A stretch of DNA of 64,000 bases from Gammaproteobacteria bacterium (lineage in GTDB: Bacteria; Pseudomonadota; Gammaproteobacteria; Eutrophobiales; Eutrophobiaceae). The number at the start of each line of letters is the position of its first letter. The stretch's first letter is position 1. The notes beneath the pieces are model-generated. The model made no database searches, was not told the origin of the DNA, and saw only the letters and a program-made list of their open reading frames with translations. Shown here one piece after another: positions 1-64,000 of the stretch. The stretch covers positions 2,400,001 through 2,464,000 of the forward strand of contig OZ244905.1 in NCBI GenBank assembly GCA_965221695.1, given 5' to 3'. Both the position numbers and the translations under genes were made by a program.

Positions 1-753
1 GCTGATAAAGAGCTCACCTGGGACATGCGAGATGGCTGATATGGTTCCCACCGGATAACCCCTGGGAAACTTCCTGCCAAGACCAGAAGAAACAATCAAA
101 TCTCCTTCCTTGATATCGGCGTTGACCGGGATGTGCTCCAGCGACAAGACATTGTCCTGACCCAGACCGTCCGCCACAGAGCGCAGTCCGGTGCGATTGA
201 CCAGGACCGGTATTGAATGGGCCGGGTCGGTGAGCAGCAGTACGGTGCTTGAAAACGGAGAAACATGGATAGTCTGGCCCATAATGCCGCCCGAATCGAC
301 CACTGGCTGGCCCTTGTATACCCCATGTGTCCGTCCCTTGTTAATGACAATCTGTTGCCGGAAAGGTTCAAGTTCGACGCCTACAAGTTCTGCTATTAAC
401 ACTCGTTCATAAAATTCAACCGATGATTCCAGCAGCTCCCTCAGGCGCCGGTTTTCGTCCTCCAATATAAAGACCCGTTGCAATCTGGAATTCATGCGTA
501 GCTGTTCGGCGCGCAGTCTTTCGTTTTCATCCATGAGCGCCTGTCTCGATACCATGATTGCCGCCATGTTTCGGGGGAGTTCGGCTATCAATCCCGCGTT
601 ATACTGGAGCGGATAAATAACTGTTGAAATCGAACTGCGGAGAATTTCGAGGTGGGAGAATTTGTGGTCAAGCACCATCAGGGCTATCGAAGCTAGCGCG
701 AAGATGACTACCTTCACATGAGAGGAGATGCTTGTAAGAAATAAAGGGTTAAT
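1..753 (-). CDS. mreC: Rod shape-determining protein MreC (3' end runs off the window; probable ATT start)
   Basis: Manual translation downstream of mreB gives INPLFLTSISSHVKVVIFALASIALMVLDHKFSHLEILRSSISTVIYPLQY..., matching the MreC N-terminus (xKPLF, TM helix). Missing from the ORF track because it is truncated. Alternative GTG start at 717. Confidence 0.85.
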   Translation of the reverse strand, partial: MNPLFLTSISSHVKVVIFALASIALMVLDHKFSHLEILRSSISTVIYPLQYNAGLIAELPRNMAAIMVSRQALMDENERLRAEQLRMNSRLQRVFILEDENRRLRELLESSVEFYERVLIAELVGVELEPFRQQIVINKGRTHGVYKGQPVVDSGGIMGQTIHVSPFSSTVLLLTDPAHSIPVLVNRTGLRSVADGLGQDNVLSLEHIPVNADIKEGDLIVSSGLGRKFPRGYPVGTISAISHVPGELFIS

Positions 754-776
754 TGGTTCTTCCTGCTAGTTGAATA

Positions 777-1832
<1,056 letters not shown>

Positions 1833-1909
1833 CTACCAAAAAAAACACAACTTTAACAGTGGTATGTATTTTGGGCAAGCCTGAAATATGATAAATTGCC
1901 CACAGTTAA

Positions 1910-1938
1910 GGAGCCTCTGAGATTAAGTCAGTGGTTCC
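1910..1938. repeat. Short palindromic member of the GGAACCTCTGA/TCAGAGGTTCC repeat family
   Basis: ttaa-GGAGCCTCTGA-gattaag-TCAGTGGTTCC-ataa in the mreB/gatC divergent gap. Confidence 0.75.
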
Positions 1939-1959
1939 ATAAACAAAACCGGGACTGAT

Positions 1960-2247
1960 ATGCCGATAGATACAACAGAGGCGCGAAATATCGCTTGGCT
2001 GGCAAGGTTAACTCTAGAAGAACAGGCCGCAGCCGGGTATGCAAAAGACCTGACGGATATACTTGTCCTTGTCGAGCAGATGCAAGCTGTCGACACGGCA
2101 GCCGTAGAACCGTTGGCGCATCCTCTGGAAATTGCCGCGCAACGCCGGCCTGATCACGTAAACGAGTCAAACCGGCGCGAGGATTTTCAGAAAACCGCTC
2201 CAGTGACAAGAGATGGTTACTACATTGTGCCCAGGTTTGTGGAATAG
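1960..2247 (+). CDS. gatC: Asp/Glu-tRNA amidotransferase subunit C
   Basis: IAWLARL, VEPLAHP and DGYYIVPRFVE; 95 aa; precedes gatA. Confidence 0.95.
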   Translation: MPIDTTEARNIAWLARLTLEEQAAAGYAKDLTDILVLVEQMQAVDTAAVEPLAHPLEIAAQRRPDHVNESNRREDFQKTAPVTRDGYYIVPRFVE

Positions 2248-2278
2248 TATTGGTATCTGTACGGAGCTATTCTGATTT

Positions 2279-3733
2279 ATGTCCGGTTATACGCTCGCGG
2301 AATTATCCCGCCTGCTGCACGCGCGGGAACTCAGCAGCACGGAGATTGTGAAATCCTGTCTGGACCGTGCCGAGCGTTATAATGGCACACTAAACTGCTT
2401 CATTTCCTTGTTCCCTGAATATGCGCTGGAACAGGCCAGGGTAGCCGATTCAACGATTGCCGCCGGCGAGGCCGGACCGTTAACGGGACTTCCTGTTGCG
2501 CATAAAGACATTTTTTGTACGGAAGGTTTCAAAACGAGTTGTGGGTCAAAAATGCTGGACAGCTTTATCGCTCCATACCAGGCAACCGCGATGGAGAAGC
2601 TAGACGCGGCGGGAACAGTGATGATCGGCAAGACCAACATGGATGAGTTTGCCATGGGCTCATCCAACGAGACCAGTTATTACGGTCCGGTGAGAAATCC
2701 GTGGGATATAAGCCGGGCGCCGGGTGGTTCTTCAGGCGGTTCAGCCTGCGCGGTCAGCGCAAGGATCGTGCCTGCCGCGACTGCAACGGATACCGGTGGC
2801 TCAATCAGGCAGCCCGCCGCGTTTTGCGGCGTGACCGGGTTAAAACCCACTTATGGACGGGTGTCCCGCTACGGTATGATCGCGTATGCTTCCAGCCTGG
2901 ATCAAGGCGGCCCCATCGCCAGGACCGCGCAGGATGCAGCCATGTTATTGGCCGCCATGTCGGGGTTCGACCCGAAAGATGCGACCAGCGCGGAGGTTCG
3001 GGTTGATAATTATCTGGAAGCATTGAATAACGGGATTAAAGGGCTGAAAATCGGGCTGCCTAAAGAATATTTTGCCTCCGGTTTGGAGCAGCCGGTTGCA
3101 GATGCGATCACCGCCGCGCTGAATGTGCTGGAACAGTGCGGCGCGGAGATTATCGATATCGAACTCCCCCACACCGAGCTGTCTATTCCGGTTTATTACG
3201 TGATAGCATCGGCCGAATGCTCCTCAAATCTTTCCCGGTACGATGGCGTTCGTTTTGGTCACCGCTGTCCGGACCCCAAGGATATCAACGACCTGTTCTG
3301 CCGTTCTCGCGGCGAGGGTTTCGGCAATGAAGTCAAACGCAGGATAATGATCGGGACTTATGTCCTATCCGCAGGATATTACGATGCGTATTACCGCAAG
3401 GCGCAAAAATTACGGCGCTTGCTGAGGGATGACTTCCGCGCGGCGTTGGAGCTTGTTGATGTCATTATAACGCCAACAAGCCCGACGACTGCGTTTTCCC
3501 TGGGTTCCCGGCTCGACGATCCGGTGGCCATGTATTTGTCAGATATTTATACCGTATCAGCCAATCTTGCCGGGTTGCCGGCGATATCAATTCCTGCAGG
3601 ATTCAGTGATGGCCTGCCGGTCGGAATGCAGATCATAGGCAATTATTTCCAGGAAGCCAGGTTATTGAATGTCGCGCATCAGTATCAGCAACTGACGCAA
3701 TGGCATGAACAGGCTCCGGAAGGTTGGCTGTAA
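2279..3733 (+). CDS. gatA: Asp/Glu-tRNA amidotransferase subunit A
   Basis: Amidase signature [35 protein letters not shown]. Confidence 0.98.
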
Positions 3734-3764
3734 CTCTGGGTTCTCATCAGATCGCTTATTGCAA

Positions 3765-5249
3765 TTGGATACTCGTTCAGCACATAAGAAATCCGGCTTA
3801 GCCGAACAATGGGAAACTGTGATCGGTCTCGAGTTGCACGCGCAACTTTCAACCCGTAGCAAGATTTTTTCGGGAGCTGCCAATCACTTCGGCGCAGAAC
3901 CCAATAGTCTGGCCTGCGCTGTTGACCTTGGCCTCCCAGGTGTGTTGCCGGTTGCCAACGAGGAAGTGATTCGCATGGCAATAAAATTCGGGTTGGCCAT
4001 TAACGCAAGTATTGCCAAACAATCTGTTTTTGCCAGAAAGAATTACTTCTATCCGGACCTGCCCAAAGGTTACCAGATAAGCCAGTATGAATTACCCATA
4101 GTCAGCGCCGGCAGAGTAGTCATCCAGTTGGACGGGAACGCCAGGGAAATCGGCATTACCCGGGCGCATCTCGAAGAAGACGCAGGCAAGTCGGTACATG
4201 AGGATTTTGCCGGATTTACCGGTATCGACCTGAACCGCGCCGGCGCGCCGTTGCTCGAAATCGTTTCCGAACCGGATTTGCGTTCCGCCGCGGAGGCAGT
4301 GGCGCTGATGAAAAAAATCCACTCACTGGTGCGCTACTTGGATATCTGTGACGGAAACATGCAGGAGGGATCGTTTCGTTGTGACGCTAATGTATCCATC
4401 AGGCCCGCGGGCGAGAGCAGGCTGGGAACCCGCGCCGAGATAAAAAACATCAATTCCTTCCGCTTTGTGGAACAGGCGATCAATTACGAGATAAACAGGC
4501 AGATCGGCCTTGTTGAAGCAGGGCAGTCGGTGATACAGGAAACCCGCTTGTTCGACCCGGAGCGGAATGAAACACGCTCAATGCGGGGCAAGGAGGAGGC
4601 GAATGATTACCGTTACTTTCCCGATCCGGACTTGCCGCCGGTTGTGGTGGATAATGATTACATTGAAGCCATTCGGCAGCAACTGCCGGAACTGCCGGAA
4701 CAAAAACAGCAGCGCTTTATGGAAGCATACGGCTTGTCGGAGTATGACAGCGACCACCTGGTAGCGAACAGGGAAACCGCTGATTATTTTGAGGCTGCCG
4801 TTGCTGCTGCTCCCGGCCAGGCCAAGCCCATTGCGAACTGGATCATGGGGGATTTGGGCGCGGCATTGAAACGCGAGAATCGCTCCATCAATGCCAGCAG
4901 GCTGAACGCGCCGGCGTTGGCCAGACTGGTTCAACGTATCGCCGACGGCACGATTTCAAACAAGCTTGCCAAGCAGGTATTTGCGACCTTATGGGAGGGT
5001 GGAGGTGAAGTGGATGACATCATTGAAAAGCAGGGACTGAAACAGGTTACAGACAGTGATGAGATAGGCCGGTTGGTGGATGAGGCGATCGCCGAAAACG
5101 CACCGCAGGCAGAACAGTACCGCAATGCCGCGCCGGAAAAGCGCGTAAAAATGATCGGCTATTTCGTCGGGCAGGTGATGAAAAAATCCAAGGGCAAAGC
5201 CAACCCGAAACAGGTCAACCAGTTGTTATCGGAAAAGCTGGGGCAGTAG
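3765..5249 (+). CDS. gatB: Asp/Glu-tRNA amidotransferase subunit B (start uncertain)
   Basis: [39 protein letters not shown]. The nearest in-frame start before the conserved region is TTG at 3765; the ORF track uses ATG at 3705. Confidence 0.96.
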
Positions 5250-5263
5250 CGGACTTATTCCTG

Positions 5264-6955
5264 CTATGCAGTCTCCCGGATCGTCAGGCCCAACTCTTCA
5301 ATCATCTTGTCGCGCATGATGAACTTCTGCAGCTTGCCGGTGACCGTCATCGGAAAATCTTCGACGAAGCGGATATAATGCGGCGCCTTGTGGTGGGCGA
5401 TTTTGCCCTGGCAGAAGGCCTTGATCTCGGCTTCGTCTGCGTGCTCACCCCGCTTCAGTTTTATCCAGGCGCAGAGCTGTTCGCCGTACTTGTCGTCCGG
5501 TACGCCGAAAACGGACACATCCTGTATCTTGTCGTGGCCGTACAGGAATTCTTCGACTTCCCTGGGGTAGACATTCTCACCGCCGCGAATCACCATGTCT
5601 TTCACGCGCCCGACGATGTTGCAATAGCCTTCCGCATCAATGGTCGCCAGGTCGCCGGTATGCATCCAAGCGGCTGCGTCAATGGCTTCGCGGGTGCGGT
5701 AGGGGTCATCCCAGTATCCTGACATCACGTTGTAACCCCGGGTACACAACTCGCCTTTTTCTCCGCTGGGAACGGTGTGTCCCGCCGAGTCGATTATCTT
5801 CACCTGCACATGGGGATGAATGCGGCCCACGGTGGAAACACGCCGTTCCAGCGGGTCATCGGTACTGCTCTGGAAACTGACCGGGCTGGTCTCCGTCATG
5901 CCGTAGGCGATGGTAATCTCGCTCATGTTCATCTCGGCCACGACGCGTTTCATCACCTCGATGGGACAGGACGCACCGGCCATGATGCCGGTACGCAGGC
6001 TGGACAGGTCATAGTTGCTGAAATCCGGCAAATCGAGTTCCGCAATGAACATGGTGGGCACGCCGTACAGGGCCGTGCACCGCTCCTCGCTGACGGCAGC
6101 CAGGGTCAGGGCCGGGTCGAAACCATCGCTGGGTATGACCATCGCGGAACCGTGGATCACGCAGTTCAGGTTACCCATCACCATGCCGAAGCAGTGATAA
6201 AACGGCACCGGGATACAAAGCCGGTCAGTCTCGGTGAATTTCATCGCCTGTCCGACAAAATAACCGTTATTGAGGATATTGAAGTGGGTCAGCGTCGCGC
6301 CCTTGGGAGAGCCGGTCGTGCCGCTGGTGAACTGGATATTTATCTCATCGTCGGGTTGCAACAGGGTGGACAGCTCATCCAGTTTCTGCCGTTCGGCAGC
6401 GCCGCCCATCGCAGATATGGCAGCGAAGTTGTAGCAGCCGGGCGTTTCGTCATCTCCGAGGCGAATAACGGTCCGCAGGTGCGGCAGCTTGTCGGATGAC
6501 AGCTTGCCGGGTTCTGCGGCGTCCAATTCCGGCGCCAGTTGCGCGAGCATCGCAAGGTAATCACTGCTCTTGAACGTGGCGGCGGTCACCAGTCCCTTGC
6601 AGCCCACCTTGTTCAGCGCATATTCGAGTTCATAAGTACGGTAAGCCGGGTTGATGTTCACCAGGATCAGGCCGGCCCGGGCCGTGGCAAACTGGGTAAG
6701 CGCCCATTCGGCACAGTTCGGCGCCCAGATTCCAACCCGGTCGCCGGGGACAAACCCCAGCGCAACCAGGCCGGCCGCAAGATCATCCACGCGCTGCAAC
6801 AACTCTGCGTAGGTCCAGCGGATATTTTGGTGGCGAACGATCAGGGCCTCCCGTTGCGGAAACGTCTGCGCAGCCGCCTCCAGGGCATTGCCAATGGTCT
6901 GGTAGATGAGCGGTTTCTCGCTCACACCGCTGACAAAACTGAGTTGTGTAGTCAT
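5264..6955 (-). CDS. AMP-binding acyl-CoA synthetase (fatty-acyl/aryl CoA ligase family)
   Basis: [48 protein letters not shown] motifs. Confidence 0.92.
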
Positions 6956-7041
6956 CCCATCCCCGCTTCTCATGTGTTATGAATAGATAGTGACATGATT
7001 ATACACATCCGCTATGATTCAGAAGAAAAAGCAAGGGGACC

Positions 7042-8664
7042 ATGACAAATATACTTCCTCCTGGTGTCAATAACAGACAGTTCGAACAAGCCCTTGCCGC
7101 GTTCCGTAAAGTTGTCGGCGCTGACTGGGTATTCGCTGAAGAAACCGGGGAACTGCTCAGTTATCGCGATCCCTACGCAATAGTCGATGATGCACATTTT
7201 CGCCCGTCAGCGTCGATTGCGCCCGACGGTGTTGAAGAAATCCGCGCCATTCTGAAAATCGCCAACGATTTCAACATACCGCTATGGCCGGTGTCTTGCG
7301 GCAAAAACCTGGCCTACGGTGGCGCCGCGCCGCGTCTGCCGGGCAGTGTCGTGCTGGACCTGAAGCGCATGAACCGGGTGCTGGAAGTCAATGAACAATT
7401 TGGATATGCGCTGGTGGAACCCGGGGTCAGTTTTTTTGACCTGTATCAATACATACAGGAGCGCGGCATCAAACTGTGGCTGGATGTGCCGGACCCCGGT
7501 TGGGGCAGTGTGCTGGGCACAACCCTGGAACGGGGAGCAGGTTATACGCCTTACGGCGACCACTTCATGCGCCAATGCGGCATGGAGGTAGTCCTGGCCG
7601 ATGGCGATGTTGTCCGCACCGGAATGGGTTCCATGCCTGGGAATAATACCTGGCAACTGTTCAAGTATGGTTTCGGTCCGTACCACGACGGGCTATTTAC
7701 GCAGTCCAACTACGGAATAGTCACCAAGCTGGGTGTCTGGCTGATGCCGGAACCGCCGGGCTATCGTCCTTACCTGATCACGTTTCCGCGGGATGAGGAT
7801 ATCGAACAGGTCGTGGAGATCATCCGACCGCTGAAGGTCAACCTGGTGATACAAAACGCCGCGACCATCCGCGACCTGCACCTGGTTGCCTCACTGAATA
7901 CCAGCAGGACCGAATATTACGACGGCGACGGGCCGCTGCCGGACAGCATCCGCAAGAAGCTCATGGCTGACCAGCAAATCGGCGCATGGAATTTTTATTC
8001 AGCGCTGTATGGCCCGCCAAAGATCATGGATGCTCACTGGGAAATTATACAAGATGCTTTTGCACAGGTTCCCGGCGCGCAGGTTTACTTTCCCGAAGAC
8101 CGGAAGGACAAAAACGATGTCCTGCATCACCGCGCCAAAACCATGGCCGGGGTTCCGACCCTGACTGAATTCGGGCTGGTGAACTGGGTCGGCGGTGGCG
8201 GTCATATCGATTTCTCCCCGGTGTCGCCCACCACCGGCGAGGATGCCATCAGGCAATTCAATATGGTGAAACAGCGCGCCCATGAACATGGTTTCGATTA
8301 TATGGGAGTCTTCATTGTCGGTTGGCGCGAGATGCACCATATCTACACCCTGGCTTTCGACAAGAACGACCCCGACAAGAAGCAACGCGCGTATCAACTG
8401 TTCGACATACTGATCCGTGAAGCGGCGGAGGCCGGTTATGGCGAGTATCGGACTCATCTTGCTTTTATGGACCAGGTAGCCGCCACTTACAACTGGAACG
8501 ACAACTCCCTGGCGCGCCTGAACAACAAGCTCAAGGACGCTTTGGACCCGAACGGCATACTCGCCCCGGGCAAACAAGGGATTTGGCCGCAACGATTGCG
8601 GGAGACCAAACCCGATAGCGCGCCGCCCCAAGCGGAACCGCAGGTAAACAAGAGCGCCGGCTGA
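7042..8664 (+). CDS. VAO/PCMH-family 4-alkylphenol-oxidising flavoprotein (eugenol oxidase / vanillyl-alcohol oxidase-like)
   Basis: LPPGV N-terminus, GKNLAYGGAAP, DVPDPGWGS, GYTPYGDH, GGHIDFSPVS, REMHH, GYGEYRTH, DALDPNGILAPGKQGIW. Confidence 0.9.
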   Translation: MTNILPPGVNNRQFEQALAAFRKVVGADWVFAEETGELLSYRDPYAIVDDAHFRPSASIAPDGVEEIRAILKIANDFNIPLWPVSCGKNLAYGGAAPRLPGSVVLDLKRMNRVLEVNEQFGYALVEPGVSFFDLYQYIQERGIKLWLDVPDPGWGSVLGTTLERGAGYTPYGDHFMRQCGMEVVLADGDVVRTGMGSMPGNNTWQLFKYGFGPYHDGLFTQSNYGIVTKLGVWLMPEPPGYRPYLITFPRDEDIEQVVEIIRPLKVNLVIQNAATIRDLHLVASLNTSRTEYYDGDGPLPDSIRKKLMADQQIGAWNFYSALYGPPKIMDAHWEIIQDAFAQVPGAQVYFPEDRKDKNDVLHHRAKTMAGVPTLTEFGLVNWVGGGGHIDFSPVSPTTGEDAIRQFNMVKQRAHEHGFDYMGVFIVGWREMHHIYTLAFDKNDPDKKQRAYQLFDILIREAAEAGYGEYRTHLAFMDQVAATYNWNDNSLARLNNKLKDALDPNGILAPGKQGIWPQRLRETKPDSAPPQAEPQVNKSAG

Positions 8665-8682
8665 AACGCCTGTGAGACAACC

Positions 8683-9000
8683 ATGAAACGGTTCGCACCC
8701 ATCATCATTGCCTTAATCGTAATGATCCATCCACTCCGGGCGGACGACATTGCAACCGGAGAAAGGGTATTTCAGCAGTGGTGCATCCACTGCCATGGTG
8801 AAGACAACAGCGGCCCGGGCACCCTGCGCCTGGCCTGGGACAAAGGTGAAGACAAGTCTCTGCTGACCGAACGGGATGATCTCAGCCGCGAATACATCCG
8901 GGTGGTTGTGCGCCGCGGACTGGACGAGATGCCCTCGTTCCGCATCACGGAAATCAGCGCCGCGGAGTTGGATGCCCTGGCAGACTTCCTGGGCTGGTAA
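8683..9000 (+). CDS. Exported monoheme cytochrome c (PchC-like subunit)
   Basis: Signal peptide, WCIHCHG (CxxCH), PGT, VVRRG..MPSFR.TEIS (distal Met); adjacent to the flavoprotein. Confidence 0.85.
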   Translation: MKRFAPIIIALIVMIHPLRADDIATGERVFQQWCIHCHGEDNSGPGTLRLAWDKGEDKSLLTERDDLSREYIRVVVRRGLDEMPSFRITEISAAELDALADFLGW

Positions 9001-9005
9001 GCGCT

Positions 9006-9560
9006 ATGGTTAGCCGAAGGAGAATATTAAAATGTGCCGCAGCATCCGTCGCAGGTTCGGCCTTGCCCGCTTCTGTTGCCGCGCTGATACTACCGCCGGC
9101 GCAGTTCAAAATCGTCTATGAACGCGGCATTGCGGAAAGCATTGAATTCAAGCAGGCATTGGAAAGCAGGGCTGACACTATCCATATACTTAAGCACGAC
9201 CCTGCGGCAACTTTCCGCGATCTGTACAACGCCGGGCACATCGAAACAACTATTGCCGGTTGCACAAAAGGCGCCGCTGCCTTTGTTCTGGGAGAACTGG
9301 CCCGCAGCCAGGGCGGCACAATGGTGATTTACGGCGAGCATCGCTACCTGCCAGGCGCCGGCTGGCAACATTCCCTGTTATTACCAACCGCCGATCTGGC
9401 GCGCATCAAGAACGCAAACAACTGGAGCAGGGAAATGGCAGCAGCACTGAAAATGGCGCGGACCAGCGCCGAACAGACCACGAAACAGGTGGTCAACACA
9501 ACCATCAGCAAAACTGCGAAAAGCCCCGATTATCTGGTGACCTGGGAGATTGTGAGCTAG
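9006..9560 (+). CDS. Tat-exported hypothetical protein (possibly PchX-like accessory protein)
   Basis: MVSRRRILK twin-arginine signal; 5 nt after the cytochrome gene; C-terminal LVTWEI. Confidence 0.65.
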   Translation: MVSRRRILKCAAASVAGSALPASVAALILPPAQFKIVYERGIAESIEFKQALESRADTIHILKHDPAATFRDLYNAGHIETTIAGCTKGAAAFVLGELARSQGGTMVIYGEHRYLPGAGWQHSLLLPTADLARIKNANNWSREMAAALKMARTSAEQTTKQVVNTTISKTAKSPDYLVTWEIVS

Positions 9561-9602
9561 GTTCCTTCAATTCATGGCTGTGCCACAAAGGTGGATGCCG
9601 TT

Positions 9603-9629
9603 GGCGCCTCTGACTTTATCAGAGGCTCC
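9603..9629. repeat. Short palindromic repeat-family member
   Basis: GGCGCCTCTGA-cttta-TCAGAGGCTCC between convergent genes. Confidence 0.7.
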
Positions 9630-10520
9630 TCAAAAGTCCATTCTGAACACAACCATGGGTCTCCAGTCGTCCTTGTTATTCAGGTCGACCGCAAAGGTGT
9701 TCGGGTCGTAATCTATACCGCCTTCATCCCAGAAATATTCCAGTCGGCCGCCAATAGCGAAATTCCTGAACGGGTATGCGAATACTTCCAGCTCAAGGAA
9801 TATCCGGTTATGGCGCCCCGCCGGATTGCCGGGATCATCAGCATTGCCGGTAGACTGCTGGAAACGGAAAAAAGTCTGATGATTCCAGTTCATACCGAAC
9901 ATCTCCCATTCTTTCCTGATATTCAAGCCCCAGAAATTATGGTCGTCATAGCAATCACCATCAGGGTCTCCAAACGGTCCGGTGATAAAATCATCGCAAT
10001 TGAACCGGCGCCAATAAACCAGGTGCACCTTTTCTCCGGGCTTGTCGGTGAAACCGGGTATATCCAGGTAAACCGAGGCGCCACCGGCAACCGCATAATA
10101 GTTATAGAAACTGCCGTATTCGGCGCGGAACTCAAGCGCCGCATCCTTGATTAGCGGTATGTTGAAATCCGTTTTAAACAGTTTCTCCAGGCTTATATTG
10201 CTATTCCACAACGCAAATACGGCCGTATCGTCGCCATCTCCATAGGCGCCGCCGATGTCTTCATCCATTTTTACGACGTCCGCGAAGACATAGTTCTCTC
10301 CGATACGGTTATAACTCTGATGCTCAAACCTGAATTGCCAGCGTTCTCCTCCTTTTGAACCATAACCGATAAGAAAATCATTATCTGCGCTACTGGTGTA
10401 GGCCGCCTGAATATTCGTATTTGAAAACCGGCTTTGTTCGTCCGCGGCTTGTAATATGGAAAACGGCGATAACAGCAGAATGATTCCAGAAAGTACGGAT
10501 GTAATACGAGTAAGTTTCAT
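9630..10520 (-). CDS. Outer-membrane beta-barrel channel, Tsx/OmpK (DUF5020)-like
   Basis: Signal peptide MKLTRITSVL..., FRFEHQSYNRIGENYVFAD resembling the FEH...GDNFFFVD motif, aromatic-rich, C-terminal Phe. Confidence 0.65.
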   Translation of the reverse strand: MKLTRITSVLSGIILLLSPFSILQAADEQSRFSNTNIQAAYTSSADNDFLIGYGSKGGERWQFRFEHQSYNRIGENYVFADVVKMDEDIGGAYGDGDDTAVFALWNSNISLEKLFKTDFNIPLIKDAALEFRAEYGSFYNYYAVAGGASVYLDIPGFTDKPGEKVHLVYWRRFNCDDFITGPFGDPDGDCYDDHNFWGLNIRKEWEMFGMNWNHQTFFRFQQSTGNADDPGNPAGRHNRIFLELEVFAYPFRNFAIGGRLEYFWDEGGIDYDPNTFAVDLNNKDDWRPMVVFRMDF

Positions 10521-10693
10521 GTCATTATCCCCCGGGAATTGGCAACTGCCTGATAACATTCCTTATAATATTACAGCTAACCTTTTTTGTAAAATATTAA
10601 TAAAGGAACCTCTGAGACAGGACAACCGCATACTTAAAATCCCGACACCCGCTGTGCCGTTTATAATTGATAAGTCGATCACTTATTTCCTCA

Positions 10694-10715
10694 GGAGCGC
10701 GGGCGCAACGCCCGC
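10694..10715 (+). repeat. REP-like GGAG palindrome
   Basis: GGAGCGCGGGCG-caa-CGCCCGC; near-identical copy at 56899-56920. Confidence 0.6.
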
Positions 10716-10738
10716 CATCGATATCGGCATGCCCGGCT

Positions 10739-11161
10739 TCAAGCCGGCGACCCTGAACAGCCGATGCGCGCGATGGCGTTGATTTCTACGAAAATTTCCG
10801 GTGTGGCCAGCGCGCTGACTTCGACCAATGTGCAAGTGGGGAAGTCGCCGTTGAAATACTCTTCCCTGGCTTTCCAGATTTTATGGTTATTGCTTATATC
10901 AGTCACGTAAATGGTCATCATGACGATGTCATCCATGACTCCCCCTGCCGCTTGCGCCAGGTTGCGTATTTTTTTAAAGATAATCCCGGCTTGTTCATAT
11001 TCATCTGCGCCCTCTATCGTGACCTGGTCGGCGCCACGGGAAGTCATGCCGGAAATATAGACGGTATCCCCCACCCGCAAACAATTGGACCATCGTTTCG
11101 GGGCGGGCTCAGCAACCTGCGCAGAAACAATGCGCTGCTTGTCAGTTACCTGTCGGGGCAT
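10739..11161 (-). CDS. RidA/YjgF family protein
   Basis: VYISG, AREEYF..FPTCTLVEVSALA..VEINAIA. Confidence 0.88.
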   Translation of the reverse strand: MPRQVTDKQRIVSAQVAEPAPKRWSNCLRVGDTVYISGMTSRGADQVTIEGADEYEQAGIIFKKIRNLAQAAGGVMDDIVMMTIYVTDISNNHKIWKAREEYFNGDFPTCTLVEVSALATPEIFVEINAIARIGCSGSPA

Positions 11162-11549
11162 TGGTCAACCTGCCTATGGTCTTGTCTGTATGATACTCCG
11201 GCATATCGTGGTAGTGTGGTCCGTCATAAATTTCCAGCAGCAGGCTGCGCTTTCTGGCCAGGGTCGGACCATGGGGATGGTCTTTCGGATTCATGTAGAA
11301 ACAACCGGGCGTCAGAATAATATTCGAATCCGTGTATTCATATTCACCTTCCAGGCAGAACATGAACTGGTTTGATGCATGTGAATGTTTGTCGGGGATC
11401 CCGGAACCGGCCGGAAAATCCAGCAAGGCCTGGCTGGCGCCGGTAACCTCGTCTTCCCACAGGATATATTGGCGCAGTTCGATATTCTCGAATGTCATCC
11501 ATTTGTCCGGGTCGAGATTATTGGTATCGATTTTAAGTTCAAGAGTCAT
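11142..11549 (-). CDS. Cupin (ChrR / 2,4'-dihydroxyacetophenone dioxygenase-like)
   Basis: PDKHSH...FCLEGEYEY...PGCFYMNPKDHPHGP cupin motifs. Confidence 0.8.
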   Translation of the reverse strand: MTLELKIDTNNLDPDKWMTFENIELRQYILWEDEVTGASQALLDFPAGSGIPDKHSHASNQFMFCLEGEYEYTDSNIILTPGCFYMNPKDHPHGPTLARKRSLLLEIYDGPHYHDMPEYHTDKTIGRLTNAPTGN

Positions 11550-11578
11550 AAATTTCTCAAGGTTGTATCCACTTTATG

Positions 11579-11596
11579 AAATAGTATATAGTATTT
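11579..11596. promoter_or_regulatory. Candidate GntR-type operator in the divergent promoter region
   Basis: Imperfect palindrome AAATAGTATATAGTATTT between the cupin and FAD-subunit genes; a GntR gene lies in the same cluster. Confidence 0.4.
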
Positions 11597-11668
11597 TATA
11601 AAGAACATTACAGGGTTGCGCCGGCGTATGGCAACAACCACCGCTGCAATCAAAGCGAAGACATTTTC

Positions 11669-12547
11669 ATGAGCTTGACCGGTCTGGAACACTATCATCG
11701 TCCGCAGCGTCTGCAGGAAGTGGCGGCGCTGTTAACGCAGTATGAGGATGAAGCGTTAATCGTCAGCGGCGGCACCTTTATCCACGGGCTGGCCGCACGC
11801 GGGCTGATTGTCAATATCAAGCGCCTGATTGATATCAACGACCTGGATTTGGCCTACATTGATAGTAACGATGAGCAACTACGCATCGGGGCCACCTGTC
11901 TGTTACGGCAATTGGAAAGCAGCCCGGATATACAACAGCAATCCAGTCTTGGCGCGATCCGGGATGCGTTGAAATACCCGCCGCCGCAGATAAAAAATGC
12001 CGCCAGTATCGGTGGCAGTGTAGCCTCAGCTTGCCCGTTTCTGGATTTGCCCATCAGTTTGCTGGCGCTCGATGCCGGCATTGTTGCGTATGGTTCGGCG
12101 GGCGCCAGAGACATTGCGCTGGAGTCCTTTTTTCTGTCATTGTTCGAAAACGCGCTTAATGAAGACGAGTTGTTGCAGGAAATCCGGGTGCCGCTGAGAC
12201 AGAACCGCGCCAGCGCGTTTGAGAAACTGGAAACCAACGCCAACGATTTGGCGATCCTGAATGCCGCGGTGGCCGTGAGCGCAAACGGTAATACCTGTAC
12301 AGACATCAAGGTATTCGTCGGCGGTGGGGTCGGGGAAGTGCCGGTGCGCGCCGTGTCCGTAGAGCAGGCCTTGGGCGGCAAGGCCATGACCCGGACCAAA
12401 ATCGAGCAGGCGGCTGCGTTGGCCAAAGAGGATGTCGACCCGTTGTCCGATCATCGCGGTTCGTCCCGTTACCGCAAGGCCATGGCAGAGGTGCTGGTGC
12501 GGCGCTGTCTGCATCGCTGCCTGGCGCAGTTGGAAATAAGTGGGTGA
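11669..12547 (+). CDS. Molybdenum hydroxylase FAD-binding subunit (CoxM/XdhB-like)
   Basis: SGGT, IKNAASIGGSV and DPLSDHRGSSRYRK motifs. Confidence 0.9.
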   Translation: MSLTGLEHYHRPQRLQEVAALLTQYEDEALIVSGGTFIHGLAARGLIVNIKRLIDINDLDLAYIDSNDEQLRIGATCLLRQLESSPDIQQQSSLGAIRDALKYPPPQIKNAASIGGSVASACPFLDLPISLLALDAGIVAYGSAGARDIALESFFLSLFENALNEDELLQEIRVPLRQNRASAFEKLETNANDLAILNAAVAVSANGNTCTDIKVFVGGGVGEVPVRAVSVEQALGGKAMTRTKIEQAAALAKEDVDPLSDHRGSSRYRKAMAEVLVRRCLHRCLAQLEISG

Positions 12548-12554
12548 GCGCAGG

Positions 12555-13016
12555 ATGAAACAACTGGTCAGTCTGAATATCAACGGTGATGTAACAGAGG
12601 TTGCCATTGAACCGGGTGCGACGCTGTTACAGGTATTACGGGATGAGCTGCGGTTGCTTGGCCCCAAGCGCGGGTGCGACACGGGGGGGTGCGGTTGTTG
12701 CACCGTGTTAATCGATGGTTGTTCCCGGTATGCATGTATGACCTATGCCCTGTCAGTTCAGGGGCGCGCCATCACCACGGTTGAAGGCTTGGCGGCCGGG
12801 GCTGACGTGAGCGCTGTTCAACAGGCTTTTGTCGACCAGGGCGCAGTACAATGCGGTTATTGCAGTTGCGGGTTTATCATGGCGGCGGAAGAATTGCTCG
12901 CACACAATAACAATCCGTCTGAGACCGAGATCAGACAAGCGATTGCGGGCAATCTGTGTCGCTGTACCGGTTATCATAAGATAGTGAAGGCTATCGGTGC
13001 GGCGGCCGGCAGGTAA
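12555..13016 (+). CDS. Molybdenum hydroxylase [2Fe-2S] subunit (CoxS-like)
   Basis: GCDTGGCGCCTV, QCGYCSCG, GNLCRCTGY. Confidence 0.95.
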   Translation: MKQLVSLNINGDVTEVAIEPGATLLQVLRDELRLLGPKRGCDTGGCGCCTVLIDGCSRYACMTYALSVQGRAITTVEGLAAGADVSAVQQAFVDQGAVQCGYCSCGFIMAAEELLAHNNNPSETEIRQAIAGNLCRCTGYHKIVKAIGAAAGR

Positions 13017-13022
13017 TTCGAT

Positions 13023-15350
13023 ATGTCCGAAGCAGCGTATATAGGCGCAAACGTTCGCAACGTCGATGCCCTTGATAAAGTCAGGGGCGGGCGGGGCTAT
13101 CCGGTCAACGTCACCTTGCCGGGCATGCTGCACGGCAAGTTGCTGCGCAGCAGTTACGCGCATGCGAGGATCCTGTCAATCGATACCACCGAGGCTGAAA
13201 AGCTGCCCGGTGTGAAAGCAATTCTGACGCCTGACGATGTGCCGAAGAAGAAATTCAATCCGATTTTTTTTATGCCGGTACAGGGACATGGCGCCAATCA
13301 CGATATGCAGGTATTGAGCGATGTCGTGCGTTATGCCGGGCAACCCGTCGCGGCCGTGGCGGCAACCTCAATCGAGATCGCCGCACAGGCGCTGGAATTG
13401 ATTGATGTCGAATACGAAGAACTGCCGGCGCTGTTCAGCGCCGCCGAGGCCATGGCCGAGGGCGCCCCGGCGCTGCATGATTACACACAGAACAATATTG
13501 CCAAGCACCCTTTCTTTGAAACCGGCGACGTGGATGCCGCGCTGGCCGACGCGGACCGTGTTTTTGAGCACAGCTACCAGACCCAGCGGGTGCATACCTG
13601 TTATATGGAACCGCGCCTGGTTGTGGTGGAATCCGATGCGACCGGCAACCTGACGGTGCACAGTTCCAACCAGCACTTGTTCGGTTTGCGCGAGAAGCTC
13701 GCGTTTGTGCTGGATATTCCGGAAAGTAAGATACGTGTTATCAAGCCGCCATATATGGGCGGTGGCTTCGGCGGCAAGTTGGACCTGGGTTATATCGAAC
13801 CGCTGGCTGCGCTGATGAGTTTGAAGACCGGCCAACCGGTCAGGTTCGAGCACAGCCGGGCCGAAGAGTTTATTACCGGTGCGAGAAACCCGGTACGGAT
13901 GGAACTCAAGACCGGGATGAAACAGGATGGGACGATTACGGCGCGCTGTGGCAAGAGCACATTTGATGCCGGCGCGTATGCGACCCACGGCTCCACCGTG
14001 ATCATGGTGCATGGGCTGTTCGGGTTCATGTACACCTATAATTGCCCGAACCGGCGCTGGGAAGGCATCTCGGTACACACCAATAATATGATCAGCGGCG
14101 GCTTTCGGGGCTACGGCGCGCCGCAGGCGGCGTTTGCGGTGGAATCGCAGTTGGATGAGATTTGTGAGGAGATGGGGCTGGACCCGCTGGAGGTCCGGAT
14201 CAGGAATACCCATAAGGAAGGCGAGCCGCATCCGGTTTTCAACCAGGCGTTTACCACTTACCGCCTCGAAGACTGCATCAGACAGGGCGCTGAACGCATC
14301 GGGTGGTCTCGCCGCACGAAGCCCAACAGCGATGCCGGCACATTGCAACGCGGACTGGGTATGGCTTGTGTGCCCACCTGGACTTCCAACTGTATCGGAC
14401 AGCCGGATTTATACGAACATTCGGGCGCGTTGGTGAAGCTGAACCCTGACGGCTCGGCGGATATTGCCACTGCCTGCATGGACATCGGCGCCGGTCAGAA
14501 CACGGTATTCTGCCAGATGGTGGCGGAAGAGCTTGGTATTCCTTTCGAGCAGGTGCGGATGAGCAATGTCGATACCGGCAACGTGCCGTTTGACGCCCCT
14601 ACCCATGCCAGTCGGGGTACTTACGCGGCCGGTGGCGCAATCAGGCAGGCTGCGGAAAATGCCAAGCAGAAAATGTTTGAGGTCGCAGCGACCATGCTGG
14701 AGGCCAATCCCCTGGACCTGGAGAGCAGGGATGGTAAGGTGTTCGTCAAAGGCAGTAAGGAAACAGCGGTAAGCATCCGGGAAGTCGCGTTTCGGGCGGA
14801 TTCCCCGTTGATACACGACACCCCCCAGGGACCGCAGCCGGATTCCACCCCGTTCCGCGGCACGATAGTCGGCATATCCAGCCTGAACCCGAACATCACT
14901 CCGATACCTTGCGGCGCAATGTTTGTGGAGGTGGCGGTTGATATTGAAACCGGCCAGGTGCAGGTTGACCACGTGGTCTATGCTCATGACATCGGGCGCG
15001 TGATCTATCCATCAGGCGCTGAAGGCCAGGTGGAAGGCGCGGTGCAGCAAGGCATAGGTTATGCGCTGATGGAACATGTTCAGTTTGACCCGGATACCGG
15101 CGCCTGCCTGACCGGCGATTTCCTTGAGTACAAGATGCCTACTGCGGTGGAGATGCCTGGCAAAATAGAATGTATCTTTATCGAATCAAATGAAGAGACC
15201 GGACCGTTCGGCGCCAAGAGTCTGGCCGAATGTTGTCTTATCGTGCCTGCGCCGGCGATTGCCAATGCGATTTATAACGCAGTCGGCGTGCGCGTCAGGG
15301 AGTTGCCGATTACGCCTGAGAAAATACTGGCTGGCCTTGGCAGGCTTTGA
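13023..15350 (+). CDS. Xanthine dehydrogenase-family molybdopterin-binding subunit
   Basis: GGGFGGK, FRGYGAPQ, GQVEGAVQQG, GPFGAKSLAE. The active-site loop is THASR, not the AYxCSFR of form I CO dehydrogenase. Confidence 0.93.
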   Translation: MSEAAYIGANVRNVDALDKVRGGRGYPVNVTLPGMLHGKLLRSSYAHARILSIDTTEAEKLPGVKAILTPDDVPKKKFNPIFFMPVQGHGANHDMQVLSDVVRYAGQPVAAVAATSIEIAAQALELIDVEYEELPALFSAAEAMAEGAPALHDYTQNNIAKHPFFETGDVDAALADADRVFEHSYQTQRVHTCYMEPRLVVVESDATGNLTVHSSNQHLFGLREKLAFVLDIPESKIRVIKPPYMGGGFGGKLDLGYIEPLAALMSLKTGQPVRFEHSRAEEFITGARNPVRMELKTGMKQDGTITARCGKSTFDAGAYATHGSTVIMVHGLFGFMYTYNCPNRRWEGISVHTNNMISGGFRGYGAPQAAFAVESQLDEICEEMGLDPLEVRIRNTHKEGEPHPVFNQAFTTYRLEDCIRQGAERIGWSRRTKPNSDAGTLQRGLGMACVPTWTSNCIGQPDLYEHSGALVKLNPDGSADIATACMDIGAGQNTVFCQMVAEELGIPFEQVRMSNVDTGNVPFDAPTHASRGTYAAGGAIRQAAENAKQKMFEVAATMLEANPLDLESRDGKVFVKGSKETAVSIREVAFRADSPLIHDTPQGPQPDSTPFRGTIVGISSLNPNITPIPCGAMFVEVAVDIETGQVQVDHVVYAHDIGRVIYPSGAEGQVEGAVQQGIGYALMEHVQFDPDTGACLTGDFLEYKMPTAVEMPGKIECIFIESNEETGPFGAKSLAECCLIVPAPAIANAIYNAVGVRVRELPITPEKILAGLGRL

Positions 15351-15368
15351 TGTATATTCTATGTCGTT

Positions 15369-15830
15369 GTGAAAATTGAAAAATCTTTTACTGTTGCCGC
15401 TGCCCGCGCAGCAGTCTGGCAGTTTATTACCTCTCCTGAAGCGGTTGCCGCCTGTATCCCCGGTTGTGAGCAGGTTGAAGATACCGGCGAGAACACGTAC
15501 CAGGCCGTCATCAGAGTAAAAATCGGCATGATTAAGGCCAGGTTTAAGGTAGACATAGAGACCCTTGAAGAATCTCCCCCTGAATTTGCCCGTTACCTGA
15601 CCCGGGGGTTCGAGGGCGGCAAGGCGAGCAGGCTAAAGGCGGAGAGCAAACTGGTGCTGACGGCACTGGATGAGGCAACAACAGAAGTCACGTACAGCTC
15701 GGAAATCAGCCTGCTCGGGCGTTTGGGCAAGTTCAGCCAGGGGATGATGAATAAGGTCGCAGATTCAATCGGTGAGAATTTTGTGCAAGCCCTGCGCAAG
15801 GAAATTGAAGTTGGCAAGGAAGCAAAATGA
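15369..15830 (+). CDS. CoxG/SRPBCC family protein
   Basis: AVWQFITSPEAVAACIPGC, GRLGKFSQGMM; position after the large subunit. Confidence 0.85.
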   Translation: MKIEKSFTVAAARAAVWQFITSPEAVAACIPGCEQVEDTGENTYQAVIRVKIGMIKARFKVDIETLEESPPEFARYLTRGFEGGKASRLKAESKLVLTALDEATTEVTYSSEISLLGRLGKFSQGMMNKVADSIGENFVQALRKEIEVGKEAK

Positions 15831-16567
15831 CAGTTGCCGCAGTGTCCCGGCAGCATCTTGCTTCCCTGAAGCAAAGCGGCGCTGCAACCATTGCCAACGT
15901 ATTGCTGATGCAGGGTTTGAAAAACACTTGCATGTCAGGATTGGCTCCGCTGCGCGCGCAACAGGAATCCTTTGCCGGTCCCGCCTATACCCTGCGCTTC
16001 ATCCCGAGTCGCGAAGACCTGGATGGCCTGGAAAATTATTCGCGCGAGGATAATCTGCATCGGCGCGCGATAGAGGAATGCCCCGCTGGCAGCGTGCTGG
16101 TGATTGATGCGATGGACTGTCTGAGCGCTTCCGTAGCGGGGGATATGATGGCGTTACGCTTGAAGATGCGCGGGGTGGTTGCGCTGGTTACTAATGGCGG
16201 GTTGCGCGATAGCGCGAGTATTATCGACGCCGGGCTGCCGGCATTTCAGCGCCGGCCTGTGACTCCGGCGACACCCATTGCATTACATCCGGTGGAACTC
16301 AACGCGCCGATAGGTTGTGGCAATGTGGCCGTTTATCCCGGTGATATAGTTGTGGGCGATGCCGATGCGTTGGTCGTGGTTCCTGCGCATCTTGCCGAAG
16401 ACACTGCAATGAAAGCGTCCGCGGCCGCCGAGTATGAAGAGTATGCCCGACAGCGCATTCGCGGGGGACGTTCCATTTTTGGGCTTTTTCCCGCGACAAA
16501 GGAAAGCCTGGCAGACTTTGACAAGTGGCAAGAGCAACAGGCTGCGCCCCCGGAGGAGCAAGTATGA
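15827..16567 (+). CDS. RraA-like / HMG-aldolase family protein
   Basis: GPAYTLRFIPSRED, GGLRD, VAVYPGDIVVGDADALVVVP. Confidence 0.85.
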   Translation: MTVAAVSRQHLASLKQSGAATIANVLLMQGLKNTCMSGLAPLRAQQESFAGPAYTLRFIPSREDLDGLENYSREDNLHRRAIEECPAGSVLVIDAMDCLSASVAGDMMALRLKMRGVVALVTNGGLRDSASIIDAGLPAFQRRPVTPATPIALHPVELNAPIGCGNVAVYPGDIVVGDADALVVVPAHLAEDTAMKASAAAEYEEYARQRIRGGRSIFGLFPATKESLADFDKWQEQQAAPPEEQV

Positions 16568-18096
16568 AATTCAACATTGACCGGATTCTCGGCGACCTTG
16601 GCATAGAGGCCGTTAATCCCGGCGCCTATTGCTCTGCCACAGGCTGGACTTCGATAAATGAGCGCGCCAGTTTCGCGGCGATAAACCCGTCCACCGAAGA
16701 GACGACCGCTCTTATAACCAGCGCTACCGAAGAAGATTATCGTCATATCGCTGACAACGCTATAGCCTGCCAGAAAGCCTGGCGCATGACTCCCGCGCCG
16801 CAACGGGGCAAGCTGGTGGCGCGCATCGGCGAGCTTATGAAGGATAAGTTGGAGGAGCTCGGCGCGATTGTCTCCATTGATACCGGCAAATCCTTGATGG
16901 AAGGCAAGGCTGAAATCAACGAGTGTATCGATATGGCCATGCTCGCGGCCGGGCAATCCCGCATGTTGTACGGCTTTGCGCAACAATCCCAGCGCGAAAA
17001 ACATAGAATGTATGATCAATGGTTGCCGCTGGGAGTCGCCGGCATCATCACCGCATACAATTTTCCTGCCGCGGTATGGGCGCAGAATGGTTTCCTGTCA
17101 GCTATCTGCGGCAACACCGTCATCTGGAAGCCCAGCCCCAAAGTTCCTCTGACAGCCTTGGCCTTACAGCGTTTGGCCAACCAGGCGATGCAGGATACCG
17201 GATCAGACGGTGTGTTTTCGCTGTTTATCCCGCAAGATAATGCGCTTGCCAACCGGCTGCTGGAGGACCGCCGCATTGCGCTGGTGTCATTCACGGGGTC
17301 CAGCGCGGTGGGCAAACACGTAGCTGCCGTGGTGGCTGAAACTCCTGGACGCCGCTGCCTGCTCGAGTGTTCCGGAAATAACGGCTGCATTATCGATGAA
17401 ACAGCAGACTTGAAACTGGCGGCCCGTTCTGTCACCTTCGGCGCGGTGGGGACTACGGGGCAGCGTTGCACCAGTACCCGACGTTGCATTGTTCATAAGG
17501 ATGCGGCCGAAAAATTTGTGGACTACCTGGCCAGGTCATTCTCACAAATCACCCTGGGAGACCCGCGTGAGGAAGCTGCGCTGGTCGGGCCGCTGATAGA
17601 TCCAAAAGCCATAGATGATTTTGCCGCCACAATCGCCGCGGCAGTCGAAGCGGGCGGAAAAGTGGTTTATGGCGGCAAGCGGCTTGAACGCCCCGGTTAT
17701 TTCGTCGAACCGACCATCATCACCGGTTGCGACCCTGACTGGCCTTGTGTGCAGGAGGAGACCTTTGCGCCCATTGTATTTGTCATGACGTATCAGTCAT
17801 TGGATGAGGCCATTGCCATTCATAATAATGTCGCCCAGGGCCTGGCCTCCGGCATACACAGCAGCAATGTCTTTCATATTGAACAGTTCCTGTCCGCCGC
17901 CGGCAGCGACTGTGGCATCGCCAAGGTCAATATGGGAACAACCGGGGCAGACGTAGGCGCCGCTTTTGGCGGAGAGAAAGAAACCGGTGGCGGACGCACT
18001 GCCGGGTCAGATGCCTGGAAAGGCTATATGCGCCGGCAGAGCGTGTGCATCAACTGGAGCAGCGCCTCTCCCTGGGACAGGATTATCGAGCTGTAA
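16564..18096 (+). CDS. Aldehyde dehydrogenase, ALDH7/piperideine-6-carboxylate dehydrogenase-like
   Basis: PAPQRG, ITAYNFP, SFTGS, GTTGQRCTSTRR, AFGGEKETGGGR..GSDAWK.YMRRQ. Confidence 0.88.
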   Translation: MKFNIDRILGDLGIEAVNPGAYCSATGWTSINERASFAAINPSTEETTALITSATEEDYRHIADNAIACQKAWRMTPAPQRGKLVARIGELMKDKLEELGAIVSIDTGKSLMEGKAEINECIDMAMLAAGQSRMLYGFAQQSQREKHRMYDQWLPLGVAGIITAYNFPAAVWAQNGFLSAICGNTVIWKPSPKVPLTALALQRLANQAMQDTGSDGVFSLFIPQDNALANRLLEDRRIALVSFTGSSAVGKHVAAVVAETPGRRCLLECSGNNGCIIDETADLKLAARSVTFGAVGTTGQRCTSTRRCIVHKDAAEKFVDYLARSFSQITLGDPREEAALVGPLIDPKAIDDFAATIAAAVEAGGKVVYGGKRLERPGYFVEPTIITGCDPDWPCVQEETFAPIVFVMTYQSLDEAIAIHNNVAQGLASGIHSSNVFHIEQFLSAAGSDCGIAKVNMGTTGADVGAAFGGEKETGGGRTAGSDAWKGYMRRQSVCINWSSASPWDRIIEL

Positions 18097-18111
18097 GCGA
18101 AGCATGCTCTA

Positions 18112-18206
18112 CCTGAATAGCTCAGATATGGTTCGCCCCGGTATTGCAAGCGTAAGGGTAGCCCGAATATCTCAGATATGGTTCACACCGGTATTGCAAG
18201 CGTAAG
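18112..18206. repeat. Two-copy tandem direct repeat, period 50 bp
   Basis: gaatag/t-CTCAGATATGGTTC(gcc/aca)CCGGTATTGCAAGCGTAAG occurs at 18121-18156 and 18171-18206. Confidence 0.85.
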
Positions 18207-18297
18207 ATTTGCATTGGCAAAGTAGGCATTGCGGCACGGGAAAGTGATCTTTGATCAGTCCCGATAAGCTTATTCGGAGGTTTCCCAGACAGCGTAA

Positions 18298-18936
18298 TCA
18301 ATAAGGCAGGTCCGCCAGCTTGTTCAGATGGTGCCTGATCGCGGCAACTGCGGCTTTTTTGTCCGATTCCATAACGGCATCCAATATCGCCTCATGTTCG
18401 CTTTGTACTTCCTGCAATTTCTCCGGGCCGGTAATCATTAAAAACCACAGCGGGTTGGATCGCTGCTTGAGGAAGTTGGCCAGTTCAACAAGAACAGGAT
18501 TTTGGCTGGCCTCCGCTAAAATGCCATGGAATTCATGATCGATTCTCATCAATTCCTTGCGATTATTTTTTTTCACGTAGGCGCGACCTTGCTCCATCAG
18601 TGATTTCATGTGATTGACCTGGGCAACCGTCGCATGGGTCGCGGCAAGTCTGACGACCTCGGCTTCAATCACCAGGCGAACATGGATCAACTGCTTCAAC
18701 TCTTCTGTCGACCACCCGGAGATGATCATCCCTTTACGGGGTATGACCTCAATGAGACGGTCCCGTTGCAGATTGGAGAGTGCGCTGCGTATCGGTGAGC
18801 GGCCAAAGTTAACCAGTTCACACAGCTCGGCCTCGGTGTACAGTTTACCCAGGCTCAACTCGGAGTTGAGAATTTTCCATTTAAGCGCTTCGTAGGCCAG
18901 CGCGCTTTGTGATGCTTTTTTTCCTGACATCGCCAT
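18298..18936 (-). CDS. GntR-family (FCD) transcriptional regulator
   Basis: wHTH GRSPIRSAL..PRKG; FCD motifs DHEFH, NPVL, EHEAILDA. Confidence 0.92.
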   Translation of the reverse strand: MAMSGKKASQSALAYEALKWKILNSELSLGKLYTEAELCELVNFGRSPIRSALSNLQRDRLIEVIPRKGMIISGWSTEELKQLIHVRLVIEAEVVRLAATHATVAQVNHMKSLMEQGRAYVKKNNRKELMRIDHEFHGILAEASQNPVLVELANFLKQRSNPLWFLMITGPEKLQEVQSEHEAILDAVMESDKKAAVAAIRHHLNKLADLPY

Positions 18937-19046
18937 GATGTTTCAATTCCTGACGTTAAGAGCTTCCGGCTGGCGTCTTGCAGTCATTTCCATGTTCATG
19001 TGTGTATCATGCCCTCCCGGAGATTACAAGACGCAGGAGTCAAGGG

Positions 19047-20051
19047 TCAGAATCCCTTGCGTGTCAAAAATTCATCGTGTCGGGCAAAATCGTATTCAGG
19101 CAGAAAAAACTCTTCCGGTGGCAGTGGTCCCCACTGTGTGGTTTCGTCAGCCGTGCCGGTGAAATAGACCGGCTGGTAGGAGGCATTGACCTTATCCGTA
19201 TCGGTATAATGCTCTATGCGATTGCCAAACGGATCAAACCAGTAATCGTAAATCAGGCTGCCCAGGTAATGGCGCCCGTAGCCGACATCCAACTGCCAAC
19301 CCTTGGACAGCAGGTAGTCGTGGGCGCTGGCAACCGCGTCAAAATCACACATCTCAAAAGAAGTATGGTGACAGCCGATGCGAGGGGCGCCGCTCACCAG
19401 CAGTACGTGATGGTCGACGAACTCATCGCCCCGGTCAAACCGCAAAAATGTGGCCAGCACGTTATCGGCATTGCCGGGTTCACAAATATGATCTGAAGCA
19501 AGCAGGCCAAAATACTCCATATACCATTCAACATCATCCTGCTGTTTGAGTGTATAGGGAACCAGGTGCCCGAGTTTATTGACCAGGCCGGGTTCGTGGC
19601 GGCTGGGCCGGAGATTGGTATTGAAGCGGCGCTTCCTGTCCATGAAGTTGAGTTCATACGACTCGCGTAAAGGCAGTTCATCCACCGGTTTCATCCCATG
19701 CGCGACGTCCACATGAAACCCACCTGGTGTGACCAGGCGCACTCGCTTGCCGCCGGCCGGCCCGTCTATATCTTCCACAGCAGACGCGCCGGGCACTTTC
19801 GCTGCCGCATGTAAATCATCCTCAGTTGCGGCCTCGAAGGTGTAACTGATGATTTTGTTTTGCGAACTCTGTTTCGCCACATAGATATAAGGTATGGAAG
19901 AGGCGCCGCGAAAATACACACTGTCGCTGGTCCGATATGCCGGAACCATGCCGAAATCAGTTAAAAACGTTTCCATCAGGGCAAGGTCAGGAACACCCAT
20001 GGTAACGTAGGCAATTTGTTTGCAAGCAATCATCGTTTTACCAGAAATCAT
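19047..20051 (-). CDS. VOC-family extradiol-dioxygenase-like protein (trihydroxytoluene oxygenase-like)
   Basis: Two VOC domains; KLGH, DHH, HHTSFE, GRHYLGSLIYDYWFDPFGNRIEHYTD. Confidence 0.85.
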   Translation of the reverse strand: MISGKTMIACKQIAYVTMGVPDLALMETFLTDFGMVPAYRTSDSVYFRGASSIPYIYVAKQSSQNKIISYTFEAATEDDLHAAAKVPGASAVEDIDGPAGGKRVRLVTPGGFHVDVAHGMKPVDELPLRESYELNFMDRKRRFNTNLRPSRHEPGLVNKLGHLVPYTLKQQDDVEWYMEYFGLLASDHICEPGNADNVLATFLRFDRGDEFVDHHVLLVSGAPRIGCHHTSFEMCDFDAVASAHDYLLSKGWQLDVGYGRHYLGSLIYDYWFDPFGNRIEHYTDTDKVNASYQPVYFTGTADETTQWGPLPPEEFFLPEYDFARHDEFLTRKGF

Positions 20052-20150
20052 AATTCCGGAGAGACTATGCCCAAGTCCATTCCCGGCTCAAGCACGGAAC
20101 AGACCCCGGTCTGGTGAGCGCATCGGAAAACCAGTGCGACACTGTATCCA

Positions 20151-20178
20151 GGAAACTCTGACTCAATCACAGAGTTCC
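20151..20178. repeat. Degenerate palindromic repeat-family member
   Basis: GGAAACTCTG-actcaatca-CAGAGTTCC. Confidence 0.6.
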
Positions 20179-20344
20179 TGAGCGAAGTAAATATACCACA
20201 CTCCAAACCGTTATGATCAGGGTGCGGCGTAAGCCGATTAGGTGTAGGCGACATTCGGGCTTACCGACGAGCGCATGCGAAAAATCCTGGCTGAGTGCTG
20301 TAATATACTTGCGAAATAACAAAAAACTTCTCAGGATTTCTGTT

Positions 20345-20530
20345 ATGAAATCAGCAATCATTATTCACGCAGCAGAAGAAGGCGGCTACTGGGCTGAGGT
20401 TCCTTCTATTCCTGGCTGTGTCACACAGGGTGATACCATTGAAGAACTGTCATTTAACCTGAGGGAAGCTGTAGATGGATGCTTTGACGTTCTTGCAGAG
20501 AATATAAAAACTATTGTGGAACAGGAATAG
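20345..20530 (+). CDS. HicB-family antitoxin (no adjacent HicA)
   Basis: IIHAAEEGGYWAEVPSIPGCVTQGDTIEEL..NLREAV. Confidence 0.85.
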   Translation: MKSAIIIHAAEEGGYWAEVPSIPGCVTQGDTIEELSFNLREAVDGCFDVLAENIKTIVEQE

Positions 20531-20907
20531 CGTGAATTTGACTAAGTTTGCTCTTTATCGATAAATTCGTCTTTAGCCTTACTCAACCGGAGGCTAGGCA
20601 GTTCGCCCGCTGCCCGGATTCTGAATGAAAATTCCTCCCTCTTTTAGCCCGGAATATCTCAAAGCTCGGTATCGTTGGCGCATTTGGCCTGTTTGGCGTA
20701 TTTTTGAAGCGCTGATATAGCCTTCAAAATCATCCTCAAAGGGGTATGCCCGTGCTTCAAAGGTAACTGATTGATTTTATTGAATACGTGCTGGCCCGTA
20801 GGCACTACAACGGTTTCTTCTGACGCCCGCGTTGATAAATAAGGAGTTTTCAAATAAATTGCGCTCTAAAACCGTCGTAGTCGGGACAGATGGTATAATT
20901 AACCAGG

Positions 20908-22224
20908 ATGCATGCAAGAAAAAAAGTCAATCCGTATACGCCCGGCGCTGGCGCAACTCCGCCCGTCTTGGCCGGGCGAGTAGCGGAACAGCGCGCATTA
21001 AATAAAGGGCTAAACAGAATCTGTCACCCTGACGGACCGTATGCGCCCAAACATATACTGATCAGTGGCCCCCGGGGCGTCGGAAAAACAGTTCTTCTCA
21101 ACTGGGTAGAAAAAGAATTTGCCGGTAAATTCAGTACCGGAAATATAATCAGCACACATTCCCGAAACATCAGGACAATTACGGATCTGGTCAGCGTGTT
21201 GGACAAGAATGTCATAGACAATTCCATACTTTACGGATGGCACGCGGGAGGGGGTATCGTTACAGGGTCGGGAGAATATGGCAAAACTCCAGTTCCCCAT
21301 GTTGTCACCCCGCCATGGGAGCATCTGCTGGAACAATCATTGTTGTCGAAACATGCCGTGCCGGAAGGCGGGCCTGCCACTGATATGCCTCCGCTCCTGG
21401 TGACCATTGATGAGGCGCAAAACCTGACAGGAGAATCAGCGGGCGCAATTGCAAATCTGGCCCAAAGCGCCAATCGTTACAAGGCGCAGATATGTTTCAT
21501 ATTGGCGGGCACGCCGGAATTAATGAGCCACCTGACGTCTGTCGGGCCCAAAGACCCTTCAACCGGGAAGACAATGACGGCTACATTTATTGAGCGCGCC
21601 GATAAGGTTTACCCTGGCCTGCTTGATAAAGACGCTTCCTTTGAGGCGCTGTTTACGCCGTTTCAGGAAGAGAAATGGCAAATCGATGATGCCGTGATGA
21701 ACGATATCCTTGCCGATGCACAGGGCTACCCCTGGTTTATTCAGCTATGGGGAGAAGGGCTTTGGGATAATGGCCTTAATGACAAAAAAATCAACCGAGC
21801 GGTCATGGAAATGACGAAGGACAAAGTAATTCGTGAACGGATATCTCTCTATCAGGCCAGATTGAATGAATTAAACGATCCCCTGAGTGAAGATATTGGG
21901 GGCAGGCAGGTGCTGCGTGCAGCCAGGGTGGTCGCCGAACGCTTTTTGTCTCAGGACAATGCCCCCATGTTGGAAACAGAATTAACGCAAACATTGGATA
22001 CGCTGGAAGAAGCAGGGATTTCATCCAATGCGCACAAATCCCTGAAAATGCGATTTCTCCACACAGGGTTCCTGGTAGAAGGCCCCGCATACGGAGATCT
22101 TCCCGCTTCTGAACAGATGTACTGGCGGTCCGGGATACCTTCTCTTGCGAATTTTGTTATCCGATCAACCTCACACTTGACGACAGCGCCTGAGCCTGAT
22201 GATGCGGCACTGCCAAAGCCATGA
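20908..22224 (+). CDS. Stand-alone P-loop AAA ATPase (AAA_16/archaeal-ATPase-like)
   Basis: NPYTPGAG.PPVLAGR, Walker A GPRGVGKT, Walker B LLVTIDEAQ, GYPWFIQLWG. Confidence 0.85.
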   Translation: MHARKKVNPYTPGAGATPPVLAGRVAEQRALNKGLNRICHPDGPYAPKHILISGPRGVGKTVLLNWVEKEFAGKFSTGNIISTHSRNIRTITDLVSVLDKNVIDNSILYGWHAGGGIVTGSGEYGKTPVPHVVTPPWEHLLEQSLLSKHAVPEGGPATDMPPLLVTIDEAQNLTGESAGAIANLAQSANRYKAQICFILAGTPELMSHLTSVGPKDPSTGKTMTATFIERADKVYPGLLDKDASFEALFTPFQEEKWQIDDAVMNDILADAQGYPWFIQLWGEGLWDNGLNDKKINRAVMEMTKDKVIRERISLYQARLNELNDPLSEDIGGRQVLRAARVVAERFLSQDNAPMLETELTQTLDTLEEAGISSNAHKSLKMRFLHTGFLVEGPAYGDLPASEQMYWRSGIPSLANFVIRSTSHLTTAPEPDDAALPKP

Positions 22225-22482
22225 CGGAGGCGTCAGGCAGCTTGCCGACATTGCGACCCTGCCAGCTATATGAGATTAATGGGTTATATCCAGAGCCGAC
22301 GATATAGCGAAAGGCGGGTAAAGTCAGACCAGTTTTGATATTGATAAATCCACATATTAATCACCACATGATTTAAGGCAATTATGGGACTTATTCACCG
22401 CATAATTTACGGTGATTGGAGTGATTAATTGCCGCAAGGCTCTGCCGCGCTCCAATGCAATCAGGGTGAGAATCGACTGACC

Positions 22483-22511
22483 TTGACCTGACTAGTCTGA
22501 CCAGATATAGT
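22483..22511 (+). promoter_or_regulatory. Sigma70 promoter of the phd-vapC pair with an operator-like palindrome
   Basis: TTGACC-17 nt-TATAGT; GACTAGTC palindrome in the spacer; ATG 7 nt downstream. Confidence 0.6.
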
Positions 22512-22518
22512 GGTTTTC

Positions 22519-22794
22519 ATGAGTATTGTGTATTCGACTTATGAAGCCAAAGCGCGGTTCTCCGAGGTGTTGCGTCATGTGCGGGAGGGCAGGACGGTGA
22601 CAGTGTCTTACCGGGGTGAACCGGTGGCTGAAATTCGGCCTACTCAACAAGGTCCTGAGAAAATAGAGGACAGGCTGGAAGAGCTCGAACGGCGCAGGGT
22701 CATCGTGCCTTCGGGTAAGTCCAAGCGGCCACTTTCAGTGTTGGCCTCCCGTCCTGGGGCATTGAAACGTTTTCTCGACGAGCGCAACAAATGA
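22519..22794 (+). CDS. Phd/YefM-family antitoxin
   Basis: STYEAKARFSEVLRHVREG.TVTVSYRGEPVAEI. Confidence 0.9.
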   Translation: MSIVYSTYEAKARFSEVLRHVREGRTVTVSYRGEPVAEIRPTQQGPEKIEDRLEELERRRVIVPSGKSKRPLSVLASRPGALKRFLDERNK

Positions 22795-23171
22795 GTGTTG
22801 CCTATGTGGACACCTCTGCGCTGGTTGCCGTGGCCTTCGATGAAAGCAGTGGCGCGGCAATGGTTAATCAGCTTGGCGATATCCCATATCTGCTGTCATC
22901 GAACCTGCTTGAAGCGGAACTCCGGTCTGCCTGCTTGCGCGAAGGTATCAACTTCTCCCCGGCTATCTTCTCCAACCTTAAGTGGGTATTACCCGACCGG
23001 CCACTGGTTCCTGAGATAACAGCAGTCCTTGAAGCCGGGTACTTGCGCGGCGCTGATTTGTGGCATGTGGCTTCGGCGTTGTATGTTGCAAGGGAACCGG
23101 AACAGATGTGGTTCCTGACGCTGGATGCGCGGCAGCGTTCTGTCGCCGAGGCAGTCGGGTTCAAAGTCTGA
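22791..23171 (+). CDS. PIN-domain (VapC-like) toxin
   Basis: YVDTSAL, E.E, LRGADLWHVASA, LTLD.RQ; 4-nt overlap with the antitoxin. Confidence 0.88.
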   Translation: MSVAYVDTSALVAVAFDESSGAAMVNQLGDIPYLLSSNLLEAELRSACLREGINFSPAIFSNLKWVLPDRPLVPEITAVLEAGYLRGADLWHVASALYVAREPEQMWFLTLDARQRSVAEAVGFKV

Positions 23172-23229
23172 TCATTCCAGCCGCGTCTCATGTCAGAGAG
23201 AGATAGGGCAACACTGTTATTCCGGTGGA

Positions 23230-24552
23230 TTATGTGCGACCCCCCCACAACGCCCGCCAGTGGTTGACCATGTAAAATGGTATGGACAGTACCGGCTTTT
23301 CATATTGCAGTGGCGCTGTTGATATTTTAATTCCCCATTCCTGGTGTTTTTCCTGGAGAAACAGGTGCAGGCTTTTCAGTCTGCCGGTTTTTCCCGCTTT
23401 TACCTCTATCGGGACCAGGTCGGTATCGGACTGGCAGACATAATCAATCTCGGCGCTGCTGTTTTTGGCCTCCCTGGCCCAATAATACAGCGCCGGTTTG
23501 TCGAAACAGTCCTGGCTGGCGATGAGTTCCTGTCCTACGAATTGTTCCATTAATGCCCCCCGGTAAATCTTCATAAGGTCTTTTTCCAGGATAATATCCG
23601 AAGCCAGGCCGCATAGATTTTGCATCAAGCCGACATCTAGAAACAGTACCTTGAAAAAACGTTCGTTGATGTTTGCTCCGAGGGGCAAACCCTCCGCAGA
23701 GGATCTGATCACTTTGTGATAGACGCCGGCCAGCGCCAGTAGATCCAGAGCGTTTTTTGTATTTTTTGACAGTTCGTCGGGGTCCACCTTGACGTATTTG
23801 AATTTGTGACCCACCTGTTGCACAGCGGATTGAAAGACCTTGCCGATGTGTTCCAATCGTCCGAATTTTACATACTTGTTGAAATCATCCCGGTAGGTTT
23901 GCAGTAGTGAGGTCTGAATACGGCGACAGCGCTCATAACTGCCGGACTGCCGGTATTCTGCCACGACTTCCGGCATCCCGCCGATCAGCAGGTACTCTCT
24001 TACCCTGTTGAGCATCGCATTGTGAACAGCCGGTTCCGCGAACAAAGCCCGATCATGCGCAAGCGCTTCCACTGCTGACTCCTGTCCTTGGGCAAACAGA
24101 AATTCCTCAAAACTCATGGGCTTCATATGAAGGTATTGCACGCGTCCCACCGGCATCGAAAACCCGCTTGCGTTCAAGGCTAACTCCAATAATGAACCTG
24201 CTGCAACTACATGAAGTTCCGGCGTTTGTTCATAAAAATAACGCAAGGCAGCAACAGCTTTGGGAAATGCCTGGATCTCGTCAATAAAAAATAATGTTTT
24301 GCCGGGAACTACCTTTTGTCCAGTCAGTATTTCGACCTTGTTCAGTATCTCCTGAGGCTTCATGCTGTTGAATATCTCCGCAACCTGAGGTTCCGCTTCA
24401 AGATTGATAACGGCCATATCGGAGAATTCCTGTTTTCCGAACAGGCTCACGGAATAAGACTTGCCTACCTGGCGCGCGCCACGGATTAATAACGGCTTGC
24501 GTCGGGAATCATTTCGCCACTCTCGCAGCACAGCATCAATAGAACGCTTCAT
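23230..24552 (-). CDS. AAA_14 ATPase with C-terminal DUF4143 (PD-(D/E)xK-like) domain
   Basis: RKPLLIRGARQVGKS, FFIDEIQ, GGMPE, EIDYV..PIEVKAG. Confidence 0.92.
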   Translation of the reverse strand: MKRSIDAVLREWRNDSRRKPLLIRGARQVGKSYSVSLFGKQEFSDMAVINLEAEPQVAEIFNSMKPQEILNKVEILTGQKVVPGKTLFFIDEIQAFPKAVAALRYFYEQTPELHVVAAGSLLELALNASGFSMPVGRVQYLHMKPMSFEEFLFAQGQESAVEALAHDRALFAEPAVHNAMLNRVREYLLIGGMPEVVAEYRQSGSYERCRRIQTSLLQTYRDDFNKYVKFGRLEHIGKVFQSAVQQVGHKFKYVKVDPDELSKNTKNALDLLALAGVYHKVIRSSAEGLPLGANINERFFKVLFLDVGLMQNLCGLASDIILEKDLMKIYRGALMEQFVGQELIASQDCFDKPALYYWAREAKNSSAEIDYVCQSDTDLVPIEVKAGKTGRLKSLHLFLQEKHQEWGIKISTAPLQYEKPVLSIPFYMVNHWRALWGGRT

Positions 24553-24594
24553 GGTTGGTGTCACCGACAAAGAAAACGGCAATATACTGCTGAA

Positions 24595-24652
24595 CAGTCA
24601 AAAATACAAGGTTAAAAAAGAGCTTTTCAGTCTAAAATACAAGGTATAAAAG
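24595..24652. repeat. Direct repeat (period 33) upstream of the AAA/DUF4143 gene
   Basis: CAGTCaAAAATACAAGGT (24595) and CAGTCtAAAATACAAGGT (24628). Confidence 0.75.
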
Positions 24653-24778
24653 GCCATTGTTGGATTACGCTGGCAAAACCTGGATTTATCGACTATAGCA
24701 ACGACTAACAAACTGCGCTCAGGGTTAGAAGCGATAAGTATTGACACATGATTAAAGCAGCAATATGGTGGCTACATC

Positions 24779-25072
24779 ATGATTGTACGCACTCAAATCT
24801 CCCTTGAATCCGAATTTCACAGCCAGATTCGAATGCGCGCCGCGGCATTGGGTATCTCCTTCGCTGAATACATTCGTCGCCTGATTGGGCATGAACTGAA
24901 GGAGATGCCTAGAGAGATTGATCGTTCTGTCATCTTCGATCTCGGCATATCAGAACCATCCGATATTGCAAAGCATATAGATCAAATGATCTCGAAAGCC
25001 ATCGCTGCCGGCAGACCCGGCGCTTCCTTACTTCCTTTGCGCTTATGTAACGTAAGGGGATCTCACGCGTGA
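24779..25072 (+). CDS. Ribbon-helix-helix antitoxin-like protein, no partner toxin
   Basis: RTQISL...RAAALGISFAEYIRRLI; TTGACA-17-TATGGT at 24741-24769. Confidence 0.65.
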   Translation: MIVRTQISLESEFHSQIRMRAAALGISFAEYIRRLIGHELKEMPREIDRSVIFDLGISEPSDIAKHIDQMISKAIAAGRPGASLLPLRLCNVRGSHA

Positions 25073-25175
25073 TTGCATTTGATGTTGACTTTGCTGTTTT
25101 TCGTTATGGTCGTGGCCGTAAGGTCGCATTTGAGGTATTGAGGTAAGACTCGGCATGATGAGGGGGGGGGGTTCT

Positions 25176-26978
25176 ATGCACCGTAAAATAACCGTAACAG
25201 TGGTTTTTCTGTCGCTCCTGGCGCTGCCGGCGGCGGCGCAATACGAATTGGAAAAAAAGACATGGAGAGAAGTCGAAGCAGCGCTGAACAGTGGTATAAC
25301 GACCGCAATCATTACGATTGGGGCCACCGAACAGCATGGGCCTCATCTTGCGCTGGCAGCCGACTCTGCTTCGGGCGACTGCCTGGCGCCGGAGATAGCC
25401 GAACGAGTGGGACAAGCTCTTGTCACACCCAACATCCGGTTAGGCATCTCGCCTCATCACATGCATTTCCCCGGGACGATCAGCGTACGCGGCCGGATAC
25501 TCAAATCCCTGGTCTATGAATATGTTCACAGTCTCGCGTGGCATGGGTTTCGGCATGTTGCCATTATCCCGACCCACGGTACCAATTTCGGTATGGCCGG
25601 TGAGCTGGAACAGGAACTTCGAGTCCTCTATCCGCATGTGAATATTTTTTCCTTTTCCGATGCTGATGCTTTTCTCGACGCGCTGTCCGATACTTCAAAA
25701 CGGCTGGGAGTCGATCTTGTCGCGGCGGGCGGTCACGCCGGCCTGACAGAAACGGCTTTGATGCTGGCCTGCCAACCGGAACTGGTCGACTTGGAGAACG
25801 CTGAACAGGGTTTCATGGGGGATTTCCGGGCGATGGGTGAAAAGCTGAACCGCGACGGTACCCATAGCATCTCGCCGATTGGCGTTCTGGGTGATCCCCG
25901 CGGCGCCACTGCCGAGGCGGGACAGGCATACTTCGACAGCTTGGCAACGCTGCTTGCCGGCTACATTGTAGAACGGCGGGAAGGATGGACGCCCCAACTC
26001 CCGGGCGATTTGCCTTACGGCGGCTTGCCGGAACCTGATGGCGACCTGGCCGATGCCGTCCGGGCGCGCCGAGACGGTGATTTCGACCTGGCCCGGCAAC
26101 TGCTGGATGAGAAACAGCGGGAAAAGCCCGGCGACCCCATGATTGTCATGGAACTTGCGAGGACAGACACCCTCGAAGACAGAATTGATACGGCCCGACA
26201 GCGCCTGGAGTCATTGCTTGCCGAAACGACCGGTAATGAGACACAGGAGAAAATTCATGACGAGCTGGCGCTGATTTCCACCTACCACGGCAGGTTTTCC
26301 GAGGCCGCAGAACACAAGCTGGAAGCCAAACGTCTACGGGGCTTGCGCAACGATCCGGCGGGTGAAGGGCTTAAGCTGTTCTACATCGCTTATTTCCAGG
26401 CCGAAACCGGCCGGGTTGACGCGGCGATTGAAAGCTATGGGCAGGCGCTGGAACTGGCGCGGGACCCAAGCGACATAAATCTGGATATCGAGCACCTGGT
26501 CGGTCTGGCCCTGGTCAAAAAAGGGCGGCTGCTCGATGCCGGCCAACGGTTGCGGGTGATCGGCGACTCGGTGAACGACCCTGAATTCCGCTCCCATATT
26601 CGCCGCTTCTACCACCTGAACGGCGAAATTCTGCTGCGCCGCGACCGACCGGAAGATGCGGTAATCAACTTCCAGGGCGCGTTGAAGGTATATGACCACC
26701 CCCTGTACCGTGAAAGCATGGCCCGGGCCAGGTGGCAGGCCGGCGACCTGGAGGGCGCTATCGCCGAACTGGAAAACCTGGTCGCCCTGACCGACCCCAG
26801 GTTGGACATTCCCATCCATTATGTAAAAGCCCATTATCAACTGGGCCAACTGTATGAACAGCAGGGAGACAAGGTGCGGTCCCGGGATTGGTATCGTCGC
26901 TTTTTACAGTTCTGGGACGAGAGTGATATGGACCTTGAGGAAATCCGGGCGGCGCGGGAACAACTGGTAGCTGACTGA
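25176..26978 (+). CDS. Exported creatininase-family amidohydrolase fused to a TPR domain
   Basis: Signal peptide ...ALPAAA; GATEQHGPHL..D, HHMHFPGT, HAG.TET, GVLGDPR.AT; C-terminal ~300 aa of TPR-like helices. Confidence 0.82.
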   Translation: MHRKITVTVVFLSLLALPAAAQYELEKKTWREVEAALNSGITTAIITIGATEQHGPHLALAADSASGDCLAPEIAERVGQALVTPNIRLGISPHHMHFPGTISVRGRILKSLVYEYVHSLAWHGFRHVAIIPTHGTNFGMAGELEQELRVLYPHVNIFSFSDADAFLDALSDTSKRLGVDLVAAGGHAGLTETALMLACQPELVDLENAEQGFMGDFRAMGEKLNRDGTHSISPIGVLGDPRGATAEAGQAYFDSLATLLAGYIVERREGWTPQLPGDLPYGGLPEPDGDLADAVRARRDGDFDLARQLLDEKQREKPGDPMIVMELARTDTLEDRIDTARQRLESLLAETTGNETQEKIHDELALISTYHGRFSEAAEHKLEAKRLRGLRNDPAGEGLKLFYIAYFQAETGRVDAAIESYGQALELARDPSDINLDIEHLVGLALVKKGRLLDAGQRLRVIGDSVNDPEFRSHIRRFYHLNGEILLRRDRPEDAVINFQGALKVYDHPLYRESMARARWQAGDLEGAIAELENLVALTDPRLDIPIHYVKAHYQLGQLYEQQGDKVRSRDWYRRFLQFWDESDMDLEEIRAAREQLVAD

Positions 26979-27060
26979 TTGTGGGCTCAACGCCCCACCG
27001 GTAGTCGGGCCGGCGCGGCCAGCACTAGCGCCGGCCGCTATGCTGTGATACGCAACGGCA

Positions 27061-29085
27061 TCAATACCTGTACTCAAACCCGGCGCCGAGCTTGAAATCC
27101 GAGTCATAGCCGCCGCTAATGACGGTTTGCTTGGTAATCTCATAACTGAACTGGGCTCGATACTCATCATCGGTATTCCAGTCCCAGTGAAAGCGCAGAC
27201 GGTCTGTCAACTGTATTGCACTATCCAGTTGCAGACGGAAATGACCGGAAGAATCGATGCGCAACTCTGAATCGATCAGCATCGGCAACGTATAGCGAAT
27301 CCCGGCAATGCCCCTGTTCTGCTCGTGGGCGCGCTCTTTCTCAAAGCCGGCGCCGGCATACACGGCAAAGAATCGGGTCAACTGTCTTTGCATCGTAAGA
27401 TCGACATCGTATTCGTTGTCGTAGTCAAAATCATACTCCAACTCAATACCGTAACGCCTGTTATATGCCCATAAACGCCCGGACATCATCTGCGACTGGA
27501 ATGACATATCCGCAAAGTAGTACCAGGGATTGTCATTGTCACGGTGATGACGGTAGAAAGCCGAGTTACGGTAGTCATCCTGGGCGGCGGGCAGGTAACT
27601 CACCACCCGCGCCATACCGCTTTTCATGTGGTAGAGGTTATGGCAGTGGAATAACCAGTCCTTTTCTTCATCGGCGGCAAATTCAATTGTCACTGTATCC
27701 ATGGGCGGCACGTTCACAGTATGCTTCAACGGCGCGAATTCACCCTGGCCATTCAGCACGCGAAAGAAATGGCCGTGCAGATGAATGGGATGGTGCATCA
27801 TCGTTTCGTTGATTAGATTAAAACGCACAATTTCGCCTTTGTTTATCCTGATCTTGTCGACCTCGGTCAGGGTTTTGTTGTCGAACGACCAGGTGTATCG
27901 TTCCATGCTGCCCGTTAGCGTCAGGTCGATTTCCCTGGTTTTCCGGCCCGTGTCAAATCCAGTGGGCTGCTTCGCTTTGAGGTCGGCATATTCGCTCGAA
28001 TGACGCATATGAGCATGACTACCGGAATGGGTTGTACCGCCGTGCGCGTGGTTGTGACTTCCGTGCCCCATCAGGTAGAGATTGGGTTTTGCCGCAGGCA
28101 GAACAGGAACCGGTTCGCCTGTGCCCAGGTAATAGGAGGCATGGCCTGAGCCGTCCTCGGCGGTTGCTCGCAGTTCATAACGTTTGGCAGCGCGCACTTT
28201 AATAAGGACATCATAGGTTTCCGCGGTGGCCAGCCGCAAGCGTTCTATGGTTGTCTCCACTACGGGGACGCCATCGGCTTCTATCAGGAGCATATCGCCG
28301 CCACTGAACTCGACATTGAAATAACTGGAGGCGGACGCGTTGATAATTCTAAGCCTTAGAGTTTCTCCCTGTTTCACCTCAGTGTTATGCATACTCTGCT
28401 TGCCGTTAACAAGGAACGCGTCATAACCCACATCGGACAAGTCCATGGGTCCCATGCGGATCCAGGCGCCTGCCAGCCTGTTCCGAATCGCCTGGCGGCC
28501 ATGTTTCAGGACACCTTGCCAGGATTGAACGGTATCTTTTTTCAGTGCGTAGTAATCCGCATCGCGCTTGAGGTTGCGCAGCACGGTTTCCGGGTATTCA
28601 TCGGTCCAGTCCGACAGTACCAGGACCAACTCCCTGTCGTACTTGCGGATCTCATCCGGATCGCGAAACACCAGCGCGCCATACAACCCCCGTTGTTCCT
28701 GCAGGCCGGTGTGGGCATGATACCAGTAGGTGCCGGTATGGGTGACCGGGTATTCGAATGTCAGCGAACTTCCAGCCGCAATAGGGGGTGTGGTCAGATA
28801 GGGGACGCCATCCTGGTCGTTCGGCAGGAGCACGCCGTGCCAGTGGATAGAGGTTTCCACCTCCATCCGGTTATTGAAGGTGATTCTGAGGGTGTCATCC
28901 AGGTTGGCTTGAATGGTCGGGCCGCGAATATTGCCATCGATGACCAGCGCGGTGATTGTTTTGCCGGTTACGTTGATTGCGCGGTAATCAATATCGAATT
29001 CGTAGTTTACAACCTCAGCTTCACTTATGTTCGACAAGGGCAGGATAATCAACCACAATGCAAAATTGAAAAGAAATCTAAGCAT
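27061..29085 (-). CDS. Multicopper oxidase (CopA-like) with C-terminal beta-barrel-like domain
   Basis: HWHG, WYHAH, HHPIHLHGH, HCHNLYHM; His-rich linker; aromatic-rich C-terminal ~170 aa ending in FEYRY. Confidence 0.9.
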   Translation of the reverse strand: MLRFLFNFALWLIILPLSNISEAEVVNYEFDIDYRAINVTGKTITALVIDGNIRGPTIQANLDDTLRITFNNRMEVETSIHWHGVLLPNDQDGVPYLTTPPIAAGSSLTFEYPVTHTGTYWYHAHTGLQEQRGLYGALVFRDPDEIRKYDRELVLVLSDWTDEYPETVLRNLKRDADYYALKKDTVQSWQGVLKHGRQAIRNRLAGAWIRMGPMDLSDVGYDAFLVNGKQSMHNTEVKQGETLRLRIINASASSYFNVEFSGGDMLLIEADGVPVVETTIERLRLATAETYDVLIKVRAAKRYELRATAEDGSGHASYYLGTGEPVPVLPAAKPNLYLMGHGSHNHAHGGTTHSGSHAHMRHSSEYADLKAKQPTGFDTGRKTREIDLTLTGSMERYTWSFDNKTLTEVDKIRINKGEIVRFNLINETMMHHPIHLHGHFFRVLNGQGEFAPLKHTVNVPPMDTVTIEFAADEEKDWLFHCHNLYHMKSGMARVVSYLPAAQDDYRNSAFYRHHRDNDNPWYYFADMSFQSQMMSGRLWAYNRRYGIELEYDFDYDNEYDVDLTMQRQLTRFFAVYAGAGFEKERAHEQNRGIAGIRYTLPMLIDSELRIDSSGHFRLQLDSAIQLTDRLRFHWDWNTDDEYRAQFSYEITKQTVISGGYDSDFKLGAGFEYRY

Positions 29086-29210
29086 GTATTGCCATAGTAT
29101 CATCACCGGCTGTCTAAAGGCAGAAGAAGAGACAGGCGCCGGTCAGGGTCAGGAGACAGGCTGACAAGCAAACGTGAAGGAACTACTATTTTGCGGCCAG
29201 TTTAGTCACC

Positions 29211-30521
29211 TCAATGCAGTTTCAATCTCGGTCGCGTGCGCGCTGCGAAGAAGCTGGCAATGCGGAGATAAATGGTTTTCGTCAGGCCGAGTACCGATAA
29301 CAGGTGCATCTGGTAAAGCGACAGGTAGGCCCAGCGCGCCAGGCGTCCTTCGAAAGTGATGACCCCCAGGGCTTTGCCCATCAATGTGCCGACTGCGGAT
29401 TGATCGGCAATAGAAACCAGGGAGCCCCGATCCCTGTATTTGAAATGCGCCAGCGGCTGATCGGCCAAGCGGCGCCGGACCTGTTTGACCATGAACGCGG
29501 CCTGCTGGATGGCGGCCTGGGCGCGCGGGGGAACCGGTGTGTCTTTGCCGGCCCAGAGACAACTGGCGCAGTCGCCCAGTACGAAGATATTGTCGTATCC
29601 GACTGCCTGTAGCGTATCGTCGACCCGGATGCGTCCGATCCGATCATGTTCAAACTGCCCGAGTGACCGGACCGCATCAGGCGCGGCAATCCCGGCGGCC
29701 CAGATCTTCAGGTGCGCAGCAACGGTTCGGCCATCGTCCAGTGTGATACCGTTATCGGTTACCTGAGTTACGCGGCTGTTCAATACTACATTAATCTTGA
29801 GATTCTCGAGCTCGCTCCGGACCGCACGCGACAAACGATCGGGCAAGCCCGGAACGAGCCGGTCACTTGCTTCGATGACGCTGATATGGACATCATCGGG
29901 AGGGATCAGGGTGTCAATGCCGTTATGCGTTGCCTCGCGCAGTTCTGCGGCCAGTTCCACGCCGGTGGCGCCACCGCCAACGATGGCGATATCGATGGAA
30001 TCGCTGTTATCCGCCAATGCCCCACTGCCATAGCGCAAACACAGGTTTAAAAATTCACGATGCAGAGTTTGTGCTTGCTTCCTGTTATCCAGGAACAGAC
30101 AGTTTTCAGTCACGCCCGGAATGCCGAGATCGGAGCAGACACTACCGATGGCAAGGACCAGGGTGTCATAGCTCAGGGTGCGCCTCGGTGTTAAGGGTTT
30201 CCCGGCATCATCCGCGACGGGGTCAAGTATGACTTCCTGTTTTTCGGTATCAACCCCCGCAAGATATCCGAGCCGGAATTGATAATTATTCCTTTCCGAA
30301 TGCGATAAAAAACTGACTTCGTCATCACCTATGCCGCGCGAGCCTGCGGCAAATTCATGCAATGACGGTTTCCAGACATGGGTCAGCGTGGCATCGATCA
30401 GTATTACCGAGACTTCCGGTTTGGAACGGAATTCCCGTCCCAGCTTTGTTGCCAGGTGGATGCCCGCGACACCACCGCCGACGATGACAATGTCATGGGT
30501 GGCAGGAGGTTTCGTGTTCAC
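29211..30521 (-). CDS. ndh: Type II NADH dehydrogenase
   Basis: IVIVGGGVAG, WKPSLHE, IVGGGATGVELAAE, PPRAQAA.QQ, Y.DRGSLVS; GTG start 1 nt after the trpB2 stop. Confidence 0.88.
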   Translation of the reverse strand: MNTKPPATHDIVIVGGGVAGIHLATKLGREFRSKPEVSVILIDATLTHVWKPSLHEFAAGSRGIGDDEVSFLSHSERNNYQFRLGYLAGVDTEKQEVILDPVADDAGKPLTPRRTLSYDTLVLAIGSVCSDLGIPGVTENCLFLDNRKQAQTLHREFLNLCLRYGSGALADNSDSIDIAIVGGGATGVELAAELREATHNGIDTLIPPDDVHISVIEASDRLVPGLPDRLSRAVRSELENLKINVVLNSRVTQVTDNGITLDDGRTVAAHLKIWAAGIAAPDAVRSLGQFEHDRIGRIRVDDTLQAVGYDNIFVLGDCASCLWAGKDTPVPPRAQAAIQQAAFMVKQVRRRLADQPLAHFKYRDRGSLVSIADQSAVGTLMGKALGVITFEGRLARWAYLSLYQMHLLSVLGLTKTIYLRIASFFAARTRPRLKLH

Positions 30522-30522
30522 T

Positions 30523-31893
30523 TCAGGCGGCGGCAGCCGTCGAGGGCAGGCCCGACAGCGCCATCGCGAGCTCTTCCTCGGAATATTCCTGGTCGTACAG
30601 TTTGCCGGCAAAATAATCCATATAGGCCTGCATGTCGAAATTTCCATGGCCGCAGAGGTTGAACAGGATTGCCTTGCTGTTGCCTTCTTCCTTGCATTTT
30701 ATTGCTTCCTCTATCGCCGCGACAACCGCGTGGTTGGCTTCCGGCGCCGGGATTATCCCTTCTGCTCTGGCGAATTGTATGCCTGCCTCAAAACATGCAG
30801 ACTGCGGGTATGAACGCGGGTGCACCAGGCCCAGTTCAGCCGTCTGGCTGACCAGTGGTCCCATACCGTGATAACGCAAACCGCCGGCATGGAATCCGGG
30901 GGGAACGAATTTCGACCCCAGGGTATGCATTTTGACCAGCGGCGTCAGGTGGCCGGTGTCGCCAAAATCATACGCATACCTGCCTTTGGTCAGCGTCGGG
31001 CAGTTGGCCGGTTCCACCGCGATGATATGTACGTCCTTACCGCCGCGCAGTTTCTCTCCGAGGAACGGAAACGCGATGCCGGCGAAGTTACTGCCCCCAC
31101 CGGTGCAGCCGACGATGATATCGGGATAGTCATCAGCCATCTCCAGTTGTTTCATGGTTTCCTGGCCGATCACGGTCTGGTGCAACAGCACATGGTTCAG
31201 CACACTGCCCAGCGCGTAGCGAGTGTCGTCCCGCTGTATCGCCCGTTCCACCGCTTCGCTGATGGCAATGCCCAGACTGCCGGTGCTGTCCGGATTTTCA
31301 GCGAGCACCGCCCGGCCCGCTTCAGTGGTGTCGCTGGGACTGGCGATGCAGGTGGCGCCGAAGCTTTCCATGAAGGCGCGGCGATAGGGTTTCTGGTTGA
31401 AACTCACCTTCACCATGTAGACTTCGATTTCCAGTCCGAAAAATGAGCCGGCCAGCGACAGCGCCGAACCCCACTGGCCGGCGCCCGTTTCGGTGGTGAT
31501 GCGCTTCACGCCTTCCTGCTTTGAATAAAACGCCTGGGGCACGGCAGTATTGGGTTTGTGCGACCCGGCCGGGCTTACCCCCTCGTACTTGTAATAGATG
31601 CGCGCCGGCGTATCCAGCGCCTGTTCAAGTCTACGCGCCCGGTACAGGGGTGATGGCCGCCATTGTTTGAGTATGTCTCTTACCGGTTCCGGTATATCGA
31701 TGTAGCGCTCGCTGCTGACTTCCTGTTCGATCACCGCCATAGGAAACAACGGCGCAAGGTCGTCCGGCGTGATCGGCTGGCCGGTCCCGGGATGCAGTAC
31801 CGGTGGCGGTGGTTCGGGCAGATCCGCGGCAATATTGTACCAGGATGTAGGTATATCAGTTTCTTGTAAGAGGTATTTGATTGAGTCGGTCAT
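30523..31893 (-). CDS. trpB2: TrpB-like PLP enzyme (tryptophan synthase beta, TrpB2 type)
   Basis: [58 protein letters not shown]. Confidence 0.95.
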
Positions 31894-31960
31894 GTCCTGT
31901 ATTTCCTTTTGTTGGCGTTATTGATAACGGCAGTTTGTCACAGATACAAAAGAAGGCAAG

Positions 31961-32668
31961 TCATAATGACTGTTCGGAAACATTTTCCGTGCCGTCTTGT
32001 CTGCGCTTGCCTTTTGTGTTCTTGATCATATCCAGGAAATTCCTGATGGTGATGCGTTTAATCTCTTCGATCTGGCCCGCCCAGCCTTTGTCCTTGCCCA
32101 CAAATACGGTCAGTCCTTCCATCGCCGCGCACATATACAAGGCCATGCGTTCCGTCTCCTTCCTGGTCAGCGTCGGGTTGATCTGCGGGATGAGCTCGTT
32201 CAGCGGCAGCCTTGCCTTGGCGTACAGTTCATCCACCAGTTCGGCCACGCGGGGTTCATGATTTCCAAGCGCCCACAGTTCTGGAAAGAAAATGGTGGTT
32301 TCCCGGGTGCTCAGGTCATCAATCCAGAATTTCAGCACTGCCAGCAGTTGTTTTTCGGGAGAGCGCCCGGCAACCTGCCGGCGGCTCTCGAATTCCACCA
32401 GGTAATCATTGATTACGTATTCCACCAGATCATGCAACAGATCTTCCTTGGTACGGTAGTAATAGTTGAGGTTACCAATGCTGATGCCGGTGCGCGCGGC
32501 AACCCTGCGCATTGTAAAGCCGGTATACCCAGCTTCCATGAAAACCTGTCTGGCCGCATCCAGGATGCTGATCAGGCGGGTAATGCCTTTCTCCTGGGTA
32601 GCCGTGCCGGACCGGTTCAGGGGTTTGCGTTCTCGTATCAGCATCGGTTTTTGTTCCGCATTTTGCAA
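31961..32668 (-). CDS. TetR/AcrR-family regulator
   Basis: ILDAARQVF..GY.GFTMRRVA..GIS.GNLNYYYRTKEDL. Confidence 0.92.
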   Translation of the reverse strand: MQNAEQKPMLIRERKPLNRSGTATQEKGITRLISILDAARQVFMEAGYTGFTMRRVAARTGISIGNLNYYYRTKEDLLHDLVEYVINDYLVEFESRRQVAGRSPEKQLLAVLKFWIDDLSTRETTIFFPELWALGNHEPRVAELVDELYAKARLPLNELIPQINPTLTRKETERMALYMCAAMEGLTVFVGKDKGWAGQIEEIKRITIRNFLDMIKNTKGKRRQDGTENVSEQSL

Positions 32669-32708
32669 TTATTCTAAAGCGGCAAGGGTTTTTTCACAAT
32701 ATTTTGTA

Positions 32709-32745
32709 TAGGACTATTGACCTATTAAGACATCTGTCCTAAAAT
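32709..32745 (+). promoter_or_regulatory. Sigma70 promoter of the TonB-receptor operon overlapped by two TAGGAC-N4-GTCCTA-like boxes
   Basis: TTGACC (32717)-17 nt-TAAAAT (32740); boxes TAGGACtattGACCTA (32709-32724) and TAAGACatctGTCCTA (32726-32741). Confidence 0.65.
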
Positions 32746-32808
32746 AGCCTGTGTAAGAATGTTCGGGTACAAAATCGTTTCTTCAACAGCTATCCGAGGG
32801 GGTATAAA

Positions 32809-35199
32809 ATGATAAAACGAAGCATGCTCATTCTGGTGACGCTCGCCATTGCCGGGCCGGTCAACGCCCAGGTGCTGGAAGAGATCATCGTCACCGCGCA
32901 AAAGCGTGAACAGAATATCCAGGATGTCGGCATCGCCATCACCGCGTTTTCCGGTGACCAGATGCGCCAACTGGGTTATACCAATGCCCAGCAGATCACT
33001 GCGCTGGCGCCCGGCGTGCATACCGTGCAGCCGAACGGCGAAGCGAACTACGCGCTTGCTATTCGCGGGGCGGCCAACAGTGACTTCGTCGCCAACCAGG
33101 AAAGCCCCGTATCACTCTATGTGGATGAGGTGTATATCTCGCAGATGTCCGGCGCCGGGTTCATGCTGTTCGACATGGAGCGGGTGGAGATCCTGCGCGG
33201 GCCGCAGGGCACTTTGTACGGCCGTAACGCTACCGGTGGCCTGGCTCACTTCGTCACCAACAAGCCGGAACAGGAGTTCGGTGGCTACGGACAGGTTACC
33301 GTGGGCGAATATGACCAGGTGAAATTCCAGGGCGCAGTCACCGGCGCGCTGACAGAGGGGCTGTCCGCCCGGCTGTCCGTGTCCACCCACCACAATAGCG
33401 GTTACGTGGAAAACCGCCTGGACCCGGGCGATGACCTGAACAATGCCAATGACTATGCCGGCAGGATGCAACTCCTGTTTGAGCCGAACGAAGATTTTTC
33501 CCTGCTGTTGAACGCCCGCTATTCGCTGCAGGAGATCCGCACCGGTTTCTTTGAGAATGTCAGCGGCTCGTTGGATGCAGCGGGCAACGGCGTTAAGGAA
33601 GACAATTGTGCGCTGTACACAAACTTCAACGGCTATTGCGATGACGACGGCGACAACTTCGCCGGCGACTACGACAAGCTTGGCCACAATGACCTGGAAA
33701 CCTACGGGTTTACCGGTACCCTGAAATGGCAACTGGGCGACAACCTGCTAACCGTGATTATGGATCGCCAGGGAGTGGAACGCGACTATATTGAAGATTC
33801 AGACGCCAGCCCCCATGCCGATTTCAACTTTTTTCTCAATACGGACGCTGAGCAGTGGTCCACCGAGATCCGCCTGGACGGTGAAACCGACTCGCTGCGC
33901 TGGGTAGCCGGATTTTATTACCTGGATATCGATATTGCCGACGCCAACGGCGCGGAGATACCTGGGCTGGGTACGGACAGCGCCGGCACGGGCGGCAATC
34001 CTATCGGTGTCGGGACTTTTGAGAGTTTCGGCTTCGATCCCGTCAGCGCCTTTCTGGCGGCAGGACTTTTTGGTCTGTCCGGCCCGGCGCTGGGGCTGCC
34101 CGACCCGGCTGATGCGTATGTCGGTGTTGACAATCCGTACCGGCAACAAAAGGATTCCTGGTCGCTGTTCGGCCAATTGGAGTATGAACTCAACGACCAG
34201 TTTACGATCATTGGCGGTTTTCGCTGGATTGACGAGAATGTCGATTTCCATTACCAGAGTAACGTAGTCTGGTTCCCCAATGACGGCAGCGTGGAACGCA
34301 ATGGCAACCCGAATATTGCCGTTCCAACCGGAGGGTTTATTGAAATTCTGGGCTATCCGCCCTTGGATAGACTGGATTACACCGGCGCCTACGATGAAGG
34401 TTTGTGGTCGGCCAAGGTGGAACTGGACTGGCGGCCGAATGATAACCTGCTGGCTTACGCGAGCTGGAACAGGGGCGTGAAAGGTGGTGGTTTCAATGCG
34501 CCGTTGAATCCCTTGCTGGTATTGGCGCAACCGGAAGGTGTCTTATCCTCTCAGGATGAATTTGACGCGCAATTCTCTTTCGGTGAAGAAGAGTTGAATG
34601 CCTTCGAGATAGGCTTCAAGTCAACCCTGATGGATGGCCTGGCGCGGCTCAACGCTTCCGCCTATTACAATGATTACAAGGATTTTCAGGCATTCACTAT
34701 CGTCAGCCTGGCGACCAACGTGGTCAGCGCGCCGGACGCAGAGAGTATCGGTTTTGAAACCGAATTGTTCCTCACCCCGACCCAGGGCCTGGATGTTGCT
34801 TTCGGTCTTTCCTATAACGACATGGATGTGACCCTGGCCGACGGCAGCAAAACCACATCCATCCAATCGCCGAAATGGAATGTGAACGGGCTGGTTCGTT
34901 ATGAGTGGTCCGCATTCAACGGTTCGATGGCCATACAGGGAGACATCCACTATCGCTCGAAGCACCACCATTCCGTAACGCGGGCGGATGCGGTGACCGA
35001 AAACGGTTATCATGTCGCCAATGCCCGTCTTTCCTGGTCAAGCGCGGATGATAAATGGGAAGTCGCCGTATTTGCCGAGAACATCACTGATGAGAATTAC
35101 GTGGTGCAGTCTTTCGACATCGCCGCAGTGCTTGGCTGGATCGAGGAATACTACGGTCGCCCGCGCTGGGTGGGAGGCAGTATCGCGTATAATTTCTAG
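32809..35199 (+). CDS. TonB-dependent receptor
   Basis: LEEIIVTAQKREQ TonB box, ERVEILRGPQGTLYGRN, C-terminal YNF. Confidence 0.95.
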   Translation: MIKRSMLILVTLAIAGPVNAQVLEEIIVTAQKREQNIQDVGIAITAFSGDQMRQLGYTNAQQITALAPGVHTVQPNGEANYALAIRGAANSDFVANQESPVSLYVDEVYISQMSGAGFMLFDMERVEILRGPQGTLYGRNATGGLAHFVTNKPEQEFGGYGQVTVGEYDQVKFQGAVTGALTEGLSARLSVSTHHNSGYVENRLDPGDDLNNANDYAGRMQLLFEPNEDFSLLLNARYSLQEIRTGFFENVSGSLDAAGNGVKEDNCALYTNFNGYCDDDGDNFAGDYDKLGHNDLETYGFTGTLKWQLGDNLLTVIMDRQGVERDYIEDSDASPHADFNFFLNTDAEQWSTEIRLDGETDSLRWVAGFYYLDIDIADANGAEIPGLGTDSAGTGGNPIGVGTFESFGFDPVSAFLAAGLFGLSGPALGLPDPADAYVGVDNPYRQQKDSWSLFGQLEYELNDQFTIIGGFRWIDENVDFHYQSNVVWFPNDGSVERNGNPNIAVPTGGFIEILGYPPLDRLDYTGAYDEGLWSAKVELDWRPNDNLLAYASWNRGVKGGGFNAPLNPLLVLAQPEGVLSSQDEFDAQFSFGEEELNAFEIGFKSTLMDGLARLNASAYYNDYKDFQAFTIVSLATNVVSAPDAESIGFETELFLTPTQGLDVAFGLSYNDMDVTLADGSKTTSIQSPKWNVNGLVRYEWSAFNGSMAIQGDIHYRSKHHHSVTRADAVTENGYHVANARLSWSSADDKWEVAVFAENITDENYVVQSFDIAAVLGWIEEYYGRPRWVGGSIAYNF

Positions 35200-35237
35200 G
35201 ATAAACTGATTTTCCTGGAAAACATGGGGAGGCAGCA

Positions 35238-36386
35238 ATGAAACGCGCAATATTCGGCTTGATGTTCGGGTTCATGTATGTGGCGGCGCAGGCGGAATTG
35301 CCGGTGGATACGATTCCGAAAGTGGAGACTTTGCCGGCAAGTTATCCGGACACCTGGGTGTACGCCCACGACACCAACTTTTTCTCGTTGAGTGACGCTA
35401 AAGTGGTCCTGGTCGATGTCGCAGCAGAGAACCGCCATTACAAGGGATCCATCCCCTCATCCCATTTTCCGTCGTTTCTCGCCGCAACCACGAGACCGGA
35501 AGTGTATGTTGCCGAGTCCGTGTACTCCCGGCGCCTGCGCGGAGAGAAGACAGACCTGATCACCATCTACGACAAGGTCAACCTGGCGCCGATTGCCGAG
35601 GTGGTTCTGCCCGGAGCCAAGCGCGGCATGATCGTCACCCACAAGAACACGCTGCAGTTCCTGGACAATGAAAAACTGCTGCTGGTGTACAATTTCACGC
35701 CTGCCACTTCCGTGAGCGTCGTGGATATCGAGCAACGCGCCTTTCTCGGAGAGGTTTTCATCGGCGGTTGTACGATGATCTATCCGTCGAAACAGCGCAG
35801 CTTCGGCAGCCTGTGCGGCGATAACAGCATGATGGTCACCCACCTGGACAATAAGGGAGAGATCTCGAAACAGGCGCGCACGCCTGCCTTTTTCGATGCC
35901 GACACTGACCCTATTTTCGCCAAACCAGCGGTCATAGACGGGGTGTATTATTTTCCCTCGTTCAAGGGCATGGTGCATCCGGTCGATATGAACGCAGCCG
36001 ACCCCGAAATGCAGGACGCCTGGTCTTTGCTTAAGGAACCGGACCGGCAGGCAAACTGGCGCCCCGGCGGCTGGCAGATTGCCACTGCCCATGAGGATAG
36101 CGGCCGTCTGTTTATGCTCATGCACCCTGATGGTGAAAACGGCTCCCATAAAGGCGGCGGCAGCGAGGTCTGGGTGTACGACGTGGATGCGAAACAGCGC
36201 GTTGCCCGCATCAGTCTGAAAGAATGGGGTGTTTCCATTGAAGTGACCCAGGGTGAGCAGCCTTACCTGGCTGTGACCAACGGCAATATGGACCTGGACG
36301 TTTATGCTGCGGACACGGGCGAATGGTTGCGTTTCATCGGCGGCCGGGCATTTGAGACGCCATTTATTCTGCATGCGTCTAAATAA
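35238..36386 (+). CDS. TTQ amine dehydrogenase heavy (beta-propeller) subunit, MauB/AauB-like
   Basis: Signal peptide; YSR..RGEKTD.ITIYD...L.PIAEV, YNFTPATSVSVVD, WRPGGWQ, SHK.GG.EVWVYD. Confidence 0.88.
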   Translation: MKRAIFGLMFGFMYVAAQAELPVDTIPKVETLPASYPDTWVYAHDTNFFSLSDAKVVLVDVAAENRHYKGSIPSSHFPSFLAATTRPEVYVAESVYSRRLRGEKTDLITIYDKVNLAPIAEVVLPGAKRGMIVTHKNTLQFLDNEKLLLVYNFTPATSVSVVDIEQRAFLGEVFIGGCTMIYPSKQRSFGSLCGDNSMMVTHLDNKGEISKQARTPAFFDADTDPIFAKPAVIDGVYYFPSFKGMVHPVDMNAADPEMQDAWSLLKEPDRQANWRPGGWQIATAHEDSGRLFMLMHPDGENGSHKGGGSEVWVYDVDAKQRVARISLKEWGVSIEVTQGEQPYLAVTNGNMDLDVYAADTGEWLRFIGGRAFETPFILHASK

Positions 36387-36495
36387 CGATTCGGTTATTG
36401 GAGATACCAGCCCGCATTTCTCACCAGGTCGCTTGTTGCTAACGGAAACATAATCGCTTTGAAATTGCGGGCCAAGAGCATAGAGAGATACAGTC

Positions 36496-37056
36496 ATGTA
36501 CTGGTTGGATAAGTTAACTGAAAAATTTTCCCGAAAGGTCGCTAACAGCACCTCTAGACGGCACCTGTTAAAACGCATAGGACTGACCCTGGCCGGCAGC
36601 GCGGCCGTACCGCTGTTGCCCGTTGCCCGGGCCGCGGACACCGGCGGCGGCAGCGGCTATCACGGCGTCGCGCCGCAAACTAGCAGCAACCCGGACGCCG
36701 ACCCGGGCGATCCGGCATCCTGCGACTACTGGCGCTATTGCGCCATCGACGGCTTCCTCTGCAGTTGCTGCGGCGGCACCCACAATTCCTGCCCCCCCGG
36801 CACCAGCATGAACCCGATGACCTGGATCGGCACCTGCAGGAACCCGGCCGACAACCTGAACTACATCATTTCCTACAACGACTGCTGCGGCAAGACCTCC
36901 TGCAGCCGTTGCCTCTGCAATAACAACGTGAACGACACGCCTCCCTACCGCGCCTTTTCCAACAACGACATCAACTGGTGCCTTGGCATGGAGAACAGCA
37001 CCATTTATCACTGCTCCACGGCCATTATCCTGGGTGTGGCGACGGGGGAAAACTGA
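36496..37056 (+). CDS. TTQ amine dehydrogenase light subunit, MauA/AauA-like
   Basis: Tat signal SRRHLL; CDYWRYCAIDGFLCSCCGG and NNDINWC contain both TTQ tryptophans; 14 Cys. Confidence 0.93.
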   Translation: MYWLDKLTEKFSRKVANSTSRRHLLKRIGLTLAGSAAVPLLPVARAADTGGGSGYHGVAPQTSSNPDADPGDPASCDYWRYCAIDGFLCSCCGGTHNSCPPGTSMNPMTWIGTCRNPADNLNYIISYNDCCGKTSCSRCLCNNNVNDTPPYRAFSNNDINWCLGMENSTIYHCSTAIILGVATGEN

Positions 37057-37129
37057 CCTGACTGTTAACTTTTCTTAGTCGGGGAATTGAAAATCCGAAT
37101 TTTTCCGTTATCGTAGGGTCAGGGAGAAG

Positions 37130-38305
37130 ATGATGATAAATTCCGATTATCCTGGCTTGAGCTTCAACCTTGGCGATACCGCGCAGATGCTGCGTGAATC
37201 CGTGCATGATTTTGCACAAGCGGAAATTGCGCCGCTGGCTGATGAAATAGACAGGTCCAACGAGTTTCCTGCACAGCTCTGGGGCAAGCTGGGTGATATG
37301 GGTTTGCTGGGTATTACCGTCGAAGAGGAGTATGGCGGCGCGGCGATGGGCTATCTCGAACATGTGCTTGCCATGGAAGAAATCAGCCGGGCTTCCGCTT
37401 CAGTGGGCTTGTCTTACGGCGCGCATTCCAACCTGTGCGTTAACCAGATACGCCGTAACGGCAATGCGCGGCAAAAAAGCAAATACCTGCCCGGACTGAT
37501 CAGCGGCGAGCGCCCCGGTGCGTTGGCCATGTCGGAGACCGGCGCCGGGTCGGATGTCGTGGGTATGCGCCTGCGCGCGGACAAACAGGGCGACCGGTAC
37601 CTGCTCAACGGCAGCAAGATGTGGATCACCAACGGGCCGGATGCGCGGGTGCTGGTGGTTTACGCCAAGACAGACCCAGACGCAGGTCCGCGCGGCATCA
37701 CCGCGTTTATCATAGAAAACGATTTCCCGGGTTTCTCCACCGCGCAGAAGCTGGACAAGCTGGGCATGCGCGGCTCCAACACTTGCGAGCTGGTTTTTGA
37801 AGACTGTGAAGTGCCTGAAGAAAATGTCCTGGGCAAGGTCAACGAAGGAGCCAGGGTGTTGATGAGTGGCCTGGATTACGAGCGCGCCGTGCTCGCGGGA
37901 GGGCCACTGGGCATCATGCAATCCTGCCTGGATGTGGTTATCCCCTATATTCACGAGCGCAAACAATTTGGCCGGTCCATCGGAGAGTTTCAACTCATGC
38001 AGGGGAAAATCGCCGACATGTACACCACCATGAATGCGTGCCGGGCCTATGTCTACGCGGTTGCCTCTGCCTGTGACCGCGGGGAGACGACCCGCAAGGA
38101 TGCCGCCGGCGCTATCCTGTATGCGGCGGAGAAGGCCACCTGGATGGCCCTGGAAGGTATTCAGGCCCTGGGTGGCAACGGTTACATCAATGAATTTCCC
38201 ACCGGCCGCCTGCTGCGCGATGCCAAGCTGTACGAGATCGGCGCCGGCACCAGTGAGATCCGGCGTATGCTGATCGGGCGCGAGCTGTTCGAGGAATCCG
38301 CTTGA
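37130..38305 (+). CDS. liuA: Isovaleryl-CoA dehydrogenase
   Basis: [44 protein letters not shown]. Confidence 0.95.
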
Positions 38306-38410
38306 TCGGAAGCTTGCAGAGAACACAGAAAAAACAGGAAGAATATATTGCCGAAGCGCTTGCAATATGTTGTTCAAAGCCTGCTATGTGCGCAGCGGCA
38401 ACAATAATCT

Positions 38411-40009
38411 ATGACCCTGATAAAGACAGCGATTAATCCCCAGTCGGAGGAATTCAAGACCAACTCCGCAGCTATGCGCGCCCTGGTCGATGACCTGAGC
38501 GAGAAGGTTGGTATCGTTGCCCGGGGCGGGGATGAAAAAGCCCGGGAGAAACACCAGTCGCGGGGCAAACTGCTGGCGCGCGATCGTATAACACATCTGT
38601 GCGATCCGGGTTCGCGTTTCCTGGAGTTGTCCCAGCTCGCCGCTTGGGACATGTATGACAATGCCGTGCCGGCGGCGGGGATCATCACCGGCATCGGGCG
38701 CGTGGCCGGGCGCGAGTGCGTGATTGTCGCGAACGATGCTACCGTCAAGGGAGGAACGTATTACCCGATGACGGTGAAGAAACACCTGCGCGCCCAGGAA
38801 ATTGCGGGTATGAACCGCTTGCCATGCATCTACCTGGTGGATTCCGGTGGCGCGTTTTTGCCGAAACAGGATGAAGTATTCCCGGACCGGGATCATTTTG
38901 GCCGCATTTTCTACAATCAAGCAAACCTGTCGGCTAAGGCCATCCCCCAACTTGCTGTGGTCATGGGGTCTTGCACCGCGGGCGGCGCTTATGTGCCGGC
39001 CATGTCCGACGAGAGCATTATCGTCAAAAACCAGGGCACGATATTTCTTGGCGGACCGCCGCTGGTCAAGGCTGCGACGGGGGAAGAAGTGAGCGCGGAG
39101 GACCTGGGCGGCGCCGATGTGCACTCCCGGCGTTCGGGCGTGACCGACCATTATGCGTTGAACGATAAGCATGCCCTGGAACTGGCAAGGCGCTGCGCGA
39201 GCCATTTCAATATGCTCAAACGACATGACCTGCAAACCCGGGAGACGATTGAACCGGCCTATGACATCGAAGAGATCGGCGGCGTGGTACCGGCGGATAC
39301 GCGCAAACCCTTCGAGGTGCGGGAAGTCATTGCCCGCATCGTGGACAGCAGCGAATTTGCCGAATTCAAGCCGTTGTACGGCACAACGCTGGTATGCGGT
39401 TTTGCCCATATTTACGGCTACCCGGTAGGCATCATCGCCAATAACGGCATCCTGTTCTCCGAGTCGGCCCTGAAGGGCGCGCATTTCATCGAGTTATGCA
39501 GTCAGAGACGGATTCCCCTGGTGTTTTTGCAGAACATCACCGGTTTCATGGTAGGGCAAAAGTACGAGGCCGGTGGCATCGCCAAGGACGGCGCCAAGAT
39601 GGTGACCGCAGTGGCCACCACCTCGGTGCCGAAGTTCACCGTCATTATCGGCGGCAGTTTCGGCGCCGGGAATTACGGCATGTGCGGGCGCGCCTACAGC
39701 CCGCGCTTCCTGTGGACCTGGCCCAATGCCCGCATCTCGGTCATGGGCGGCGAACAGGCAGCCAATGTGCTGGCGCAGGTGAAGCTGGACAACCTGAAAA
39801 GCGACTGGCCCGACGCGGAACAGGAATCCTTCAAGGCGACAATACGGCAGCAATACGAAACCCAGGGGCATCCGTATTACGCCAGCGCCCGGCTCTGGGA
39901 TGACGGCATCATCGCGCCGCAGGACACGCGCCGGGTCCTGGGCCTGGGCATCTCCGCGTCCCTGAACGCACCGCTGGAGGAAACCCGGTTCGGGATATTC
40001 CGCATGTAA
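38411..40009 (+). CDS. liuB: Methylcrotonyl-CoA carboxylase beta (carboxyltransferase)
   Basis: [41 protein letters not shown]. Confidence 0.95.
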
Positions 40010-40026
40010 CCGGGCTGAGTAGTTTT

Positions 40027-40815
40027 ATGACATACACGTATATCACCTGCGATACCGACCCGCGGGGCGTGACCACGATTACCCTGAACCGTCCTGATAA
40101 ACACAATGCCTTCAATGAGGATTTTATTGCGGAGTTGAGCAAAACGCTGGACGAAATCCGCGGCAATCGGGACTGCAGGCTCATGGTGTTACGTTCCAAC
40201 GGCAATAACTTTTCCGCTGGCGCCGACCTGGACTGGATGCGTCGCATGGCCGGTTACACGCGGGACGAAAACGTTCGGGACGCCAATGCCCTGGCAGAGT
40301 TGCTGTACAAGCTTAATTTTCTTCCCGTGCCCACAATCGCCAGGGTACAGGGCGCGGCCATGGGCGGGGGCTGTGGCCTGGTCGCGTGCTGCGATATTGC
40401 GCTGGCCGCGGACGATGCCGTGTTTGCCTTCAGTGAGGTAAAACTTGGCTTGATCCCGGCCACGATCAGTCCGCATGTGTTGCGCGCCATCGGTGAGAAA
40501 CCGGCGCGCCGCTATTTTCAGACAGCAGAACGATTTGGCGCCGAACGCGCCAGGGAACTCGGCCTGGTCTCCGAGGTTATGGAAGAATCCGCACTGGATG
40601 AGGCCGTCGAAAAAACTGCCGGTTTGGTCCTGTCCAACAGTCCCGAAGCGGTGAAGGCGGCGAAGCAATTGGTGTTCGACGTTGCCGGCAAGCCGATAAC
40701 CCCGGAACTCATGCGGCAGACCAGTGAGAGCATCGCCGGCATACGCGCCTCGGAAGAAGGCAAGGAGGGCTTGTCCGCGTTCCTGGAGAAGCGCAAGCCC
40801 GCGTGGTTGAAGTGA
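40027..40815 (+). CDS. liuC: Methylglutaconyl-CoA hydratase (enoyl-CoA hydratase family)
   Basis: FSAGADL.WM, GGGCGL, SEVKLGLIPATISP; position in the operon. Confidence 0.9.
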   Translation: MTYTYITCDTDPRGVTTITLNRPDKHNAFNEDFIAELSKTLDEIRGNRDCRLMVLRSNGNNFSAGADLDWMRRMAGYTRDENVRDANALAELLYKLNFLPVPTIARVQGAAMGGGCGLVACCDIALAADDAVFAFSEVKLGLIPATISPHVLRAIGEKPARRYFQTAERFGAERARELGLVSEVMEESALDEAVEKTAGLVLSNSPEAVKAAKQLVFDVAGKPITPELMRQTSESIAGIRASEEGKEGLSAFLEKRKPAWLK

Positions 40816-40858
40816 TTACAATTTAACATGGATTTACAGGATGCACAGGATTGGAACG

Positions 40859-42874
40859 ATGTTTAAGAAAATATTGATCGCCAACCGCGGTGAAATCGCC
40901 TGCCGCATTATCCATACGGCAAAACGCTTGGGTGTCAGGACGGTCGCGGTCTATTCTGAAGCAGACGTCAATGCGCGCCATGTGAGTCTGGCCGATGAAA
41001 CTGTCGCCATCGGGCCAGCGCCTGCCCGGGACAGTTACCTGGTAGTGGAAAAACTGGTTGGCGCGGCTGAACGTACCGGCGCGCAAGCAATCCATCCGGG
41101 TTACGGTTTCCTCTCGGAAAATGCCGGTTTTGCCGAAGCCTGTGCTGGCGCCGGTATCACCTTCATCGGTCCGTCGCCCCGGGCAATCGACGCCATGGGT
41201 TCAAAAAGCGCGGCCAAAACCATCATGCAGCAAGCCGGTATTCCCCTTGTTCCCGGCTACCACGGCGATAACCAGGATGCGGCGTTGTTGCTCAGCGAAG
41301 CGGAACAAATCGGTTTTCCAATCATGCTCAAGGCATCGGCGGGTGGCGGTGGCAGAGGCATGCGGGTAGTCAACAGCGCTGCGGATTTCAGCGAAGCGCT
41401 GCGTTCGGCAAAGCGGGAATCGCTGGGCGCGTTCAATGACGACAGGATGCTGCTGGAAAAATACCTGGAACAACCCCGGCATATCGAGATACAGATCTTC
41501 TGCGACCAACAAGGCAACGCCGTACACCTGTTTGAACGGGACTGCTCGGTTCAGCGGCGTCACCAGAAACTGTTGGAAGAAGCCCCGGCGCCGGGCATGA
41601 TGGATGAAACGCGTAACGTAATGGGCGCAGCCGCAATCAAGGCCGCCCGCGCCATTGATTACACCGGCGCCGGCACGGTCGAATTCATCGTGGATAGTGG
41701 CGGCAAATTCTATTTCATGGAGATGAACACCCGCCTGCAGGTCGAACACCCGGTAACCGAATTGATCACCGGCCTGGACCTGGTCGAATGGCAGTTGCGG
41801 GTCGCCGCCGGTGAACCGCTGCCGGTGAACCAGGAACAACTTGCCATTAACGGTCATGCGTTGGAGGCGCGAATCTATGCTGAGGACCCGAAGAACGGTT
41901 TCCTGCCGTCCACCGGCAGCTTGAACTACCTGCGATTCCCGCCGGAATCACCCCAACTCCGTGTGGATACCGGTGTGCGCCAGGGAGACACTGTCTCGAT
42001 TCACTACGACTCGCTGTTGGCGAAGCTGATCGTGTTGGGCCAAGACCGCAGCGACTGTCTGCGGCGTATGTTGGAGGCGCTGAGCCGGACCCGGGTGGTC
42101 GGGGTGGCAACCAATGTGGATTTTCTCAACTCGATCATCTCACACCAGGCGTTCCAGTCCGCACAGTTCGACACCGGATTTATTGATCGCCACCATACCG
42201 AATTGATACCGGACAGGGCGCCAGTCAGCGCTGATATCCTTGCCCTGGCCGCGCTGTACCAGGCCTTGGCGCGTACCACCCGAGCCCGCGAAAAAGCGAA
42301 AACCTCAGACGACCCGACATCGCCTTGGTGGGTCAACGACAACTGGCGGCCCAACCTGGTTGAGGAACAGCGTTTCCATTTCCATGACGGCATTGAGGAG
42401 CATGAAGTGGGGGTCACCGACTCAGGCAACAGGCGTGAGCATTCGCAGCATAATTACCTTATCCGTGCCGGCGGGCAGGTCATGCAGGCATCCGGCTGGC
42501 TGGAGACGGACAACGGGTTGGTAGCCATTCTGGATACGACACGGCGACGCGTGGAAGTGATTGCAGATGATAAAGAGCTGACTGTTTTTGACTCCAACGC
42601 TACCTACCGTTTGCAGCCAATCCTCGATACCGATCATTCAACCGAAGAGGAAACAACCGGCAGCCTCATCGCTCCGATGCCAGGCACGATCATCGAAGTG
42701 ATGGCAAGCGTGGGACAACAGGTCAGCAAAGGTGACGCGTTGCTGATTCTGGAAGCCATGAAGATTGAGCACACAATTATTGCGCCACATGACGGCACAG
42801 TGCAGACCTTGCGCTACCTGGCGGGTGACAAGGTGGAGGAAGGAGTGGAATTATTGGCGCTGGTTGATATGTAA
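40859..42874 (+). CDS. liuD: Methylcrotonyl-CoA carboxylase alpha (biotin carboxylase + biotinyl domain)
   Basis: ANRGEIA, HPGYGFLSEN, EMNTRLQVEHP, EAMKIE biotinylation site. Confidence 0.93.
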   Translation: MFKKILIANRGEIACRIIHTAKRLGVRTVAVYSEADVNARHVSLADETVAIGPAPARDSYLVVEKLVGAAERTGAQAIHPGYGFLSENAGFAEACAGAGITFIGPSPRAIDAMGSKSAAKTIMQQAGIPLVPGYHGDNQDAALLLSEAEQIGFPIMLKASAGGGGRGMRVVNSAADFSEALRSAKRESLGAFNDDRMLLEKYLEQPRHIEIQIFCDQQGNAVHLFERDCSVQRRHQKLLEEAPAPGMMDETRNVMGAAAIKAARAIDYTGAGTVEFIVDSGGKFYFMEMNTRLQVEHPVTELITGLDLVEWQLRVAAGEPLPVNQEQLAINGHALEARIYAEDPKNGFLPSTGSLNYLRFPPESPQLRVDTGVRQGDTVSIHYDSLLAKLIVLGQDRSDCLRRMLEALSRTRVVGVATNVDFLNSIISHQAFQSAQFDTGFIDRHHTELIPDRAPVSADILALAALYQALARTTRAREKAKTSDDPTSPWWVNDNWRPNLVEEQRFHFHDGIEEHEVGVTDSGNRREHSQHNYLIRAGGQVMQASGWLETDNGLVAILDTTRRRVEVIADDKELTVFDSNATYRLQPILDTDHSTEEETTGSLIAPMPGTIIEVMASVGQQVSKGDALLILEAMKIEHTIIAPHDGTVQTLRYLAGDKVEEGVELLALVDM

Positions 42875-44113
42875 CTGATCATATCTCCCCAGAAACGCGA
42901 ACAGCACGGTGGCCAAGGCCAACAAGGCGAGGCTTGTTTGGAGTATGGGAATATAGTTGCCATGGATATCGAAGGATCTGCCCATGATATAAGGCCCGAG
43001 GCTGGTGCCGGTCATGTGGGCGATAAATACCCAGGAGAAGATTGTTCCAAAGTGACGCAATCCGAAATAGCGGCCGGTCAGGAATACCATGAGGTCACTC
43101 TCCGTGCCAATGCCAATTCCCATCAGGATCGCGGCAATAAAATAAAGTTCCGTGCTCCGACCGTAGATCAACAATCCGACACCGAATAATACACAGAGAA
43201 AAACGAGGAAGGCCACCCTGGGAGCAAATAGTTTGTCGATAATATAACCAATGGCGACACGGGCGATGGCCATGCTGATACCCATGGTGGAGACCACCAG
43301 TGCAGCCGTGGTCATGTCAATGCCTCTGTCGGTGAGCAAGGCTGCCAATTGGCTGAAGATGCCGTTCAGGGAAAAGGCAATACAGGCAATGATGATGATC
43401 ATGAGCCAGAACACGCGGGTGCGCAGCGCCTCGACCAGTGATAGATGCCTGCTGGAGTCGCTTGCCTGGTGATGTCCCGAAACGCTCGGCGCAGCGCCGT
43501 CCGGCAACATGCCCACATCTTCGGGTTTGTCGATGAGGAAAAAATACACGGTGGGGAATACCATAAACAGCAGGAACATGCCCAGGCTGAAATACCCCGC
43601 GCGCCATCCACCGATGCCCACAGCCCAGTTGCAGAGCATTGGCGCAAGGGTAAATCCCAGTCCAATGCCGGCTGAATTGATGCCTATGAACAGTCCGCGA
43701 CGCTTGTCGAACCAGTTGGAAATGACGCGCGCATAGCCAATGGTGTTGGTAGGCGCACCGAGCGTCGCAGCGAGAATCATCATGGTGTAAAACAGGGGCA
43801 GGGTGGCGACATACAGCGGTCCGGTGAGGATTATCAGGATGGACAAGGCAATGGATGCGCATACCACCCGTCTGGCTCCATAGCGGTCAATTAACCTGCC
43901 GCTTACCAGTACCCCCAGGGCAATGCCAAACGTGAGCCAGGTCAGGCCGAGGGAGATCTCGCCGCGGCTCCAGCCGAATTCAAGGGACAGGGGTTTGATG
44001 AGTACACCTGTTCCGGCAAACAGGATCGCTCCTGTATTGCCAATCATGCCTACGAGGCAGGCCAACGCGACGCTGGAGCCGAAGAAGAATTTGAATTTTG
44101 GTTCAGGTTGCAT
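42851..44113 (-). CDS. MFS transporter
   Basis: GRLIDRYGARR motif; 12 predicted TM segments; 3' ends overlap liuD by 24 nt. Confidence 0.9.
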   Translation of the reverse strand: MQPEPKFKFFFGSSVALACLVGMIGNTGAILFAGTGVLIKPLSLEFGWSRGEISLGLTWLTFGIALGVLVSGRLIDRYGARRVVCASIALSILIILTGPLYVATLPLFYTMMILAATLGAPTNTIGYARVISNWFDKRRGLFIGINSAGIGLGFTLAPMLCNWAVGIGGWRAGYFSLGMFLLFMVFPTVYFFLIDKPEDVGMLPDGAAPSVSGHHQASDSSRHLSLVEALRTRVFWLMIIIIACIAFSLNGIFSQLAALLTDRGIDMTTAALVVSTMGISMAIARVAIGYIIDKLFAPRVAFLVFLCVLFGVGLLIYGRSTELYFIAAILMGIGIGTESDLMVFLTGRYFGLRHFGTIFSWVFIAHMTGTSLGPYIMGRSFDIHGNYIPILQTSLALLALATVLFAFLGRYDQLHINQRQ

Positions 44114-44219
44114 TTAGGGAATAATTTTCTATTAGATTATTGCATTCGCAGGGATGACAGGACGGAGTTCCCGTAGGAATCACGGCAGGAGTCTCACAGG
44201 CTTGGCGGCAGCAGGCATA

Positions 44220-46487
44220 TCATGAGAGATTTTCCGGAGCGCTCCAACGGGTGATCTTCAGATCGTGCAACGGCGCCACGCCGCGTTCCTTTACATCCAG
44301 GGAGTGTTGCCGACCGCAGGCAGGACATAAATACCCGACCAGCTCTATGGTCTCATGCAGTCTGATACCCGGTGGCAGTTCATCCTCTTTCAGGCTGTGC
44401 AGGGCAGCATACTCCTTCCAATTGTCTACGGCGTCACAAAATACATGACCACACTCACATTCGAATTGCAACTGATCCTGTTCGTTGCGCGCCAGCGTTA
44501 AGCCGGCCCCGAAACGCGATAATTCAACGCCTGTCACGCGGCCAAGCTCGGCTTTTCGGGAAGGCTGGGCGGCGTTTGCCAGGCGTTCTCGGCGCATGCG
44601 GTCCCGACGTTGGCCGGTCTTTGCCTGGTTCTCGCCCGTTACCATGCCGTAGATTTCCAGCGCCCGCTGCGCCGAGATGTGCCCGCACGCCACATCAGTG
44701 GCCACCGCCTGCGGCGCGCGCTGCAACGGGTCGCCGTAACCGCCGCCACCTTGCCAGGTATACTGCACGATATCGCCCGGGTACAGTGGCAACTCGTCCT
44801 GCTTAGCTTCAAGCATCTGCATGCGGCCGCCCAGCGCATCCGCATCCATGGGCATGCGCACGTCATCCAGCTTTAATGGCAGTTCGCCTTGTGCGAATTT
44901 ATCGCTGACATTCGATTCATGGATGATCATGGCATTGCTGCAAACCCCGGGAAATCCGCCGAACTGGCCGTAGGAAATCGGCACCTCAACGCCGTGTGAG
45001 GTGAGGGAACAACGCAACCGCTTTACGCCGTGAGGAGTCCACGCGGTCCCGGCGGCGCGCCCGCCACGCTGCTCACCGTCTCCACCCGTGTCCGGGAAGA
45101 AGGAACGGTAGAGGAATAGCATGGGACTATGCATCTCATTGTATTCGATGTTGGGAATATGCGGCCTGGGTGAGACAAAGCAGCCGGTCTGGTCCAGGCC
45201 GTCGGCAAACGGGTTAGCGCCGCCGCCGCCAATCTGCGCATCAATTAGCTGGTTGCCGAAAGGCTCTCCATGCTGGTTGGTATCGCCGGTAAACAGCGCC
45301 GCCATCGTCCCATGCGTCACGCCCTGGGAATGTTTGCGGCTGTGTTCCGACAGCGCCAGTAGTTTCGATATGGCATGGGCGGTAGTCAGCGTAATCACCC
45401 AGCCCTGGCCGATAGTGGCCGCGCCAGTGGCCGCCGGCGCAACGGCGTTGCAAATCAAACCCTTGGGGGCGATGACCTCAATGCTGTTCAGAATCCCCTG
45501 GTTCCAGGGAATGCCAGAACCCAGTAGAGGAGCGACCCCGCCGAACACGGCGCCGACCAAGCATCCCTCGGTACAGTTTATGTACCCCGTAGCCTGCGGT
45601 GAAGAGTCGGACATGTCGATGGTCAACCTGTCAGCGTTCTTGACTATCTTGACATCGGTGCGATAAACCTTGTTCTCCCTGCCGTCATGGTCCAGGTAAC
45701 CACAGGTTCTGGTCTCGCCATCAGGCAGCGTCAGCAAATGTTCCCGGACCTTTCTCTCCGAATAACGGATTAACTCTTCCATCACGGTCAGGATTGTGTC
45801 TGCGCCGTACTGTTCCATGAGTTCGGCCAGGCGCTCCCGGGCCACCACGTTGGAGGCGATGAAACCGCTCAGGTCCAGCCCGACCATTTGTGGCTGGCGG
45901 GTCATGTTCATGATCATGCGCCAGACATCCTTGCGTAAGTTGCCTTTTTCGATGATGCGCATAGGCGGCATCATCAGCCCTTCCTGCTGTTTTTCTGTGG
46001 CTCGCACCGAAACGGATCCCACTGCCATGCCGCCCATATCCACCTGGTGCGCGGTTACTCCGGCCCAGGCGACCAGACGCCCCTCAAAGAACAGCGGCGC
46101 CATGATGCTTACGTCAGGATGGTGCACCGCGCCTTTATAGGGATCATTGACGATAAACATATCGCCATCGGCAAACTCCTCGTCGGCAAAATCCTCCATC
46201 ACGTGCCTGAGGATGACGGGCATGGCCCCGGAATGGAATACCACCTGGGGTCCCATGGATGCCAGCCTGCCGTCAGCAGTGAACAGGGCATTATTGAAAT
46301 CGCCAGCGCCGGCAACGATAGGGGAGACCGATACCGCTTTCAAGGCCAGGGCTTGCTCTTCGTTGATTGCGGCGAGTTTGTGCCGGATGATCTCAAAGGT
46401 GATCGGGTCTACAGAAAGCGGCTTGTTCAGCGCGTCCCAGTCGGCAACTGTCGGACCCAGCACATAATCGATTTTGTCAGTCATCAC
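44220..46487 (-). CDS. Hydantoinase B/oxoprolinase family with C-terminal acetone-carboxylase-gamma-like Zn domain
   Basis: NDPYKGAVHHPD, HQVDMGG, GGGGYGDP; C-terminal CECGH...YLCPACG. Confidence 0.85.
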   Translation of the reverse strand: MMTDKIDYVLGPTVADWDALNKPLSVDPITFEIIRHKLAAINEEQALALKAVSVSPIVAGAGDFNNALFTADGRLASMGPQVVFHSGAMPVILRHVMEDFADEEFADGDMFIVNDPYKGAVHHPDVSIMAPLFFEGRLVAWAGVTAHQVDMGGMAVGSVSVRATEKQQEGLMMPPMRIIEKGNLRKDVWRMIMNMTRQPQMVGLDLSGFIASNVVARERLAELMEQYGADTILTVMEELIRYSERKVREHLLTLPDGETRTCGYLDHDGRENKVYRTDVKIVKNADRLTIDMSDSSPQATGYINCTEGCLVGAVFGGVAPLLGSGIPWNQGILNSIEVIAPKGLICNAVAPAATGAATIGQGWVITLTTAHAISKLLALSEHSRKHSQGVTHGTMAALFTGDTNQHGEPFGNQLIDAQIGGGGANPFADGLDQTGCFVSPRPHIPNIEYNEMHSPMLFLYRSFFPDTGGDGEQRGGRAAGTAWTPHGVKRLRCSLTSHGVEVPISYGQFGGFPGVCSNAMIIHESNVSDKFAQGELPLKLDDVRMPMDADALGGRMQMLEAKQDELPLYPGDIVQYTWQGGGGYGDPLQRAPQAVATDVACGHISAQRALEIYGMVTGENQAKTGQRRDRMRRERLANAAQPSRKAELGRVTGVELSRFGAGLTLARNEQDQLQFECECGHVFCDAVDNWKEYAALHSLKEDELPPGIRLHETIELVGYLCPACGRQHSLDVKERGVAPLHDLKITRWSAPENLS

Positions 46488-48556
46488 GTTCTCCTGATGG
46501 AAATGCCCAGGAATTCATCCACCGCGCCGGACTGTCCGGAGTGGATAGCCACGGTGGTTGTGTCATATTCGATTATGGCCGGCCCTGCTATTCGATTGCC
46601 GTTTCGCAAAGCTTCTCCCCGGTATATGGGCGTATCTATGAAACCCTGTTCAACTATATCATAAACCGGACGCGCGCCCGTGCAGGCATGTCTCGCATCA
46701 GCTCCTGAACTGGGATATTGGACGCTGTCGGGACGGGGCAACAGCCCCACGGCTTCAACCACATAGGTAACGAACTCAAAGCCGGCTTTTTCCGGCAAGG
46801 CCTCAGCGCCATAGCGTTGTTTGTATGCATTCAGGAAGTTTTCCACCAGGCCCTCAATCGTGCCCGGAAACGGCACGGACAGGGACTTGGTCTGGCGGAT
46901 AAATCGCACTTCCACCACGCGCCGGAACCGGCGTCGCTCAGGGGGGACATTCTGCTGTTCGAGGGACTCATCGGCCCGGTCTTCCAGGCCTCTGAAAAAC
47001 TCTTCTATATCAGCAAGTTGCAGCGCGCCTTTCCCGTCCCTGTCGAAACGCCTCGGTTCGGTACGCCCGACACTTAGCCTGATGTCCGATGCGATGGCGC
47101 CCAGGGCGCAGAAAACGGACTGGCTGGCAGGGATCAACACCTCTTCAACCACGTCAAGAGCAAAGGCCGGTGCGTGGGTGGGGCCGGCTCCGCCAAAAGC
47201 ATATAGCACGAACTCGCGGGCATCGTGGCCTTGTTCGATGGTGACTGTCTTCAGTAGATCCGCCATGCGCGCATCCACGATCCGCTTGATGCCGGCAGCC
47301 GCCTCCTCTATAGACAATCCGAGCGGGTCGGCCACGAACACTTTCAACGCCTGCCGTGCCTTGGACATGTCCAGACTAAGTTTACCGCCCAGGAATCCGT
47401 CAGGATCGATGATGCCGAGCACAACGTCCGCGTCGGTGACGGTGGGACGATCTCCCCCCAAGCCGTAACAGGCAGGACCCGGTTCTGCCCCCGCGCTTTC
47501 GGGTCCGACAAAAATGTACCCGCCCGGCTCGACTCCTGCGATTGAACCGCCGCCAGCGCCGATGGCCCGAACATCCAACATAGGAAGCAGCAGATGGTAT
47601 TTGCCGGCAACGGTTTCACGGCGTTGTCCCGCATCGCCTGATGCGATAACGGCAACATCCGTGGAGGTGCCTCCCATGTCAAATGAAATAATGTTGTCAT
47701 GGCCGCACAGATTGCCCATGTACTTTGCGGCAGTGACACCACCGGATGGGCCGGAGAGCAATAACCGAACCGGAGAACGTCCCGCTTCCCCGGGTGTCAT
47801 TACGCCACCGCTGGAATCCAGCAGGAACAACCGGCTTTTGTCCAGCTTCCGGTCAAGCTGATCGGTATATTCCCGCACCAGAGGTCCAAGGTAGGCATTG
47901 ATGACAGCGGTTGCCGTGCGTTCATATTCACCCAATCGCGGCGCCAACTCATGGGAAGCCGTCAGGTATACGCCCGGTAACGCTTCTGTCAGGATTTCCA
48001 TTGTTCTCTGTTCATGAGCGGTATTCTTGAAAGACCAGAGATAAGACACGGCAATTGCTTCAATCCCGGATTTGTTTATGCTATCGATAGTATCGTAAAC
48101 GTCCTGCTCCGCCAGCGGCGCGATCACTTCGCCGCGGTAATCGATGCGTTCGCGGATGCCAAAGATAAGTGAGCGGGGAACTATCGGTTCAGGAACACGC
48201 CTGTTTGAGTAATCAGTCAGTTCCGAGGGACTGAGCCCGGCGGTCATGCCCATCATCCGTTGCATGATCATCGTGTCCTCGAAACCGCGCGTGGTTAACA
48301 GGGCCACTTTGGCGCCGCGCCGTTCGATGAAGGCATTGGTCGCGACGGTAGTGCCGTGGGCGATTCGGTCGATGCGGCCAAGCAGCGCCGCGAGATCGGT
48401 CTGTTCTTTTTCTGCCGCTGCTCTAAGAGCCTTTACCAAGCCTTGCTGTAACCGTCCCGGAGTCGTGGGTGATTTGGTCGTAGTTACTGAACCATCTTCT
48501 CCCATGACTACGACATCTGTAAAGGTGCCGCCGATATCAATTCCGATGGAACTCAC
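46484..48556 (-). CDS. Hydantoinase A/oxoprolinase family ATP-binding subunit
   Basis: IDIGGTFTD, HGTTVATNA, DMGGTSTD, GAGGGS, SAGAEPGPACY. Confidence 0.93.
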   Translation of the reverse strand: MSSIGIDIGGTFTDVVVMGEDGSVTTTKSPTTPGRLQQGLVKALRAAAEKEQTDLAALLGRIDRIAHGTTVATNAFIERRGAKVALLTTRGFEDTMIMQRMMGMTAGLSPSELTDYSNRRVPEPIVPRSLIFGIRERIDYRGEVIAPLAEQDVYDTIDSINKSGIEAIAVSYLWSFKNTAHEQRTMEILTEALPGVYLTASHELAPRLGEYERTATAVINAYLGPLVREYTDQLDRKLDKSRLFLLDSSGGVMTPGEAGRSPVRLLLSGPSGGVTAAKYMGNLCGHDNIISFDMGGTSTDVAVIASGDAGQRRETVAGKYHLLLPMLDVRAIGAGGGSIAGVEPGGYIFVGPESAGAEPGPACYGLGGDRPTVTDADVVLGIIDPDGFLGGKLSLDMSKARQALKVFVADPLGLSIEEAAAGIKRIVDARMADLLKTVTIEQGHDAREFVLYAFGGAGPTHAPAFALDVVEEVLIPASQSVFCALGAIASDIRLSVGRTEPRRFDRDGKGALQLADIEEFFRGLEDRADESLEQQNVPPERRRFRRVVEVRFIRQTKSLSVPFPGTIEGLVENFLNAYKQRYGAEALPEKAGFEFVTYVVEAVGLLPRPDSVQYPSSGADARHACTGARPVYDIVEQGFIDTPIYRGEALRNGNRIAGPAIIEYDTTTVAIHSGQSGAVDEFLGISIRRT

Positions 48557-48569
48557 AATGGCTCTCAGT

Positions 48570-50882
48570 TCACATTTGCGCCTCAGATCTCAGGCTCTGT
48601 GCTTCTACCACCGCCAGCGCGGACATATTGACGATGCCGTGCGCGGTCGATGCGTTTGTCAGGATATGGGCGGGCCGGGCTGCCCCCACTAGCATGGGTC
48701 CCACGGTCACGCCGCCGCCGAGCATCTTCAGCAGGTTATACGAGATATTGGCCGCATCGATATTCGGCAGGACCAGCGTATTGGCGCTGCCGCGCAGTTT
48801 GGAATTGGGAAAGACATTGGCGCGAATGGTTTCCGATATCGCGGCATCGGCGTGCATCTCCCCTTCCACGACCAATTGCGGTTCGCGTTCTTGCAGGATT
48901 TTTGCCGCGGCGCGCATTTTCTGGGAAGAAACGTTATCCCTGGTGCCGAAGTTGGAATGTGAAACCAGCGCGATGCGCGGCTTGATCCCGAAGCGCTGAA
49001 CGGCTTCCGCGGCCAGCAGGGTCATGGCCACGATGTCGTCCACTTCAGGCATGGGCACAACATGAGAATCACAGAGGAAAAACGTTCCTTCGGGAAGCAC
49101 CAACACGGTTACGGAGGATAAATCCCTGACATCCTCGCGTTTGCCGATGATGTCGCGCACATGGGTCAGGTGGTTGATAAATGGCCCTATCGTGCCGCAC
49201 AGCATCGCGTCCACATCCTCGTGCATCAGCAACAGGGCCGCCAGCGCCGTGGATTGAGTGCGCACGATGCGGCGCGCCTCGTCCGGTGAGATGCCTGCGC
49301 GTCCCTTGATGTCGTGATACAGCTCGGCCAGTTCCAGGCACCGCTGGTCTTCGACCGGGTTGATCACATCGAAGTCTTTGTCTTTGACCATCGCCAGTCC
49401 CAGTTCGCCGATGCGGTGGTTGATGACTTCCGTGCGCCCTACCAGTAACGGCCGCGCCAGGCCTTCATCGATCACCTGTTGTACGGCTTGCAGAACCCGA
49501 CGTTCTTCCCCTTCGGCGTAAGCGATGCGTTTCGGGTCGCGCGCCGCCTGGTCGAAGACGGGATTCATAATAGTGCCGGTCTGGAAGACAAACTGGATAA
49601 GGCGTTGGCGGTAGCTTTTGAAATCGGTGATGGGCCGGGTTGCCACGCCGGTGTCCATGGCCGCCTTGGCCACAGCCGGCGCCAGGCGCACGATCAGGCG
49701 CGGATCGAATGGTTTGGGAATGATGTAATCGGGCCCGAATATCAGGTCGCGGCCGCCATAGGCCCGGCTCACTACTTCCGAAGATTCGGCCATGGCCAGG
49801 TCGGCGATGGCCTTGACGCAGGCAATTTTCATCTCCTCGTTGATGCAGGTCGCGCCCGCATCCAGCGCGCCGCGAAACAGGTACGGGAAACAGAGGACGT
49901 TATTCACCTGGTTGGGAAGGTCAGAGCGGCCGGTTGCGATAATCGCGTCAGGCCGGACCGCGCGCGCCGTCTCCGGCGCGATTTCCGGAACGGGGTTCGC
50001 CAGGGCCATGATAATGGGCTTGTCTGCCATGCGCTTGAGCATAGCCGGTCTGAGCACGTCCCCCACAGACAAACCCAGGAATACGTCAGCATCGTCGATC
50101 GCGGCGCCCAGTGTTCTCGCTTTTGTGGTCCGGGCATAGCGGGACTTGTAGGGGTCCATCATTTTCCTTCTGCCCCGGTACACGACCCCGGCTATGTCGG
50201 TGACGATGACATTCTCTTTCTTGAGTCCCATTGCGACCAGCAGGTCCAGACAGGCCAGGGCCGCGGCCCCGGCTCCCGAGGTGACCAGTTTTATCTCCGT
50301 CAGTTCTTTGCCAACCAGCCGGAGTCCGTTACTGATGGCGGCGGCGACGATAATGGCTGTGCCGTGCTGATCATCGTGGATGACCGGGATGCTCAGACGT
50401 TCCTGCAATTTTCGTTCGACGACAAAACATTCAGGAGCCTTGATGTCTTCCAGGTTGATGGCGCCAAAGGTGGGTTCGAGACTGGCAATGATATCCACCA
50501 GTTTGTCCGGGTCGGTCTCATTCAGTTCCAGGTCGAATACATCGATGCCCGAGAATTTCTTGAACAGCACCGCCTTGCCTTCCATAACCGGTTTCGAGGC
50601 GAGCGGGCCGATAGAACCCAGGCCAAGCACGGCAGTGCCGTTGCTGATCACGCCCACCAGGTTGCCCTTGGTCGTAAGCGTGGACGCTTCCGACGGGTCG
50701 CTCACAATTTCTTCGCAGGCAGCGGCAACCCCAGGCGAATAAGCCAGGGCCAGATCATACTGGTTCGCCAGCGGCTTGGTCGCGTGGACCGTCAGTTTGC
50801 CGTGAGGCGGTCTCCGGTGATAGTTCAGCGCGGCATCGCGTACCTCACCGATTTTCTGCTGGATGGTTTTTGTTTTTTTCAT
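48570..50882 (-). CDS. maeB: NADP-dependent malic enzyme with phosphotransacetylase-like domain
   Basis: [33 protein letters not shown]; C-terminal PTA domain. Confidence 0.96.
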
Positions 50883-50957
50883 GCTCGTTCAGGACTGGTC
50901 TGATCTTATGCTGGCTATGCTGGTACTTATCTTAGTCAAACATCCGAGGATTCATAT

Positions 50958-51578
50958 TTATATTGGAGTGGTCAACTGTTTCAGGAAGTCCCGGACATGG
51001 TTGAGGGCAGCATGGTCCAAATTCCAATAGCCTTTTTTTGCTGCGACACCAACTGACAATTCCGGATGTTCCCTGGTTGATAAAAAGGAGAACGCGAGGG
51101 ATTTATCAGGCCGCTTTATGGAGTTGCCGGTCCGTTTTTTGATACATCTGAAGAACTCATCAATACAGATATACTCAGGTTCCTCTGCAATCGTTCTGCA
51201 AAGCAATGTCTCAAGCATACCTTCTGCGTTGTCTCCCGGGAGGATCAGTACGCCCGGTCCCGGGCGATCAGAGAGAAACTTGCACGGTTTTTCAGGGGAC
51301 GGAAGATCGTTATTTTCTAATGCGGATTTGACGCTTTGAAATGCGGATAATGCATCTTTTTCAGCATCTCGAACAATACCTAATCGGGTAACGAGGGCAA
51401 AACGGGGCGATTGAATAAACGAGGCTAAGAATTTGCTTAAATCGTTGACACCACCGAAGTCATGAATCTGGATCCCGTCCAAGGAAAGATGCTGACAAAA
51501 ATGTTCAAAAAAATTTCTCTGGTCATTACCTTCTACAAGAAGTTGTGCGCGTTTTTCAATCTCTTTTCGTTTTCCCAT
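50958..51578 (-). CDS. DUF3226-like TOPRIM-fold protein
   Basis: LLVEGND, GIVRDAE, LPG...GMLETL, KGYWNLDH; directly downstream of the ABC-type ATPase. Confidence 0.75.
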   Translation of the reverse strand: MGKRKEIEKRAQLLVEGNDQRNFFEHFCQHLSLDGIQIHDFGGVNDLSKFLASFIQSPRFALVTRLGIVRDAEKDALSAFQSVKSALENNDLPSPEKPCKFLSDRPGPGVLILPGDNAEGMLETLLCRTIAEEPEYICIDEFFRCIKKRTGNSIKRPDKSLAFSFLSTREHPELSVGVAAKKGYWNLDHAALNHVRDFLKQLTTPI

Positions 51579-51580
51579 AT

Positions 51581-52648
51581 TTAGCGAACTTCCATATCAT
51601 ATTCAATTGCTGTTTTTATTTTCTCTTTGTCATAGCCGACACATTTGGTTTCTGTCTCTGCGGATTCGAGACGGTAAACATTAAATATGCCATTGTCGGA
51701 CACATCAAATGTCTGGCTCGCAGCTTCAATACATTCATAACTATGCGTAGTTGCAACAATCTGCGTGTTGAATTGTTCAGTGGCTTCTCTAGTGACTTCC
51801 CAGATTTTAGAGAGTACCGAATGATGAAGACCGTTCTCAAACTCATCGATTAATACAACGCCATCGGGCGTTGACGAGATAGCCAAGACAATACGGGCAA
51901 GTTGGATCATGCCATCGCCCATTACAGGTAAAGGGACTAATTCATTAAGCCCGATATCTCCCCATATCATGGAGGTTCCGGTGGCAGAATTCACTTCAAG
52001 ACTTTGTAACCTAGGCTCAATAACTTGCAAAGCTTTAACAATCAAGCCTCCTTGTTTTTGTCGCCGTAGCTGGCTCAATCGTTGCGCATTTTCCTCTGAA
52101 TTTCTGTTGCGGAAAGAAAGGATAGTACTCGGAAATGGTGGTTCCGGTAAGGGCGACTGAGACTCAGCCTGCATCCCGCCGCTTGTGACAGTGATATTAA
52201 AATTTGCCTTCGGTGTGCCATTCAGTATGTAATCGAGCACAAAGGTTTCACTACTGTAGAGTTTTTCTCCGAGAGTGACATTGCCATCATCAAATGGCAG
52301 TTCAAATAAATTCGGTTGTTTAAGAGACAGTCTGACCTTTAAATCTCCGCAAGAGGAATGATGACCGGAAATTTCTATGGGCTCAGACATATCCAGGTTA
52401 TGGAATATGGGTTTCCATAATAGATTTTGTATATCCTCTTTCGAACCGGAATGTATTGATAGGCCACGTAATACGTTTTGATTCAATAGCAAACCGGGAT
52501 TTGAGGCCCCAGACAGAAGAAAAATAGCTTCAAGCAGACTTGTTTTTCCTGAATTGTTCTGCCCGCAGAATAGATTGATTTTCCCCAATCTGTCGATGTT
52601 AAGCGGCTTAAAGGCTCGAAAATTATCAATGCGCAGCTTTGATAACAT
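51581..52648 (-). CDS. AAA_15/AAA_21 (ABC-type) ATPase
   Basis: NFRAF, Walker A GQNNSGKTS, signature GDG, Walker B VLIDEFENGLH, H-loop TTHS; AT-rich relative to the flanks. Confidence 0.9.
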   Translation of the reverse strand: MLSKLRIDNFRAFKPLNIDRLGKINLFCGQNNSGKTSLLEAIFLLSGASNPGLLLNQNVLRGLSIHSGSKEDIQNLLWKPIFHNLDMSEPIEISGHHSSCGDLKVRLSLKQPNLFELPFDDGNVTLGEKLYSSETFVLDYILNGTPKANFNITVTSGGMQAESQSPLPEPPFPSTILSFRNRNSEENAQRLSQLRRQKQGGLIVKALQVIEPRLQSLEVNSATGTSMIWGDIGLNELVPLPVMGDGMIQLARIVLAISSTPDGVVLIDEFENGLHHSVLSKIWEVTREATEQFNTQIVATTHSYECIEAASQTFDVSDNGIFNVYRLESAETETKCVGYDKEKIKTAIEYDMEVR

Positions 52649-52680
52649 GGATTTACCTTGTCATAGTGATAATATGTTAA

Positions 52681-52833
52681 GGAACCTCTGATTAAGTCTC
52701 AGAGGTTCCTACGATACAAGGATGTATCGTCAAAATCAATGACTGTAAAGCATTGATTTTGAGAGGAAAACAAAAATCGTATTTTTGTTTTCCGTACTCT
52801 GACAAGTCCAGGATGGACTTGTTCAGAGTTTCC
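52681..52833. mobile_element. 153-bp MITE-like element, terminal IRs GGAACCTCTGA/TCAGAGTTTCC, TTAA on both sides, five internal hairpins
   Basis: ttaa at 52677-52680 and 52834-52837; hairpins at 52681-52709, 52711-52730, 52731-52761, 52765-52793 and 52796-52829. Confidence 0.75.
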
Positions 52834-53001
52834 TTAATTTATCGGCTCATTGCATTCTGATATGGTCCGGATTTACAGAGGTCCTCAGATATCCCTGTCT
52901 GAATAACGAACAAAATGGTTGAAAATATCATAGCAGGCTGATGAAGCGATTCTACTGTATTTCAGTATAGAAAGGAACGCTACTTACACAAAACTATACT
53001 G

Positions 53002-53238
53002 TCAAGCTCTACGTACCTTTCTCCCCGAAGAATTAACGGGAAGATAAGTTATGTTAGAACGTAACGTCCCTTCTTCAGGTTCATTCCAATCAGGCTTCCA
53101 TTTGCTGCAATACCAATATATATTCTCATTAATCTTCTTGGTTTCAAGCGTTGATTGCTTAGAAAACTCAATCAAAGCAGTGTCGGCGTCTTCAAAAAAT
53201 TTAAGTTTAAGGATCCTGCCTCTTAAAATCTCAGTCAC
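53002..53238 (-). pseudogene. Frameshifted DUF2283-like small (TA-associated) gene remnant
   Basis: KLKFFEDADTALIEFS..ETKKINENIY resembles the DUF2283 N-terminus; the expected continuation NGSLIGM is in a shifted frame. Confidence 0.55.
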
Positions 53239-54476
53239 ATCATCCCCTTCTGTAGATCTATCAGGTAGTCAATCTCCTCTTCGGTGTTGAAGAAATGCGC
53301 GCTGATGCGCAGGTTGCCTACGCCGCCCAGGGCGCGCATGGAGATCTTGATAGGCCTCATGCCGCGGCCTGGAGCGGCGCAGCGTTGGAAGAATGCCAGA
53401 TCCTTGTCGTAATCTCCCGTGGTGTAAGTGATCAGGCCATGGCGTTTTTTCGGGTCGGTGGGGCAGGTTACCCGGCAGCCGATTTCCTCCAGCCTGTTGA
53501 CGGTATAGGCGCCCAGGCGGCGCACCCGTTGCTCGACATTTTTGATGCCTATCTTCTCGTAGAACTTCAGGGTGGCCACCCAGCCGAACAGCGATGGACC
53601 GATAGTGGTGTCTTGGGAAAAGCGGTTGGCGTTGTTCACCGGAGGATAATTCCAGCTTGCCAGGTTGTCGTGGTCGCGGTCTGCGAAGGGGATGGAACCA
53701 GGGATATCCGCCCAGATGTAATTGCGGTAGCGGGCGTCGATGCGGTCCATGACGGAACGCTTGATGTAAAAGATGCCGGCTCCTTCCGGTCCGCACTGCC
53801 ACTTGTAGGCGCCTGATACCAGAAAGTCGACGCCGTCATCCTTAACGTCTATGTCCACTGCGCCCAGGGCCTGCATGGCGTCATCCAGAACCAGGGCGCC
53901 CTGGGCATGGGCAATCCGGCAGACTTCCTTCATGTCGAAGGTGAACCCGCAAAACGCCGCAGTGCGATCCACAATCACCATACGGGTATCGCCGTCCACC
54001 TGTTTTTCCATATCCTCCATGCGTATTTCGCCGTTAACGTTGCGTACCACCCGGATCTCAATGCCATGACGGCGCCGCAGGTCCTGCAGAATATAAGGGA
54101 TAGACGGGTATGACAGGTCTGTGATCACCACGTTGTCGGATTCCGACCACTCCATCATGTTATAAAGGATCAGGTTGGCAGTGATCGCCGGCCGGTATGC
54201 ATTGGTGACCTCATCCTTGTCTGCATTGATAAAGCGCGCGCTCAGACGCACGCTCTCGTCCCATTTTGCAAGCAGGAATGGATGGGTGGCGATGTCAGCA
54301 GTAGGAATGTCTTCCATGCGGCCATATTCGACGAAGTTATAGAAATCGCGGACAGCTTTAAGCCAGTAATTACCTGGCGCCATCTGGTCTGCCGCGTTCA
54401 GGTAGACCCAGTGCTCAAGCAGTTTGAATTCGGCGCGGACCTCGTCCAGGTGTACGTCAATATAGTTCTCAGCCAT
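53235..54476 (-). CDS. Class V PLP-dependent aminotransferase/desulfurase-like enzyme
   Basis: YLNAA, DDAMQALG, SGAYKWQCGPEGAG (PLP Lys), LRISAHFFNTEEEID. Confidence 0.88.
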   Translation of the reverse strand: MAENYIDVHLDEVRAEFKLLEHWVYLNAADQMAPGNYWLKAVRDFYNFVEYGRMEDIPTADIATHPFLLAKWDESVRLSARFINADKDEVTNAYRPAITANLILYNMMEWSESDNVVITDLSYPSIPYILQDLRRRHGIEIRVVRNVNGEIRMEDMEKQVDGDTRMVIVDRTAAFCGFTFDMKEVCRIAHAQGALVLDDAMQALGAVDIDVKDDGVDFLVSGAYKWQCGPEGAGIFYIKRSVMDRIDARYRNYIWADIPGSIPFADRDHDNLASWNYPPVNNANRFSQDTTIGPSLFGWVATLKFYEKIGIKNVEQRVRRLGAYTVNRLEEIGCRVTCPTDPKKRHGLITYTTGDYDKDLAFFQRCAAPGRGMRPIKISMRALGGVGNLRISAHFFNTEEEIDYLIDLQKGMM

Positions 54477-54624
54477 CTTGTTGTTTACCTGCAAAACGGT
54501 AATTATAGGGGAAAAGCAGGATCTGTGAGCTTTGTTTCGGACAATCCCTCCAGATGTGATTATGCGACGCCCTCCGGGCGACACAATATTACCGAGCTTG
54601 TGGTTGTGTTGAAATGGTAAAATA

Positions 54625-54652
54625 GGCGTACTCTGATTAAATCAGAGGTTCC
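54625..54652. repeat. Short palindromic repeat-family member
   Basis: GGCGTACTCTGA-ttaaa-TCAGAGGTTCC-taa. Confidence 0.75.
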
Positions 54653-54777
54653 TAATAAATTTAATGAGATGTGCTGCTTGCGAAGGGCGCGCCATTCACT
54701 GCGCGCCGCGCCTTGCGCTCAACCGCTTCCCGACCCGCTGAAAATGTCAAAATTAAGTTGAAAGAGTACTAGTTAAC

Positions 54778-56130
54778 ATGACTGAACGCACAACGCGCGA
54801 GCAATGGTCTTCACGCGCCGGGTTTATCCTGGCTGCGATTGGTGGGGCTATCGGTCTTGGCAATATCTGGAAATTCCCTTATATCGCCGGGACCAGTGGC
54901 GGCAGCGCCTTTGTCATTATTTACCTGTTCGTCGTCGCGCTGGTTGCCGTTCCCATTCTTACCGCCGAGTTGATGCTCGGACGCTGCGGCAGGCGCAGCC
55001 CGCCCTCCGCGATGTTACACATTGCACAGAGAGAAAGCCGGTCCCGGTGGTGGTCGGGGGTAGGCTGGCTCGGCGCCGGCGCCGGGTTTCTGATTCTCAC
55101 CTTTTACAGCGCTGTGGGCGGTTGGGTGCTGGACTATGTATTCGTGTCCCTGAGCGGCGGGTTTTCCGGGATGGATTCCTCTGCGGCACAAACACGTTTC
55201 GGTCGCATGCTGGCAGATCCGTTGCGCATGTTGCTATCGTATACGGTATTCCTGGGTGTAACTGGATTGATCCTCAGCGCCGGTCTGCGCAACGGCATTG
55301 AACGGGCTACGGGAATACTGATGCCGGCGTTGTTCCTGATGTTGCTGGTATTGATGGTCTACAGCGCGCTTGAGGGTGACTTGGAGGCAGGTCTGAGGTT
55401 CCTGTTCGCGGTGGATTTCAGCCGGATCAACCCGGACGTGATGCTCTCTGCAGTGGGGCACGCATTTTTTTCCGTCGGTGTGTCGATGGGGTTGATGATG
55501 GCCTACGGCGCCTATTTGCCGCAAAGTGTGTCCATTCCCCGTACTGCGCTGATCATCGCGGGGGTCGATACGCTGGTGGCCATCATGGCCGGGATTGTCA
55601 TTTTTCCACTGGTATTCGCAAATGCCCTGGCGCCGGGCGAAGGGCCGGGTCTGATCTTCGTCACTCTGCCCATTGCATTCGGCAATATGCCCGCCGGGAG
55701 TCTGTTCGGCGCCCTGTTTTTTCTGCTGTTGCTGTTCGCTGCAGTAACGTCTTCCATCGCCATCATGGAGCCGGCCGTCGCCTGGGTCGAAGAACAGCGT
55801 AACTTCAGCCGCAAAACCAGCGCGATACTAGTGACCGGCGTCATCTGGGTATTGGGAATCGGCAGCGTGTTGTCGTTCAATTTGTGGGCGGAGGTCAGAC
55901 CCATCGCCGGAAAAACCCTGTTTGAACTGATGGATTACCTCACGGCCAACCTGATGATGCCGATAGGTGGGATGCTGATCGCCATCTTTGCCGGCTGGTT
56001 TGTGCGCCGCGCCACCCTGCTGGAGGAATTACAAATCGACCGGTCCTGGCTGTTTGCAATCTGGCGGTTTCTTATCAGGACGGTGGCGCCGGTTGCCATT
56101 GCCGGAATCCTGGTGACAAACCTGGTTTGA
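54778..56130 (+). CDS. Sodium-dependent (NSS/SLC6) transporter
   Basis: REQWSSRAGFILAAIGGAIGLGNIWKFPY, GPGLIFVTLP. Confidence 0.95.
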   Translation: MTERTTREQWSSRAGFILAAIGGAIGLGNIWKFPYIAGTSGGSAFVIIYLFVVALVAVPILTAELMLGRCGRRSPPSAMLHIAQRESRSRWWSGVGWLGAGAGFLILTFYSAVGGWVLDYVFVSLSGGFSGMDSSAAQTRFGRMLADPLRMLLSYTVFLGVTGLILSAGLRNGIERATGILMPALFLMLLVLMVYSALEGDLEAGLRFLFAVDFSRINPDVMLSAVGHAFFSVGVSMGLMMAYGAYLPQSVSIPRTALIIAGVDTLVAIMAGIVIFPLVFANALAPGEGPGLIFVTLPIAFGNMPAGSLFGALFFLLLLFAAVTSSIAIMEPAVAWVEEQRNFSRKTSAILVTGVIWVLGIGSVLSFNLWAEVRPIAGKTLFELMDYLTANLMMPIGGMLIAIFAGWFVRRATLLEELQIDRSWLFAIWRFLIRTVAPVAIAGILVTNLV

Positions 56131-56154
56131 AGCGGACTTTGGTTATGAATTAAG

Positions 56155-56196
56155 GGAAACTCTGAACAAGTCCGTCCTGGACTTGTCAGAGGTTCC
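56155..56196. repeat. Repeat-family member equal to the reverse complement of hairpin 5 of the 153-bp element
   Basis: GGAAACTCTGAACAAGTCC-gtcct-GGACTTGTCAGAGGTTCC, flanked by ttaag and ttag. Confidence 0.85.
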
Positions 56197-56207
56197 TTAG
56201 GTACCAT

Positions 56208-56879
56208 ATGCTGATGTCCTACGAAGTCATCAAGTTTATCCATGTGCTGCTGCTGGTTTTCTGGCTGGGAACCGATGTGGGCGTCTTGCTGCTGGCCCGG
56301 AAGTTCCGCGATGCAAACCTGTCCGTGGAGACGCGCCTGGCGCTGCTGCACATGGCCATGGTTATCGATACCCTCCCGCGCATCTGTTTTATCGTGATGC
56401 TGCCCGCGGGTGTGCACCTGGCCAATGCCGCCGGGTTGCTCAATGTCGAACCGGTCGGCATGGTTGGCCTGTGGCTGCTTGCCGCGCTGTTGCTTTCGGT
56501 TAACATGTCTGCGGCGAAACATATCGGTACGCCCCTGGGCGCCAGGCTGCAACGCCTGAACTGGCTCGGACTGGGTCTTTCCGGACTGCTGCTGATCGCT
56601 ACCGGGTTGGCCTCGATGATCACGGGGACCCCGTACATGGTTTCCTGGCTCGCGGCCAAGATCGTCATTTACGGCCTGGTCTACTGGTTTGCGATTGGCA
56701 TAGACTGGATGTTCGTGCCGGTTGGCCGGCTGACTGCTGAACTGGCGGAAAAAGGCTCTTCAGAAGAAGTCGAAGCGGGCATCACCCGTACCGTGGACCA
56801 GACCATGTGGGCCGTGCTTGCGGTCTATGCGGCAACCCTCGCTGCAGCCTATATTTGCATAACGAAGTTTGAATTTTAA
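56208..56879 (+). CDS. Hypothetical polytopic membrane protein
   Basis: About 6-7 hydrophobic segments; HVLLLVFWLGTDVG. Confidence 0.75.
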   Translation: MLMSYEVIKFIHVLLLVFWLGTDVGVLLLARKFRDANLSVETRLALLHMAMVIDTLPRICFIVMLPAGVHLANAAGLLNVEPVGMVGLWLLAALLLSVNMSAAKHIGTPLGARLQRLNWLGLGLSGLLLIATGLASMITGTPYMVSWLAAKIVIYGLVYWFAIGIDWMFVPVGRLTAELAEKGSSEEVEAGITRTVDQTMWAVLAVYAATLAAAYICITKFEF

Positions 56880-56898
56880 GCATACAGTTGTTTTCCTG

Positions 56899-56920
56899 GG
56901 AGCGCGGGCGTCTCGCCCGC
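56899..56920 (+). repeat. REP-like GGAG palindrome
   Basis: GGAGCGCGGGCG-tct-CGCCCGC between convergent genes; second copy at 10694. Confidence 0.6.
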
Positions 56921-56944
56921 GTATGGGCGCCTGCCCTGTGAAAT

Positions 56945-57427
56945 TTAAAACCTGGCGTCGGGCGTGGCCTGGTCGATATCGAGGTACAGCTTCCACTCAT
57001 TGTCCGGGTTTCGTTTGTAGATGAGTAGCGAGCGACCGGCATCCCGGTAAGTATCTCCGCCCGATATCGGTTCGCTTGTCAGGTAATATTTGCTCAGCAG
57101 GTGCGCGGTGTCGCCGTGAATCTGTATCTCCTCTATATCTATTTCGAACGTCACCCTGGACTTGCCCATACCAGGCGCAAAAAAGTTGCGAATCTGTTCC
57201 ACGCCGCGCAATGCCGGTCTGCCGTGCAGCGCGACGATTGCGTCCTGCGTGTACAAGGTCATCAAGCCGTCCAGGTCGCCTGCCGCATATAATTCGATCC
57301 AGCGTTGGGCGACCTGTTCTATCGCGGCAATGTCGCTCGCGTCATCTGCTGCCGCTTGGTTGCACAACATCAGGCCCAGCAAGATAAACCACGCGGGTTT
57401 TGCAAAGCTGTAATATAAGAATTTCAT
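56945..57427 (-). CDS. Exported NTF2/SnoaL-like (DUF4440) protein
   Basis: Signal peptide; AGDLDGLMTLYTQDA, GRSLLIYKR...WKLYLD. Confidence 0.82.
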   Translation of the reverse strand: MKFLYYSFAKPAWFILLGLMLCNQAAADDASDIAAIEQVAQRWIELYAAGDLDGLMTLYTQDAIVALHGRPALRGVEQIRNFFAPGMGKSRVTFEIDIEEIQIHGDTAHLLSKYYLTSEPISGGDTYRDAGRSLLIYKRNPDNEWKLYLDIDQATPDARF

Positions 57428-57501
57428 TAAATCGTACCTCTCGTGTGTCGTTGAATGCCGTTATAGGATGGTTGGCGATGAGTTTTGCCATGCGTCTGAG
57501 T

Positions 57502-57517
57502 TAATGTTATAACATTA
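57502..57517. promoter_or_regulatory. Perfect palindrome, candidate GntR/HutC-type operator
   Basis: TAATGTTATAACATTA in the divergent gap; related site at 58655-58668. Confidence 0.65.
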
Positions 57518-57585
57518 GATCATTCGATAACAGGTCATCGACGTGATAGATTTTCATCCTTGCCTTCAACCGGGAGTACCTATTC

Positions 57586-58581
57586 ATGAAGCGCCACTAC
57601 AAACTTGGTATTTTGCTGTTTGCCTCGGCCATGTTGGTCGGAGCATCTGATGTTTCGCCGGCCACTGATCAATGGCAACCGCTGCAAATCACAGATGTCG
57701 GCAGCCACCCATGGGATACCAGTCCCCGCTTCAGATCAAAGACGAAAACCTTTTTCAAGGGGCCCGATGACAGCAGCTTGATCTATGCGCACTTCTCGCC
57801 GCGCTGGGATATGACACCTCCCGCCGACCCCTTGGGGCCGCACTATCATCACTGGCATGAATGGGCTTATGTGCTCGATGGCGACTTTGTCATCCATGAG
57901 CCGGTCAGCGCGCAACAGAAATCCGGGATGCTGTCACATTTTACCCAAGGTACCTGGCTGGACCGTCCTGCTTACTCCTTGCACGGCGGTGGCTGGGAAG
58001 TCGGCGGGATGCGCGCGCAGAATGCCTGCACCCTGCTGATCTTTGAGGAAGGTGACGGTAGTGTTGTCACCGTGGGGCCAAACGGCGATCATTTCAAACC
58101 GGATTTCCCCGACACACCGGATCCATACTTGCCGGATTGGCAGGCAGTACAACAATTCACGCATCCATGGATTGTGCACACGACGACTGACCTGGAGTGG
58201 GAAACAGATACCAAGGTACCGGGGCGCTTGTTGAAGTGGTTGAGCGATGATCAGAAGGAAGGTTTCCGCGCCCGCCTGGTAAAAATCCCCCCGGGTTGGC
58301 AGGCCCCGAAACAACACAAGGCCAGTTATTATAAACAGGCCAGCCGCTTTATCTACATGATCTATGGCGACCTCAGCATTGCGCAACGGGACAATCTCGC
58401 CGCTTCGGGCATGCCGGTACAACTGTCCAAGGACTTCTTTGTTTACCAGCTCCCCTACAGCCTGTTCGGTTTTGCTGACGGGCCTGTCACGACCAGCGGC
58501 GCGATCTGGCTGGAAGTCGTGTATGCCAAGGGGCTCGCTGTAGGCGGTGGTAGGATCGAAATCCCCTCGCACCCTGAATGA
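57586..58581 (+). CDS. Exported double-cupin protein (DUF4437-like)
   Basis: Signal peptide; HYHHWHEWAYVLDGD, DRPAYSLHG; second cupin lacks His ligands. Confidence 0.75.
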   Translation: MKRHYKLGILLFASAMLVGASDVSPATDQWQPLQITDVGSHPWDTSPRFRSKTKTFFKGPDDSSLIYAHFSPRWDMTPPADPLGPHYHHWHEWAYVLDGDFVIHEPVSAQQKSGMLSHFTQGTWLDRPAYSLHGGGWEVGGMRAQNACTLLIFEEGDGSVVTVGPNGDHFKPDFPDTPDPYLPDWQAVQQFTHPWIVHTTTDLEWETDTKVPGRLLKWLSDDQKEGFRARLVKIPPGWQAPKQHKASYYKQASRFIYMIYGDLSIAQRDNLAASGMPVQLSKDFFVYQLPYSLFGFADGPVTTSGAIWLEVVYAKGLAVGGGRIEIPSHPE

Positions 58582-58654
58582 AACCTGTTGCCTGCTCACA
58601 ACACTTATTCGTTTAGACAACAAAACAGTTACAATGTCACGGAAGAATTGATAT

Positions 58655-58668
58655 ATTGATATAACATT
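58655..58668. promoter_or_regulatory. Second copy of the candidate operator, upstream of the TonB receptor
   Basis: ATTGATATAACATT, 2 mismatches to AATGTTATAACATT. Confidence 0.45.
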
Positions 58669-58758
58669 CAGTGTGATAATGGTAAATCAACCCTCTGAAG
58701 AGATTGGTGCAGTAGGGTTCAGGGGTTCAATAATAAAAAAGCTTTCGGGAGACCTGTT

Positions 58759-61005
58759 GTGAATTTCAGATCCAACTCTATTAACAATATTCTGCTCTCC
58801 GGCGTTGTCCTTGCGATTGTTTTTTCGCCACAGTCCTGGTCCCAGGGCATTGAGGAGGTCGTGGTTACTGCGACCCGGCGCGCGGAGAATGTCCAGAGTA
58901 TTCCTGTTGCCGTTTCAGCATTCACCGATGACGATGTGGCCCGCCTGGGGATCACTGAAACCATGGATGTTTCCCAGGTGGTGCCAAACTTCCTTGCCCA
59001 TAACAACACCGGGCTGGGAACCGCCAACACCTATTCGTTGCGCGGTCTGAACAATACCGAATCGATCGCCACGTTCGACCCGCCGGTAGGCACCTACGTG
59101 GATGATTTCTTCATCCAGCGCCAGAATGCGAACAACTATGCGTTGTTCGATATCGACCGGATAGAGGTATTGAGAGGTCCCCAGGGCACGTTGTTCGGCC
59201 GGAACACGACCGGCGGCGCGGTGCGCGTCATTCTGGATGAGCCGGCTGAAGAGTTCGGCGGCTATGCTGAAATAGGCGGCGGGCGTTTCGATAAGATTTC
59301 CGCAAGAGGCAGCGTGGATATTCCTGCAGCGGAAACGTTACGCATGAAGATTTCCGGTTATTACATCAATGACGATGGATTTGTCGATAATCTGACGACC
59401 GGACAAAAAGGCCTCAATCATGAAGACAACTTCGGCATACGGGGCGCGCTGTTATGGGAACCCACGGATACTGCTTCATGGAATGTCGCGTTGGCTTATA
59501 TTGATAATGAACATGCGAACATGTATAACTATGTCGATGGCGGTGATCGGTACACCCGGACCGGACTGGTCACTGACGGGACGCCCTATGCAGGCCTGCT
59601 GACCGGCGACAAGCAGAACTTTGGCTTGGGCAATGATACCCGATCCTTGCATTTCACTTCCGATATCGAATGGGAAACCGCCATTGGCACCGTTAATATC
59701 CTTACCAGCTACCTGACTTTGGAACAGGACTTTCTGCTGGATTTCTATGAGGGCCCGTTTACCACTGGCGGTTTTGTCATCGCCAATGAAGGCGAACACG
59801 ACCAATTCTCACAGGAGGCGAAACTGACCGGGTCCTTCGGCGACAAGCTGGATTACATTGCCGGTGTCTTCTATTTCAACGAGGATAACAAGACCGACAT
59901 GGCGCAGATATTCAACCTGGGCATGGTCGGACTGTTCCTGCCCACCGGGTTCCCGTTAATCCAGTACGACCGAACCATGGATAATAGTGTGGATTCATGG
60001 GCGGTCTACGGTCAGTTTGACCTGCGTGTGACCGAGCAGTTGACGCTAACGGCCGGTGTGCGCTACACCGATGAAGAGAAGGACTTCGGCATTACCGACA
60101 ACGGCAACCCGCGGGCCGGAAATGTTTTTGGCAGCAGGGATATAGAAGCCTTGGGCATTCTGTTGAAGCAGGATGAGTCCATGGTCACTCCGCGCTTTGC
60201 CATCGAATTTGAAGCCACTGACGACTTCATGGTTTACGCTTCTGCTACCCGCGGCTTCAAGTCCGGCGGTTGGAATGCCAGGGGCACGGCCGCGGCGACA
60301 CTAACACCGTTTTCTGCGGAGAAGATCTGGAATTACGAAGGCGGAATACGCTCAGAGTGGCTCGATAAAAAAGTGCGGGTGAACCTGACAGGATTTTACT
60401 CCGATATAACCGATTTCCAATTGCCGTCGGCTTATGTCAACCCGGTGGATGGTTCCATTGCCTTCATCACCCAGAACTTTGCTGACCTGGAGGTCTATGG
60501 TTTCGAGGCGGAACTGCTTGCCAATCCGGTGGATAACCTGACGCTGTTTGCCAATATAGGCATCATGGAATCGGACTATAAAAACCTGGATCCATCGATT
60601 ATCACGCAGCAGGGAATCTGTCTGACCACCGGTGAACAATGCGCGCAAAGCATCGTCAATCCGTACGGCAATATTGCGCCGCCGGTGCGGTCGCCGGAGC
60701 ACCAGTTATCGATAGGCGGCTGGTATGAGATACCGATCACCGATGACATAAACATCGTCCCGCAGATCAACGTCATTGATTACGGCGAGCACAATATCAG
60801 CACCAGCGGCCAGGACAGTGCGCTGATAAACGGTTATACCATCATCAACGGCGGTGTCAGCATCGAGCATAAGACGCAGGGCTGGTCTCTGACCGCATCC
60901 TGCCAGAACTGCACCGATAAGAATCAGTACGTCTCTTATCTTGCCGGATTGGTTTATCTGCAGGACCCGGCAACCTGGTCGGTGACCTTGAACAAGCGGT
61001 TTTAA
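58759..61005 (+). CDS. TonB-dependent receptor
   Basis: IEEVVVTATRR, RIEVLRGPQGTLFGRN, C-terminal KRF. Confidence 0.95.
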   Translation: MNFRSNSINNILLSGVVLAIVFSPQSWSQGIEEVVVTATRRAENVQSIPVAVSAFTDDDVARLGITETMDVSQVVPNFLAHNNTGLGTANTYSLRGLNNTESIATFDPPVGTYVDDFFIQRQNANNYALFDIDRIEVLRGPQGTLFGRNTTGGAVRVILDEPAEEFGGYAEIGGGRFDKISARGSVDIPAAETLRMKISGYYINDDGFVDNLTTGQKGLNHEDNFGIRGALLWEPTDTASWNVALAYIDNEHANMYNYVDGGDRYTRTGLVTDGTPYAGLLTGDKQNFGLGNDTRSLHFTSDIEWETAIGTVNILTSYLTLEQDFLLDFYEGPFTTGGFVIANEGEHDQFSQEAKLTGSFGDKLDYIAGVFYFNEDNKTDMAQIFNLGMVGLFLPTGFPLIQYDRTMDNSVDSWAVYGQFDLRVTEQLTLTAGVRYTDEEKDFGITDNGNPRAGNVFGSRDIEALGILLKQDESMVTPRFAIEFEATDDFMVYASATRGFKSGGWNARGTAAATLTPFSAEKIWNYEGGIRSEWLDKKVRVNLTGFYSDITDFQLPSAYVNPVDGSIAFITQNFADLEVYGFEAELLANPVDNLTLFANIGIMESDYKNLDPSIITQQGICLTTGEQCAQSIVNPYGNIAPPVRSPEHQLSIGGWYEIPITDDINIVPQINVIDYGEHNISTSGQDSALINGYTIINGGVSIEHKTQGWSLTASCQNCTDKNQYVSYLAGLVYLQDPATWSVTLNKRF

Positions 61006-61010
61006 CCTTA

Positions 61011-61037
61011 GGAAGCTCTGACTTAATCAGAGGTTCC
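61011..61037. repeat. Short palindromic repeat-family member
   Basis: tta-GGAAGCTCTGA-cttaa-TCAGAGGTTCC-ctta just after the TonB stop codon. Confidence 0.75.
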
Positions 61038-61083
61038 CTTACTATTTTGTGTAAGTTTTAGTAACTGAACAGCGCCCCATACC

Positions 61084-61161
61084 ATTCCCGCGCAAGCGGG
61101 AGTGGTATTCTGGCAATGTTTACGCAGCGCCCCCCTATCCCATTCCCGTGGAAACGGGAAT
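61084..61161. repeat. Two ATTCCC-N8-GGGAAT (dRS3-like) palindromes
   Basis: ATTCCC-gcgcaagc-GGGAGT (61084-61103) and ATTCCC-gtggaaac-GGGAAT (61142-61161). Confidence 0.7.
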
Positions 61162-61199
61162 CCAGTGAAAAAACGGGTCGGCCCCGGGCGACACATTAT

Positions 61200-62375
61200 T
61201 CATTGTTCATAGCGAAAAACCAACGCCAGGTAGGACAGCGCCGAGAAACAAATAAACACTGCCACAGGCAAACACAAACTCAATACATTACCGTTATAGA
61301 TCAGTGAAGCCAGGACGGCCGCGATCGCACCCAGGGCCATGGACATACTGTTGGAGATCCCTGATGCAGTGCCGGCCTTATCCGGGTGATGCGCAACCGC
61401 CCCGGCCATGGATGGTGGGTTGACCAGTCCTGTGGAAGCGAACAGGAACAGAAAGGGTATCAGGATGGTTAAAACGCCGACCGGTAAATGCCAGGTCGCA
61501 AGCAGAATCAGCCCGGCGCTGAAAAATGTGCCGCACAGTCCCAGTTGCAATGAGCGTTCGGCGCCGCGCCGGCGGATAACCACGCTGCCAATCAACGATC
61601 CGCAGATATAGGCTAAAGCCATGCTGCCCATGTAAACACCGAACAGGGTCGGCCCCGTGAACAAGCGCTCTTCAAAATACAGCGGCGCGCTGGTCAGGAA
61701 AGTAAAAAAAGCAGCGTTGCCGAACCCGAATACCAGGGTGTAGCCCCAGAATAACCTGGACTTAATCAGACTGCTGAGGTCGGCGCGGATTTTTCTGACA
61801 GCACGGTCTGCTTTTGCCTGTTGCCGACCGGTCTCCGGCAACATTGATATCAACAGCATCAGCACTACCACGGCAAGGCCGGTCATCGCATGAAAACTCA
61901 TGCGCCAACCCCAGGTTTCTATCAGGTAACCGGACAAGGCCGGCGCCAGCATGGTTGCCACGCCCATGCCCCCGGCCAGGTAAGCGGTGTAATGCGCGCT
62001 GGCATCGATACTGAAGCTATCCCGAAACATTGCGCGCGTAACAACTGTGGCCGTGGCTATGCCGGCAGCCTGGACAAGCCGGAATACGATGAACCAGAAC
62101 ATCGTACCGCTCACCGCACAGGCCAGGGTCGCCAGAGTAAATACGGCAAACCCCCACAGCAACACCGGCCGTCTTCCGTACCGGTCACTCAACATGCCGT
62201 GCACAGGTTGCGCCAGGGCCAGCCCCAACAGGTAGATGGAAATCGTGAACTGCACCGTCGATATGGGCAGTCCGAACTCATTTCCGATTGCCGGCAGCGC
62301 CGGCACACACGCGGTCATCGCTAACGGAGAGAACGAACTGGCAATGATCAGGAGAGATATCGGCGGTTTGGACAT
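61200..62375 (-). CDS. Bcr/CflA-family MFS efflux transporter
   Basis: PALPAI...VQFTISIYLLG, GMLSDRYGRRPVL, PET motif. Confidence 0.9.
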   Translation of the reverse strand: MSKPPISLLIIASSFSPLAMTACVPALPAIGNEFGLPISTVQFTISIYLLGLALAQPVHGMLSDRYGRRPVLLWGFAVFTLATLACAVSGTMFWFIVFRLVQAAGIATATVVTRAMFRDSFSIDASAHYTAYLAGGMGVATMLAPALSGYLIETWGWRMSFHAMTGLAVVVLMLLISMLPETGRQQAKADRAVRKIRADLSSLIKSRLFWGYTLVFGFGNAAFFTFLTSAPLYFEERLFTGPTLFGVYMGSMALAYICGSLIGSVVIRRRGAERSLQLGLCGTFFSAGLILLATWHLPVGVLTILIPFLFLFASTGLVNPPSMAGAVAHHPDKAGTASGISNSMSMALGAIAAVLASLIYNGNVLSLCLPVAVFICFSALSYLALVFRYEQ

Positions 62376-62416
62376 GTTAAAACGGTCGCCCTCCAGGCGA
62401 CACAGTATTCGATTGG

Positions 62417-62436
62417 ACTCCCGCTTCCGCGGGAGT
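62417..62436. repeat. dRS3-like palindrome (opposite orientation)
   Basis: tgg-ACTCCC-gcttccgc-GGGAGT-gg. Confidence 0.6.
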
Positions 62437-62560
62437 GGTTCGGAAAAATACCCTGATCATGAGAGTTTAGAATGACAGAGAGAGCCTGTCAGCACAACAT
62501 AATGTCATCCAGGACCCGGGATCAAACCATGGGCGGCTTATCCCGCGCAGTTATCCTGAG

Positions 62561-63442
62561 TTATTTTTGCGCGTCGATATATTTCTTGAAATAAGTCCAA
62601 CTGGTCTCGTTCGTACGGGCGTCGTCGCCAGGAGGCGGGCTCGTGTACTCAGGGTAGTTGGCGTTGATTTCATCCTTCATTAATGCCGGCAAGTCGTCCC
62701 AGCTTTTCAGCTTGCTGCCTACCGCGTTGAAATACATCAATCCAGAGCGTCCTCCCATTTTCATCCACGGTAACCAGGGAGCGATGCGTACCCACGCCAC
62801 GTTGATAGCGGCGGTGTTCTTCGACAGGTCGGCGATATCGTTTATGTTGCCGTTAAAGTCAAAGATTTCTGTCGCATGATAACTGTTGCCGACATAGGGC
62901 TGGTAATCCCCTCCCAGCACATTGGTATAAAACAAGGGCACTTCAAACGCCATGAAAGCAACATCATCAATGACCAGGGGTTCAAACCGGCGTTCCTTGC
63001 CATCCCTGCCCACTGGGAATTGTGGCCGTTGATTGACCGGATCGTTGGCCACGTGCAGGACCTCGACCTTTTCCCCGGTCCAGGGATTGTCCCACTCGCG
63101 CAAGATCTCACCGGTTTTCGGGTCGAGGTACAGCATGATTTCCCGCGATACCAAGCGGTAGCCTTCGCCTTTTTCGGCATCGGTAACGGTAACACATTGC
63201 CTGACATTCATACCCAGCACGTCAAACAACATTTTGTCCCGTTCTCCCGGGACCCTGGCATAGCCTCTGCCCTGCCACATATAGGTGACGGGATCGTTAT
63301 CTTTCAGCGAGCAATGGATTTTGCGCTGCGCCTGGATGTAACCCTTGCCGGTGGCAAAGTCGATTTGCGCCACCGCGCTGTTCGCAGCAAGCAGGGAAAC
63401 GCAGAAGCAAACTTGCGCAACCAGTCCAGTTGAATTCTTCAT
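62561..63442 (-). CDS. Exported DUF1838-family protein
   Basis: Signal peptide; RVPGERDK.LF, SRE..YLDP.TGE...W.NP.TGE.VEV.HVANDPVN, WLPWMKMG. Confidence 0.8.
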   Translation of the reverse strand: MKNSTGLVAQVCFCVSLLAANSAVAQIDFATGKGYIQAQRKIHCSLKDNDPVTYMWQGRGYARVPGERDKMLFDVLGMNVRQCVTVTDAEKGEGYRLVSREIMLYLDPKTGEILREWDNPWTGEKVEVLHVANDPVNQRPQFPVGRDGKERRFEPLVIDDVAFMAFEVPLFYTNVLGGDYQPYVGNSYHATEIFDFNGNINDIADLSKNTAAINVAWVRIAPWLPWMKMGGRSGLMYFNAVGSKLKSWDDLPALMKDEINANYPEYTSPPPGDDARTNETSWTYFKKYIDAQK

Positions 63443-63545
63443 TTTAAAACCCTCATGATCAGGTTTCTGCACACCCCAATTGTATGTTACTGTTGGCACA
63501 GGTCAGTTAGTAAAAAATCAGTCTTGTTATCATTCAGAAAATAAG

Positions 63546-63576
63546 ACTGCCGGCATCAACAGAGGATGCCGGCAGT
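63546..63576. terminator. Strong GC hairpin downstream of the TonB receptor gene
   Basis: ACTGCCGGCATC-aacagag-GATGCCGGCAGT; the U-tract is weak. Confidence 0.5.
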
Positions 63577-63623
63577 ACGAGAAACCCGGAGAAAATATCG
63601 GGGGAGGAAATTTTCCATACGGG

Positions 63624-64000
63624 TTAAAACCGGTAACGCGCAGTGACTCCGACGCGCCGTTTTTCAGGCAAGGTAATACCGATTGCCCGGTTGAACGGGT
63701 TGAAGGTCAGGTTGTTGGTCTGCACGTAACGGATCAGCGCGGCGGAGTCCTCGTTGTCAAACAGGTTATCCACCCAGACTTCAATATCGAAATTCCCGCC
63801 CCTAATGCCGCCGCGCAGGTTAACGACCTCCCTGTTGCCGGTATGGGCCAGATTGTAGACCTGCGCGTAACGCTTCGAGTTGTAATTCAGGTCGGCGCGC
63901 AGGAACCAGGACCAGTCATTTGTCATATTACCGTGCAAGGTATTGGACAGGTTAAACTGGTGTCTGGATGTCTGCGGTAAGTGGGTGCCGCTGATGATCA
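63624..64000 (-). CDS. TonB-dependent receptor, C-terminal part (5' end outside the window)
   Basis: Frame open to the window edge; SGTHLPQTSRHQ, VNLRGG, WVDNLFD, RRVGVTARYRF. Confidence 0.88.
   Translation of the reverse strand, partial: IISGTHLPQTSRHQFNLSNTLHGNMTNDWSWFLRADLNYNSKRYAQVYNLAHTGNREVVNLRGGIRGGNFDIEVWVDNLFDNEDSAALIRYVQTNNLTFNPFNRAIGITLPEKRRVGVTARYRF

Follow-up and report, generated by a model that had tools for sequence, protein, structure and literature searches.

Between a defence-like operon and an aminotransferase gene, in a 64,000-nucleotide stretch of gammaproteobacterial DNA (contig OZ244905.1, positions 2,400,001 to 2,464,000; here called the window), lies a short sequence that is almost completely paired with itself. 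The preliminary description read it as a mobile element of five back-to-back hairpins, two of which present GGA in the loop in the manner of binding sites for CsrA/RsmA. The locus raises two questions: what kind of element this is, and what its GGA loops are for.

A search for complementary arms was used to delimit the element. Positions 52677–52837 (161 bases) comprise 153 bp bracketed by TTAA at 52677–52680 and 52834–52837, and contain five hairpins with arms that are 100% complementary, in full agreement with the earlier account. The features are as follows.

52677–52680, no strand assigned: left 4-bp target-site duplication, TTAA, with the same TTAA at the other end
52681–52691, plus strand: left terminal inverted repeat core, GGAACCTCTGA, matching the ends of the pA81 IS5-family element
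52680–52710, plus strand: hairpin 1 (H1), arms 52680–52691 and 52699–52710, 12 bp, loop TTAAGTC
52711–52730, plus strand: hairpin 2 (H2), arms 52711–52718 and 52723–52730, 8 bp, loop AGGA
52730–52762, plus strand: hairpin 3 (H3), arms 52730–52741 and 52751–52762, 12 bp, 9-nt loop
52765–52793, plus strand: hairpin 4 (H4), arms 52765–52777 and 52781–52793, 13 bp, A/T-rich, loop CGT
52796–52829, plus strand: hairpin 5 (H5), inner arms 52802–52810 and 52814–52822, 9 bp, loop GGA at 52811–52813
52823–52833, minus strand: right terminal inverted repeat core, GGAAACTCTGA, from the repeat search
52834–52837, no strand assigned: right 4-bp target-site duplication, TTAA, from comparison of the family flanks

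The element thus consists almost wholly of hairpins. It contains no transposase gene, and its size is within the limit for MITEs (under about 500 bp). The terminal inverted repeat is 27 nt long and 81% complementary (52672–52698 with 52816–52842), and is built into the two end hairpins, with three further hairpins (H2–H4) carried between them as cargo. In H1 the left terminal repeat pairs with an inverted copy of itself that lies inside the element, in the order repeat, loop, inverted repeat; H5 has the order partial repeat, inner hairpin, repeat, and in the predicted fold its outer stem is made from the right terminal repeat. The GGA of the H2 loop occupies 52720–52722, within ATACAAGGATGT at 52714–52725, a sequence that reads as originally described. 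Both strands fold far better than shuffled sequences: the plus strand has a folding energy of −76 kcal/mol against a shuffle mean of −32.6 (z −10.6) and the minus strand −76.9 (z −15.1), and in each case none of 200 shuffles was as good.

The preliminary description also referred to a copy at 56155. Relatives are indeed present in the window, but the only five-hairpin copy is the one at 52677–52837 and the others, six or more, are short forms resembling H1 or H5. The terminal 11-mer GGAACCTCTGA occurs 15 times with at most one mismatch, where 0.79 occurrences are expected. Most of the short forms (those at 1910, 9603, 20151, 54630 and 61011) have the order repeat, 5–7 nt loop, inverted repeat.

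1910–1938, no strand assigned: H1-type palindrome
9603–9629, no strand assigned: H1-type palindrome, diverged
20151–20178, no strand assigned: H1-type palindrome, diverged
54630–54652, no strand assigned: H1-type palindrome, left arm degraded
56155–56196, minus strand: an H5-type inner hairpin between both terminal repeats, with TTAA(G) and TTAG as flanks
61011–61037, no strand assigned: H1-type palindrome (repeat, 5-nt loop, repeat)

The form at 56155–56196 reads ACAAGTCCGTCCTGGACTTGT on the plus strand, which is CCAGGACGG on the minus strand, so that the GGA-type motif attributed to its minus strand is present. There is no second occurrence of H2, H3 or H4 within the 64-kb window.

Outside the window, a genome scan with the end-palindrome pattern found at least 113 loci which, among the matches listed, are almost all from Gammaproteobacteria, and mostly from uncultured ones. 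The hosts include Lysobacterales, Xanthomonadaceae, Acidiferrobacterales, Chromatiales, Wenzhouxiangellaceae, many unclassified MAGs and the cultured Thermomonas alba SYSU G04536, in which locus L031 holds a full copy, and in many of the loci H2, H3, H4 and H5 directly follow the palindrome. A profile search of these loci gave at least 46 near-full-length matches, with copy coordinates taken from nhmmer. A covariance model built from 35 copies gave 46 matches at E ≤ 1e-25, located in the window and 43 loci, among the matches listed. The five-hairpin element is present in at least 45 copies in 43 loci; the MAG chromosome OZ251218.1 carries at least six full copies at scattered positions, and the CALODJ01 assembly at least four. 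The order of the hairpins is fixed between the same ends in at least 43 loci. We also found deletion forms in which H2 is joined to H5 (loci L026 and L109) and a tandem pair of copies (L111).

Three further observations concern individual loci. The copies in L009, L058 and L090, all from contig OZ251218.1, contain a second small palindrome. This nested palindrome, CCTGCCTGCTGCAGGCAGG, lies within loops or stems of several copies in that one genome, which suggests another mobile palindromic repeat that targets hairpins. In L074, a copy (272–432) abuts an isopropylmalate/isocitrate dehydrogenase frame (3–269) that covers profile positions 174–263 of 348, and may interrupt or truncate a gene. Finally, Spirochaetes, Clostridia and other non-proteobacterial MAGs (L016, L017, L046, L050, L052, L053, L063 and L070) also have the 11-nt end palindrome, enclosing inner sequence that is unrelated; these loci either belong to further IS5-type MITE families or match by chance.

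The family does not correspond to any entry in Rfam: the element has no match at gathering scores, and at E ≤ 10 the matches are at chance level, the best being STnc250 with 23.9 bits against a cut-off of 42. The literature searched yielded no description of it, and its end sequence was met only in unrelated primers. It is therefore best filed as a family that we have not found described, a five-hairpin IS5-group MITE spread across many mostly uncultured Gammaproteobacteria.

The assignment to the IS5 group comes from the flanks and the ends. We were able to parse the flanks of 43 copies (three of the 46 rows were unparsed), and 31 of these have identical 4-bp sequences on the two sides. TTAA is the commonest (13 copies), followed by CTAA, TTAG and ATAA (3 each), CTAG (2) and others. 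In 15 of the 31 the flank is non-palindromic (CTAA, ATAA, TTAG and others), and the flanks are therefore direct target duplications lying outside the inverted repeat. IS5-group elements duplicate 4 bp at YTAR-like targets, and the set of flanks fits such a target. At both ends the family copies share the 11-nt core GGAAnCTCTGA, which matches the ends of an insertion sequence on plasmid pA81 and resembles those of E. coli IS5. The pA81 insertion sequence was found by a plasmid search with the whole element, which matched with the H5 end only, in two records of this one Achromobacter plasmid, where an annotated IS5-family transposase gene ends. It is complete (L114, 1837 to 3034) and has TTAA on both sides, and 1148 nt separate its inverted ends, GGAAGGTCTGAACAAGG and GGAACCTCTGAACAAGTCC; its transposase matches IS5, ISPre1 and ISPpu21-type transposases and is a typical IS5-group protein. 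The left, transposase-proximal end of E. coli IS5A reads GGAAGGTGCGAACAAGTCC, and the H5 end of our element, read from outside on the minus strand, reads GGAAACTCTGAACAAGTCC. The H5 side corresponds to the transposase-upstream end of the parent type, with the GGA strand antisense to that transposase, and the H5 hairpin derives for the most part from the transposase-proximal end of IS5-type elements. We found no counterpart of the H1 fold-back or of H2–H4 in the pA81 element or in the plasmid collection searched, and no transposase gene among the 52 non-overlapping ORFs of the 64-kb window. The earlier identification as a MITE is thus upheld by terminal inverted repeats, 4-bp target duplications, many copies in many genomes, and ends that match an IS5-family insertion sequence. 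We conclude, with a probability of about 85%, that we are dealing with a non-autonomous transposon (MITE) of IS5-group origin, and that it belongs to a large family in mostly uncultured Gammaproteobacteria.

Such an element would move by means of an IS5-type DDE transposase supplied in trans, which would recognise the GGAAnCTCTGA ends, cut the element out and insert it at A/T-rich YTAR-like tetranucleotides, with duplication of 4 bp (here TTAA). The short forms, consisting of H1 or H5 alone, would either move themselves or arise by deletion. The element would land in intergenic DNA in either orientation, and its effect on its neighbours would be to place a strong multi-hairpin block in any transcript that reads through it.

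Conservation of the hairpins was analysed across the family. RNAalifold applied to a MAFFT alignment recovered only H1 and H2, because H3–H5 were not aligned in register. The structure was therefore fixed from the window copy, a covariance model was built, and the 46 copies were realigned. In this realignment, which is fitted to the structure and so leans towards it, standard pairs occupy 93.5% of 2584 cells; when the partners are slid by 1–3 columns, pairing still falls to 31–52%. Changes on both sides are seen in 40 of 59 pairs, with the proviso that copies within one genome are close relatives and their cells are not independent events, and the covariation score of 0.369, against 0.125 in shuffles, was reached by none of 500 shuffles. 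In H1, 9 of the 12 pairs never vary, because this hairpin is the terminal repeat; covarying pairs make up 6 of 7 modelled pairs in H2, 11 of 12 in H3 and all 13 in H4. Compensatory change maintains all five hairpins. The stem cells comprise 2356 Watson–Crick pairs, 61 G·U and 36 A·C when read on the GGA strand. With so few G·U pairs (61 of 2584) the stems look more like DNA palindromes than typical RNA, and the small excess of G·U (61) over A·C (36) gives a weak hint of RNA-level selection on the GGA strand.

The loops were compared in the same 46 copies. The H1 loop has 14 variants, the H3 loop varies freely (38 variants), and the H4 loop region is partly conserved as ATCRCA. The H2 loop reads [C/T]A-N-GGA-N-G, with GGA in 45 of the 46 copies and a preceding base that may be G, C, A or T; in the H5 loop GGA is found in 42 copies, and the preceding base is also variable. 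Outside the ends, these two GGA triplets are the only triplets in unpaired columns to be conserved at 85% or more. They are in direct orientation, unlike the transposase sites at the two ends. Setting loop conservation against stem covariation, as the preliminary description proposed, thus gives a conserved GGA in two loops above stems that covary, so that the proposed test is passed. Transposition does not readily account for two loops in which GGA hardly varies and the base ahead of it is free. The loops suggest a partner that recognises a specific sequence, with CsrA/RsmA as the leading candidate.

CsrA and RsmA recognise loops with A(N)GGA that are closed by ACA/UGU: the CsrA SELEX consensus is RUACARGGAUGU, the CsrB motif CAGGAUG, and the RsmE motif A/UCANGGANGU/A. 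At the level of sequence, the H2 and H5 loops fit this recognition pattern. The exact match to the CsrA consensus claimed for the window copy is correct, ATACAAGGATGT fitting RTACARGGATGT, and no other stretch of the 64-kb window matches RTACARGGATGT exactly. In Rfam the element has no match to the CsrB, CsrC or RsmX/Y/Z families even at E ≤ 10, and a crude pattern search did not find csrA in the 64-kb window. Literature searches on MITEs with CsrA, and on repetitive elements with RsmA or the GGA motif, gave nothing on the element, and a MITE review searched for CsrA does not mention it.

An RNA role for the GGA loops requires that the GGA strand be transcribed, and we therefore considered the genes around the element. 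In the window it lies in a low-GC islet (50958–53234, about 38–47% against about 57% G+C) between malic enzyme and aminotransferase genes.

50958–51578, minus strand: DUF3226 / PDC-M38B-like protein, second gene of the pair (9.5e-15)
51581–52648, minus strand: AAA_21 ATPase, AbiLi / PDC-M38A-like (AbiLi 4e-60, PDC-M38A 7e-56)
52776–52805, minus strand: weak sigma-70-like match inside the element (TTGTCA, 18 nt, TACGAT; 9/12), pointing at the operon
53235–54584, minus strand: aminotransferase gene, on the other side of the element

The matches to AbiLi / PDC-M38A and PDC-M38B confirm that the neighbouring operon is defence-like, and the two genes of the islet probably make up a defence system acquired by horizontal transfer. 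The start codon of the ATPase is 28 nt from the end of the element, and the 400-nt spacer that separates the element from the aminotransferase gene (52838–53234) is non-coding and has no Pfam match. The GGA motifs are on the strand opposite to the operon, as stated previously, and relative to both neighbours the GGA strand is antisense. The transcript of the AbiL/PDC-M38-like operon would either start inside the element or carry it within the leader, in the UCC-loop orientation; the alternative to a place in the leader is that the element supplies a weak promoter. By its position in the control region of this defence pair, it may affect the expression of the pair. The candidate internal promoter was rejected: it is a single 9/12 match, the four sigma-70-like sites in the region are not significantly more than the 2.6 found in shuffles, and the family consensus has no A at position 2 of the −10 box, so that the match is not conserved.

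Two other features of the window were noted. At 18112–18206, just after an aldehyde dehydrogenase gene, there are two tandem 45-nt units that are 91% identical and 50 nt apart. A small ORF at 22510–22791 matches the Phd family of antitoxins (2.5e-07); the ORFs beside it, 20908–22221 and 22871–24582, have no NCBIfam match.

For the family as a whole, ORF length and GC3 alone could not assign the strands of the neighbours, and Pfam was used instead. The two longest open frames per flank per copy were taken, giving 163 frames, of which 36 matched Pfam, 33 of them at E ≤ 1e-4. Among these 33 neighbours, the GGA strand is the same as that of the gene in 17 and opposite in 16; with all 36 the split is 18 to 18. 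Twenty of the 33 genes end beside the element and 13 start beside it. The 17/16 split implies that the family inserts in either orientation, and that selection for any RNA role of the GGA strand leaves no visible trace in the way the copies are oriented. The GGA strand was thus not found to be consistently the transcribed strand, either by the neighbours (17/33), by the window copy or by a conserved internal promoter.

These results bear on several ways of explaining the element. The hairpins could be a mosaic of independent REP/BIME-type extragenic palindromes, spread by a RAYT-type tyrosine transposase or by recombination. REP and BIME elements are independent short palindromes with a conserved head tetranucleotide (GTAG-type) and no target duplication, and in keeping with this, lone H1-like and H5-like palindromes do occur in the window and elsewhere, and each of the five hairpin units is a separate perfect palindrome. 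However, H2, H3 and H4 never occur alone in the window, their order between one and the same pair of ends is constant in at least 43 loci, it is the whole five-hairpin unit that carries the 4-bp direct duplications, its ends match an IS5-family DDE element, and neither the window copy nor the family alignment has a GTAG-type head sequence. The mosaic reading is thereby largely refuted by the fixed hairpin order, the element's own ends and the 4-bp duplications, and we regard it as very improbable. The identification as an IS5-group MITE leaves the GGA loops to be accounted for, and they could work from either strand. If the opposite strand is the functional one, its UCC-rich loops, AUCCCUGU and CAUCCUGG, would serve as putative anti-Shine–Dalgarno or seed sequences: whether in cis or in trans, they would base-pair with ribosome-binding sites that contain GGA, and at this locus would do so within the leader of the AbiL-like operon. 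The UCC strand is co-oriented with both the downstream operon and the upstream gene in the window, conservation of GGA is equally conservation of TCC, and an 11-nt stretch of the H5 arm (52796–52806) is 91% complementary to 52657–52667, overlapping the ribosome-binding region of the operon; in a transcript that reads through the element this pairing could mask the ribosome-binding site, or it may be due to chance. Set against this, the counts of G·U and A·C favour the GGA strand and not the UCC strand, the orientation bias is absent either way, and the 11-nt match is one of nine pairs in a 300-nt region with 6-nt seeds; its partner is in the flank, so that it is not a feature of the family. 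We regard a role for the UCC loops as highly improbable.

The alternative for the GGA loops is that the IS5-group MITE has become a mobile CsrA/RsmA-binding module. The transcribed GGA strand would present H2 (ACA-N-GGA-UGU) and H5 (C-N-GGA-UG) as candidate sites that regulate the host transcript, and many copies together would titrate CsrA. In its favour are the GGA of the two loops, kept in 45 and 42 of 46 copies above stems that covary, the exact fit of the window copy to RTACARGGATGT, the shared orientation of the two motifs, as repeated sites in a sponge RNA would have, and the G·U count of 61 against 36 A·C. Against it, the GGA strand has no preferred orientation relative to neighbouring genes (17/33) and in the window is antisense to both of them, no conserved promoter was found that would make this strand independently, each element has only two GGA sites, the rare G·U pairs (61 of 2584 cells) make the stems resemble DNA palindromes, and the H5 hairpin is inherited from an insertion-sequence end. 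We consider this module unlikely. The CsrA idea as such passes the test of sequence and fails that of neighbour strand, and is in our judgement doubtful. Its fullest form would be that a transposon family acquired two consensus CsrA/RsmA-binding hairpins and that selection maintains them, so that each insertion could wire a transcript into the Csr/Rsm regulon and dozens of copies per genome would act as a dispersed CsrA sponge; this version too we consider unlikely.

Should CsrA/RsmA indeed bind the GGA loops, a global post-transcriptional regulon could be rewired by transposition, and the element would be a mobile cassette for post-transcriptional regulation in environmental Gammaproteobacteria. 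Otherwise the family would still be a marker and an item for annotation in many uncultured Gammaproteobacteria, a source of false "structured RNA" calls, and a clean example of IS5-type MITE biology.

The closest known relatives are the IS5-group elements themselves. The terminal GGAA..T..GAACAAGTCC is common to E. coli IS5, the 1.2-kb pA81 element and our element, and the pA81 copy has TTAA duplications, as in the window. However, IS5-group elements are about 1.2 kb long and carry a transposase, whereas this element is 153 bp long without a transposase gene, and unlike the pA81 element it has an internal inverted left end (H1) and three extra hairpins (H2–H4). Correia elements (NEMIS) of Neisseria and ERIC/IRU of enterobacteria are structured intergenic MITEs of 100–160 bp, which are co-transcribed with their neighbours and can alter mRNA stability or supply promoters. 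Our element is likewise a small, highly structured, intergenic MITE; but Correia and ERIC elements fold as one long hairpin from their two ends, whereas it forms five local hairpins in a conserved order, it derives from a different transposase family, and it duplicates the 4 bp YTAR and not TA. The bcr1 element of the Bacillus cereus group and BOX of pneumococcus are dispersed, modular and about 150 bp long, with a predicted RNA structure kept by compensatory changes. The element is similar to them in size, compensatory structure and modular build, with different hosts and ends, and to our knowledge neither is known for conserved A-N-GGA loops. MITEs are common, but we know of few bacterial families with a fixed multi-hairpin build kept by compensatory change across orders, and of no other in which two loops with the recognition motif of a global RNA-binding regulator are conserved. 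For those loops the comparison is with CsrB/CsrC, RsmX/Y/Z and CsrA-regulated leaders. Unlike the Csr/Rsm sponge RNAs, the element has two sites, is mobile and multicopy, may be transcribed from either strand, and has no dedicated promoter or terminator that we could find within it. Like them, it has GGA in hairpin loops, and to judge by their sequences its H2 loop fits ACA-N-GGA-N-GU and its H5 loop CAGGAUG, as in CsrA-type sites.
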